Assembly (NCBI GenBank): GCA_049297375.1
Contig: JBAQUF010000007.1
Coordinates: 1 to 34,941, forward strand
Source: Patescibacteria group bacterium
Lineage (GTDB): Bacteria > Patescibacteriota > WWE3 > UBA101185 > UBA10185
Reading direction: 5' to 3'
Length of the DNA: 34,941 nt
The notes beneath the pieces were generated by a model, which ran no database searches, was not told the origin of the DNA, and saw only the letters and a list, made by a program, of their open reading frames with translations. The first letter of the stretch is position 1; every line of letters begins with the position of its first letter. Shown here piece by piece: positions 1-34,941 of this stretch. The translations under genes were made by a program, and so were the position numbers.

Positions 1-1
1 G

Positions 2-139
2 GCTAGTTGGTTAAATAAAATTGAAAATATTACCTTAGAGGATATTAAACATGTTTCTAATAAATACTTTTCTAAGAATAAGTGGTACCTATCAATGTGT
101 GGGGATATTGAGGAAAAGGATTTTAAAGTAAATTACTAG
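2..139 (+). CDS. 3' end of a CDS that begins left of the window (possibly M16/insulinase-family peptidase C-terminus)
   Basis: The frame is open from the window edge to TAG at 137-139 (ASWLNKIENITLEDIKHVSNKYFSKNKWYLSMCGDIEEKDFKVNY*). The tail only loosely resembles M16 peptidase C-termini and is too short for a firm call. Confidence 0.3.
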   Translation, partial: ASWLNKIENITLEDIKHVSNKYFSKNKWYLSMCGDIEEKDFKVNY

Positions 140-140
140 C

Positions 141-1988
141 CTATTCTGTATATCCTTCTGCTTGGAGTCTAAATCCTTCGGCATATTTTCCATTTAGTTT
201 CATCAATTCCTCATGGGATCCTTCTTCCACTATTTCTCCTTTATCTAAAACAATAATTCTATCTGCGTTTCTTACTGTAGAAAATCTATGAGAGATAATT
301 ATTACCGTCTTTCCTTCAAAGAAGTCATAGATTTTGCTAAATATGTTGTATTCGGATATAGCATCAATGGAAGCTGTAGGTTCATCAAAAATTACAAGAG
401 GACTGTTTCTATAAAAGAATCTTGCAATAGCAATCTTTTGCCACTGCCCTGTGCTTGGTCTAATTCCTCCTTTGTAGGTTTCGTTTAATATTTGTTCAAA
501 TTTATTGGGAAATTCACTGATAAAATCCATAGCATCTGCAGTTTGAGCTGCAGTTCTCATGGAAACTTCATTTGGCTCCTCCTCAGACCTTCCGATGCAT
601 ATGTTTTCTTTTGCAGTTAGGTAGCTGTAAGTATTAAAATCTTGATATAAAGTGCTTAAATTGTTGTATAAAGATTCCGAGTAAATATCGTTCATATCGA
701 TATCCTCGAATAATAGTTTTCCTTTTGTGACAGGATAGAATCTGGAGATAAGTTTAATGAGAGTTGTTTTTCCTGCACCGTTTCTGCCAACAATTGCAAT
801 TTTTTCTCCGGATCTAACTTTTAAATTAATATTATTTATAACTACTTTTTCCGTGCCTGGATAAGCAAAGCTCACATCTTTGAATTCGATGTTAGGACCT
901 TTACTTAGTTGTGGAATAATAATTGACCCTTCTCTATATGTTGATTCCATGAGAAATAATGAATATACATCCTTAATATTGATAGCATTCTCTGATAGGT
1001 CGTTGAAGTCATAAGCTGTTCTTGAGAGAGTTGAATCAAGGTTATTTATTATAGTCATCCAAAACGAAACCTTTCCTATTGTAAGTGCTCCAAGCAAGAA
1101 TTTAGAAAAAATCTTCGTATAGCCATATGTATCAACAAACTTCTTTAGAAAATTAACTGAATGTATTAGATAGTCATTAGTATCCTTTATTTTTAAACTA
1201 ATAGTGTTGTACCAAATTCTAAAATCTGTATATTTTCTATCAAGAAAGTTAAACGCTCTTGTTGAAACAATCTCCTGTAAGTCGCGAGGGTGTGTAAGGT
1301 CTGCCCCAGCACTTCCTGTCATTCTTAACTTTTCGGTATTTTCATAATACAGTTTATATGCCTTTTTCCTGTAAACCCTATCGACCATGAAATGAGGAAT
1401 GGTTATAATAACAGCTAATACCGTTACAACGGGTACTAACGGGAAAAGTAATATTACAAGACCTACTACTTTAATTAAATCGCTTACTAATTCAATACTA
1501 TCGAATACGTACGGAATAAGATTTATGAGAGCGTCATCAGCTCTATGGATTTTATTGTTAACCTCAGGCTGTTCTACAGTTTGAATGCCAAGAGATTTTA
1601 TTTTTGTATACAGATGTCTTTTTAAAAATAATCTACTTGCAGTTCGAATATGTCTATGCGACCTATTTGAAATAACATTTACAGTAGCTGAATAAACAGA
1701 GTATCCGAATAGAACTCCTAAATAGGGGTACAAATCTTCTATAGTATTACCACTCTTTTGTATAGTCTTTAAAAGAATATCCAAGGATCGGGTGAAAATA
1801 AGTGCGTAAACAACATCATCGAATCGTTGAACGACCCTTGCTACTAGATAAAGTATTGTGTAAACAGGCGCCGATTTGTAAAGTAGAGAGAAACCCCATT
1901 TGGAAATTTTTATAGCTTCAAAAAAACTTACCCTTGTGTACTCTTGATTTAATTGGTTATTTGGAGAAGGTTGTTTCATTTCAGGCAT
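141..1988 (-). CDS. ABC exporter, fused permease + ATP-binding protein (MsbA/type I exporter-like)
   Basis: 615 aa. The N-terminal half is hydrophobic. The C-terminal NBD has Walker A GRNGAGKTT, signature STGQWQKIAIAR, Walker B VIFDEPTASID and H-loop IIISHR. Confidence 0.9.
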   Translation of the reverse strand: MPEMKQPSPNNQLNQEYTRVSFFEAIKISKWGFSLLYKSAPVYTILYLVARVVQRFDDVVYALIFTRSLDILLKTIQKSGNTIEDLYPYLGVLFGYSVYSATVNVISNRSHRHIRTASRLFLKRHLYTKIKSLGIQTVEQPEVNNKIHRADDALINLIPYVFDSIELVSDLIKVVGLVILLFPLVPVVTVLAVIITIPHFMVDRVYRKKAYKLYYENTEKLRMTGSAGADLTHPRDLQEIVSTRAFNFLDRKYTDFRIWYNTISLKIKDTNDYLIHSVNFLKKFVDTYGYTKIFSKFLLGALTIGKVSFWMTIINNLDSTLSRTAYDFNDLSENAINIKDVYSLFLMESTYREGSIIIPQLSKGPNIEFKDVSFAYPGTEKVVINNINLKVRSGEKIAIVGRNGAGKTTLIKLISRFYPVTKGKLLFEDIDMNDIYSESLYNNLSTLYQDFNTYSYLTAKENICIGRSEEEPNEVSMRTAAQTADAMDFISEFPNKFEQILNETYKGGIRPSTGQWQKIAIARFFYRNSPLVIFDEPTASIDAISEYNIFSKIYDFFEGKTVIIISHRFSTVRNADRIIVLDKGEIVEEGSHEELMKLNGKYAEGFRLQAEGYTE

Positions 1989-2052
1989 GATATATAATAT
2001 TACTTCTAAAATTGTGGGAATTAAATGATATCTAGAAAGTTACTAGGGTTGC

Positions 2053-2409
2053 TTAAAGAAATTTTTTAACCTTTTCTACCACTTCTTCAAATCCCTTTGG
2101 ATCATTTATAGCCATCTCAGCTAACATCTTTCTATTAAGATCTATCTTAGCTTTCTTTAATCCTGCCATAAATCTACTGTACATAATTTCATATTTTGAT
2201 AAAGCTGCATTTATTCTAACTATCCAAAGCTTCTTCATATCTCTTTTTCTATTCTTTCTTCCTTCAAAGGAGTGTTCTCCAGCTCTTAAGATTGCTTCAT
2301 GAGCTCTCTTCTGGAGCTTGCTTCTTGTTCCTCTGTAACCTTTTGCAAGGTCTAATATTTTTTTATGTCTTCTGCGGGTTCTAACTCCGCTACCTTTTGA
2401 TCTTGGCAT
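2053..2409 (-). CDS. rplT: 50S ribosomal protein L20
   Basis: 118 aa, very basic, with an N-terminus MPRSKGSGVRTRRRHKKILDLAKGYRG typical of L20. It follows rpmI by 1 nt. SD is GAGGAA. Confidence 0.95.
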   Translation of the reverse strand: MPRSKGSGVRTRRRHKKILDLAKGYRGTRSKLQKRAHEAILRAGEHSFEGRKNRKRDMKKLWIVRINAALSKYEIMYSRFMAGLKKAKIDLNRKMLAEMAINDPKGFEEVVEKVKKFL

Positions 2410-2410
2410 A

Positions 2411-2623
2411 TTAAATTCCTCTAGAATGCTTTGCTAGCAATTTTCTAAACTTTCTTTTATGACCAGCATTCATTTGCTCGCTAAGTTTTGACTTTCTTGC
2501 CTTTCTATCAACAGTAGTTTTTACCTTCAAGTGTCCCATACCTACTAGTTTTTTCATAAATTTGCCTTTTTTAGTAATTTTTATTCTTTTTAATAATGTT
2601 TTTCTTGTTTTAAGTTTTGGCAT
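2411..2623 (-). CDS. rpmI: 50S ribosomal protein L35
   Basis: 70 aa starting MPKLKTRKTLLKRIKITKKGK, typical of L35. It lies between infC and rplT. Confidence 0.93.
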   Translation of the reverse strand: MPKLKTRKTLLKRIKITKKGKFMKKLVGMGHLKVKTTVDRKARKSKLSEQMNAGHKRKFRKLLAKHSRGI

Positions 2624-2624
2624 C

Positions 2625-3131
2625 TTATTTTCCTACAAACATAGTCCAAATAATATTACCTGCTTTTTTTGGTTCACTTTCTAGTTTTGCTACATCAGAA
2701 AGCTCCTTTTCAATCTTTTTAATTTGATCCATTGCAACATCTGGAAACATCATTTCCCTTCCTCTCATCTTCACCGTTATCTTGACCTTATCTCCATCTT
2801 CAATAAACCCTCTTGCTCTTGTAACAAATCTTTGTATGTCTCCTTCTCCAGTTGTTGGTCCTAATCTAAACTCTTTTACTTCTGTCTTTTTACTCTTAGC
2901 CTTAGCTGCACTTTCTTTTTTTCTTTCTTCGTATAGAAACTTAGTAAATTCCACGATCTTTGCTACTGGAGGATCTGCATTTGGTACTACCAACACCAAA
3001 TCCAACTCCTTTTCTCTTGCTTGTGTTAGAGCTTCTCTAGTGTTTAACACACCTAGGTTTTCACCCTTTTCAGAAATAACTCTAATCTTATCTTGTTTTA
3101 TCTGTTCATTTTTGATGTACCAGTTTGGTAT
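2625..3131 (-). CDS. infC: translation initiation factor IF-3; start extended to an in-frame ATA
   Basis: The tracked ORF (GTG at 3050) lacks the IF-3 N-domain. The frame stays open upstream and reads IPNWYIKNEQIKQDKIRVISEKGENLGVLNTREAL, which is an IF-3 N-terminus. GAGGAGG (3146-3140) lies 8 nt before the in-frame ATA at 3131-3129, giving 168 aa. Confidence 0.85.
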   Translation of the reverse strand: MPNWYIKNEQIKQDKIRVISEKGENLGVLNTREALTQAREKELDLVLVVPNADPPVAKIVEFTKFLYEERKKESAAKAKSKKTEVKEFRLGPTTGEGDIQRFVTRARGFIEDGDKVKITVKMRGREMMFPDVAMDQIKKIEKELSDVAKLESEPKKAGNIIWTMFVGK

Positions 3132-3159
3132 AAGAAAATCCTCCTCAAACCTTGATAAC

Positions 3160-4959
3160 TTACCATAAATTAAGAGACTTGGTCAAATACATTTCTTCAA
3201 TCTTTGATACTACCTCATTTAATGGTTTAGATCCAAGATTTTCTTCGGTTCTAAGTCTAACACTAACTTCATTCTTTTCAATCTCTTTATCCCCAACTAT
3301 AAGCATATAAGGAATTCTTTTAACTTGAGCATCTCTTATCTTTGATTGCATTGTTTCTGCTCTATCATCTACTTCTACTCTCAAGTGTTTAGCTTTCAAA
3401 TCTTCCTTTACCTTTTGAGCATAAGTAACATGTTTATCTCCAATAGGAATAATTTCTACCTGCGTTGGACACAACCACACTGGGAAGTTTCCAGAGAAGT
3501 GTTCCATTAAAAATCCAATAAATCTTTCACTTGATCCAAGTGGCGCTCTATGTTGAACAATAACTGGCTTTTCTTTACCATCCTTATCAATGTATGTAAG
3601 ACCAAACCTTTCTGGCATGTATAAATCTATTTGATTTGTTGATATTCCATACTCCGTACCTGTTGCAGACTTGATTTTAAAGTCCATTTTAGGGCCATAA
3701 TGGGCCGCCCCTTCGTTTACTACAGTATATTCGATTCCAGACGTATCTAGTGCTTCCCTTGTTATCTTTTCAGCTTTCTGCCACATTTCTTCATTTCCAT
3801 GATATTTATCCATTTTGGTAGGATCTCTAAGATTTAACTCAATATGGTAGTTATTTAATCCTAAAGTATCGTAGTAGTACTTATGAAGATTGACTATTTC
3901 AACAAATACATCAACAGCTTGTTCTTTCGAGCAGTAGATATGAGCATCGTTTTGACAGAAAAGTCTTGGTCTTAGTATTCCGTTTATCGATCCTCTATTT
4001 TCATATCTTGCTACGGTTCCATATTCTGCAATCTTAAGAGGAAGTTCTTTATAAGTTCTTGGTTTTGATTTAAATATCAAGTGATGGAAAGGACAGTTCA
4101 TTGGTTTAATAAAATACTCCTCTTCTCCTTCTCCAGGAACTCCCACTTTATACATTTCATCATTAAAGTATGGAACATGACCTGATACCTCAAATAGCTT
4201 TTTCTTTGTCATAAATGGAGTTGATACTCTTACATACCCCCATTTCTCTTCTGTTTCTTTTCCCCATCTTTCTAACTCTTCTCTAACTATCATTCCATTT
4301 GGTAGCCATACAGGAAGACCAGGTCCAATTTCTTCAAACAACTCGAAGATTTCTAGATTTTTATTTATATTCCTATGGTCTCTTTTCTTTTGTTCTTCAA
4401 GAAGTTCTAAGTATATATCAAGATCTTCCTTGGAATCAAAAGCTGTGGCATATATTCTTGTTAACATCTTGTTTTGTTCTGATCCTCTCCAATATGCACC
4501 AGCTATACTTAATAGCTTAAATGCCTTGATATCACTTGTTCTTCCTACATGGTTTCCGGCACATAAGTCTATATCGTAGTATTTACCTTCTTTATCTCCT
4601 ATTTCACACACAGTCACCTTTTCTTTATTCTTTTCTAATTCCTCTATCATTTCCCATTTGTATGGATTATCTTGAAATATTTCTTTTAGTTCTTTATATG
4701 AAGCCTCTCTAACCGTAATTGATAAGTTAGCATCAATAATATCTTGCATTTTTTGTTCAATATTTATGAAGTCTTCTTCTGTTATCTTTCCATCGTAATC
4801 AAAATCTCCATAAAATCCATCCTCAATAGGAGGCCCCATTATTTTTTTAGAACCTTGAAATAAACTCTCTACAGCCATGTGCATTACATGTTCTGCACTA
4901 TGTCTTAATGAAAATAACGGATCATCTTTTATTTTTTCTATTACTTTTTGTTTTTTCAT
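3160..4959 (-). CDS. thrS: threonine--tRNA ligase (no N-terminal TGS domain)
   Basis: 599 aa. It has the editing-domain motif RHSAEHVMH at residues 19-27, class II motifs (RLFCQNDAHIY, AAHYGPKMDF, HRAPLGSSERFIGFLMEH) and a C-terminal anticodon-binding domain. SD is GAGGAG. Confidence 0.95.
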   Translation of the reverse strand: MKKQKVIEKIKDDPLFSLRHSAEHVMHMAVESLFQGSKKIMGPPIEDGFYGDFDYDGKITEEDFINIEQKMQDIIDANLSITVREASYKELKEIFQDNPYKWEMIEELEKNKEKVTVCEIGDKEGKYYDIDLCAGNHVGRTSDIKAFKLLSIAGAYWRGSEQNKMLTRIYATAFDSKEDLDIYLELLEEQKKRDHRNINKNLEIFELFEEIGPGLPVWLPNGMIVREELERWGKETEEKWGYVRVSTPFMTKKKLFEVSGHVPYFNDEMYKVGVPGEGEEEYFIKPMNCPFHHLIFKSKPRTYKELPLKIAEYGTVARYENRGSINGILRPRLFCQNDAHIYCSKEQAVDVFVEIVNLHKYYYDTLGLNNYHIELNLRDPTKMDKYHGNEEMWQKAEKITREALDTSGIEYTVVNEGAAHYGPKMDFKIKSATGTEYGISTNQIDLYMPERFGLTYIDKDGKEKPVIVQHRAPLGSSERFIGFLMEHFSGNFPVWLCPTQVEIIPIGDKHVTYAQKVKEDLKAKHLRVEVDDRAETMQSKIRDAQVKRIPYMLIVGDKEIEKNEVSVRLRTEENLGSKPLNEVVSKIEEMYLTKSLNLW

Positions 4960-5126
4960 ATTTACTCCTCAATTATAACTGAAATTTATTTGTATTAAAG
5001 GAAATTTAGAAATATTAGCATGTAATCAAAGTATGTCCCCCGAAGGGGTTGTTGTTAAAGTTATGAAAATAGGTTTGAATAGAATCTTCACTATATTGTT
5101 TTTACATTATAGTGGTAAGTAAGTCA

Positions 5127-5160
5127 ACAAAAAACCTCAGAAAGTACTAATTTCTGAGGT
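5127..5160 (-). terminator. rho-independent terminator after the 62-aa gene
   Basis: Perfect 10-bp stem acctcagaaa/tttctgaggt (5134-5143 with 5151-5160) and a 7-nt loop. It is followed on the - strand by a run of five T. Confidence 0.8.
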
Positions 5161-5167
5161 TACTACA

Positions 5168-5356
5168 TTATTTCAGCATACGCATGGCTATAAAAAGCTC
5201 TCTTATTTCCTGCGTTTCTTTATCGTACTTCTTTATCCTCTCGTCCATTTTTTGTTTAGAGTTTTTATAGAGCCACGTAGCTTTGATTCCGTAGTATAGA
5301 AGAGGAACAACTACGCAAACAATTAACCAAAAAACATCCTGTACTCCCAGTCTCAT
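5168..5356 (-). CDS. small single-pass membrane protein, unknown function
   Basis: 62 aa with one N-terminal TM helix (VFWLIVCVVVPLLYYGI) and a charged tail. It has an SD (GAGG, 8 nt before ATG), its own promoter and its own terminator. Confidence 0.6.
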   Translation of the reverse strand: MRLGVQDVFWLIVCVVVPLLYYGIKATWLYKNSKQKMDERIKKYDKETQEIRELFIAMRMLK

Positions 5357-5386
5357 AATATTTACCTCTTTCCAGTTGTTGTCAGC

Positions 5387-5415
5387 ATTTTACTACGAGC
5401 TCTTATATTTAACAA
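5387..5415 (-). promoter_or_regulatory. sigma70-type promoter for the 62-aa gene
   Basis: On the - strand: TTGTTA (5415-5410), 17 nt spacer, TAAAAT (5392-5387). Confidence 0.55.
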
Positions 5416-5424
5416 CTTTACAGG

Positions 5425-5436
5425 TACAATGTAGCT
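5425..5436 (+). promoter_or_regulatory. -10 box TACAAT placed 6 nt before the truB ATG (leaderless-type arrangement)
   Basis: TACAAT is at 5425-5430, followed by gtagct, then ATG at 5437. There is no SD-like purine tract in between. Confidence 0.5.
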
Positions 5437-6120
5437 ATGATTTTGAATATATATAAAGAAAAGTGTTGGACTAGCTTTGATGTGGTAGCAAAGATAAGAG
5501 GAATGCTTGGTAAAAAAAGAAAAGTAGGTCATGCAGGAACTCTTGATCCCTTAGCTGAAGGTGTCTTGATTGTACTTACTGATGAAGATACAAAAAAACA
5601 AAATGAATTTATGACTTTAAAAAAAGAATATGAAGCTAAGATTGCATTTGGAATTACTACCCCAACATATGATTTAGAAGTATTACCCGATGTTAGTAAT
5701 AAACAATTAAGTTTAGAAGAAATACTGGGATCACTTAAAGATTTATTACCTAAGTATATTGGAGGAATCGATCAGAAAGTTCCAAGTTACTCTGCAGTTA
5801 AAGTTGATGGGAAAAGATTGTATAAACAAGCAAGAAGTGGAGATGTAGATGAAGACAAACTTCCCGTTAAGAGAGTCACTATTTATAATATTAAATTACT
5901 AAATAACAGTGTCGAAAAGATAGAAACTAAGGGAGGTATTAAAGAATTTCCTATAGTAACAATAAAAATAGAATGTTCTTCTGGAACATATGTTAGATCA
6001 CTTGCTCATGATTTAGGAGAAGATTTGGGTATTGGAGCTGTCTTAGTTAATCTTGTTAGAACAAAAGTTGGAGATTTTAAGGTATTTGATTCTAGAAAAA
6101 TTACCGAGCTAAAAATATAG
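5437..6120 (+). CDS. truB: tRNA pseudouridine(55) synthase
   Basis: 227 aa with the catalytic motif GHAGTLDPLAEGVL, plus the YSAVKVDGKRLY and SGTYVRSL motifs of TruB. Confidence 0.93.
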   Translation: MILNIYKEKCWTSFDVVAKIRGMLGKKRKVGHAGTLDPLAEGVLIVLTDEDTKKQNEFMTLKKEYEAKIAFGITTPTYDLEVLPDVSNKQLSLEEILGSLKDLLPKYIGGIDQKVPSYSAVKVDGKRLYKQARSGDVDEDKLPVKRVTIYNIKLLNNSVEKIETKGGIKEFPIVTIKIECSSGTYVRSLAHDLGEDLGIGAVLVNLVRTKVGDFKVFDSRKITELKI

Positions 6121-6128
6121 CTCGGTAA
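6096..6128 (-). terminator. hairpin terminator shared by convergent truB and the cupin gene
   Basis: Perfect 10-bp stem ttaccgagct/agctcggtaa (6101-6110 with 6119-6128). A T-run follows on the - strand (6100-6096). The stem overlaps the truB stop codon. Confidence 0.65.
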
Positions 6129-6156
6129 CTTAAATTTCTCTTAGTTATTTTAACTT

Positions 6157-6534
6157 CTACTCATGTTCTGCAGCCATTGCTTCTTCTTTTGTAGCATGAA
6201 TAGTTCCTTCTGGATGATTTGCTGGACTATATATTGTGTAAAGTTTTAAATCTTCTGTTTCTGATGTGTTGATTATATTGTGCTCAGTTCCTGCGGGTAC
6301 AACCAATGCATATCCATCTGAAAATTTATATTCAGTGCCATTCATAATTACTTTGCCTGTTCCCTTATCAATTCTAAAGAATTGATCTACTGTATTGTGT
6401 ACTTCCATACCAATATCTTCCATTGGCTTTAAGCTCATAACAACAAGCTGACTATGTCCGTTTGTTGCAAGAACCTTTCTGAAATTTGTATTTTCTAGAG
6501 TTAATTTCTCTATATTATCTACAAATATTGCCAT
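6157..6534 (-). CDS. cupin-domain protein
   Basis: 125 aa with a cupin-like two-motif pattern (GMEVHNTVDQFFRIDKGTG ... VPAGTEHNIIN). Confidence 0.75.
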   Translation of the reverse strand: MAIFVDNIEKLTLENTNFRKVLATNGHSQLVVMSLKPMEDIGMEVHNTVDQFFRIDKGTGKVIMNGTEYKFSDGYALVVPAGTEHNIINTSETEDLKLYTIYSPANHPEGTIHATKEEAMAAEHE

Positions 6535-6572
6535 AAAATATTCCTTTCGTAAGTAATTACTTGATTAATTTA

Positions 6573-7121
6573 TTACTCTTTGCAGCAATCAACTGCTTTT
6601 TTAATAATTTCACCTAATTTATCAAATATACTTCCACCTGCTTTTATTTGGGGTGTTTTGTGTTCCGATATATATTGGATGTCGTTATTCTCTTCTGTTT
6701 TAGTATCTTCTACTTTAACTAAATCTAAGTTTAAACCCCAAAATAAGTTATAAAGCTCGTATGACTTCTTAAAGAAATCTTGTGCTTCTTTCTTATCACC
6801 TTTACTTAGTGACTTAGTTCCTACCTCCATTAATCTCATAGATGCTGATAGCAAGTGCTTGCTAATACACCATACTTCCCCATCTGGATTTTTAATTATT
6901 CTTTTTAACAATCCTTTTCTCATTTCTCTTACTTGATTTAAAAGATCGTAGTATTGGGAATTATTTGTTTTACCTGCAGTAAAAAATAAATGTTCTTCAA
7001 TTGAAATTAAGTTCATTATTGCAACAGATAAATCTTCTCCAGATGATAAATCTAGTTTTTCACCTTTTTCTAGTTTCTTAACATTATCTATTAGTTTTTT
7101 AATTTCTTCTTGTTCATTCAT
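6573..7121 (-). CDS. hypothetical soluble protein with C-terminal CC motif
   Basis: 182 aa with no TM segment and predicted helical character. It ends in ...AVDCCKE. It lies 13 nt downstream of the CPVC membrane gene. I recognise no family. Confidence 0.6.
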   Translation of the reverse strand: MNEQEEIKKLIDNVKKLEKGEKLDLSSGEDLSVAIMNLISIEEHLFFTAGKTNNSQYYDLLNQVREMRKGLLKRIIKNPDGEVWCISKHLLSASMRLMEVGTKSLSKGDKKEAQDFFKKSYELYNLFWGLNLDLVKVEDTKTEENNDIQYISEHKTPQIKAGGSIFDKLGEIIKKAVDCCKE

Positions 7122-7134
7122 ATACTTAAGTTTA

Positions 7135-7638
7135 TCAGGTTAATGAGTAAAAGGTAAAACTAACTATTGTTAAAAGAAGTACAGGGAGAATTACTTTTTG
7201 ATAATAAATATATACTTCTCCATGGTTTGTTTTTCTTAAAGTTTTATCTAAGTAGACAGATATAATAAAGGTAATTAATCCAGCAACTATTCCTAAAGTA
7301 ATCTTATCCATCCCCCAAAGTATATTTGTTGGGTTTCCTATTATTTTTTTAATATACATGGGAATTATTGTTAATAACAAGAAAGACACCGTTGATAGGG
7401 CTTCTGGGTATGGTATTTTCCATTTCTTCTTTTGAATTATGCTTGCAAACCAAAGTGCTGAAGCAACAACTAATCCTCCAATCCAAACTCCCATTATTGT
7501 GTCATCAATTCCTAGATACCTACTTACTCCAAGTCCTGCTCCTACTGCAACAATACATACTGGGCAAACTGCAAAGGATTTAATTGTTGTCAAAATAGCT
7601 GTTGAAAAGAATATTACTAATGATAATAACAAATTCAT
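7135..7638 (-). CDS. polytopic membrane protein with a single CPVC motif
   Basis: 167 aa with about 5-6 hydrophobic helices. Its only two cysteines form CPVC at residues 25-28. Its start is 1 nt from the stop of the upstream thioredoxin-fold gene. Confidence 0.65.
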   Translation of the reverse strand: MNLLLSLVIFFSTAILTTIKSFAVCPVCIVAVGAGLGVSRYLGIDDTIMGVWIGGLVVASALWFASIIQKKKWKIPYPEALSTVSFLLLTIIPMYIKKIIGNPTNILWGMDKITLGIVAGLITFIISVYLDKTLRKTNHGEVYIYYQKVILPVLLLTIVSFTFYSLT

Positions 7639-7639
7639 A

Positions 7640-8065
7640 TTATTGTGTTGGTGTTGAGGACGATTCCATTACCTCTAAACCTGCTTTTTCAGATAATAGA
7701 TTCTTTATATCAGGTTCCCCTATTAAACATTTTCCCTCAAAGTAAACAAAAGGAACACCTACTTCTGATGATTTAATATTACACTTCTCTGCTACTTTAG
7801 AAAGAACTGTGGAATTTGATTGATTGCTATAAACTTCTTTTTTAACAATGGTAATCTTTTCTCCTATCTTGTTCTTGTCAATAAAATCTTCAAGATCTTT
7901 ACATCTAGGACACGTATTTCCATAGAAATATACAATATCTTTGGATGATAGTACCTCATTAAGGGATTTAGTTAGTCCTTTTGTTCTGTTGCTTTCAAGA
8001 ACAATAATTCCAAGAAGGATTCCAATAGTTAGAAGGATAGATATTGTAATTACTGTTTTGTTCAT
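7640..8065 (-). CDS. membrane-anchored thioredoxin/glutaredoxin-fold protein (CPRC)
   Basis: 141 aa with an N-terminal TM anchor (TVITISILLTIGILLGIIVL). This is followed by YFYGNTCPRCKDLE, a CxxC in thioredoxin-fold context, and a later GVPFVY segment. Confidence 0.75.
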   Translation of the reverse strand: MNKTVITISILLTIGILLGIIVLESNRTKGLTKSLNEVLSSKDIVYFYGNTCPRCKDLEDFIDKNKIGEKITIVKKEVYSNQSNSTVLSKVAEKCNIKSSEVGVPFVYFEGKCLIGEPDIKNLLSEKAGLEVMESSSTPTQ

Positions 8066-8119
8066 AAGTGTAACTATAAATATTTACTCTATTTGATAGT
8101 GGAAATCAATCTTAAGTTT

Positions 8120-8196
8120 TGGTGGGCGGTACAGGAATCGAACCTATGACCTCCACAATGTCAATGTGGCGCTCTAACCAACTGAGCTAACCGCCC
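8120..8196 (-). tRNA. tRNA-Val (anticodon GAC), CCA encoded
   Basis: The reverse complement GGGCGGTTAGCTCAGTTGGTTAGAGCGCCACATTGACATTGTGGAGGTCATAGGTTCGATTCCTGTACCGCCCACCA folds as a cloverleaf. The anticodon loop is TTGACAT. Confidence 0.92.
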
Positions 8197-8207
8197 TAAC
8201 TTACTTA

Positions 8208-8810
8208 CTACTTCTTCTTTGGACCCATTATTTTATCCACTATTCCATATTTTATGGATTCATTTGCATCCATCCAATAGTCTCTATCTATATCACTCTT
8301 TACCTTATCTAGTTTTTGATTTGTTTCTTTAGCTATTGCTTCTGCATATTGATCCCTAAGTTTTAACATATGTTTTGCAGTAATTTCAACATCACTTGCT
8401 TGTCCTTCTATTCCACCAATAACTTGATGAATCATGGTGTGAGATCCAGGAAGTGCATACCTCTTTCCCTTTGTTCCTGCAGATAATATCAATGCCCCAG
8501 CTGATGCGGCAAGGCCAACGTTTATTGCTACCACGTCATTCTTAATGTGTTTTATTGTGTCATACATTGCAATTCCAGCATATACTTCTCCTCCAGGAGA
8601 GTTAATATAGACACTAATATCTTTATCCGGATTTTCACTTTCTAAAAAAAGCATTTGAGCAATAAAAGTATTTGCTACTCCCATATCAATAGGTCCTGTA
8701 ACAAATACAACAAAATCCTTTAACAATCTGGAATAAATATCATAAGATCTTTCCATTCCATTTTGATCCTTTTCTATAACTATTGGAACTAAGGTATTAT
8801 TTATGCTCAT
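8208..8810 (-). CDS. clpP: ATP-dependent Clp protease proteolytic subunit
   Basis: Catalytic triad context: GLAASAGALI (Ser), MIHQ (His), DRDYWM (Asp). I prefer the ATG at 8810 (MSINNTLVPIV...) over 8837, because AAGGAG sits 9 nt upstream of it and the N-terminus then matches typical ClpP length. Confidence 0.92.
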   Translation of the reverse strand: MSINNTLVPIVIEKDQNGMERSYDIYSRLLKDFVVFVTGPIDMGVANTFIAQMLFLESENPDKDISVYINSPGGEVYAGIAMYDTIKHIKNDVVAINVGLAASAGALILSAGTKGKRYALPGSHTMIHQVIGGIEGQASDVEITAKHMLKLRDQYAEAIAKETNQKLDKVKSDIDRDYWMDANESIKYGIVDKIMGPKKK

Positions 8811-9699
8811 GGTGTTTTTCTCCTTCAGTTTCTTCAATTAATTTATTTATCAATTTATTCTTTTGAAGAATAGTTTTAATATAAAGCTTTTGCATAGGAT
8901 CATTTAAGCTTTCGCCAATGCTTTTATCCCCTACTGCATTTATCATATCATCAATTTCTTTGTCAGTAACTTCAATCTTTTCCTCTTTTATTAAGTGAGA
9001 TAACACAAACTCTGCTTTAATATTCTTAATAGACATTTCATCATATTCTTTTCTTAATGATTCTGCAGTTTTGTTTTGAGCTTTCAAATAATTTTCTACA
9101 GATAAGTTTATTGATCTTAACTGATCCATAAGCCTTGCCATTACCCTATCTGTTTCTTCTTCAATTAGCATGTCTGCTATTTCAACATCACTTTCTTTAA
9201 GAAGAATATCTATTATTTCATTTGCCCCCATGTGAACATGAGATTCTTCTATTTTTTCTCCTTTTTTAAGCTTTTCTAACTTCTCTTTATCATTCTTTTC
9301 TGTTTTATCTTTGTAGTATTCTTTTAATGCCTTTTTATAATTTTTTATCTTTACTTCCGGTCTTACTGCAAATACTGCACTAAATTCAAAATCTTTTTCT
9401 AAATCAAATTCTTTTATTTCTACTTTAGGATTTGATACCGGCATTAATAGATTTTCTTTTAATGCTTGTGGGTAGTAGGTTTGAAGTAAGTCATTTATTG
9501 CTTCTCCATAAAGACTTGATACTCCAAGTTTGTCTTTTACCATTTCTTTTGGTGCTGTTCCTTTTCTAAAGCCTTCTATTTCAGTGTTTTTTACTGCCTC
9601 AGTTAAGATTTTTTCATAAGACTCTTTCACCTTTTCTTTTTCCAAAGTAACGGTCAATTTTATAGTAGATTTTGGTAGTTTTTCTATTTTAGTTTTCAT
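8797..9699 (-). CDS. tig: trigger factor, short form lacking the PPIase domain
   Basis: 300 aa. The N-terminal ribosome-binding domain carries the GFRKGTAP signature. A Lys/Glu-rich linker then runs directly into the C-terminal arm domain. No FKBP-type segment is present. Confidence 0.85.
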   Translation of the reverse strand: MKTKIEKLPKSTIKLTVTLEKEKVKESYEKILTEAVKNTEIEGFRKGTAPKEMVKDKLGVSSLYGEAINDLLQTYYPQALKENLLMPVSNPKVEIKEFDLEKDFEFSAVFAVRPEVKIKNYKKALKEYYKDKTEKNDKEKLEKLKKGEKIEESHVHMGANEIIDILLKESDVEIADMLIEEETDRVMARLMDQLRSINLSVENYLKAQNKTAESLRKEYDEMSIKNIKAEFVLSHLIKEEKIEVTDKEIDDMINAVGDKSIGESLNDPMQKLYIKTILQKNKLINKLIEETEGEKHHEHK

Positions 9700-9706
9700 A
9701 GCTTAG

Positions 9707-10813
9707 TTATTTTATCACACCTGAGCCTATACAAAGACTTTCCAAGTAAAAGACAGCAAATTGACCAGGTGTTACTGAAGTTTGTGGTGATTTAAAAAGT
9801 AAATTATAACTTCTATCTTTTTTATAAATCAAAGTAGCTTTAGAAGTTTTTGCTTGGTATCTAATCTTTACATTAACATCTAACTTCTTTTTGTATAGTT
9901 TATCATTTGAGAAATAAACATTAGTTAATTTAACTTCTTTGGTTTGTAAATCACTTAATTTCTTTGAAACAACTAAAACATTCTTTTTAGCATCTTTTAA
10001 AACTACAAAATAAGGACCTCCTGAAAGACCAATACCTTTTCTTTGACCTATTGTATAATGCTGAAGACCTATATGAGTTCCTAATATCTTTCCCTTTGTA
10101 TCTACAATATTTCCTTTCTTTCCTCCCACTTCCTTTTCTAAGAAATTATTCATTGAATCTTCAGATACAAAACAAAAATCTTGAGATTGAGCTAATTTCA
10201 AATAAAAATCTAAATCTTCTTTTTCTGCTATTTTATAAACTTCTTCCTTGGTTAAGTCTCCAAGAGGAAACATTATTCTTTCTAAATATTCTTGGGGTAG
10301 TAAACTTAAGTAGTATGTTTGATCCTTCTTTTTATCCTTCGGTAGAGAAATAAAACGGCTACTATACTTTTTACTCTTTGTTATCTTTGCATAATGTCCC
10401 GTTGATACATATTTTATTCCTTGAGAGTTTGCATAGTTTATCAATTCCTTAAATTTTGTTTCTCTGTTGCAGATCATACAAGGATTGGGAGTTTGGGATT
10501 TTTTTAAGGTTTCTACAAAATAGTTAATAACTGTATCTTGAAATTGTTTTGAAATATCTAGGGTTACATGTTTACAACCATACTTCTTGCAAATCTTTTT
10601 TGCAGTTAAGATTGATTCAGTGCTACAGCATATATTTTCCTTTTGTTTATTGGATTTATCTTGCCAGACACAGTATTTAAGAGAAACTCCAATGGGATCC
10701 CAACCATTCTTCTTTAAAAGGATTAGCGCAATTGACGAATCAACTCCGCCAGACATTCCAACAATAATCCTCTGACCATTTCCTTTAGCTATTCCCTTTG
10801 ATTCTCTATCCAT
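9707..10813 (-). CDS. mnmA: tRNA-specific 2-thiouridylase
   Basis: 368 aa with PP-loop VGMSGGVDSS, conserved Cys residues (PNPCMICN; DFCF) and a C-terminal beta-barrel region. It overlaps the iscU stop by 25 nt. Confidence 0.92.
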   Translation of the reverse strand: MDRESKGIAKGNGQRIIVGMSGGVDSSIALILLKKNGWDPIGVSLKYCVWQDKSNKQKENICCSTESILTAKKICKKYGCKHVTLDISKQFQDTVINYFVETLKKSQTPNPCMICNRETKFKELINYANSQGIKYVSTGHYAKITKSKKYSSRFISLPKDKKKDQTYYLSLLPQEYLERIMFPLGDLTKEEVYKIAEKEDLDFYLKLAQSQDFCFVSEDSMNNFLEKEVGGKKGNIVDTKGKILGTHIGLQHYTIGQRKGIGLSGGPYFVVLKDAKKNVLVVSKKLSDLQTKEVKLTNVYFSNDKLYKKKLDVNVKIRYQAKTSKATLIYKKDRSYNLLFKSPQTSVTPGQFAVFYLESLCIGSGVIK

Positions 10814-11271
10814 TCTTCGTACCTTTCTTCAAGTTCCTCATTATGTAATGTGATAGACAAGTGTTTTTCTTCTAGATCTGGAGATATCTTTTTCTTCTTC
10901 TTTTTTAGATAGTCATATACTGCTTCAGCTAAAGCTTCTGTAGCAAGAACAGAACAGTGTATTTTTATTGGAGGAAGTCCGTCTAAAGATTCAATTATAC
11001 TTTTGTTAGTTACTTTTAGTGCTTCTTCTATAGTTTTTCCTTTAACCATTTCTGTAATTGCACTGCTTGTTGCAATGGCAGCGACGCATCCAAATGTTTG
11101 GAATTTAATGTTTGTGATTACTTCTTCTCCTTTTACCTTTCCCACTTTTATATACAGGTACATCATATCTCCGCATGCAAGATTACCTACCTTTCCTACC
11201 CCATCAGCATCTTTTATCTTGCCTAAGTTTTTTGGTTTATGAAAATATCTTAATACTTTTTCTGTATACAT
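10789..11271 (-). CDS. iscU: Fe-S cluster assembly scaffold (IscU/NifU N-terminal type) with charged C-terminal extension
   Basis: 160 aa with three scaffold cysteines in context (NLACGDMM, FGCVAAIATSS, IHCSVLA). Confidence 0.88.
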   Translation of the reverse strand: MYTEKVLRYFHKPKNLGKIKDADGVGKVGNLACGDMMYLYIKVGKVKGEEVITNIKFQTFGCVAAIATSSAITEMVKGKTIEEALKVTNKSIIESLDGLPPIKIHCSVLATEALAEAVYDYLKKKKKKISPDLEEKHLSITLHNEELEERYEEWIENQRE

Positions 11272-11283
11272 ACCTTAATTATA

Positions 11284-12468
11284 TTAGCAATTTTTTAAAT
11301 TCATTGGAGAAATGGCTCTTAGTTTTTTAACTGCTTTAGGAAGGACATCTAAAAGATAACTAATGTCTTTTTCTGTAGTATATCTTCCAAGTGTTATTCT
11401 TACTGTTCCTTGGGCTTCTTTCTTTTCTATTCCACATGCAAGAAGTACATGAGACGACTCAAGCTTAGGTGATGAACATGCAGATACAGTTGATACTTCT
11501 ATTCCTTTATCATCTAGTTCCATCATTAAAGCCTCTCCCTCTATGAAATCAAATCTCATATTTATATTATTTGATAACCTTTTTGTTGGGTGTCCGTTTA
11601 AGTGTGAGCTTGGAACTTTCTTGAGTATTGTCTTTATTACTTTATCTCTAAGTTTAGTTAATCTTTTATCTTCTATTTTCATTTCTTTAATACATATTTC
11701 AAGAGCTTTAGAAAAACCAACTATTGCCGGAACATTTACTGTTGAAGATCTTTTACCTCTTTCATGGTCACCACCATGAAGTAGTGGTTCAATGTTTACT
11801 CCACTTCTAATATATAAAAGTGCAGATCCTTTTGGTCCATATATTTTATGAGAAGATGCTGTTAGTAAATCTACATTTAAATCTTTAACATCTAAGGGCA
11901 TTTTTCCAAAGCTTTGAGAAGCATCTGTATGGAATAAAACACCTTTTTCTTTGCAAATCTTTCCTATTTCTTTTATTGGCTCTATGGTTCCTATTTCATT
12001 ATTTGAGTGCATGACGGAGACCAAGATTGTTTCTTTGTTTATTAATTTCTTAACTTTATCTATATTCACTATCCCATCTTTATTTACAGAGGCATGTACT
12101 ATTTCAAATCCTTGGGTTGATAGCCATTTAGAACTATTTAATACACAATCATGTTCTATTGAAGATACTATTATTCTTTTTCCTTTGTTTTTATTTGCAA
12201 AAGCTACTCCTTTTAATGCCCAGTTGTTGCTTTCTGTAGCTGATGAGGTGAAATAGACCTCGTTTGGTAAGCAATTTAAGTACTTAGACATCGTATTTCT
12301 AGCCTTTTCTACAGCTAAATTAGCCTCACTACCCATAGAATGGATAGAAGATGAGTTTCCATACTTTTTATTAAAATATGGCAGCATAGAGGTAACTACA
12401 GCTTTACCCATAGGAGTTGTAGCTGCATAGTCTAAATATATTCTTTTAGATGTCTTTTTTGTTTTCAT
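11284..12468 (-). CDS. iscS: cysteine desulfurase (IscS/NifS class)
   Basis: 394 aa with PLP-lysine motif SSHKIYGPKG and active-site Cys loop VSACSS. It lies directly upstream of iscU. Confidence 0.92.
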   Translation of the reverse strand: MKTKKTSKRIYLDYAATTPMGKAVVTSMLPYFNKKYGNSSSIHSMGSEANLAVEKARNTMSKYLNCLPNEVYFTSSATESNNWALKGVAFANKNKGKRIIVSSIEHDCVLNSSKWLSTQGFEIVHASVNKDGIVNIDKVKKLINKETILVSVMHSNNEIGTIEPIKEIGKICKEKGVLFHTDASQSFGKMPLDVKDLNVDLLTASSHKIYGPKGSALLYIRSGVNIEPLLHGGDHERGKRSSTVNVPAIVGFSKALEICIKEMKIEDKRLTKLRDKVIKTILKKVPSSHLNGHPTKRLSNNINMRFDFIEGEALMMELDDKGIEVSTVSACSSPKLESSHVLLACGIEKKEAQGTVRITLGRYTTEKDISYLLDVLPKAVKKLRAISPMNLKNC

Positions 12469-12561
12469 ATCGAGGATATTGTATCACAGTATGTGAGTTT
12501 AAGGGCTATATGTTAAGAGGGGTAGGCCTTACTATTTATGATAAATTATTGGATGCGTAAC

Positions 12562-14790
12562 CTATCTTATGTTGTACCAACCATAAGGGAATCTGCTTAA
12601 TGAAACAGGCGTACTGTTATCTCCATCTTTGCAATGGTTTATTGGTTTTATAATTATCTTCTGCCAGCTTTGTACATTTGCTAAAAACTCATGTCCATCG
12701 TTTAATGTCCCAGAAATCTTCCAAGGATAATTTCCTGTTCCATCATCTATCTTTATATCCACTTTATCTGCTTCATATTGTGTCCAAGTTAAATTGATTC
12801 CACTTACTTCATCTTCTATAGCAGGAGTTAAAAGTATCCATGTGGTTTCTGGGGGTTTCTGGTAGTGGCATCTAGTATCTTTATGTATAGTGTTGTCATC
12901 CGAGCTATCATCTTGAAACTCAAATACCTCAATTCTATTATTAACAGGGTCTGCAACATAGAGGACTCCGTTACTGTCAACAGTCATGTTTGCTGCGCCG
13001 TGATTATATGCATCCAAGTCACTTCCACCTATACCAAAATAACCCCCAACGGAACTTCCTCCTCCTCCCTCAGGAAAAGAATTGACAAAGCTATCATCAC
13101 TACCAAAAGTTTGTATTCTATAGTTATCTTTATCAGCAACATATACCTGTGGGCTATCGTCTATATTCTTTGTAGCTATTGAAACTGGGGAATCAAATTC
13201 TCCATCACCGCTTCCGTAACTACCGAATTCTGCAACAAAGTTAGTGCTAGGAAGTGCAAATTTTTGAATACGATTATTCCCAGTATCAGCAACATAAGCA
13301 ACTGCCTGCGATTGGTCAACCCAAACATCCTCAGGGCTTTCAAATTGACCTTCTCCACTACCCTGATCTCCCCATGAAGCTTCTAGCCCACCATCAGGAT
13401 TAAAAACTTGTATACGGTGGTTTCCTGTATCAGCCACAAATATATTATCCTCACCGCTTACTGAAATACCCGTGGGGTTACTAAGATTGTCGTCTCCAGA
13501 ACCTAAAGAACCCCATTCAAGAGTAAAACCCCCACCTGAATCAAATTTTTGAATTCTGTTATTTCCTGAGTCTGTTACATAGACATTACCTCCGCTGTCT
13601 ACGGTTATGTCCGTAGGGCCGTCGAACTCACCAGGTTCTGAACCACTCGACCCCCATTCCACTACAAATGTTCCATCACTCTCAAATTTTTGAATCCTAT
13701 TGTTGCCAGTGTCAGCGACGTAAACATACATGTCACCATTTCTGGTAGTGGCAACACCTTTAGGCGAATCAAATTCGCCTTCGTCGGAACCTGCACCGGT
13801 GAGCTCTTCAAGACCTACAAAAGCAGAATCAAAGATTTGTATCATTTTGTTGCCCGAATCCATTACTATAATGTTTCCTGAAACTGAATTTATAGCAATT
13901 CCCTTTGGAGTATTAAAATGTCCATTACCTGTACCTGTTGAGCCAAATTGGATTATGAAATCGCCATCAGGATCAAATTTTTGAAATCGGTCAAGAGTTG
14001 AATCGGTGACATATACATTTCCGTCAGAGTCTCCAGCAATTCTTGAAGGTTCTTGAAACTGACTTTCGCCATTGCCTGTTGTACCAAATTCACCAATATA
14101 AGTGCCACTAGAGTTTATTATTTGAACTCTATCGTTTCCTTGATCCACCACATACGCCTCCCCTAGGTTATTGATAATAACATCATTTGGTGCATTAAAT
14201 TGAACATTTCCAGTTCCAGATTCTCCAAACTGACTTGAAAAATTTCCTTCATTGTCAAAGATTTGAATTCTATTGTTTCCAGTATCCACGACCCAAACAT
14301 TATCAAGTGTATCTACAGCAATTCCCATGGGATTTGTAAACTGGCTAGGGCCACTTCCTGATGTACCCCATGTAGCGAGAAGTGTGAACCCATTATCTGT
14401 ATATTTTCTAACTCTGTTATTTCCTGTGTCCAAAACGTACACATCCCCAACACTATCTACAGCAACATCTGCTGGAGAATCGAGTCCCCAATCCCCTCCA
14501 CCTGGTCCTCCCCAAGAGGTATCGGTATTACCATCCGCATCTAACCGCAATATTCTATTATTACCGGTATCAGCAATATATGTATATTGATCATCCTGAC
14601 TTAGTGCTATTCCATCAGCTTGATATACGTTTAGGGGTTTTTCTGGTATAGAAAATGAGAAAGTAGGAGCTGCTTCTGCAAACGCAAACTGACTAAAGTT
14701 TGAAACAATAAGAAGAAAGGATATTATTCCTGTGAAAAATTTCTTTGTAGTGTTTAATGAGCATTTAAATCCGCGCTTCTCAATCACCAC
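12562..14790 (-). CDS. secreted NHL-repeat protein (12 repeats, two predicted six-bladed propellers) with a distinct C-terminal domain
   Basis: 742 aa with a signal-like N-terminus (FFTGIISFLLIVSNFSQFAFAEA). There are twelve recurrences of [YFW]V.D.GNNR[IV]Q.F about 45 aa apart, and a C-terminal ~120 aa non-repeat domain. Only a GTG start is available (14790 or 14787) and there is no SD. The gene is visibly G+C-richer than its neighbours. Confidence 0.85.
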   Translation of the reverse strand: MVIEKRGFKCSLNTTKKFFTGIISFLLIVSNFSQFAFAEAAPTFSFSIPEKPLNVYQADGIALSQDDQYTYIADTGNNRILRLDADGNTDTSWGGPGGGDWGLDSPADVAVDSVGDVYVLDTGNNRVRKYTDNGFTLLATWGTSGSGPSQFTNPMGIAVDTLDNVWVVDTGNNRIQIFDNEGNFSSQFGESGTGNVQFNAPNDVIINNLGEAYVVDQGNDRVQIINSSGTYIGEFGTTGNGESQFQEPSRIAGDSDGNVYVTDSTLDRFQKFDPDGDFIIQFGSTGTGNGHFNTPKGIAINSVSGNIIVMDSGNKMIQIFDSAFVGLEELTGAGSDEGEFDSPKGVATTRNGDMYVYVADTGNNRIQKFESDGTFVVEWGSSGSEPGEFDGPTDITVDSGGNVYVTDSGNNRIQKFDSGGGFTLEWGSLGSGDDNLSNPTGISVSGEDNIFVADTGNHRIQVFNPDGGLEASWGDQGSGEGQFESPEDVWVDQSQAVAYVADTGNNRIQKFALPSTNFVAEFGSYGSGDGEFDSPVSIATKNIDDSPQVYVADKDNYRIQTFGSDDSFVNSFPEGGGGSSVGGYFGIGGSDLDAYNHGAANMTVDSNGVLYVADPVNNRIEVFEFQDDSSDDNTIHKDTRCHYQKPPETTWILLTPAIEDEVSGINLTWTQYEADKVDIKIDDGTGNYPWKISGTLNDGHEFLANVQSWQKIIIKPINHCKDGDNSTPVSLSRFPYGWYNIR

Positions 14791-14793
14791 TTA

Positions 14794-14822
14794 AGTATAG
14801 TTAGAGAATATTTGTAAAGCAA
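14794..14822 (-). promoter_or_regulatory. candidate promoter of the NHL gene
   Basis: On the - strand: TTGCTT (14822-14817), 17 nt spacer, TATACT (14799-14794). The -10 ends only 3 nt before the GTG GTG start region. The -35 lies inside direct-repeat copy A. Confidence 0.4.
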
Positions 14823-14839
14823 GTGCCATGATGTGCGAA
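14809..14839. repeat. direct repeat copy A flanking the AAA+ ATPase gene
   Basis: tatttgtaaagCAAGTGCcatgATGTGCGAA, compared with copy B at 16068-16100. It abuts the ATPase stop codon. Confidence 0.6.
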
Positions 14840-15973
14840 CTAAGTTTTGGAATATTTCAAAAAATCAAAGTAATTCTCCTTGTTGATAATTTCCAAATGT
14901 GCATTTTTGTATGTTTCAAGCCATTCTTTTTTAGATCCGGTTGCTTTGTTACCCCACTTAAATTCGTAACCGTCTAGATTCCCACCTACTTCTTCAATTA
15001 GATCTATTTCCTTTTGATCGTAAGTTCTCCAAAAATAGTAGTTTGGATGTATATTGCTGTATTCATTTCTTTTAGATCTCTCTATCGTTAAAAAGTTTTC
15101 CCAGAGCATTCCAATGTCATTTCTAGTATTTAAATCATTAAAGTTTGATATCAACGCATTTCTTATGCCGTTATCATAAAAGTAGTACTTACTCATTTTA
15201 CTCACTTCTTTTCTTAAGTTTCTTGCAAAACCATCAAGTCTAAATATCACGAATGCCTTTTCAAGTAAATCTAGGTATCGTGCAACTGTTTTTTTGTCTA
15301 TATCTAAACTGCTTCCCAATTCTGTTAAAGACACCTCTTGTCCTATCTGGAAAGCTATTAGTTTTAATAAATCTCGAATTGTTTTTGAACTTTTCACCAT
15401 GTCAAATGCCAGTATGTCATTTAATAGGTAAGAGTTCTCTATCTCTCTTATTATTTTTTCCTTCTCAACGAGTGTGTCTGCAGTAATAACAGCTGGATAC
15501 GATCCATATATCAAGTAATCCTGCAAGTTGTTTTCAATCTCGTATTGGCTGTTAATAGAAAGTAACTCTATTTGCGATATTGGGTAGATGTTTAAAATGT
15601 TTTTTCTTCCTGTCAGTGACTCTTCAGCTGCATTGGCTAAATCAAAAGATGATGATCCAGTGGCTACTACTTTTATCTTCTCGAAGTTATCTACTATTAG
15701 TTTCAGTGCCCTACCAATGTTTGGTATTTTTTGAGCCTCATCAATGACTAGTAGTTGCGATCCTGTGAACATTTTCTTAAATAAAGGTAAGTCGCATTTT
15801 GACAGGTTGTCCGAGAAATTCAAATCATCTCCTGTATAAAAGAGGTACTTATATTTAGTTTTGGTTAGGTATTCTTTGACTAGGGTGGTTTTACCCACTT
15901 GTCTTGCTCCATATATTATAAGCACCTTGTTTTCTCTTAAGTTACTTTCTATATCTGTAGATCTTTGTATCAT
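14840..15973 (-). CDS. AAA+ ATPase of the AAA_14/DUF4143 (COG1373-like) type
   Basis: 377 aa with Walker A YGARQVGKTTL and Walker B LLVIDEAQ. The C-terminal region has the layout of DUF4143 proteins (winged-helix-like then nuclease-like tail); that assignment is from recall, not alignment. Confidence 0.8.
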   Translation of the reverse strand: MIQRSTDIESNLRENKVLIIYGARQVGKTTLVKEYLTKTKYKYLFYTGDDLNFSDNLSKCDLPLFKKMFTGSQLLVIDEAQKIPNIGRALKLIVDNFEKIKVVATGSSSFDLANAAEESLTGRKNILNIYPISQIELLSINSQYEIENNLQDYLIYGSYPAVITADTLVEKEKIIREIENSYLLNDILAFDMVKSSKTIRDLLKLIAFQIGQEVSLTELGSSLDIDKKTVARYLDLLEKAFVIFRLDGFARNLRKEVSKMSKYYFYDNGIRNALISNFNDLNTRNDIGMLWENFLTIERSKRNEYSNIHPNYYFWRTYDQKEIDLIEEVGGNLDGYEFKWGNKATGSKKEWLETYKNAHLEIINKENYFDFLKYSKT

Positions 15974-15979
15974 GGGTAT

Positions 15980-16008
15980 ATTATAGAAAAATCCCCTAAA
16001 TTAGTCAA
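15980..16008 (-). promoter_or_regulatory. consensus sigma70 promoter 6 nt from the ATPase ATG (leaderless)
   Basis: On the - strand: TTGACT (16008-16003), 17 nt spacer, TATAAT (15985-15980), then ataccc, then ATG at 15973. No SD. A 7-bp palindrome agggagt/actccct (16013-16029) sits just upstream of the -35. Confidence 0.75.
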
Positions 16009-16067
16009 ATACAGGGAGTTATACTCCCTCAATTGAAGAAAACTAACATAAAAATGGTAATCTCACT

Positions 16068-16100
16068 TATATTGTAGGAACAAGTGCTAGAATGTGCGAA
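16068..16100. repeat. direct repeat copy B flanking the AAA+ ATPase gene
   Basis: tatattgtaggaaCAAGTGCtagaATGTGCGAA. About 25 of 33 aligned columns are identical to copy A, including blocks of 7 and 9 nt. Confidence 0.6.
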
Positions 16101-16150
16101 TCACTTCACGGATATGCCCTTCACCTAAAAGTTAACTAACTGCTTCCTCT

Positions 16151-16888
16151 TCAAGTAACAACGTAGGGTCTTGGTTTGTGTAACCCCCCCTCTATAGATA
16201 TCACTTGGCCGTTTATATACGAAGCATCTTCCGAGACTAAAAACCTTATTACTTTAGCTATATCAATCGGCATTGCATTTCTTTTTAAAGGATTCATTCC
16301 TGCTACCTCATCCAAAAATTCTTGTCCCTCCCCCTTTGTCATATTTGTAATTACCCACCCAGGTGCTACTGTATTAACTAAAACCTTTTTCTCTTTAAAC
16401 ATTAATGATAGTGATTTTGTTAAAGAATTTATCCCTATCTTGCTTGCAGCGTAAGCAGCAGTAACCGTACCTCCATAAAGAGCATCGGTTGAGCTCGTCA
16501 TAATAAATCTTCCATTATTTTCCATATTGTCGATAAATATTCTTGCTAAGTAATAATTACCAGAGAAATTTGTAGCTATTGTTTTGTCCCAGATTTGTAT
16601 ATCCTTTTCTATTCCTTTTCCCTCAAAATTTAGTATTCCAGAATTGTTAACTATTGCAAAAATGTTTCTGGAGATTTTTTTATGAAATTCTTCAACTGAT
16701 TCCACATTTGAAATGTCGAATTGTAGTGATTCGAAATTATCATATTTTAGTAAATTATCTACTCTGGTTGGATGTTGAAAATACGTTCCAATCACTGAGT
16801 ACCCCTGCTCTAATAAAAGTTCCGAGGTTTTGTTACCAATACTTCCCGAGGCACCGACTATGATTATAGTTTTGGAAGAATTATCCAT
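16151..16888 (-). CDS. short-chain dehydrogenase/reductase (FabG-like)
   Basis: 245 aa with GASGSIG dinucleotide motif, NNSG, and catalytic YAASK. Confidence 0.88.
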   Translation of the reverse strand: MDNSSKTIIIVGASGSIGNKTSELLLEQGYSVIGTYFQHPTRVDNLLKYDNFESLQFDISNVESVEEFHKKISRNIFAIVNNSGILNFEGKGIEKDIQIWDKTIATNFSGNYYLARIFIDNMENNGRFIMTSSTDALYGGTVTAAYAASKIGINSLTKSLSLMFKEKKVLVNTVAPGWVITNMTKGEGQEFLDEVAGMNPLKRNAMPIDIAKVIRFLVSEDASYINGQVISIEGGLHKPRPYVVT

Positions 16889-16894
16889 GGAAAT

Positions 16895-16903
16895 ATTATA
16901 TCA
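16895..16903 (-). promoter_or_regulatory. extended -10 (TGaTATAAT) 6 nt before the SDR ATG
   Basis: On the - strand: TGATATAAT (16903-16895), then atttcc, then ATG at 16888. No SD. Confidence 0.55.
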
Positions 16904-17003
16904 GTTTGGCAACCATATTTATCTGAAAAAAATTATGTTGGTATATCTGCTAAATATCGTGGTGGAGCACGTTGGTCATGAATACCGTCTTCTCCAGGCT
17001 ATA

Positions 17004-17086
17004 TGGTGGGCGAGAGAGGACTCGAACCTCCACCCTTTCGGATACGGTCCTAAGCCGTACGCGTATGCCAATTCCGCCACTCGCCC
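17004..17086 (-). tRNA. tRNA-Leu (anticodon TAG), CCA encoded
   Basis: The reverse complement GGGCGAGTGGCGGAATTGGCATACGCGTACGGCTTAGGACCGTATCCGAAAGGGTGGAGGTTCGAGTCCTCTCTCGCCCACCA has anticodon loop CTTAGGA and a long variable arm. Confidence 0.9.
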
Positions 17087-17105
17087 TAAGTATCTATGAT
17101 TATAT

Positions 17106-17137
17106 TAAAAAGAGGCTCATTTTACGAGCCTCTTTTT
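17106..17137 (-). terminator. rho-independent terminator (symmetric A/T flanks, potentially bidirectional)
   Basis: 8-bp stem agaggctc/gagcctct (17111-17118 with 17126-17133), flanked by aaaa on one side and ttttt on the other. It lies directly after the stop at 17141. Confidence 0.8.
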
Positions 17138-17140
17138 AAG

Positions 17141-17707
17141 TTAACTTGCAAACTGAACTTCAGATCCAGCTTGTTTAAAGCTATCAATCTTATCAATAAA
17201 GAATGTAACTCCATTTCTCCAGTTAACGTAGTTTGGAGGAGTGTATACAGGAGCTATCTTTTCAGGAGTATCAAGTCCTTTTTCAAGATAGTTTTCTTTT
17301 ATACCCTTTGCTACTGTTTCAATAGCTTCATCATATGATTCAAAGTAAATTGCATTATCTCCATATATACCCCATCCAAATGGATTATATGAACCTTCAA
17401 TTAATTTCTTTCCACAAGAAGACTCCATACAAGAAATAGCAGGTAGAAGCTTGTAATCAATATTATACTTATCTGCTACATCAACAAATGTTCCAGCATT
17501 AGCCTTTAGAGGAGATTTAAATTCATCAAAGAACTTCTCTAAAGCTTCTACTCTATCTTTTCTACTTCTTTGTATTTCTCTATCTAGAACGTCTACAGAA
17601 ACCTCATTTTGCTTATTTTTAATAGAAACATTAGAAGCTGCAGTTACAAGGTAAACAAGAACAAAAGGTAATATATTAACTTGTAGTATTAAGCTTTTCT
17701 TAGTCAT
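17141..17707 (-). CDS. secreted/anchored protein with lysozyme- or transglycosylase-like C-terminal domain (paralog of 18653-19450)
   Basis: I prefer the ATG at 17707 (MTKKSLILQVNILPFVLVYLV..., a signal or anchor) to the TTG at 17746. The C-terminal domain carries AISCMESSCGKK, NPFGWGIYGD and YTPP motifs shared with the paralog. Confidence 0.7.
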   Translation of the reverse strand: MTKKSLILQVNILPFVLVYLVTAASNVSIKNKQNEVSVDVLDREIQRSRKDRVEALEKFFDEFKSPLKANAGTFVDVADKYNIDYKLLPAISCMESSCGKKLIEGSYNPFGWGIYGDNAIYFESYDEAIETVAKGIKENYLEKGLDTPEKIAPVYTPPNYVNWRNGVTFFIDKIDSFKQAGSEVQFAS

Positions 17708-17788
17708 ACAAGGGTAAATGCTACCATAGAACCTATCTTTTATCAACTGCTATAGGGTGGTAGAAATAACAAAAATGAGAAACTTTGA

Positions 17789-18649
17789 TTAAATTACAGT
17801 AAGGTAAACACCTGCAATTATCAAAATTGAAGCAATAATCTTCTTTAAAGGATCCTTCTTTTCATTCATGAAAATATAGGAAAGCAATACATTTAGAAAT
17901 ATTCCTACCGCTTGAAGAGGTACTATAGTAGTAATTTTGCCTAATTGAAATGATCTTAAAGAAAAGATAATTAGAAGTCCCCAACTTAAGCTCATTAACC
18001 AACAGTATTTCTTGTTACCAAGTTTGTATTCAATTAAAAGTTCTGAGGGTTTAATTCTTTCAGCAACTAGAATAAATATTGAAGGAACCACTAAGGTAAT
18101 AGCTATATAGATAGGAAGATTAAACTGAGCTGATATTCCAATATCTATAGATAATGCAATTGCGTAAGCTATAGTTGATAGTATTCCCATTACAACGTAC
18201 TTGTTTATTTCAAATTTATTTCCTTTGTATAGGACAATAAAGTTACTAAAAAGTATTAAAACCCCTCCAATAATTTTTAATAGTGAAATAGATTCATGAA
18301 AAACAAGAAGTCCTATTATTATTAAAAAGACACTTGAAAGTTCTCCAATTATAGATATTAGTGATACTTCAATGTGCTTTCTTGAGGTAGTTTGAAGTCT
18401 ATCGTTTAGCGCATAAAAAACACAAGCTACTAAAAGCAGAATTATTGTTCTTGGGTTAATAGAAAAGTTGTATTTAAACAAAGGAGATATGAATAATAAG
18501 ATAAATCCAGCCATTAGCTGTAGCATTGCTGTAACAGCTCCGTCATTTTTTGTATTCTTTACAGCTAGCTTATAAAAAGGGGCAAATATAACCACACATA
18601 CCAAATAAGCGACGACATTGAATTGCCAAGTGTTTACTAGATTAAACAT
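17789..18649 (-). CDS. DMT/EamA-family transporter
   Basis: 286 aa with about 10 TM helices in a two-fold repeat layout typical of EamA. It starts 3 nt after the upstream stop. Confidence 0.8.
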   Translation of the reverse strand: MFNLVNTWQFNVVAYLVCVVIFAPFYKLAVKNTKNDGAVTAMLQLMAGFILLFISPLFKYNFSINPRTIILLLVACVFYALNDRLQTTSRKHIEVSLISIIGELSSVFLIIIGLLVFHESISLLKIIGGVLILFSNFIVLYKGNKFEINKYVVMGILSTIAYAIALSIDIGISAQFNLPIYIAITLVVPSIFILVAERIKPSELLIEYKLGNKKYCWLMSLSWGLLIIFSLRSFQLGKITTIVPLQAVGIFLNVLLSYIFMNEKKDPLKKIIASILIIAGVYLTVI

Positions 18650-18652
18650 AAC

Positions 18653-19450
18653 TTACTTACTTTCTGGGCTTTTATAGTTCTTAATAATATCTGCAAAATG
18701 ATTAACTCCGTCACACCATGACCCATCGGATGGAGGTGTATATGTTTTCATTATTTCACATGTATCTGTTATACCTTTTGAAAAGAACTTAGTTGAAAGA
18801 TACTTTGATACAGTTTCTATACCTCTTGCCCAATTATCAAATGAAAATGTTATATCTCCATATACTGCCCAACCCCATGCATTGTATGTTTCCATACCAT
18901 TTACCTTGGGGGTATTTTTCCCACAGCTTGATTCTTGAAAAGCAATAGAAGCAACAAGCCACCATGGAATATCATTCTTATCTGCTTCATATACAAATAC
19001 ATCACCCATTCCTTCAAGAGGACAATTAAACATCTTAAATACTTCATTTATCTTTTGAGCTCTGGAATCTTTTGAATAAATAGTTGTTGTTGATTGTGAA
19101 AGAACAAGAGGTTTAGATGAGTATATTGCATATTTTGTTATATCTTGTGGTTTGGCTTTTTGAGGAGTAATCATTAAAGTTGTTAAGAAAGCAAAAATAA
19201 AAACTACAGAAACAGAAGCCCATACTGCAGTTACATTTCTGTTTACTATATTAGGTTTTATTCTTGATTTTATCTTTGAAATTAAAGTTTCTTTACTTAA
19301 AACAAGTGAGGTTGTAGTTTGTACATCAAATAGTGAAGTTAAAGTATCTTTCTTTTGATTCACCTTCTCTAACCATTCTTTTTTTGGCTCTTTTATTTTT
19401 AGTTTCTTTCCGTTTTTATAAAAAAACTTTCTAGAAATATTTGATTCCAT
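18653..19450 (-). CDS. membrane-anchored protein with lysozyme- or transglycosylase-like C-terminal domain (paralog of 17141-17707)
   Basis: 265 aa with a basic N-terminus, one TM helix (AVWASVSVVFIFAFLTTLMI), then SIAFQESSCGKN, NAWGWAVYGD and YTPP motifs. Confidence 0.7.
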   Translation of the reverse strand: MESNISRKFFYKNGKKLKIKEPKKEWLEKVNQKKDTLTSLFDVQTTTSLVLSKETLISKIKSRIKPNIVNRNVTAVWASVSVVFIFAFLTTLMITPQKAKPQDITKYAIYSSKPLVLSQSTTTIYSKDSRAQKINEVFKMFNCPLEGMGDVFVYEADKNDIPWWLVASIAFQESSCGKNTPKVNGMETYNAWGWAVYGDITFSFDNWARGIETVSKYLSTKFFSKGITDTCEIMKTYTPPSDGSWCDGVNHFADIIKNYKSPESK

Positions 19451-19518
19451 ATTGTTAGGTTACATTACCATATGTATTAAAAATTATTCAAGATGACAAA
19501 TGTACATACTTTAGATAA

Positions 19519-19554
19519 ATAAAAATTAGCCGCCTTTGGTAAAGAAAAACGGCT
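19519..19554 (-). terminator. rho-independent terminator after the 149-aa gene
   Basis: On the - strand: agccgttttt/aaaggcggct stem (10 bp, two G-U pairs), 7-nt loop, followed by aatttttattt. Confidence 0.7.
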
Positions 19555-19561
19555 ACTTGTT

Positions 19562-20011
19562 TTATTTGTACACATGCATGTTTGTACCAATTTCTTTTAT
19601 CAGTTTTGATTTAGGTGTTACTGGGTAAGTTCCAATACCTCTGTTACAGAAATATATTATGAAAGTCACAGGTCCGTACTCTTTACCTTCTTTTAAAATG
19701 AAATTCATTTCATCTTCTGTGTGCAAGTCTGGAAATATCTTGCTTATTTTCTCCCAAAACTTAACTATTCTTTTTGACTTTTCTTGAGCATTTCCTTCTG
19801 TAACACCAGCATGTACTAACCCAACTTTCTCTTCAATTTCTGGGTCGCCGGCAAGGAACTTTTTTACTTCTTCTTCTGTAATTCCAACCATTGCTGTTAA
19901 CCATGCTCTACCTACTGCTTCTTGATCTTCTGTTGATGCTGCTTTTGCCAGAGTTTTCCACTTGTTTTCTATCTTTTCTTCCTTTCCTTTATTTTTTATC
20001 TTTTGACACAA
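19562..20011 (-). CDS. hypothetical protein (start uncertain, TTG)
   Basis: 149 aa with no TM segment and no recognised family. It is co-directional with, and 55 nt downstream of, the HExxH gene. The only upstream in-frame start is TTG, and there is no SD. Confidence 0.5.
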   Translation of the reverse strand: MCQKIKNKGKEEKIENKWKTLAKAASTEDQEAVGRAWLTAMVGITEEEVKKFLAGDPEIEEKVGLVHAGVTEGNAQEKSKRIVKFWEKISKIFPDLHTEDEMNFILKEGKEYGPVTFIIYFCNRGIGTYPVTPKSKLIKEIGTNMHVYK

Positions 20012-20066
20012 TATATCAGATAAATTTAAAGGCTCAAGAGTTTATATAATTAAGTGGATATGTGTA

Positions 20067-21314
20067 CTAGTGAGTTTGCTTAGTTTTGAGATTTTCTTTT
20101 GCACTATACCACTCTGTTAACTGCATCTTATTTAAGAATCTATAGAACCAAGTACTATCGTATTTTGATAATTCACTATCTAAATGTTCTAAAAAGCCTA
20201 ATAAATTGCTATTTAAGTAGTATTCTAGGAAATTATCTAGCCCTAATGCATCTACTACTTTTGCTAGCTCTGCTGTCTCAGTGTTGTAGGCTGTCATTAT
20301 AGAAGCAACAGAACTTTTACTTTCCAGGGTATTTGCAATGTTTCTAACAATTCCTGAGGTTTTAGATCCTACTTCTTGGTAGTTAATAGGCTCTGAGTTT
20401 TTTAAAAATGGAATAGCAATTTCTGTAAGGAGGGTTGCAGATGCCTCATCAATATTTTTGGGAACAACATTAATATATAAACCAGTATCTTTTCCTGTTT
20501 CTTCCTTTATGCCAAAACCATGTGCTAAATATTCTTTTTCTTTTCCCATTTCATCTAATGTTCTAATAGACCTACCTTTAGTAATTGCATGCATAATTTC
20601 ATGAATAAGAAAACCACCAGATTTAACGTTAATTTGGTTTTCTATAACATTTGTTTTCTTGTTTATTATCCCTTCATTGTTGTACTCAAGCACTATTGTT
20701 GAAGGTTGTTCTTCTTTGTTAAGTATTGTTACTGCTGCTATATTTGATTCAATAGGATTTGTTACTCCATGGTGTTTTAAGATATCAAAAAAGCTACTAT
20801 TATCCAAGACAAGAATCTTTATTTCTTTCTGGCTACTTGAAAGTTTGATGTTGAAAATCTTTTCTATGATGTTAATTTCTTCATTACCTTTTTCTTGTAC
20901 TTTTTCTATTGCTGAAGTTAGATTATTCTTACATCTTTCGTATATATCCCATGCATATAGTGGATTATCTTTGATCCTTTCTGCTTCTTCTTTAACTACT
21001 GTATTGTAAATAGGTCTATTGTTTATCCTATCAAATGAAGTTATCTCATTTGAAAGTGTGTAAGAAAATAAGTCTTTGTTTTCAAATCCACACCTTGATA
21101 TTCTAAGAAGCTTATCTGTACAAGTAGATATGTTTGCCCAGGGTAGAGGTTTTTCTTTACCTTCTTTAAAATCTTCAAATCTTCTGCTGAACTTTTCATA
21201 ATCAGCTCTAGCATCTTCTTTTATTACTTCAGTATTTTTTCCAGTAGGAAAACTATCAAAGTTATAGAGGTTTCTTGATATTGGTAGTTTCTCTGAATTG
21301 TTCATCTCTTTCAC
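20067..21314 (-). CDS. HExxH zinc-metallopeptidase-like protein, no signal peptide
   Basis: 415 aa with the motif GGFLIHEIMHAITKG at about residue 235. The tracked start is GTG at 21314, and ATG at 21305 is an alternative. Candidate promoter: TTGTGG, 17 nt spacer, TATAAT just upstream. Confidence 0.65.
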   Translation of the reverse strand: MKEMNNSEKLPISRNLYNFDSFPTGKNTEVIKEDARADYEKFSRRFEDFKEGKEKPLPWANISTCTDKLLRISRCGFENKDLFSYTLSNEITSFDRINNRPIYNTVVKEEAERIKDNPLYAWDIYERCKNNLTSAIEKVQEKGNEEINIIEKIFNIKLSSSQKEIKILVLDNSSFFDILKHHGVTNPIESNIAAVTILNKEEQPSTIVLEYNNEGIINKKTNVIENQINVKSGGFLIHEIMHAITKGRSIRTLDEMGKEKEYLAHGFGIKEETGKDTGLYINVVPKNIDEASATLLTEIAIPFLKNSEPINYQEVGSKTSGIVRNIANTLESKSSVASIMTAYNTETAELAKVVDALGLDNFLEYYLNSNLLGFLEHLDSELSKYDSTWFYRFLNKMQLTEWYSAKENLKTKQTH

Positions 21315-21444
21315 AGTGATAATTATAATTATATAAATTTATTACCACAATGAATAAGATTATTAAGAAATGTACTTGCTAGGTTGGTTTAATGATTAAC
21401 TATAGCGGATTATGTTTGCAACTTTTTTAATTGTACGTGAGTTA

Positions 21445-21453
21445 TGGTATAAT
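21445..21453 (+). promoter_or_regulatory. extended -10 (TGgTATAAT) for the 155-aa gene
   Basis: TG is at 21445-21446 and TATAAT at 21448-21453, about 55 nt upstream of the SD-preceded ATG at 21509. Confidence 0.5.
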
Positions 21454-21508
21454 AGCCTATAATAATATAAGACATATTGATATCTATTCAAATGATTGGA
21501 GAGAACAA

Positions 21509-21976
21509 ATGGAAAAAATGGAAATTGCTGTGGTTGATTTGGCGAGAAAGGCGCTTGTAGGAATGGTTCATAAGCGCCAGGAGTTGAACCATCATGGGGG
21601 TATAGCTGTTATGTTCGGTCAAAAAACTCTTGTAGATGAGCTTCGCTCGGGAAAGATTACGGACGTACTTTTTCAACCTGTTTTTGAAGTGGACCAAATT
21701 ATGCGGTCTTCTTCTAAGGATCCTAATGTTTTTCATAACTTTCCTATGACCGCTGCAGGCAAGCTTTGGCAGATGGTGCGAACTGGTAGGCCAAGTGGTC
21801 CAGAGGATGTCATTTCTGGAGAACCTGAGTGGGAAGGTGGAGTTATCACTGAGTGGGGGGACTTCTATGTCTTCTTTTCCTTTAGCGGTGGCCCACCAGA
21901 AGAAGATGTAAAGATTGCTCAAGCTGGAATAGCTACATTGCCAGACTATCATGCATGGGTAGCGGCTTTGGGATGA
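21509..21976 (+). CDS. G+C-richer orphan; weak resemblance to GlcG/DUF336 proteins
   Basis: I prefer the ATG at 21509 (GGAGAG 5 nt upstream) to the tracked 21431 start. The C-terminal GGVITEWGDFYVFFSFSGGPPEEDVKIAQAGIA resembles the GG...G.iGvSGg..e.De..A motif of DUF336. A + strand promoter and terminator bracket the gene. Confidence 0.6.
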   Translation: MEKMEIAVVDLARKALVGMVHKRQELNHHGGIAVMFGQKTLVDELRSGKITDVLFQPVFEVDQIMRSSSKDPNVFHNFPMTAAGKLWQMVRTGRPSGPEDVISGEPEWEGGVITEWGDFYVFFSFSGGPPEEDVKIAQAGIATLPDYHAWVAALG

Positions 21977-21992
21977 TCTTTATCTGAATCTT

Positions 21993-22040
21993 AAAAACGT
22001 CGAAATCGGTAATATGGATGGTTTCGACGTTTTTTTGTTT
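21993..22040 (+). terminator. rho-independent terminator
   Basis: 10-bp stem aacgtcgaaa/tttcgacgtt (21996-22005 with 22022-22031), followed by tttttgttt. Confidence 0.8.
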
Positions 22041-22093
22041 GTGAAATTTCAATTGATACCTACGTCTTGATTTTGCGAGTGTAAATAAAATCC

Positions 22094-22170
22094 CTGGTCG
22101 GGGTGACAGGACTCGAACCTGCGACCTCACGGTCCCAAACCGTGCACTCTAGCCAACTGAGCTACACCCC
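22094..22170 (-). tRNA. tRNA-Pro (anticodon TGG), CCA encoded
   Basis: The reverse complement is CGGGGTGTAGCTCAGTTGGCTAGAGTGCACGGTTTGGGACCGTGAGGTCGCAGGTTCGAGTCCTGTCACCCCGACCA. The anticodon loop is TTTGGGA. Confidence 0.92.
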
Positions 22171-22214
22171 GTTATTTTAGTATTTTACTATAAAAACAAT
22201 CTAAAAGAAGCTCT

Positions 22215-22901
22215 TTAGAAATGCTTAATCCAATCATTCAAAATAATATCAAATGGCTCTGATTCATACTCATCTCTAACATTATGTATAAGATCCACAA
22301 TATGAAGTTTTACTGTGTAAGTACATAATTGATCCTTGGTACAAACAGAAGCCGTAGTGTCTTTTTTACTAATGTTTCTAGAAAACTCTGAAATTACAAA
22401 TACATCATTATCAATAAAGTAAGCTCTATCAAAGTAACAATTTGCTCTAGTTGAACAATCAAGAATTCTTGCATCAATAATCTTATCTTCCTTTAATCCA
22501 TACAGTCTTACTTGATTGGAAAGAATTTTACCTCTATCGGTATCTCTGTAATCTACAAAAATTCTTCCACTTGGGGAAAATGCTACCTTTTTAATATCTT
22601 TATGGGAACTTAAAACGCTCTCAAATTCTTCTTTCTTTCCCAGTTCATCAATTGAACTTACTGTCATCCATGTTGTGTTGTAGATTTCATTTGATTCTTT
22701 TAATTTAAATTCATCAGCTTCAATAACAAGTCCTTTATTTTTTAAGTTGGTAATCCATCTTTGAAACATATTGTCATTTTCAATATCAGATGGAAGTTTT
22801 GATTTATCTATAGCTTTTTGCTGCTTAATATTAGAAAAGACTCCAGCCCCAACAGCTACAAATATTAGAACCACTAGAGCAACATTTATGTATCTTTTCA
22901 T
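22215..22901 (-). CDS. membrane-anchored hypothetical protein
   Basis: I prefer the ATG at 22901 (MKRYINVALVVLIFVAVGAGVF..., an N-terminal anchor) to the TTG at 22943. The remainder is a soluble domain of unknown family. Confidence 0.6.
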   Translation of the reverse strand: MKRYINVALVVLIFVAVGAGVFSNIKQQKAIDKSKLPSDIENDNMFQRWITNLKNKGLVIEADEFKLKESNEIYNTTWMTVSSIDELGKKEEFESVLSSHKDIKKVAFSPSGRIFVDYRDTDRGKILSNQVRLYGLKEDKIIDARILDCSTRANCYFDRAYFIDNDVFVISEFSRNISKKDTTASVCTKDQLCTYTVKLHIVDLIHNVRDEYESEPFDIILNDWIKHF

Positions 22902-22984
22902 ATGGTAATAATACCTCATTAATAGTAAGTGTTTAAATTCCAAGTTATAATTTGTATACAGTATTAATTAATGGCTGATAGATA

Positions 22985-24556
22985 ATGAATAAGGTATTTG
23001 AATACATAAAAAGAAAAGTATCTATAGTAGAGCTTTCAACCCTGCTTCTGTTTGTTATCTTTATTCCTCTAATATCAAAAGTAACTTTCATGCAAAATGA
23101 TGACTGGAATAGAACCACTAGCATAATCAGATTTCTCAAAGGAGACTTTTCCTTAATTCAAAAAACAGCTACAACCTTTTATACTCAAGGCATTCTTGGA
23201 TATCTCTTTTCCCTTGTTTTTGGATGGGAAAAACTTCCTTTTCTAACGCTAGTGTTTTCTGTTTTTAACTTTTACCTCTTAGCAAAGATATTGTTAGATT
23301 ATTTTAATTTGTCTAAAGTAAAATCTTGTATTTTGTCTCTTCTTCTTTTCTTTACTCCTCTTCATATGTACTCAGTTATTGGATTTATGACAGAAAACTA
23401 TACTTTGTTTTTCATTCTTCTTTCTATTTACTTCTTTTTGTCTTATGAAAAGAACTTAAAGTTAAAGAATCTTATTTTGTTTAATGTTGGAGGAATCTTT
23501 GCATTCTTCTCCAAACAAAATGGAATAATAATTCAAGTAGCTTCTATTCCTTACTTTATCTTTAAAAAAAGATACAAAGAAGCTTTAATACAAACATTAT
23601 TTATTCTTTCTACGTTTAGCTACTATTACTTTCTATTCCCAAGAACAAATGAAATGAGAGATAAAGACTTCCTTTTTACAAATATCTTAAATACTCAATA
23701 TTCTTACTCTTTAGTTTATGGAATTATGTTGGTAGTTTCTTCTTTTATTCTTCCTATTCTAATTAATTTTGTTCTAAGCTCATATCTTGAGATTAAAAAG
23801 AATATTAAATTAATCGCAGTATTGTTAATTTCCTCGGCTCTTTGTTTTATCTTCTTAAATAAATGGTTTACCCCAGGAAAGATATCGTGGGAAGAGTACC
23901 CATACTTTGAAAATACATTTGAAAGAACAGGATTCTTTCCAAGATCTATTTCTGGTACTAAGTATCAATTTAAGTATAACTATGATTTGTATAGATATTG
24001 GGATTTAGCTTCAAAAATACTACTGAGCTTGACTATTCCGTGTCTTTTTCTTTATAAAAAAAGACTTGTAAATGTATACTCAATATCTATCTTGGGATAT
24101 ATAGTTTTAATGATTTTTGTTAAAACATTTTTTGACAGATACCTTCTTCCCCTTATTCCTTTGTTTATTCTTTTCTTTTTCTACATTAGACCACCAGACC
24201 TTAATGTATCTAGAAAATTATCAAGAATGTTTTCTTTAACCACCTTTCTTTTTGTGGCGTTTACTGCATTTTTATCAATACAAATGTCTATTGATTTTGT
24301 ATTAACCAATAACTACGTATGGGAAAAGAGTGAAAGCTTAGTAAACAATGGAATTTCTCCAGAACATATTAAAGCAACAATGGCTTGGGAGAAAGTTTAT
24401 GGAGTATCTAGTAAACCAGAGTACCTGTTTTCATTTGATGATTTTAATAAAAACCCGGAATTGTATAGTACACACACTTTAGTGGAAGATAAGATATTTA
24501 CATACCCAGGTAACATATTCATAGACTCTGTTGTTTACCTGTATAAGGCAAAGTAG
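22985..24556 (+). CDS. GT-C fold membrane glycosyltransferase-like protein (ArnT/PMT_2-like)
   Basis: 523 aa with more than 10 TM helices, an early loop with an acidic DD pair (FMQNDDWNR) and a C-terminal soluble domain. This is the architecture of family 39/83 glycosyltransferases. Confidence 0.65.
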   Translation: MNKVFEYIKRKVSIVELSTLLLFVIFIPLISKVTFMQNDDWNRTTSIIRFLKGDFSLIQKTATTFYTQGILGYLFSLVFGWEKLPFLTLVFSVFNFYLLAKILLDYFNLSKVKSCILSLLLFFTPLHMYSVIGFMTENYTLFFILLSIYFFLSYEKNLKLKNLILFNVGGIFAFFSKQNGIIIQVASIPYFIFKKRYKEALIQTLFILSTFSYYYFLFPRTNEMRDKDFLFTNILNTQYSYSLVYGIMLVVSSFILPILINFVLSSYLEIKKNIKLIAVLLISSALCFIFLNKWFTPGKISWEEYPYFENTFERTGFFPRSISGTKYQFKYNYDLYRYWDLASKILLSLTIPCLFLYKKRLVNVYSISILGYIVLMIFVKTFFDRYLLPLIPLFILFFFYIRPPDLNVSRKLSRMFSLTTFLFVAFTAFLSIQMSIDFVLTNNYVWEKSESLVNNGISPEHIKATMAWEKVYGVSSKPEYLFSFDDFNKNPELYSTHTLVEDKIFTYPGNIFIDSVVYLYKAK

Positions 24557-24683
24557 CTCTTTTCATACTTGGAACCTATAGCTCATTGCACCCATGTCTC
24601 AAAGATGCTACACTTCACTGTTCAAATAACTCTTAATAGTGCTGATGGTTACCTTATCTAATCTTCCCACTAAATGAATAAAC

Positions 24684-25904
24684 ATGAGAAATAAAAGGTC
24701 TAAATATAATAATAGTTCCAAATTTAATGGCAGAAATGCTGGTAATAGGCGTTCTTTTAATAAAAGAAAGATAAAAGTATGGGAAGTAAGTGAATTAATG
24801 CGTGTGGTAGAGCGTGATGGAGTTAAAAATACTGAAGGTAGTCTAAGCAATGTTTCTACTGAAGAAACCTCTAATTCATTTGAAGATTTTGGAGTTTCTA
24901 AACAAATATTAACTAATATTAAAGCCAGAGGTTACACAAAACCTACTCCTATCCAAGATAAGGCAATTCCTGTAATTACTTCAGGAAAAGATTTAATAGG
25001 TAATGCAAATACAGGTACAGGTAAAACTTCTGCCTTTTTAATACCTCTAATAGATAAAGTTTTTAAAAACAAAAATGAAAAAGTGCTAATTATCACTCCA
25101 ACTAGAGAATTAGCAGTACAAATATATGATGAGTTTAGATCCTTATCAACTGGTATGGGAATATACACAGCTACTTGTATTGGTGGTGCTAATATGCGTA
25201 AACAAATTAGTGAACTTAGAAAAACACCTAACTTTGTAATTGGTACACCAGGAAGATTAAAAGATTTAATTAAACACAATTTTCTTAATTTATCAAAGTT
25301 TAATAATGTTGTACTAGATGAAGCTGATCTTATGGTTGATATAGGTTTTGTAACTGAAATTAAATACTTTATATCTTTACTGCCTCAGAAGAGACAATCC
25401 TTCTTCTTTTCAGCAACATTTCCAGCTAAAGTTGAAGATATCATTAGATCCTTTGTTAAAAATCCAGTCAAAATAAATGTGAAAAATAGAGATACTGCAG
25501 AAAATGTTGAACAAATAGTTGTAAGGACAAACGGTCAAAAGAAAATTGAAGTGTTGGATAGGACTTTAAAACAGAGTGGTTTTGATAAAGTACTAATATT
25601 TGGGAGGACTAAACATGGGGTTCAAGATCTTTCTAATGAATTAATAAGTAGAGGATTTAAAGCTGGAGCGATACATGGAAACAAGAGACAAAGTCAAAGA
25701 CTCCAAATTTTAAACAAATTCAAAAAGAATGAAATAGATATACTTTTAGCAACAGATGTAGCTTCAAGAGGATTAGATATTGATAATGTTAGTCATGTAA
25801 TAAACTATGATATGCCCGAGTCTTATGAAAACTATATTCACAGAATTGGAAGGACAGGAAGAGCTGATAAAAAAGGTTCTGCACTAACTTTTGTGGAATG
25901 TTAA
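24684..25904 (+). CDS. DEAD-box ATP-dependent RNA helicase with basic N-terminal extension
   Basis: Q motif GYTKPTPIQ, motif I ANTGTGKTSAF, Ia PTRELA, II DEAD, III SAT, VI HRIGRTGRA. Confidence 0.93.
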   Translation: MRNKRSKYNNSSKFNGRNAGNRRSFNKRKIKVWEVSELMRVVERDGVKNTEGSLSNVSTEETSNSFEDFGVSKQILTNIKARGYTKPTPIQDKAIPVITSGKDLIGNANTGTGKTSAFLIPLIDKVFKNKNEKVLIITPTRELAVQIYDEFRSLSTGMGIYTATCIGGANMRKQISELRKTPNFVIGTPGRLKDLIKHNFLNLSKFNNVVLDEADLMVDIGFVTEIKYFISLLPQKRQSFFFSATFPAKVEDIIRSFVKNPVKINVKNRDTAENVEQIVVRTNGQKKIEVLDRTLKQSGFDKVLIFGRTKHGVQDLSNELISRGFKAGAIHGNKRQSQRLQILNKFKKNEIDILLATDVASRGLDIDNVSHVINYDMPESYENYIHRIGRTGRADKKGSALTFVEC

Positions 25905-25927
25905 TTAAGGTTAGTTAAGAAAAAGAT

Positions 25928-27784
25928 TTACATCAATCGCTTAGATCCACTATTTCTTCTATTCTCTCTCATTCTTTGAGTTGAATTTAAAATCTTTTTC
26001 CTTAACCTTAAGTTGTGTGGTGTAATTTCTAAAAGTTCGTCGTTTTCTAGAAATACTAAACATTGTTCTAGACTCATAATTACCGGTGGAATAAGAGCAA
26101 CAGAAACTCCTTCTCCTGAAGATCTATTGTTAGTTAGTTGTTTTTCTTTACATACGTTTATTTCTAAGTCTTCGTCTCTGCCATTTAAACCTACTATCAT
26201 ACCTTCATACACTCTTTGCTGAGGTGACACAAAAATAGGTCCTTTTGATTGTGCTGCAATCAGCCCATATGGAGCAGTGTTACCTGAAGCAGATGCAATA
26301 AGCACTCCTTTTCTTAGCTTTTGGATTGGAGGCCCCATTTTATCGTATCTTAAAAAGTTTGAGCTCATAATGGCAGTCCCTTTTGACAAGGTAAGTAAAT
26401 TACTTCTTAATCCCAAGATTCCTCTTGTGCTTATCTCATAAACTAAGCGGGTAGATTCACTTGTTAATTCTTCTTGAGATATTAATACTCCACGTCTTTG
26501 ACCAATTTCACTTTTGACATTTCCAACATAATTATTCCCAACATCAATGGTTAGTTCTTCCATTGGTTCCATCTCTACCCCATCTACAAATTTTGTTAGT
26601 ACTGTAGGTCTACCTACACTAAGTTCAAAGTTTTCCCTTCTTAGTGTTTCCAAAAAAACTGATAAGTGTAATTCTCCTCTTCCAGAGATTACAAATATGT
26701 CATCATTTGATTTTTTAAATCTCATTGCTACGTTTGTTTGCATTTCCCGTTCTATTCTTTCTAAAATGTGTCTACTGGTAAAAAACTTCCCTTCCTGACC
26801 CATAAATGGGGATGTATTAGGACTAACAGATATACTTAATGTTGGTTCATCTATCTTGATGGTTGGAAGAGCTTCAGGAGTGGTTGAATCTGCTACAGTG
26901 TCCCCTATCCCTGCATTTTTTATTCCTGTTATAGCAACTATTTCTCCTGATTCAGCACTGTTTACTTCTGTTCTTTTTAAACCTTGATTAATAAATATTT
27001 TCTCAATAACAGTGTCTTCTTTTTCCCCATTTGATTTTAATAAAGTTACAGACATACCTACTTTTGCTATCCCCCTGTGGATTCTTCCTATTGCATACTT
27101 TCCTTTGAAATTATCCCAATCAAGTGTACTTACTAACATTTGGAATGGTGCATCATCGTTTTTAGTAGGAGCTGGGATATGTTTTAATATTTCTTCAAAT
27201 ATAGGTGATAAATCTGAATTAGGATCTGAATCTATTGTGGTTACTGCATCACCAACTATTTCTTTCCAAGATTGTCCGTTTCTTCCTACTGCATAAAGTA
27301 TAGGGAAATCTAGTTGCTCATTAGTTGTTGCTAGTTCTAAAAAGAGATTATCAATTTTCTTTAATGTTTCTGCAATTCTCACGTGTTTTTTATCAATTTT
27401 ATTAATAATTACAATGATTTTTAAACCCATATCAAATGCTTTTTTTAATACAAATTTAGTTTGAGGCATAGGACCTTCTTGAGCATCAACAAGAAGAAGT
27501 GCTCCATCTGCCATATTTAGTATTCTTTCTACTTCTCCACCAAAGTCTGAGTGCCCAGGAGTATCTATTATGTTTATTTTTGTATCTTTATAATTTACAG
27601 ATGTGTTTTTAGCTAAGATTGTTATTCCCCTTTCTCTTTCTTGATCATTTGAATCCATAATGAGACTTTGACTCATAAAAGATTCGTTATCTCTGAATGT
27701 TTTGGATTGCTTTAATAAACCATCAACTAGTGTGGTTTTTCCGTGATCAACATGTGCAATTATTGCTATATTTCTTAAATTCAT
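25928..27784 (-). CDS. typA: translational GTPase TypA/BipA
   Basis: 618 aa with N-terminus MNLRNIAIIAHVDHGKTTLVD, plus DTPGH and NKID motifs. It has an EF-G-like domain layout without domain IV and the BipA C-terminal domain. Confidence 0.93.
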   Translation of the reverse strand: MNLRNIAIIAHVDHGKTTLVDGLLKQSKTFRDNESFMSQSLIMDSNDQERERGITILAKNTSVNYKDTKINIIDTPGHSDFGGEVERILNMADGALLLVDAQEGPMPQTKFVLKKAFDMGLKIIVIINKIDKKHVRIAETLKKIDNLFLELATTNEQLDFPILYAVGRNGQSWKEIVGDAVTTIDSDPNSDLSPIFEEILKHIPAPTKNDDAPFQMLVSTLDWDNFKGKYAIGRIHRGIAKVGMSVTLLKSNGEKEDTVIEKIFINQGLKRTEVNSAESGEIVAITGIKNAGIGDTVADSTTPEALPTIKIDEPTLSISVSPNTSPFMGQEGKFFTSRHILERIEREMQTNVAMRFKKSNDDIFVISGRGELHLSVFLETLRRENFELSVGRPTVLTKFVDGVEMEPMEELTIDVGNNYVGNVKSEIGQRRGVLISQEELTSESTRLVYEISTRGILGLRSNLLTLSKGTAIMSSNFLRYDKMGPPIQKLRKGVLIASASGNTAPYGLIAAQSKGPIFVSPQQRVYEGMIVGLNGRDEDLEINVCKEKQLTNNRSSGEGVSVALIPPVIMSLEQCLVFLENDELLEITPHNLRLRKKILNSTQRMRENRRNSGSKRLM

Positions 27785-27795
27785 GGCAGTTGGTG

Positions 27796-27801
27796 ATTAT
27801 A
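27796..27801 (-). promoter_or_regulatory. -10 box TATAAT 11 nt before the typA ATG, no SD
   Basis: On the - strand: TATAAT, then caccaactgcc, then ATG at 27784. Confidence 0.45.
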
Positions 27802-27855
27802 CATGATATTGATGGAATAACTAATGGTAGATGGTGTTTGTAAAGTAAAAGGTAC

Positions 27856-27941
27856 TGGTGCCCGAGGCGGGAGTCGAACCCGCATGTCCATAAGGACACA
27901 ACATTTTAAGTGTTGCGTGTATGCCATTCCACCACTCGGGC
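27856..27941 (-). tRNA. tRNA-Leu (anticodon TAA), CCA encoded
   Basis: The reverse complement GCCCGAGTGGTGGAATGGCATACACGCAACACTTAAAATGTTGTGTCCTTATGGACATGCGGGTTCGACTCCCGCCTCGGGCACCA has anticodon loop CTTAAAA and a long variable arm. Confidence 0.9.
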
Positions 27942-27945
27942 ATTC

Positions 27946-28021
27946 TGGCGCACCTGGCGGGAATTGAACCCACGACCTTTTCCTTAGAAGGGAACTGCTC
28001 TATCCGCTGAGCTACAGGTGC
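27946..28021 (-). tRNA. tRNA-Arg (anticodon TCT), CCA encoded
   Basis: The reverse complement GCACCTGTAGCTCAGCGGATAGAGCAGTTCCCTTCTAAGGAAAAGGTCGTGGGTTCAATTCCCGCCAGGTGCGCCA has anticodon loop CTTCTAA. It lies 4 nt from tRNA-Leu. Confidence 0.88.
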
Positions 28022-28032
28022 AAGTATCCTCT

Positions 28033-28038
28033 ATTGTA
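28033..28038 (-). promoter_or_regulatory. candidate -10 (TACAAT) for the tRNA-Arg/tRNA-Leu pair
   Basis: On the - strand, TACAAT lies 11 nt upstream of the mature tRNA-Arg 5' end, with AT-rich upstream sequence. Confidence 0.4.
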
Positions 28039-28095
28039 TCTAATTTTATATAATTTTCCATAACTAGACGTTTTTGTAAATGTTATACTGAAAGT

Positions 28096-28268
28096 AACTT
28101 AGAGAAAGGAGACTTATGAAGATAAATACCCTCTTAGGTAATTTGTCCGGTGTATAACCAACAGATCGCTGTCGTCCCATTCTACCCATGGGAAAAAATG
28201 AATCGTGGGGGGTAATGTAATGATTCATTCACCTGAGCAAAGGGTAGTTTATTGCTCAGGTATTTTTA
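28096..28268 (+). ncRNA. candidate transcript unit 1 (unclassified small RNA or leader-like RNA with a 13-codon ORF)
   Basis: Extended -10 TGtTATACT at 28081-28089. AAGGAG followed by ATG at 28116 opens a 13-codon ORF. There are hairpins at 28176-28194 and at 28197-28229. An intrinsic terminator follows (10-bp stem 28231-28240 with 28252-28261, then atttttat). The start coordinate is estimated from the -10 position. Confidence 0.4.
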
Positions 28269-28350
28269 TGCTTCATAAGCCTAATATACAGTCTTTTTAA
28301 TCTACATCTTATAGTTTGACAAGATTTAAATATTATGATATATTTCCTCT

Positions 28351-28631
28351 ACTTAATCTCCACTCAGCCTAAATATAGGCTAATCTCAAGGTGGAAGGTT
28401 AATAGGGGCGTCCTCTATTAATTCTGATCTGTCCCCGCGACCTTAAAAGGAGGAGGAAGAGCCATGAACTGGCCCTAGCGATTCCACTTAGGTCAAATAG
28501 AAAAAAAAACAAAAAAGGTCCGTCTACCATAAACTGAGTTTAAATTATCATCTTAGCTTATGCGGACAAAACAATTTGAGGAGTTCGTAACAAACCAAGA
28601 TAAAAGTAGATTATCTTGGGTTATTTTTTTT
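28351..28631 (+). ncRNA. candidate transcript unit 2 (unclassified structured RNA, ~280 nt)
   Basis: Promoter: TTGACA (28316-28321), 17 nt spacer, TATATT (28339-28344). Several perfect or near-perfect hairpins follow. The terminal 9-bp hairpin (28595-28603 with 28611-28619) is followed by gtta plus eight T. There is no ORF above a few codons. Strand and ends are not proven. Confidence 0.4.
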
Positions 28632-28634
28632 ATG

Positions 28635-29882
28635 CTACTTTCTAGATCTTAAAATCTTCCCTATTTCTTGCTGAGGCATTCTAATCTTTCTTGGTACAGT
28701 TGCTAATGCAAATACTGCGGATGCAGAAAGAATAATACCTGTAGAAATAAAAGATAGACCATACCCCCACTTTTTAACAACAAATCCCAAGAAAATTGGA
28801 CCTATTGTATAAGCTAAATTTCCAGAAAACTGTCCAATACTTACAAGATCGTGTCCTGCTTCATCTAATCTTGTTACATAATCTTCAAACACAGCAAATA
28901 AAAGTATATTTGCAATATCTATAAAAACAGAAGTTAATAAAACTAAACCTAAGATAACAAATATATTATTTGAAATTCCAATCAAAGCTAAAGTAACACC
29001 AGCTAAAATTCCAGCAATGAAGGAAGTTCTTTTCTTTCCTAATGGTTTAAATATATATGGAATAACCCACCCTATAAACATGGTAGGAAGACAGTAAAAA
29101 ACTAAAAAGAGACTTCCCCACTTGCTTTGTTGTCTTAATTGTTCGGCATATAAAACTCCTGTTGACCAAAAAGCTACATCTAAAAGAGTTGTAGTAAATC
29201 CATAAATAACCAGAACCCATATTCTTTTTGTTAAAACCTTTAATATATTTAACTCTTTCCAGAAACTTCTGGGTTTTTCTCCTTCCCCTGCTTCTTTAGC
29301 ATGCTGTCTTCCAAACATTCCTATAAAGAAAAAGAATAATAGTACAGAAGCTGTAGTAAGTATTAAAGATGCATAAAGAGGAAGTTCGGTATTTTTAGTA
29401 AGTAAAAATACAGTAACAGCAGGACCTAACATATAAGAAGCTGATTGAAATATAGTCATGATAGCCCAAGCTTCTGTATTCTTTTGAACAGGTAAAAACC
29501 TATGAACAAAATCAAACTTTGAATAACTTCTAAGTTCGTAGTAAACGGACCACACAACCATAGCAAATACAAAAGGAGCTAAATCTCTTGGCAGGTATAG
29601 GAATATGAGAGGAAAAGCTACTGCAAATATCAACATCCAAATCATAAAGAATACATAGTTTCTTTTGTTGAAAAACTGAGCAATTATAAAATCAAAAAAC
29701 ATTCCAAAGAGAGAAGAAGTAGATAAAACTAGTCCTACAAGAAGTGCATCGTGTAACTTTTCTTGAACGATAACGGGAGCCATGTAAGACATAATTCCAT
29801 CATGAAGAGATACAAGAAAGATAATAAAAGAAAATACAAATAACGGAATATATGCTCTAAACTTTGGAGCAGGGACTTTCAT
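28635..29882 (-). CDS. MFS transporter
   Basis: 415 aa with about 12 TM helices in a 6+6 layout and a charged central loop (RQHAKEAGEGEKPRSFWKE). Confidence 0.8.
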   Translation of the reverse strand: MKVPAPKFRAYIPLFVFSFIIFLVSLHDGIMSYMAPVIVQEKLHDALLVGLVLSTSSLFGMFFDFIIAQFFNKRNYVFFMIWMLIFAVAFPLIFLYLPRDLAPFVFAMVVWSVYYELRSYSKFDFVHRFLPVQKNTEAWAIMTIFQSASYMLGPAVTVFLLTKNTELPLYASLILTTASVLLFFFFIGMFGRQHAKEAGEGEKPRSFWKELNILKVLTKRIWVLVIYGFTTTLLDVAFWSTGVLYAEQLRQQSKWGSLFLVFYCLPTMFIGWVIPYIFKPLGKKRTSFIAGILAGVTLALIGISNNIFVILGLVLLTSVFIDIANILLFAVFEDYVTRLDEAGHDLVSIGQFSGNLAYTIGPIFLGFVVKKWGYGLSFISTGIILSASAVFALATVPRKIRMPQQEIGKILRSRK

Positions 29883-29930
29883 GTAGTAATGATATCAGTT
29901 TAGAAAAAGATAAGGAAATAATTTATATCG

Positions 29931-30809
29931 TTACACCTTTTTACCTATCAGTAAAATATGTCCACTGGTTGCATATGATATGGGATGATTACACATAGAG
30001 TAATGAAGCTTCATCCAATTCTTCCATGCTTGAGGTTTTTTATATAACAAGTTTATTCCTTTTTGAGAGTGAGAACCAAAACCTTCTAATCCAACTCTAT
30101 CTATAATTTCTATTCCAGATCTTTCTACTAAACTATCTAATTCACTTGGTTCAAAGAAATGACAATACGACCTTGTACCATTTCCTGCACTACCTCCAAA
30201 CATATAGTCTTCACCCCTCATCCATAAATCTTCAAAATGTTTTGTCATTGCAATTTCATCGTGATAATACATAGACGCATCTATTACAACTCCGAACTTA
30301 CCCATAACAGATAAGAATATTGGTACTCCCTTCTTAGCCACTCTTTTTAACTCAGAAACAGCAATTTCTCTGTTTTCCTCTCCTTCTACGTGTGAGAGCG
30401 GACCACCTAAACATATTACTGCATCAAATGTATTATCTTTGAATTGAGATAAGTTAGTGATGGAGCCTTCAGTGACTTCCTTAACTTTACTTTTAATCCC
30501 CTGTCTTGATATTTGTCTTTTTGCAATTTCCAGTAATGCAGGGGTGTAGTCTAGTAGTACCATATCATAACCACTTTTAGCTAGGTAAATTGTATATCTA
30601 CCAGGACCTCCACCAGCATCTAAAATTAGTCCCTTCTTTGGTAAATACTTTTTCAGGAAATATAAAGTGGTGTCAAATTCAAGCCTATGAAAAGGATCTT
30701 TAACAAGTCTTTTCCATTCTCTTAAACTTGCTTTTTCATAGAACTTTTTAACAGTTGATTTTTCTTTATGCATAAAAATTGGAGTAGCAGTTGTGTCTGT
30801 CATCCACAT
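29931..30809 (-). CDS. class I SAM-dependent methyltransferase
   Basis: 292 aa with motif I ILDAGGGPGRYTIYLA, acidic post-I residue (LLDY), and motifs II/III FDAVICLGG. Confidence 0.82.
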   Translation of the reverse strand: MWMTDTTATPIFMHKEKSTVKKFYEKASLREWKRLVKDPFHRLEFDTTLYFLKKYLPKKGLILDAGGGPGRYTIYLAKSGYDMVLLDYTPALLEIAKRQISRQGIKSKVKEVTEGSITNLSQFKDNTFDAVICLGGPLSHVEGEENREIAVSELKRVAKKGVPIFLSVMGKFGVVIDASMYYHDEIAMTKHFEDLWMRGEDYMFGGSAGNGTRSYCHFFEPSELDSLVERSGIEIIDRVGLEGFGSHSQKGINLLYKKPQAWKNWMKLHYSMCNHPISYATSGHILLIGKKV

Positions 30810-30947
30810 AAGAAAGTATACTCCTGAAGCTAGAAATGAGACAGTATAAGACGGTAGTGGCTTAGCTTGATTTTAAGTACCTCCCGTAGTAACATCCGTG
30901 TAAATAAACTATATTCTGTCAAAATTAGACAAAGAGAGGATGCAAAA

Positions 30948-31577
30948 ATGGGTACGTTTAATATCAATGAAGTTGGGTTAGTGTTTGAACTTATTGGAAA
31001 TCTCCAGGGAGATAAAGGAGATGATTGGTTGAGAGAGTTGGGTAAGTTTCTTCAGGGTAGAAACACCTGGGATGGAGTAAGTGATCTCACAACAATTAAT
31101 ATTGGTATATGTGAAGACATCGGAGATTTAATTAAAAAATTTGAGTCTACAGAAGAAATTATGTATCTCAGCTTCAATGGTAATGTTGTGAGGAAAAGAA
31201 TTGCAAGCATTACACCTAGTAAAAAACCATTTCAACTTGATCTGATAACAATAACGCCAGAAGATTTAGGTCTTGGAAGGCATTTTGACTGCTCTGAGTG
31301 GAAGTCTATCTGTGAAGCTGCAGTTAAAAGAGGTTTTATTATTTGTCCAGAAGAGGCTGTACTACAACTTCAAGTAAAATATAGGGGGAAAAATCTGATT
31401 GTTATTACACAGCCAACCTTATCTACTGAACCTGTAGATTACAAAAAACTATGGTTGTACGACGTAGGAGATAATGGGGGCGGACATTGTCGTATAGTTG
31501 CAGCTCCTGAAGAGGGTGTATTAGCCAATTATGCTGAATGTGTATTCGTACGATCTTTCAAGGAGATTGAATCGTAA
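30948..31577 (+). CDS. orphan hypothetical protein, G+C-richer than surroundings
   Basis: I prefer the ATG at 30948 (AGAGAGGA 7 nt upstream) to the tracked TTG at 30867. 209 aa, soluble, no recognised motif. It has its own terminator. Confidence 0.6.
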   Translation: MGTFNINEVGLVFELIGNLQGDKGDDWLRELGKFLQGRNTWDGVSDLTTINIGICEDIGDLIKKFESTEEIMYLSFNGNVVRKRIASITPSKKPFQLDLITITPEDLGLGRHFDCSEWKSICEAAVKRGFIICPEEAVLQLQVKYRGKNLIVITQPTLSTEPVDYKKLWLYDVGDNGGGHCRIVAAPEEGVLANYAECVFVRSFKEIES

Positions 31578-31607
31578 AAATACAAGGTTAGTGTTGAAAA
31601 GCATCTT

Positions 31608-31656
31608 AAAAATCCGCATTTTGCCATTTACTAACAAGACGCGGATTTTTTATTCA
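31608..31656 (+). terminator. rho-independent terminator
   Basis: Stem aaaaatccgc/gcggattttt (31608-17 with 31641-50), a long 23-nt loop, and a T-run. Confidence 0.6.
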
Positions 31657-31695
31657 TTAGTAATATCTCTTGAGTTGGTTGTAACTTTGAACTTC

Positions 31696-31771
31696 TGGAG
31701 CGACGGACCGGATTCGAACCGGCGACCTTCTCCTTGGAAGGGAGACGTTCTACCAACTGAACTACCGTCGC
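31696..31771 (-). tRNA. tRNA-Gly (anticodon TCC), CCA encoded
   Basis: The reverse complement is GCGACGGTAGTTCAGTTGGTAGAACGTCTCCCTTCCAAGGAGAAGGTCGCCGGTTCGAATCCGGTCCGTCGCTCCA. The anticodon loop is CTTCCAA. Confidence 0.92.
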
Positions 31772-31792
31772 AGGAATAAAATAATAGTAGCA

Positions 31793-32059
31793 CTATTCTA
31801 TATCTGAATCGAACTCATCATCAAAGCTTGGTTTATGAGGTTCTTCTATTCCAAAATCATCAAGTCCGTTTTCTAGTTCTGCTATATAGTCAATATCATT
31901 AATCTTAGCTTTTGGTTCCTTCTTCATTCCTAATGCTACCTTTACATCTTCTGGCAACTCTTCTTCTAACTCCTCCTCTTCTTCATGCTCTTGGCTCTTC
32001 TTAATAACTTTCTCTTTCTTTACTATTTTATTTTCTTTCTTTTTGTTTGTTTTTTTCAT
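31793..32059 (-). CDS. small, highly charged protein (basic N-terminus, acidic C-terminus)
   Basis: 88 aa starting MKKTNKKKENKIVKKEK, followed by an EEEEELEEELPED tract and a DDEFDSDIE tail. The low complexity makes the coding status less certain. Confidence 0.45.
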   Translation of the reverse strand: MKKTNKKKENKIVKKEKVIKKSQEHEEEEELEEELPEDVKVALGMKKEPKAKINDIDYIAELENGLDDFGIEEPHKPSFDDEFDSDIE

Positions 32060-32110
32060 AATTAGTTAGATAAACTTTATCAAATATTTTTAAATAACAC
32101 ATAAGTGTAA

Positions 32111-32122
32111 TACAATACTTTT
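32111..32122 (+). promoter_or_regulatory. -10 box TACAAT 6 nt before the trxB ATG (leaderless-type)
   Basis: TACAAT is at 32111-32116, followed by actttt, then ATG at 32123. No SD. Confidence 0.5.
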
Positions 32123-33091
32123 ATGATAGATTCAAGTACCATTTTTGATGTAATAGTATTAGGAAGCGGACCAGCTGGTTCTACAGCTGCTCTTTATGCT
32201 TCCAGAGCGTTCTTAAAAACACTTGTTATAGCAGGAAATCCAGCAGGAGGGCAGCTAACAACAACTACAAAAGTTGAGAACTTTCCAGGCTTTCCAGATG
32301 GTATTTCAGGATCTGAACTAATTGCTAATATTAGAAGCCAAATTGAAAAACACGGTGCTTTCTTTGTAGAAGAAAATGCAGTTAAAGTTTCTGGATCTTT
32401 TAAAGAAAATTTTAGTATAGAAACAGATTCAAGCAATGTTTATAAAGGAAAGGTGTTGATTATTGCAACAGGTGCTTCTGCAAAATGGTTGGGACTTGAA
32501 AGTGAACAAAGATTAATTGGAAAAGGAGTATCTGCTTGTGCAACGTGTGATGGGTTCTTCTTTAAGGATAAAGTTATAGCTGTAGTTGGTGGCGGAGATG
32601 CAGCTATGGAAGAATCTACATATCTTTCTAAATTTGCTTCAAAAATCTATGTTCTTGTTAGAGGAGATAAGGAAAAATTAAGAGCAAGCAAATTTATGCA
32701 AAAGAAAGCATTTGAAAATCCAAAAATAGAGTTTTTATTTAATACTGTAATTAAAGAAGTATTAGGAAAAGATATTTTGGAAGGAATAAGAGTAGTAAAT
32801 AATAAAAATGGTGAAGAAAAAGTTATGAACGATGTAAAGGGGTTATTTATTGCCATAGGACACACTCCAAATACTAAGTTTCTAGATGGCTTTGTGGAAC
32901 TTGATGAAAAAGGATACATAAAATCATACGAAAACAACAAAACATCAGCAGAAGGTGTTTATGTGGCTGGAGATGTACATGATTTTAGGTATAAACAAGC
33001 AATTACTGCTTCAGGCTTTGGATGTGAAGCAGCAATGGAAGCAATAAAGTTCTTATCTGATCATGGAGTAGAATCTTCTTCGGCGTACTAA
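32123..33091 (+). CDS. trxB: thioredoxin-disulfide reductase
   Basis: 322 aa with FAD motif VLGSGPAGSTAA, redox-active CATCDG, NADPH motif VVGGGDAAMEE, and C-terminal GDV...QAITA. Confidence 0.93.
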   Translation: MIDSSTIFDVIVLGSGPAGSTAALYASRAFLKTLVIAGNPAGGQLTTTTKVENFPGFPDGISGSELIANIRSQIEKHGAFFVEENAVKVSGSFKENFSIETDSSNVYKGKVLIIATGASAKWLGLESEQRLIGKGVSACATCDGFFFKDKVIAVVGGGDAAMEESTYLSKFASKIYVLVRGDKEKLRASKFMQKKAFENPKIEFLFNTVIKEVLGKDILEGIRVVNNKNGEEKVMNDVKGLFIAIGHTPNTKFLDGFVELDEKGYIKSYENNKTSAEGVYVAGDVHDFRYKQAITASGFGCEAAMEAIKFLSDHGVESSSAY

Positions 33092-33092
33092 A

Positions 33093-33617
33093 TTAAAATC
33101 CAGGTAGCTCTGGCTGCTCTGTTTCTTCAAGTCTCTCTCCTTCATTTATATTTTGTTGTGTTGTGTACGCATAAGGATTAACCACATAATAATATTCAAG
33201 CTTTAAATGTTCTTCATCTAAAAATGGGTACCCTACCCTTATGAAATACCATTTTCTTTTAGACTCATTATCAAATACTAAATCCATCTTTTTATCTATT
33301 TCTTTCTTGGATAGTCCTTCTTGTATTAATTGTTCCTCTATCCACTTCTTTGTTGCCATGTGAAAATGTCTTTGCTGTCCATTTGTTTCTTCTTTCCAAA
33401 TTAGCTTTGATGTTTCAATTGTGTCCTTTATTTCTGCAAAAGCAGGAGCATCCTCTGTTGGAACTATTATTTCTTCTTTAGATACACCTTCCACAGTCTT
33501 TTTAACCCTGTTACTTGTTATTTGATCAATTGTAATCTTTAGGCTTGATATTTTTCTTTCTTTATCTTCTTCTTCGGTTTGTATACCCTTATTGATAATT
33601 GCTTCCATTGAATTCAT
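33093..33617 (-). CDS. hypothetical protein
   Basis: 174 aa, soluble, charged, no recognised motif. It is convergent with trxB, with 1 nt between the stops. Confidence 0.55.
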   Translation of the reverse strand: MNSMEAIINKGIQTEEEDKERKISSLKITIDQITSNRVKKTVEGVSKEEIIVPTEDAPAFAEIKDTIETSKLIWKEETNGQQRHFHMATKKWIEEQLIQEGLSKKEIDKKMDLVFDNESKRKWYFIRVGYPFLDEEHLKLEYYYVVNPYAYTTQQNINEGERLEETEQPELPGF

Positions 33618-33669
33618 AACTTAATTTTACAACACATATAGCTTATGAGTCATATCTTATGTAAAATAT

Positions 33670-34812
33670 ATGCATATGAGAGGTATCTTAAAAGATATAG
33701 TAAAACCACAGTTCCTTCTAAAGATTGGTTTAGTACTGTGTGTATTTCTTTCATCTTCTTACCTTAAATACAAGGTTTTAGATGAAGCTGGGGGGGATTT
33801 TTCTACATATAAAAAGGCAGTTAGAGACTTTATTGCAGGAAAAAATATCTATAAAGATACTGTTGAATCATATGAACCTGGGTCTACTAAAGAACATGGG
33901 TATGCATACTTTCCAACAATGCTTTATATATACTCTCCTTTGTATAAACTAAGTCTTGCTATAAATTATCCCCTTCAAAGAGTATGGAAAGCATCGGTTT
34001 TCATAGCTGATATTGGAGTAGGCTTAATGATTTTAAAAATATTATGGAAAAAGAGCTATTGGGCAGCTTTGGCTGGAGTAACTTTTTGGTGGTTAAACCC
34101 TTTCTTAACAGTTAGAAATTCCGGAGTTTACACAGAGCCTTTTGGAATACTTTTTATGCTTCTTGCTCTTTATTATCTTGAAAAAGACGACATAAAAGCA
34201 GGAATATGCTATGCTGTTTCCTTTTCTTTTAAATCTTTTCCAGTTATTCTCCTTCCACTTTTCTTAATAAAATCCAAGAATAAAGTTAAGTTTTTACTAG
34301 GAGCTGCGGTGTTTGCAATAATAATAAGCATTCCCTTTATGATAAGTATTCAAGATTTTATGTGGTATGTTCAAGGAGCATTTTTTGTTCATGGATCAAG
34401 AGAACCACAAGGAAGACCTCTTCTTTTCTTCATAACCTACTACACTTCTATTCCTTTATTTTCTCTTGTTACAGCTAATATTTATAGATATGTTTGTATA
34501 GTCCTTGGATGGGTTCTTACTTCTTACCTTCAGTTTAAGAAGAAGATATTGGATAAGTATATTTTAAGTATGATTTCTTTTGCAGTTTTCTATTTATTTA
34601 CCCCAGTACTTACAAGAACATATATACTTTGGTTTATACCAGTTTATACAATTGGGATGTTTGATGTATTTGAAAAGAAAAAAGAAGGATTTACTGGTAA
34701 AAACAAAATATACTTTTTCCTTTCCTTAATTGCATTTTATGCATTTTATGCATGGTATTTATCCTTATGGTCTAAGGGTTTAAGAATAAAGGGTGATGTA
34801 ATTTCTTTATGA
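33670..34812 (+). CDS. polytopic membrane protein, GT-C/DUF2029-like glycosyltransferase candidate
   Basis: 380 aa with about 9-10 TM helices. TAAAAT at 33662-33667 makes the second ATG (33676) an equally likely leaderless start. The stop overlaps the next ATG (ATGA). Confidence 0.6.
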   Translation: MHMRGILKDIVKPQFLLKIGLVLCVFLSSSYLKYKVLDEAGGDFSTYKKAVRDFIAGKNIYKDTVESYEPGSTKEHGYAYFPTMLYIYSPLYKLSLAINYPLQRVWKASVFIADIGVGLMILKILWKKSYWAALAGVTFWWLNPFLTVRNSGVYTEPFGILFMLLALYYLEKDDIKAGICYAVSFSFKSFPVILLPLFLIKSKNKVKFLLGAAVFAIIISIPFMISIQDFMWYVQGAFFVHGSREPQGRPLLFFITYYTSIPLFSLVTANIYRYVCIVLGWVLTSYLQFKKKILDKYILSMISFAVFYLFTPVLTRTYILWFIPVYTIGMFDVFEKKKEGFTGKNKIYFFLSLIAFYAFYAWYLSLWSKGLRIKGDVISL

Positions 34813-34941
34813 ACCAGAAAATATCTTTTTGGATAAAAGTTTGGTTAGTAACAAAGAAAATAATTAACTGGATAGCTAAATCTGACTTAATTATAGTTAG
34901 CATCCTTGTATTAGCATCTTCATATCTTAGGTTTAAAAACC
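34809..34941 (+). CDS. 5' end of a further membrane protein (runs off the window)
   Basis: ATG at 34809 overlaps the TGA of the previous gene. The frame is open to the window edge (MNQKISFWIKVWLVTKKIINWIAKSDLIIVSILVLASSYLRFKN...). Confidence 0.5.
   Translation, partial: MNQKISFWIKVWLVTKKIINWIAKSDLIIVSILVLASSYLRFKN

Follow-up and report, generated by a model that had tools for sequence, protein, structure and literature searches.

The 613-bp spacer between the tRNA-Arg(UCU) gene and an MFS transporter gene in the DNA analysed here, a stretch of 34,941 nucleotides from a bacterium of the WWE3 lineage that is called the window below, is a composite and not a single large folded RNA. On balance we lean towards a reading, based on sequence comparison, in which this composite includes a stand-alone regulatory minigene RNA that would be transcribed from the plus strand, convergently with the MFS gene, and translated over only four codons. 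The parts of the spacer which are conserved in the closest relative are the promoter of the tRNA pair, a plus-strand promoter, a Shine-Dalgarno (SD) site with its mini-ORF, and two convergent terminators; Table 1 gives their positions together with those of the flanking genes and of the remaining features.

Table 1. Features of the spacer (28022-28634) and of its borders, in positions of the window
Feature	Position	Strand	Basis or remark
tRNA-Leu(UAA)	27856-27941	-	ARAGORN, Rfam tRNA
tRNA-Arg(UCU)	27946-28021	-	ARAGORN, Rfam tRNA; left border of the spacer
Promoter of the tRNA pair, TGGAAA-16-TACAAT	28033-28060	-	Consensus scan; lies in conserved block 28022-28061
Region A	28062-28307		Unconstrained lineage-specific spacer; one of the G+C-richer patches and the majority of the 'extra' hairpins lie here
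Candidate window-specific small unit inside region A	28081-28269	+	Read from sequence
Extended -10 of this candidate unit, TGtTATACT	28081-28089	+	
GGAG of this candidate unit	28108-28111	+	
13-codon ORF of this candidate unit, MKINTLLGNLSGV-stop	28116-28157	+	
3' part of this candidate unit	Hairpin 28231-28261, T-run to 28269	+	Hairpin preceded by three small stems
Stems in the spacer	28160-28171, 28180-28197, 28197-28229, 28231-28261		
Further stems in the spacer	28365-28380, 28399-28421, 28518-28567, 28589-28625		
Plus-strand promoter	28308-28344	+	CTTATAG, TTGACA (28316-28321), 17 nt, TGaTATATT (-10 hexamer 28339-28344)
Leader, about 100 nt	28351-28448	+	Putative start about 7 nt past the -10 box
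Leader hairpins	28365-28380 (5'-proximal), 28399-28421 (window-specific)	+	
SD site, GGAGGAGG	28449-28456	+	7 nt 5' of the ATG
Four-codon mini-ORF	28464-28478	+	ATG AAC TGG CCC TAG (Met-Asn-Trp-Pro-stop), then C
Terminator of the MFS gene	28501-28567	-	Minus-strand fold; hairpin 28518-28567, then U-run encoded at 28516-28501
Terminator of the plus-strand unit	28595-28632	+	Terminator scan; hairpin 28595-28619, T-run 28620-28632
MFS transporter gene	28635-29882	-	Pfam MFS_1, E 8e-18; convergent with the mini-ORF unit; right border of the spacer

The spacer is three times as long as the next largest one in the window. The first-pass annotation, which put almost every other spacer below about 130 bp, was right to treat it as a clear outlier and overstated the case slightly, since two others measure 208 and 177 bp; the rest are at most 127 bp. 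Several further descriptions in that annotation hold as they were given: the spacer contains no ORF of at least 60 aa (the longest inside it has 54), its G+C content rises to 0.40-0.44 at 28100-28249 and to 0.43-0.48 at 28350-28499 against 0.25-0.33 around these patches, at least eight stems lie within it, the genes from 25928 to 30809 are all on the minus strand, and consensus and terminator scans place both its best promoter and its best terminator on the plus strand.

Relatives were fetched through 50 homologues of the MFS protein, and all comparisons are anchored on this gene. The closest relative, a candidate division WWE3 MAG (L001), provides a neutral yardstick of 69% identity at fourfold sites of the MFS gene. 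The gene order MFS, tRNA-Arg, tRNA-Leu is retained in relatives down to 43% MFS identity (the tRNA-Leu/tRNA-Arg pair of the window scores 58.6 and 67.4 bits against Rfam tRNA), and the length of the spacer among relatives ranges from 54 to about 620 bp, being 54-300 bp in many and only 54-150 bp in many that retain both flanking genes. In other lineages this site has received insertions of HNH endonuclease genes and of broken tRNA-like copies. At the left border, the 40 bp adjoining tRNA-Arg serve the tRNA pair as its promoter; this block is 95% identical to L001, and boxes resembling it are found upstream of tRNA-Arg in other relatives.

The plus-strand unit begins with a predicted promoter that is near-consensus (TTGACA-17-TATATT with a TG extension, an 11/12 match which is the best of the region in the consensus scan) and of the extended -10 type that the genome itself uses. 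This promoter is 89% identical to L001, and its 14-mer is single-copy in the window. The same arrangement recurs in L001, L003, L010, L048 and L049, and also in L013 and L018, which have no M-x-W-P ORF; the promoter is thus found in six lineages with the mini-ORF and in two without it. The leader that would follow has diverged from L001 at the neutral rate (69% identity) and between clades can be neither aligned nor given a consensus structure, and the distance from the -35 box to the ATG is 133-157 nt in five of six lineages. The stretch 3' of the mini-ORF is 51% identical to L001. The predicted terminator of the unit is 87% identical, and in it one A-T pair has been replaced by G-C in a compensatory change, and one G-C pair by G-T, with pairing retained only on the plus strand.

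This terminator directly adjoins the stop codon of the MFS gene, which is convergent with the unit and has a terminator of its own; the equivalent of the latter in L001 is again a hairpin with a T-run, of different sequence. The predicted plus-strand RNA and the MFS RNA would therefore overlap at their 3' ends, and from the position of the plus-strand terminator the former would cover about 125 nt of the MFS 3' UTR. The MFS gene lies convergent and 3' of the plus-strand terminator in all seven lineages that carry the mini-ORF, and in clade 2 the antisense overlap is reduced to the shared terminator hairpin; in the alignment of that clade (53% mean column identity) only the promoter, the SD/ORF block and the terminator are kept. 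With a conserved promoter and an intrinsic terminator of its own, the unit has the composition of an independent small RNA gene, of which transcription is predicted and the transcript ends are placed from consensus signals.

The SD site and the mini-ORF (28449-28478) are together 88% identical to L001, and this block is the sole island which is conserved across all five aligned lineages, its flanks being unalignable between clades. The pattern ATG-NNN-TGG-CCN-TAR has one exact occurrence in the window, for an expectation of 0.07 (a figure also stated for the search with one mismatch allowed), and it occurs once each in L001/2/14, L003, L010, L048, L049 and L056, at the same place and on the same strand throughout; about 4e-5 chance matches would be expected in such a spacer, as estimated from the roughly 25 bits of the pattern. 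The seven lineages come from two clades between which the MFS proteins are about 62% identical. Outside codon 2 (AAC, CAT, GAT and GAG, that is N/H/D/E), changes are seen only at the third positions of the Pro codon (C/T) and of the stop codon (A/G). The Pro codon is always CCY, whereas CCA makes up 44% of the Pro codons in the window; the base after the stop is C in six of the seven lineages, against 7 of 34 window genes; and GGAG stands 4-9 nt 5' of the ATG in all seven.

Folding around the start site is no more stable than that of shuffled sequences in six of the seven lineages (local MFE z-scores from -1.1 to +1.6), and the pairing probability of the AUG is 0.04-0.38. A pattern of conservation like that of a coding sequence, a site that is little structured and the presence of an SD together make it probable that the mini-ORF is translated. 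Among the 34 genes of the window only five have an SD core, and in 15 the start codon follows the end of a -10 box by 4-14 nt, most often by 6 nt, which suggests that most mRNAs of this WWE3 lineage are initiated without a leader; the SD-led mini-ORF stands out against these mostly leaderless-looking messages. The element and its counterparts in the six other lineages each consist of an SD, an AUG, no more than about five sense codons and a stop, with no protein product, which is the composition of a minigene. No description of a mini-ORF and a unit of this kind was found in the literature.

The mini-ORF has been lost in the sister lineages L004, L007, L011 and L046, which retain the MFS gene and the tRNAs, and it is therefore dispensable. 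Because the seven lineages represent two clades only and were all found via the neighbouring MFS gene, the element may simply be inherited at the site. Several other accounts of the block were rejected. An SD-sequestering hairpin that translation would open seemed by eye to be present in every lineage, and was discarded on the local z-scores given above. Frameshifting or readthrough to give a longer ORF would lead into a stretch that is short and unconserved between the window and L001. A pseudo-tRNA on the minus strand around the mini-ORF was suggested by two matches of 10-11 nt to tRNA pieces; no tRNA model supports it at E<=10, and its flanks are not kept in clade 2. A search of viral contigs returned six matches to the pattern, all in phage contigs of 41-48% G+C, which by eye apparently lie within longer coding sequence and therefore look like chance.

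If the mini-ORF is translated, a ribosome initiating there would form three peptide bonds before it met the stop codon, and would then have Trp-Pro-tRNA in its P site and a C immediately 3' of the stop. In E. coli, termination is slowed, and drop-off of peptidyl-tRNA favoured, by such features in combination with an NGG as third codon. Both minigenes and early NGG codons in an ORF have been reported to cause drop-off (reviewed in PMC8012679). Our guess, made by analogy, is that the minigene may function through slow termination or peptidyl-tRNA drop-off, the relevant features being extrapolated from E. coli, which belongs to another phylum than the host. The signal would be the ribosome, stalled or cycling. 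Its effect could be on the stability or the 3' extension of the RNA antisense to the MFS 3' end, or alternatively it could act in trans by altering the pool of ribosomes, of tRNA-Pro or of release factor 1. Counting against regulation by the minigene, the plus-strand RNA has no complementarity to the MFS start (z from -1.4 to +1.5), and a small RNA that pairs with the MFS translation start was rejected for want of any signal. No shared alternative terminator/antiterminator pairing was noticed by eye, the local folds of the ORF being at chance level in six of the seven lineages. The fuller proposal can be put forward only tentatively: that a chromosomal stand-alone minigene of the form fMet-x-Trp-Pro-stop is under selection in a Candidate Phyla Radiation group as a ribosome-engaging regulatory RNA, which might be a programmed slow-termination or drop-off device or might sense a small molecule or the status of release factor 1/tRNA-Pro, and whose output would be the convergent MFS mRNA or the translation apparatus, not a downstream gene.

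Known systems resemble this unit in part. In TnaC, Trp and Pro stand just before the stop codon, as they do in the mini-ORF. Another regulatory leader is the 14-aa ORF that rli80 carries upstream of hflXr in Listeria (PMC6310831). What stalling leader peptides of this class (TnaC, the Erm and Cat leaders, the rli80 ORF) share with the unit is a very short reading frame that is served by a dedicated ribosome-binding site, lies in an RNA closed by an intrinsic terminator and has its conserved residues at the C-terminus. The unit differs from them in that the next gene is convergent, so that there is no co-oriented gene downstream, and in that it has its own promoter instead of a location in a 5' UTR; it possesses the short ORF and ribosome-binding site of a leader-peptide attenuator and lacks the regulated gene downstream on the same strand. 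To our knowledge every characterised leader peptide, unlike the mini-ORF, has a co-oriented gene downstream. TnaC (24 aa) also reaches the exit tunnel, whereas the mini-ORF has four codons only and its peptide therefore cannot extend into it.

The lambda bar minigenes and their synthetic equivalents (SD, AUG, one to five sense codons, stop; PMC8012679) are, like the mini-ORF, free-standing ORFs of very few codons that are led by an SD and encode no protein. The mini-ORF also has the traits that are linked to drop-off, namely its length, a strong SD, an early NGG (the UGG of codon 3) and a context that is poor for termination. The bar minigenes are phage-borne and known via their toxicity in Pth-deficient E. 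coli, whereas the mini-ORF is chromosomal and has an x-Trp-Pro sequence that is conserved across two clades of an uncultured phylum. Dual-function small RNAs with a short ORF, such as SgrS/SgrT, RNAIII/hld and SR1/SR1P, are likewise independent small RNA genes that have their own promoter and terminator and in which a short ORF is translated (here, predicted to be translated). Their ORFs encode active peptides of 26-43 aa and their RNAs contain conserved pairing regions, whereas in the present unit the ORF has four codons and the remaining RNA is unconstrained.

In the rival explanation that survives best, the plus-strand unit is an ordinary base-pairing small RNA, acting in trans or as a cis-antisense to the MFS 3' UTR, and the SD and mini-ORF are auxiliary (for example by loading ribosomes and so stabilising the RNA) or serve as a pairing or protein-binding motif. 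We consider this rather unlikely. It would account for the independent promoter and terminator, for the overlap with the MFS 3' UTR in clade 1, for a 5'-proximal hairpin which is present in both clades and for several GGA motifs in the window's RNA, but a leader that drifts at the neutral rate leaves no seed-like conserved block except the SD and ORF, the substitutions in the 15-mer follow codon positions, and neither the absence of complementarity to the MFS start nor the shrinking of the antisense overlap in clade 2 is what such an RNA would lead one to expect.

It is quite improbable that the spacer has no function beyond the signals of its neighbours, as a tRNA-adjacent rearrangement hot spot that gathers junk, in which the 15-mer would be a DNA-level or minus-strand signal (a protein-binding site, for instance) that resembles an ORF. 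The conserved promoter, the well-spaced SD in all seven lineages, the ATG and the alternation of TAA with TAG and of CCC with CCT are hard to explain without translation, and the minus-strand version of the 15-mer contains no recognisable signal and is situated past the MFS terminator, even though the variable length of the spacer, the insertions at the same site elsewhere and the lack of constraint on region A and the leader all accord with a hot spot. The idea that the mini-ORF is the stump of a decayed protein gene once convergent to the MFS gene has very little to recommend it: other short ORFs do occur at the site in relatives with the same promoter (20 aa in L003; 14-19 aa in L007, L013 and L018), but the stop right after codon 4 has been kept in both clades while its flanks were randomised, the readthrough sequence is not conserved between the window and L001, and no frame gives a Pfam or PHROG signal. 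A mobile element was rejected on the same lack of matches for the ORF pieces, to which a blastn search against phages and plasmids added none.

Region A, of about 246 bp, is lineage-specific filler which evolves no slower than neutral sites and whose stems are unconserved. It is 55% identical to L001 over 130 aligned columns, with 116 gap columns in addition; the equivalent interval measures about 130 nt in L001, and L003 has about 60 nt there; neither nhmmer nor blastn found a counterpart among the 56 fetched loci, and its ORF pieces have no Pfam or PHROG match. The function of the candidate small unit that can be read inside it is doubtful because none of its features is present in L001.

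The spacer nevertheless folds more stably than shuffled sequence. Its two 300-nt halves have z-scores of -2.7 and -2.8 on the plus strand and of -4.0 and -3.3 on the minus strand, against a window background with a mean of -0.4 and a standard deviation of 1.5, and it is therefore of above-average structure, yet not the extreme of the window; the whole spacer reaches -5.9 on the minus strand (20 shuffles). The terminators contribute part of this signal. Low z-scores also occur at 17101-17400 and 31501-31800, where they are accounted for by a gene end with a terminator hairpin beside a tRNA gene and by a tRNA-Gly inside the segment, respectively.

That a single large structured non-coding RNA fills the spacer is scarcely credible, for all that its folding energy, its G+C-richer patches and its position beside tRNA genes speak in favour of one. 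The candidates named in the first-pass annotation were a housekeeping RNA in very divergent form (6S, SRP, RNase P or tmRNA) and a large ornate RNA like ROOL or GOLLD. Cmscan at gathering thresholds matched tRNA families only, in the whole window, the spacer included, and in 17 related loci; at E<=10 the interval 27950-28700 gave tRNA-Arg and chance-level matches to unrelated eukaryotic, viral and plastid models, with none to 6S, SRP, RNase P, tmRNA, ROOL, GOLLD, raiA, HEARO, OLE or T-box. With ARAGORN, neither the window nor the downstream regions of at least 30 relatives yielded a tmRNA. RNAalifold found no shared structure in five lineages (consensus energy -1.4 kcal/mol, no covarying pair, 0 pairs changed on both sides). 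An ornate RNA should combine above-neutral conservation with compensatory changes in its stems, whereas region A and the leader stand at or below the neutral rate: the hairpin-dense parts are the least conserved, and the spacer shrinks in many relatives that keep both flanking genes. The stems thus have neither the conservation among relatives nor the covariation which that annotation had itself proposed to look for. The spacer resembles ROOL, GOLLD, raiA, HEARO, OLE, 6S, SRP, RNase P and tmRNA in being intergenic beside tRNA genes, several hundred bases long and rich in stems, and differs from them in having no model match, no sequence conservation over its length and no covariation, and a core made of a translation start and a four-codon ORF. 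A last suggestion, that the spacer holds something new, stands in part: there is a predicted plus-strand unit, against the flow of the neighbouring genes and of no known RNA family, but it is not a large structured RNA.

The negative lesson is that a long, hairpin-rich, G+C-richer, tRNA-adjacent spacer in a compact genome can be mostly unconstrained, and that stem density alone can mislead, as it did here. If the minigene reading is true, M-x-W-P-stop would be the shortest conserved functional ORF known to us, and the bar minigenes of phage would have a natural cellular equivalent in the element. The reading is directly testable, because an ORF of 15 nt is amenable to toeprinting on purified ribosomes, and it raises two questions: what happens at a stop codon to a tri- or tetrapeptidyl-tRNA whose last residues are Trp-Pro, and what use a cell can make of the signal. 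So far as we know, minigenes have until now been known mainly as phage curiosities and laboratory constructs; if this mini-ORF is translated and selected, they would exist as conserved cellular genes.

The gap between tRNA-Arg(UCU) and the MFS gene lies in a tightly gene-packed window of 33% G+C, and the peculiarities that drew the first-pass annotation to it are borne out: its 613 bp compare with 208 and 177 bp for the next largest spacers in the window, its longest ORF is 54 aa and thus below 60 aa, it contains G+C-richer patches (0.40-0.48 versus 0.25-0.33) and at least eight stems, and the + strand carries its best promoter match (TTGACA-17-TGaTATATT, 28316-28344) as well as a hairpin with a T-run, opposite to the neighbouring genes, all of which are on the - strand. 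The halves of the gap fold below shuffles, with z-scores of -2.7 to -4.0 where the window background is -0.4 +/- 1.5, values which are not the window's extreme and to which terminators supply part of the signal. The best genome match of the MFS gene is MAG JAAZNV010000007.1, named candidate division WWE3 bacterium (the proteins are 93% identical, and the DNA about 83% over the gene), which places the source organism within the Candidate Phyla Radiation.

The MFS protein served to sample relatives (one genome locus, 32 metagenome loci and 12 contig look-ups). The gene order MFS, tRNA-Arg(UCU), tRNA-Leu(UAA) is maintained down to 43% MFS identity, and since the spacer length varies between 54 and about 620 bp among these relatives, the long spacer is, on this comparison, neither ancestral nor obligatory. 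The identity of each part of the gap to L001, the closest relative, may be read against a neutral yardstick, the MFS gene's fourfold-degenerate sites, at 69% identity between the window and L001.

Features of the gap and its borders, with identity to L001
Feature	Position	Strand	Identity to L001	Remarks
tRNA-Arg(UCU)	27946-28021	-		left border of gap
tRNA promoter block	28022-28061		95%	
Region A (left part of gap)	28062-28307		55% over 130 aligned columns, plus 116 gap columns	
Region A extended -10 box	28081-28089	+		window only
Region A GGAG	28108-28111	+		window only
Region A 13-codon ORF	28116-28157	+		window only
Region A three stems, then hairpin plus T-run	28231-28261 (hairpin)	+		window only
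+ promoter	28308-28344	+	89%	
Leader	28345-28447	+	69%	
SD plus mini-ORF	28448-28478	+	88%	
Mini-ORF	28464-28478	+		ATG AAC TGG CCC TAG, 7 nt downstream of GGAGGAGG
Stretch 3' of mini-ORF			51%	
MFS terminator	28518-28567 (hairpin)	-		hairpin plus U-run, fold of - strand
+ terminator	28595-28632	+	87%	hairpin plus T-run
MFS gene	28635-29882	-		right border of gap

The proposal that the gap holds a divergent housekeeping RNA or one of the ROOL/GOLLD type found no match: Rfam at gathering thresholds returned six tRNAs and nothing else in the whole window, Rfam at E<=10 on the gap returned tRNA-Arg and, beyond it, nothing but chance-level hits to unrelated models, in 17 relatives the homologous spacers gave tRNAs only, and ARAGORN called no tmRNA in the window. 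The + unit (promoter, leader, SD, mini-ORF and terminator) is outside every Rfam family. Region A, whose equivalent spans about 130 nt in L001 and is shorter in L003 (about 60 nt), is so poorly matched, with no counterpart detectable in any fetched locus, that the hairpin-dense stretches of the gap are, as judged against L001, the parts under no constraint; the evidence weighs against a large structured RNA. In the window only, Region A also has the appearance of another small unit on the + strand, and since none of its features is present in L001 this candidate is taken as probably non-functional. The 15-mer TCCTCTAyTnnATCT has three copies in the window at 80% identity, in the transcription start region of the tRNA promoter on the opposite strand (28027-28041), at the inferred start of the + RNA (28345-28359) and within its leader (28411-28425), which may be due to chance.

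An incomplete second copy of tRNA-Arg(UCU), together with a promoter copy, is present in the spacer of L004 (5378-5516), L005 and L006, and between the MFS stop codon and tRNA-Arg in L022, L024, L026, L028, L036 and L038. Starting at the acceptor 5' strand, it includes the D arm and, in L036, reaches the anticodon loop; it is split by one or two insertions of near-perfect palindromic hairpins such as GATGCTATAGTGCGAAAGCACTATAGCATC, and is called by neither ARAGORN nor Rfam. One possible explanation is a pseudo-tRNA into which small hairpin elements have inserted, another an unusual gene that is split or contains an intron. In the window just 4 nt separate tRNA-Arg from tRNA-Leu; an HNH endonuclease ORF of 158-159 aa lies between them in L001 (7820-8299), L002 (5819-6298) and L010 (1818-2294). 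The TypA and DEAD-box helicase genes that come after the tRNAs in the window are missing there in L001. Elsewhere in the window, at 21431-21976, two ORFs, one of 181 aa (+) and one of 154 aa (-), cover nearly the same stretch.

The mini-ORF, a four-codon frame reading Met-x-Trp-Pro-stop, recurs in relatives, all recovered via the MFS gene. Its position and orientation are unchanged there: it lies in the spacer that separates tRNA-Arg from the MFS stop codon and is convergent with the MFS gene. It reads ATGAACTGGCCTTAA (MNWP) in L001, L002, L014 and L010, ATGCATTGGCCCTAA (MHWP) in L003, ATGAACTGGCCCTAG (MNWP) in L048, ATGGATTGGCCTTAG (MDWP) in L049 and ATGGAGTGGCCTTAG (MEWP) in L056. The MFS proteins are 88-92% identical to one another in clade 1 (the window, L001 and L003) and 83-86% identical in clade 2 (L010, L048, L049 and L056), with only about 62% identity between the clades. 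The flanks of the mini-ORF are unalignable across clades, and the SD plus ORF block is the sole island kept in all sequences of a five-lineage alignment. Only bases 1 and 3 of codon 2, base 3 of the Pro codon and base 3 of the stop codon vary, and the Pro codon is CCC or CCT in all lineages, while CCA accounts for 44% of window Pro codons. GGAG lies 4-9 nt 5' of the ATG in 7/7 lineages, a C follows the stop codon in 6/7 (versus 7/34 window genes), and the predicted structure of the start region, in which the AUG is mostly unpaired, is no stronger than that of shuffles in 6/7, although the seven lineages form two clades and such counts are not independent. The substitution pattern is that expected of selection on the translated frame, not on a helix.

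The promoter of the + unit has the form (Y)TTATAGT-TTGACA-17-(TGn)TATATT and lies 133-157 nt upstream of the ATG in 5/6 lineages; the distance is 262 nt in L003, which has an insertion. The leader insertion of L003 (about 120 nt; 4567-4800, - strand of the locus) carries an SD-led 20-codon ORF (MIVLNKIFTANFFSSFDLRF, then stop) upstream of the MHWP mini-ORF. The promoter is retained in L013 and L018, both without the mini-ORF; at the equivalent place in L013 an SD-led ORF begins with (M)IVHK, and L018 has a small membrane-protein-like ORF (beginning MKKEIFLVAGVTVAVILVV) beside the promoter on the other strand. In the comparison with L001, two pairs of the + terminator hairpin have changed: one from A-T to G-C, which is compensatory, and one from G-C to G-T, which preserves pairing on the + strand only. 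In L056 (1970-2080, - strand of the locus) a 39-nt unit, cacggtttgaaattcgatgcagcgcactcgagtaagcca, forms two tandem repeats between the mini-ORF and the shared terminator; the terminator hairpin's 5' arm forms the start of the repeat. Since the MFS gene has its own terminator, the 3' ends of the + RNA and the MFS RNA in clade 1 would overlap over about 125 nt.

With start codons taken as the first in each ORF, which makes the counts rough, a -10 box (at least 5/6 match) ends 4-14 nt 5' of the start codon in 15/34 window genes, with a sharp peak at 6 nt, and an SD core (GGAG, GAGG or AGGA upstream of the start) precedes only 5/34. These boxes are TATAAT-like and frequently carry a TG extension; it thus seems that leaderless mRNAs predominate in the window, and the + unit, with its 100-nt leader and consensus SD, is by its sequence unusual against this background.

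The + unit is probably a stand-alone small RNA gene, with a translated four-codon ORF as its one selected feature. The NGG codon at position 3, the final Pro and the stop codon followed by C would all point one way, and the frame is short enough that a terminating ribosome would still occupy the SD and start region. In E. coli, a C-terminal Pro and the base after the stop codon affect termination or drop-off. Minigenes and early NGG codons have roles there in slow termination and peptidyl-tRNA drop-off (review PMC8012679). Because such features slow termination or promote drop-off in E. coli, it is proposed by analogy that the + unit may be a ribosome-engaging minigene.

TnaC is one example of a leader peptide. 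Another is provided by rli80, which carries a 14-aa ORF (PMC6310831). The + unit resembles both in that its RNA ends at a terminator and includes a short ORF whose C-terminal residues are conserved, but it lacks one defining feature of leader peptides, a co-oriented gene downstream. It matches the lambda bar-type minigene in form, but unlike that minigene it is chromosomal and conserved in sequence. To our knowledge, and with no match in Rfam, no such element has been described.

Local folds around the ORF revealed no antiterminator, and no pairing of the + RNA with the MFS start was found. The mini-ORF element is lost in sister lineages and so is, on this distribution, accessory. Its output could be the MFS mRNA convergent with it, by way of the antisense overlap at the 3' ends or of read-through; alternatively, it may act on the translation apparatus itself.

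Follow-up and report, generated by a model that had tools for sequence, protein, structure and literature searches.

A 613-nt intergenic stretch (28022-28634) of the window, the whole 34,941-nucleotide stretch of DNA analysed here, contains a small + strand transcription unit. The window has a G+C content of ~32% and derives from a relative of WWE3, a lineage within the CPR/Patescibacteria, which are uncultured, reduced-genome episymbionts. The intergenic stretch is flanked by a tRNA-Arg(UCU) gene (27946-28021, - strand) and an MFS_1 transporter gene (28635-29882, - strand), so the unit is divergent from the former and convergent with the latter. The MFS gene received no specific NCBIfam subtype assignment, and hence no functional link between it and the unit can be argued. 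Every element that a first-pass annotation had listed for this region is present when the sequence is read directly, and the unit is confirmed as real: a promoter-driven + strand transcript that ends at a hairpin and T-run.

The promoter is of the sigma-70 type (28316-28344, + strand), with TTGACA, a 17-nt spacer and a TG-extended TATATT (11 of 12 matches). Directly 5' of its -35 box lies CTTATAGT (28308-28315, + strand; consensus CTYATAGT), a candidate UP-like element or binding site for a regulator. Taking the A 7 nt past the -10 box as the start, the predicted transcript runs from 28351 to 28631 (+ strand), with its 3' end at the T8 tract of an intrinsic terminator (28595-28631; 9-bp stem and 7-nt loop, hairpin 28595-28619). 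The earlier description of the promoter as near-consensus holds, given its 11 matches and TG extension, and it is the sole exact TTGACA-17-TAnnnT in the window and recurs in six versions of the unit. Yet this pattern occurs at least once in 51 of 100 shuffles, and in 7 of 200 shuffles the fold is as good as that of the + strand (z = -2.35). Because these single-sequence chance levels are modest, significance rests on relatives and RNA data and not on the window alone.

Within the predicted transcript, a 5'-proximal stem-loop domain (28359-28395) has a closing UCCAC/GUGGA around AGCCUA-AAUA-UAGGCU, read in the DNA as a helix ccac/gtgg (28360-63 with 28391-94) and a hairpin agccta-aata-taggct (28366-81). 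It is followed by a 9-bp hairpin that includes one G.U pair (28400-28420), a helix gacct/aggtc (28439-43 with 28490-94), a hairpin agagcca-tgaac-tggccct with one A.C mismatch (28458-76), an A9-C-A6 linker (28501-28516), a 3' hairpin gtccg/cggac (28518-28567; 28518-22 with 28563-67) and a purine tract GAGGAG (28578-83), all on the + strand. An earlier purine tract, the Shine-Dalgarno (SD) tract AAGGAGGAGGAAG (28447-28459, + strand), precedes a four-codon mini-ORF, ATG AAC TGG CCC TAG (Met-Asn-Trp-Pro-stop; 28464-28478, + strand), followed by C28479. The mini-ORF, ATGAACTGGCCCTAG, is the only match to ATGNNNTGGCCNTAR in the window, where 0.01 are expected.

Versions of the unit and their RNA

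Orthologous loci were retrieved via MFS homologues and one motif scan of metagenome contigs, and the comparison holds only six distinct versions, five from WWE3 and one from Parcubacteria. The window serves as reference. The closest genome in the species collection is a WWE3 MAG, L001 (MFS protein 93% identical), found in a genome scan with the MFS protein. L002 (via its MFS homologue) and L063 (via the motif scan) represent the same version, with MFS proteins across this group 92-93% identical to that of the window. MFS homologues also led to L003 (88% identical) and to L073 and L216 (62% and 61%), the last two independently of the mini-ORF motif. The remaining version, L067/L068, has no MFS gene at the locus and came from the motif scan; L068 was found with a pattern requiring the mini-ORF motif. 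The frame reads MNWP* in the window, L001, L073 and L216, all short forms, and MHWP* in L003 and L068, which are long forms.

Common to all six versions are the promoter, the 5'-proximal stem-loop and the intrinsic terminator. The -35 TTGACA and the 17-nt spacer are exact in every version, with different -10 boxes (TATATT, TATAGT, TAGCAT, TACCAT, TAAGAT), and the CTYATAGT element is found in the window, L001, L003, L073 (as CTCATAGT) and L216. The 5' stem-loop recurs as an architecture with changed sequence: UCCGC/GCGGA in L073, CUUCAC/GUGAGG in L003 and an inner hairpin GGCUU/AAGCU in L007. In the five WWE3 versions the terminator sits 221-336 nt past the predicted start. Its T-run is on the + side of the stem in every version, and the - side has a weak U-run or none in L003, L073 and L216. 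Relative to L001, the window's terminator stem shows one compensatory pair (A-U to G-C). Conservation across relatives, the lack of which would have counted against the first-pass annotation, is found for promoter, spacing and terminator, in five WWE3 versions and one Parcubacteria version.

Elsewhere the versions have diverged greatly. Pairwise alignments score z = 18 for window/L001, 8.9 for L073/L216 and 6.1 for L003/L068, and other pairs are near random (1.2-3.3 between the window/L001, L003 and L073/L216 groups). When the four short forms are aligned with MAFFT, the sole invariant block is ATGAACTGGCC.TA, within the mini-ORF, which across six versions reads ATG-(AAC/CAT/CAC)-TGG-CC(C/T/G)-TA(G/A). 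Within it, only positions 4, 6, 12 and 15 vary, and three of these are of synonymous type (hypergeometric p ~0.03). The purine tract ahead of it, previously called SD-like, is indeed kept: each of the six versions has GGAG 6-9 nt ahead of the ATG, with spacer sequences that are unrelated. The base after the stop is C in five of six versions, compared with 7 of 29 genes of the window. In DNA runs, close relatives that are 90-95% identical differ by substitutions and indels to either side of 28430-28487 but not inside it, and no substitution was seen in the SD tract of close relatives X2-X5. The mini-ORF is present in L073 and L216 despite their distant MFS proteins. Folds of L073, L216 and L003 lack the GCCA-UGAAC-UGGC hairpin around it, so RNA structure does not explain its conservation. 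The MNWP* frame had been recorded before as a minor detail; it is present as described, and its ranking must be revised, as it is the only invariant block.

Less remains of the other elements. The 28400-28420 hairpin is lineage-specific: partly deleted in L001 and absent in L073, L216 and L003, although one close relative carries G28406>A, which turns its G.U pair into A-U. The gtccg/cggac hairpin has no counterpart in L003, L073 or L216, and L001 has in its place a hairpin of other sequence (GACCUG/CAGGUC). The second GAGGAG is not kept past the closest relative. The proposed conserved multi-helix RNA is accordingly not borne out by the relatives, since the 28400-28420 hairpin, second GAGGAG and gtccg/cggac all fail to extend beyond the closest one. 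Sequence 3' of the mini-ORF stop is A- or U-rich and C-poor. An A-run lies 14-29 nt past the stop in the window, L001, L003 and L068, the last of which is not independent evidence because the pattern that retrieved it demanded an A7 run; L073 and L216 lack one, so the A-rich linker, formerly listed as an element of the unit, is no defining part. Sequestration of the SD by pyrimidine tracts, also suggested earlier, is no stronger than in shuffled-flank controls (mean P(unpaired) 0.21 for the SD versus 0.25, with 9 of 40 control sets reaching the observed value).

Longer coding sequences were considered and set aside. No ORF of at least 20 aa is conserved on either strand; a 43-aa ORF on the - strand and a 30-aa ORF on the + strand are not kept in L001 in frame or sequence. 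Extension of the mini-ORF by readthrough or frameshifting was likewise rejected, as its in-frame continuation varies from 6 to ~60 codons with no conserved sequence.

The two long forms carry an additional SD-led ORF of 20-25 codons (ORF1) between the 5' stem-loop and the MHWP* frame. ORF1 encodes MIVLNKIFTANFFSSFDLRF in L003, with tandem Phe codons, and MIADKSRRSMALVANYYCISSTITA in L068, with tandem Tyr codons, and the two peptides have ..A-N-[FY]-[FY].. in common. L003 and L068 align in collinear DNA blocks that include ORF1 and MHWP* (the z of 6.1 is relative to shuffles). L067/L068 derive from a 0.1-um groundwater fraction, and the adjoining S41 peptidase is closest to Staskawiczbacteria proteins, which identifies the organism as one of the Parcubacteria. 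Downstream of the L068 unit is a gene for a 97-aa membrane protein on the - strand, again convergent. Relatives of L068 at ~70% S41-peptidase identity have no unit at the locus. The occurrence of the long form in both WWE3 and Parcubacteria suggests horizontal transfer or old ancestry.

Presence of the unit is patchy among the other relatives also. L004-6, L214, L215 and L217 keep the MFS gene and lack the whole module from promoter to terminator, and L075 keeps the MFS gene with a clean deletion from the promoter to the terminator's left arm, the terminator hairpin being lost along with the unit. In L007-9 the unit survives in diverged form, with a 19-codon ORF in place of MxWP; the locus can therefore do without the tetrapeptide. 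As judged from these sequences, the module is discrete and accessory, gained, lost or remodelled between close relatives, which argues against its being an MFS 3' UTR. Neighbouring units are variable or unrelated, such as Unit 1 in the window, the 19-aa ORF in L007 and an HNH gene adjoining in L001 and L073.

The unit is transcribed and its RNA is abundant. Sequence words of the L001 unit are present in six activated-sludge metatranscriptome runs, five of which were covered by a comparison of contigs with 9.2 kb of L001. Runs X9-X12 each yielded one contig of 191-200 nt that is 100% identical to L001:5306-5505 (~window 28362-28583), and run X13 a shorter one of 153 nt (L001:5307-5459, 100% identical). 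No contigs of the MFS gene or the tRNA occur in the same five metatranscriptomes, and the sole other signal over the 9.2 kb is a weaker contig in two runs, from a methyltransferase-like gene upstream of MFS. One contig end falls 11-19 nt past the predicted start. The other is constant (L001 5306/5307), ~10 nt short of the terminator stem, and could be a processed 3' end or a hairpin priming artefact. The ~280-nt + strand transcript of the first-pass annotation is borne out as one of ~230-280 nt, with promoter and terminator in six diverged versions and a discrete RNA in a close relative. As the contigs carry no strand, we infer the + strand from the promoter, the SD-led ORF and terminator polarity, and consider it highly probable that the abundant RNA is read from it. 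Neither the window's own variant nor L068 has any RNA run listed.

By its sequence, the unit matches no described RNA family. Rfam 15 gave no match on 28316-28631 at the gathering score (6S, SRP RNA, RNase P, tmRNA, T-box and riboswitches included), and at E-values up to 10 the terminator alone drew a match, to TCV_H4, at chance level (24.5 bits, where the cut-off is 50); the L003 and L068 units also matched no family. tmRNA combines a tRNA-like domain with a tag reading frame that has neither SD nor AUG; ARAGORN reports only tRNAs in the window, six in all, and the mini-ORF has both SD and AUG. 6S RNA folds end to end into a rod-like hairpin interrupted by a large central bubble; all six versions have MFE and centroid folds made up of consecutive local hairpins with no rod, and RF00013 gave no match. 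CsrB/RsmZ sponges display many GGA motifs in hairpin loops; the window has GGAGGAGGAAG, but L001, L073, L216 and L003 have only a single GGAG(AG). A phage origin was rejected, as blastn against 50,697 phage records returned no match. The SD-MxWP* pattern is not enriched in phage contigs (53 matches versus 38, 27 and 73 in three codon-permuted controls), so it belongs to the present unit's family and is no general signal of bacteria or phages. The viral matches are put down to chance, as, probably, is that in phage-like L071. L071 gave no Rfam family above threshold, with a weak manA match below it, and is unrelated to the WWE3 units. To our knowledge, almost no regulatory RNAs have been described in CPR/Patescibacteria, and none were found in the literature either. 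Literature searches on MNWP/MHWP peptides, CPR noncoding RNAs and leaderless translation in Patescibacteria found nothing relevant.

What the transcript may do

How unusual is an SD-led frame of four codons in this genome? Among the window's 29 long ORFs, an SD-like motif occurs at 5 gene starts (p = 0.10), and a -10-like box ends 4-8 nt before the ATG at 12, compared with 13% of all ATGs (p = 1.4e-4). Boxes so placed point to leaderless mRNAs, and the pattern points to a genome whose genes are mostly leaderless. With SDs rare, a strong conserved SD at a four-codon frame is unusual here. The same low SD usage means that efficient SD-led initiation is an assumption of what follows.

The reading we prefer, tentatively and with a little less than even confidence, is that the unit's RNA is a stable mini-mRNA that works through translation of the tetrapeptide and slow termination at Pro-stop-C. 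The consensus -35/-10 promoter, together with the 5' stem-loop and terminator hairpin as putative stability elements, would yield a high steady-state level of RNA. The SD would recruit ribosomes to make fMet-Asn/His-Trp-Pro, and termination at Pro-UAR-C may be intrinsically slow, so that the ribosome dwells on the RNA or short peptidyl-tRNA is released. In E. coli, termination is slow in poor contexts such as a P-site (C-terminal) Pro or a C that follows the stop codon; slow termination is expected on these grounds, in an argument borrowed from E. coli. What the unit delivers could be translation and termination as such, or else the tetrapeptide. A downstream gene is not the output, since the next gene is convergent and no co-directional gene follows.

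A more specific form of this idea, to which we give only a slim chance, is that the unit is a natural, horizontally shared, stand-alone CPR minigene with a translation event as its product. The tetrapeptide, or slow release at Pro-stop-C, would then act on its own ribosome or tune pools. Like laboratory E-peptides, it might expel or block a ligand that occupies the tunnel or the peptidyl-transferase centre. Alternatively, it might adjust the pools of free ribosomes or tRNA-Pro, in an organism whose translation is mostly of leaderless mRNAs.

The conserved block might instead be untranslated, with 'GGAG...AUGAACUGGCCYUAR' giving a regulatory sRNA the site or seed through which it binds a protein, mRNA or rRNA/tRNA partner, and its resemblance to an ORF incidental. 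An abundant, discrete RNA with a 5' stem-loop and terminator resembles trans-acting sRNAs, the seed is usually the most conserved part of a base-pairing sRNA, and SD use is rare in this genome. Such an sRNA would not require start and stop to be in frame in every version, three of the four variable sites of the 15-mer to be synonymous in type, or GGAG to hold an SD-like spacing across differing spacers, and the local hairpin at the mini-ORF is not conserved. We regard this explanation as unlikely, if credible.

Translation of the mini-ORF could also matter in cis, through a leader-peptide attenuator in which the position of the ribosome sets terminator read-through and thereby antisense transcription into the convergent gene. 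Stalling would occur at UGG when Trp-tRNA is scarce, or at the Pro-stop, and the target would be the MFS gene or the 97-aa gene of L068. Both independent contexts (window and L068) place a convergent gene downstream, the mini-ORF contains Trp, and the tandem Phe or Tyr codons of the long-form ORF1 recall amino-acid-sensing leaders. Two convergent contexts of two, however, have a chance of 1 in 4; the Trp codon is single, with no tandem; 60-117 nt separate the stop from the terminator; and neither inspection nor folds of these few sequences revealed a conserved antiterminator pairing. The RNA contigs stop short of the MFS gene, and relatives that keep this gene dispense with the unit. Such attenuation appears improbable.

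Patchy presence among unrelated or variable neighbouring units could mark a neutral or decaying remnant in a variable tRNA-adjacent hot spot, where the promoter fires and the RNA is functionless. Drift of this kind is hard to reconcile with an SD, a mini-ORF and an exact -35 and 17-nt spacer that persist while the flanks are near-random, or with a homologous long form in another CPR class, and we give it a similarly low probability.

Very improbable is a - strand RNA, as MFS mRNA 3' UTR or a fragment processed from it, for which unstranded contigs, a slightly better - strand fold (z = -3.25 versus -2.35) and a constant contig end, which falls right beyond the MFS terminator and might represent a sharp 5' end, leave some room, but which is at odds with the lack of a conserved - strand promoter at that end, of MFS mRNA contigs in the same runs and of any MFS gene beside the L068 unit, and with a T-run on the + side of the hairpin. 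The first-pass annotation had left the strand unsettled on account of the MFS 3' UTR; that caveat is now disfavoured by the relatives that keep MFS and lack the module (L004-6, L075 and L214-217, a range in which L216 carries the unit), and stands insofar as the strand is still assigned indirectly.

The locus is a concrete CPR small-RNA candidate with expression evidence, in which the conserved information comes down to an SD and four codons. Translation of the mini-ORF, if it occurs, would make it one of the shortest conserved genes described, and a natural counterpart of minigenes known so far mainly as phage curiosities or laboratory constructs. If the translation event itself is what counts, the unit would represent a new class of gene, with a product that is neither a protein nor a classical RNA. 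It also sits in a blind spot: a four-codon ORF is invisible to gene callers, and Rfam has no match to the RNA. A strong SD amid mostly leaderless genes may offer a handle on SD-dependent initiation in such organisms.

Comparison with leader peptides, dual-function sRNAs and minigenes

The unit resembles the trpL and TnaC leaders in having, on one small transcript, a short SD-led ORF with Trp and a Pro-stop end, and an intrinsic terminator. Unlike them, it has no co-directional downstream gene (the gene is convergent in the window and L068) and a single Trp codon, and we found no conserved 2:3 / 3:4 alternative helices typical of attenuators. TnaC is ~24 aa long, with conserved W12, D16 and P24-stop, a rut/boxA past the stop and tnaA downstream. 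Whereas TnaC spans the exit tunnel, a peptide of four residues falls far short of doing so; with A/U-rich, C-poor sequence past the stop and no downstream gene, a TnaC-type leader was rejected. A trp/his/phe attenuator was rejected too, as there is no co-directional operon and tandem codons occur only in the optional ORF1 of the long form.

Dual-function sRNAs (SgrS/SgrT, SR1/SR1P, RNAIII/hld and rnTrpL/peTrpL of Sinorhizobium) have ORFs of 14-43 codons and mapped base-pairing targets. The unit is similarly an abundant, stand-alone small transcript that combines structure with a small, putatively translated ORF, although its ORF has just four codons.

E-peptide and other pentapeptide minigenes, described by Tenson and Mankin, reportedly confer macrolide resistance in cis. 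E-peptides follow the consensus fMet-(bulky)-(Leu/Ile)-(hydrophobic)-Val, give drug-specific protection and are laboratory-selected or cryptic in 23S rRNA; their ORFs of 4-6 codons with an SD require high expression, depend on the C-terminal sequence and act on their own ribosome. The unit shares with them a four-codon SD-led ORF, high expression and, as proposed here, action on its own ribosome. M-N/H-W-P lies outside the consensus, however, and the unit appears to be a dedicated natural gene.

The unit fits the sequence definition of a minigene (an SD and an ORF of 2-6 codons), with GGAG 6-9 nt before a four-codon ORF in six of six versions. The bar minigene of lambda has two codons (Met-Ile) and lies inside a phage transcript; minigenes of its type are toxic or sequester tRNA in cells short of peptidyl-tRNA hydrolase. 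Other precedents are the minigene of the axe-txe operon (PMC8708949) and hungry-codon minigenes (PMC2490762). As in lambda bar, axe-txe and other minigenes, a strong SD is joined to few codons, with an A-rich tract downstream in most versions, and the effect would be expected to come from translation and termination, through peptidyl-tRNA or the sequestration of tRNA or ribosomes, and not from a folded protein. In contrast to lambda bar, the unit has four codons with a conserved peptide sequence, is bounded by a promoter and a terminator of its own and lies on the chromosome of CPR bacteria. Going by sequence comparison, it differs from known minigenes as a conserved, self-contained chromosomal gene.

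Rearrangement beside the tRNA-Arg gene

The region adjacent to tRNA-Arg is a hot spot of rearrangement. In L004-L006, relatives that have the MFS gene without the module, a partial second copy of tRNA-Arg, comprising 5' and 3' portions, adjoins the intact gene in the stretch between it and the MFS gene (e.g., L005 1397-1700). About 110 nt of unrelated sequence splits this copy; possible explanations are a pseudo-tRNA, an intron-like insertion and a scar left by recombination. An HNH endonuclease gene lies directly beyond tRNA-Arg in the closest WWE3 relatives, L001 and L002 (L002 4819-5298), and in the more distant L073 (1818-2294). On the same side of tRNA-Arg, the window, L003 and L008 encode tRNA-Leu and then typA/bipA; in L003 and L008 a small DUF5652 gene separates the two.

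Beside the tRNA there is also another small stand-alone unit, Unit 1 (28081-28267, + strand). It comprises, all on the + strand, an extended -10 box (TGtTATACT, 28081-28089), an SD (AAAGGAG, 28105-28111), a 13-codon ORF (28116-28157, MKINTLLGNLSGV*) and a terminator-like hairpin (28232-28239 with 28253-28260) followed by a T-run. Unit 1 occurs in close relatives of the window in DNA runs X2 and X4, and is missing from L001 when the window is compared with that contig.

Small ORFs in and around Unit 2 homologues

L007-L009 hold a diverged homologue of Unit 2, the unit with the four-codon mini-ORF MNWP* (e.g., L008 1407-1700, - strand), in which the inner 5' hairpin GGCUU/AAGCU is still recognisable. 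This diverged unit has no MxWP frame; in its place is an SD-led ORF of 19 aa (MYREFCFVTKGKVIRLIRN*), so that the small ORF at this locus is swapped from lineage to lineage.

Upstream of the long-form unit on the Parcubacteria contigs L067 and L068 sits a gene (L067 1825-2544, - strand) whose product, judged from the sequence, resembles a fusion of an excisionase-type HTH with a response-regulator receiver domain. This protein may regulate the unit.

The phage-like contig L071, which encodes an M23 peptidase and a zinc-ribbon protein, carries SD-MNWP*-A8, with the mini-ORF at 1285-1271 (- strand). Given the permuted-codon controls, this mini-ORF is probably a chance occurrence. The manA-RNA match 3' of it (1226-899, - strand) is sub-threshold, scoring 28.8 bits where the cut-off is 55.2.

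Gene starts and promoter-like matches

Across the whole window, a -10-like TAnnnT box ends 4-8 nt 5' of the ATG in 12 of 29 long ORFs, compared with a 13% background (p = 1.4e-4), and just 5 of the 29 starts have an SD-like motif. From these motifs, gene starts in the window look predominantly leaderless, as exemplified by those at 29880-29897 and 16886-16903 (both - strand).

Two landfill-metagenome contigs from run X5 match only the promoter region of Unit 2, over about 37-38 nt within 28306-28349 (28306-28342 and 28312-28349, 7 mismatches each). Beyond the match both run into unrelated sequence, which in one includes a GGGAGGAA tract. Promoter cassettes like that of Unit 2 may drive other small units elsewhere.
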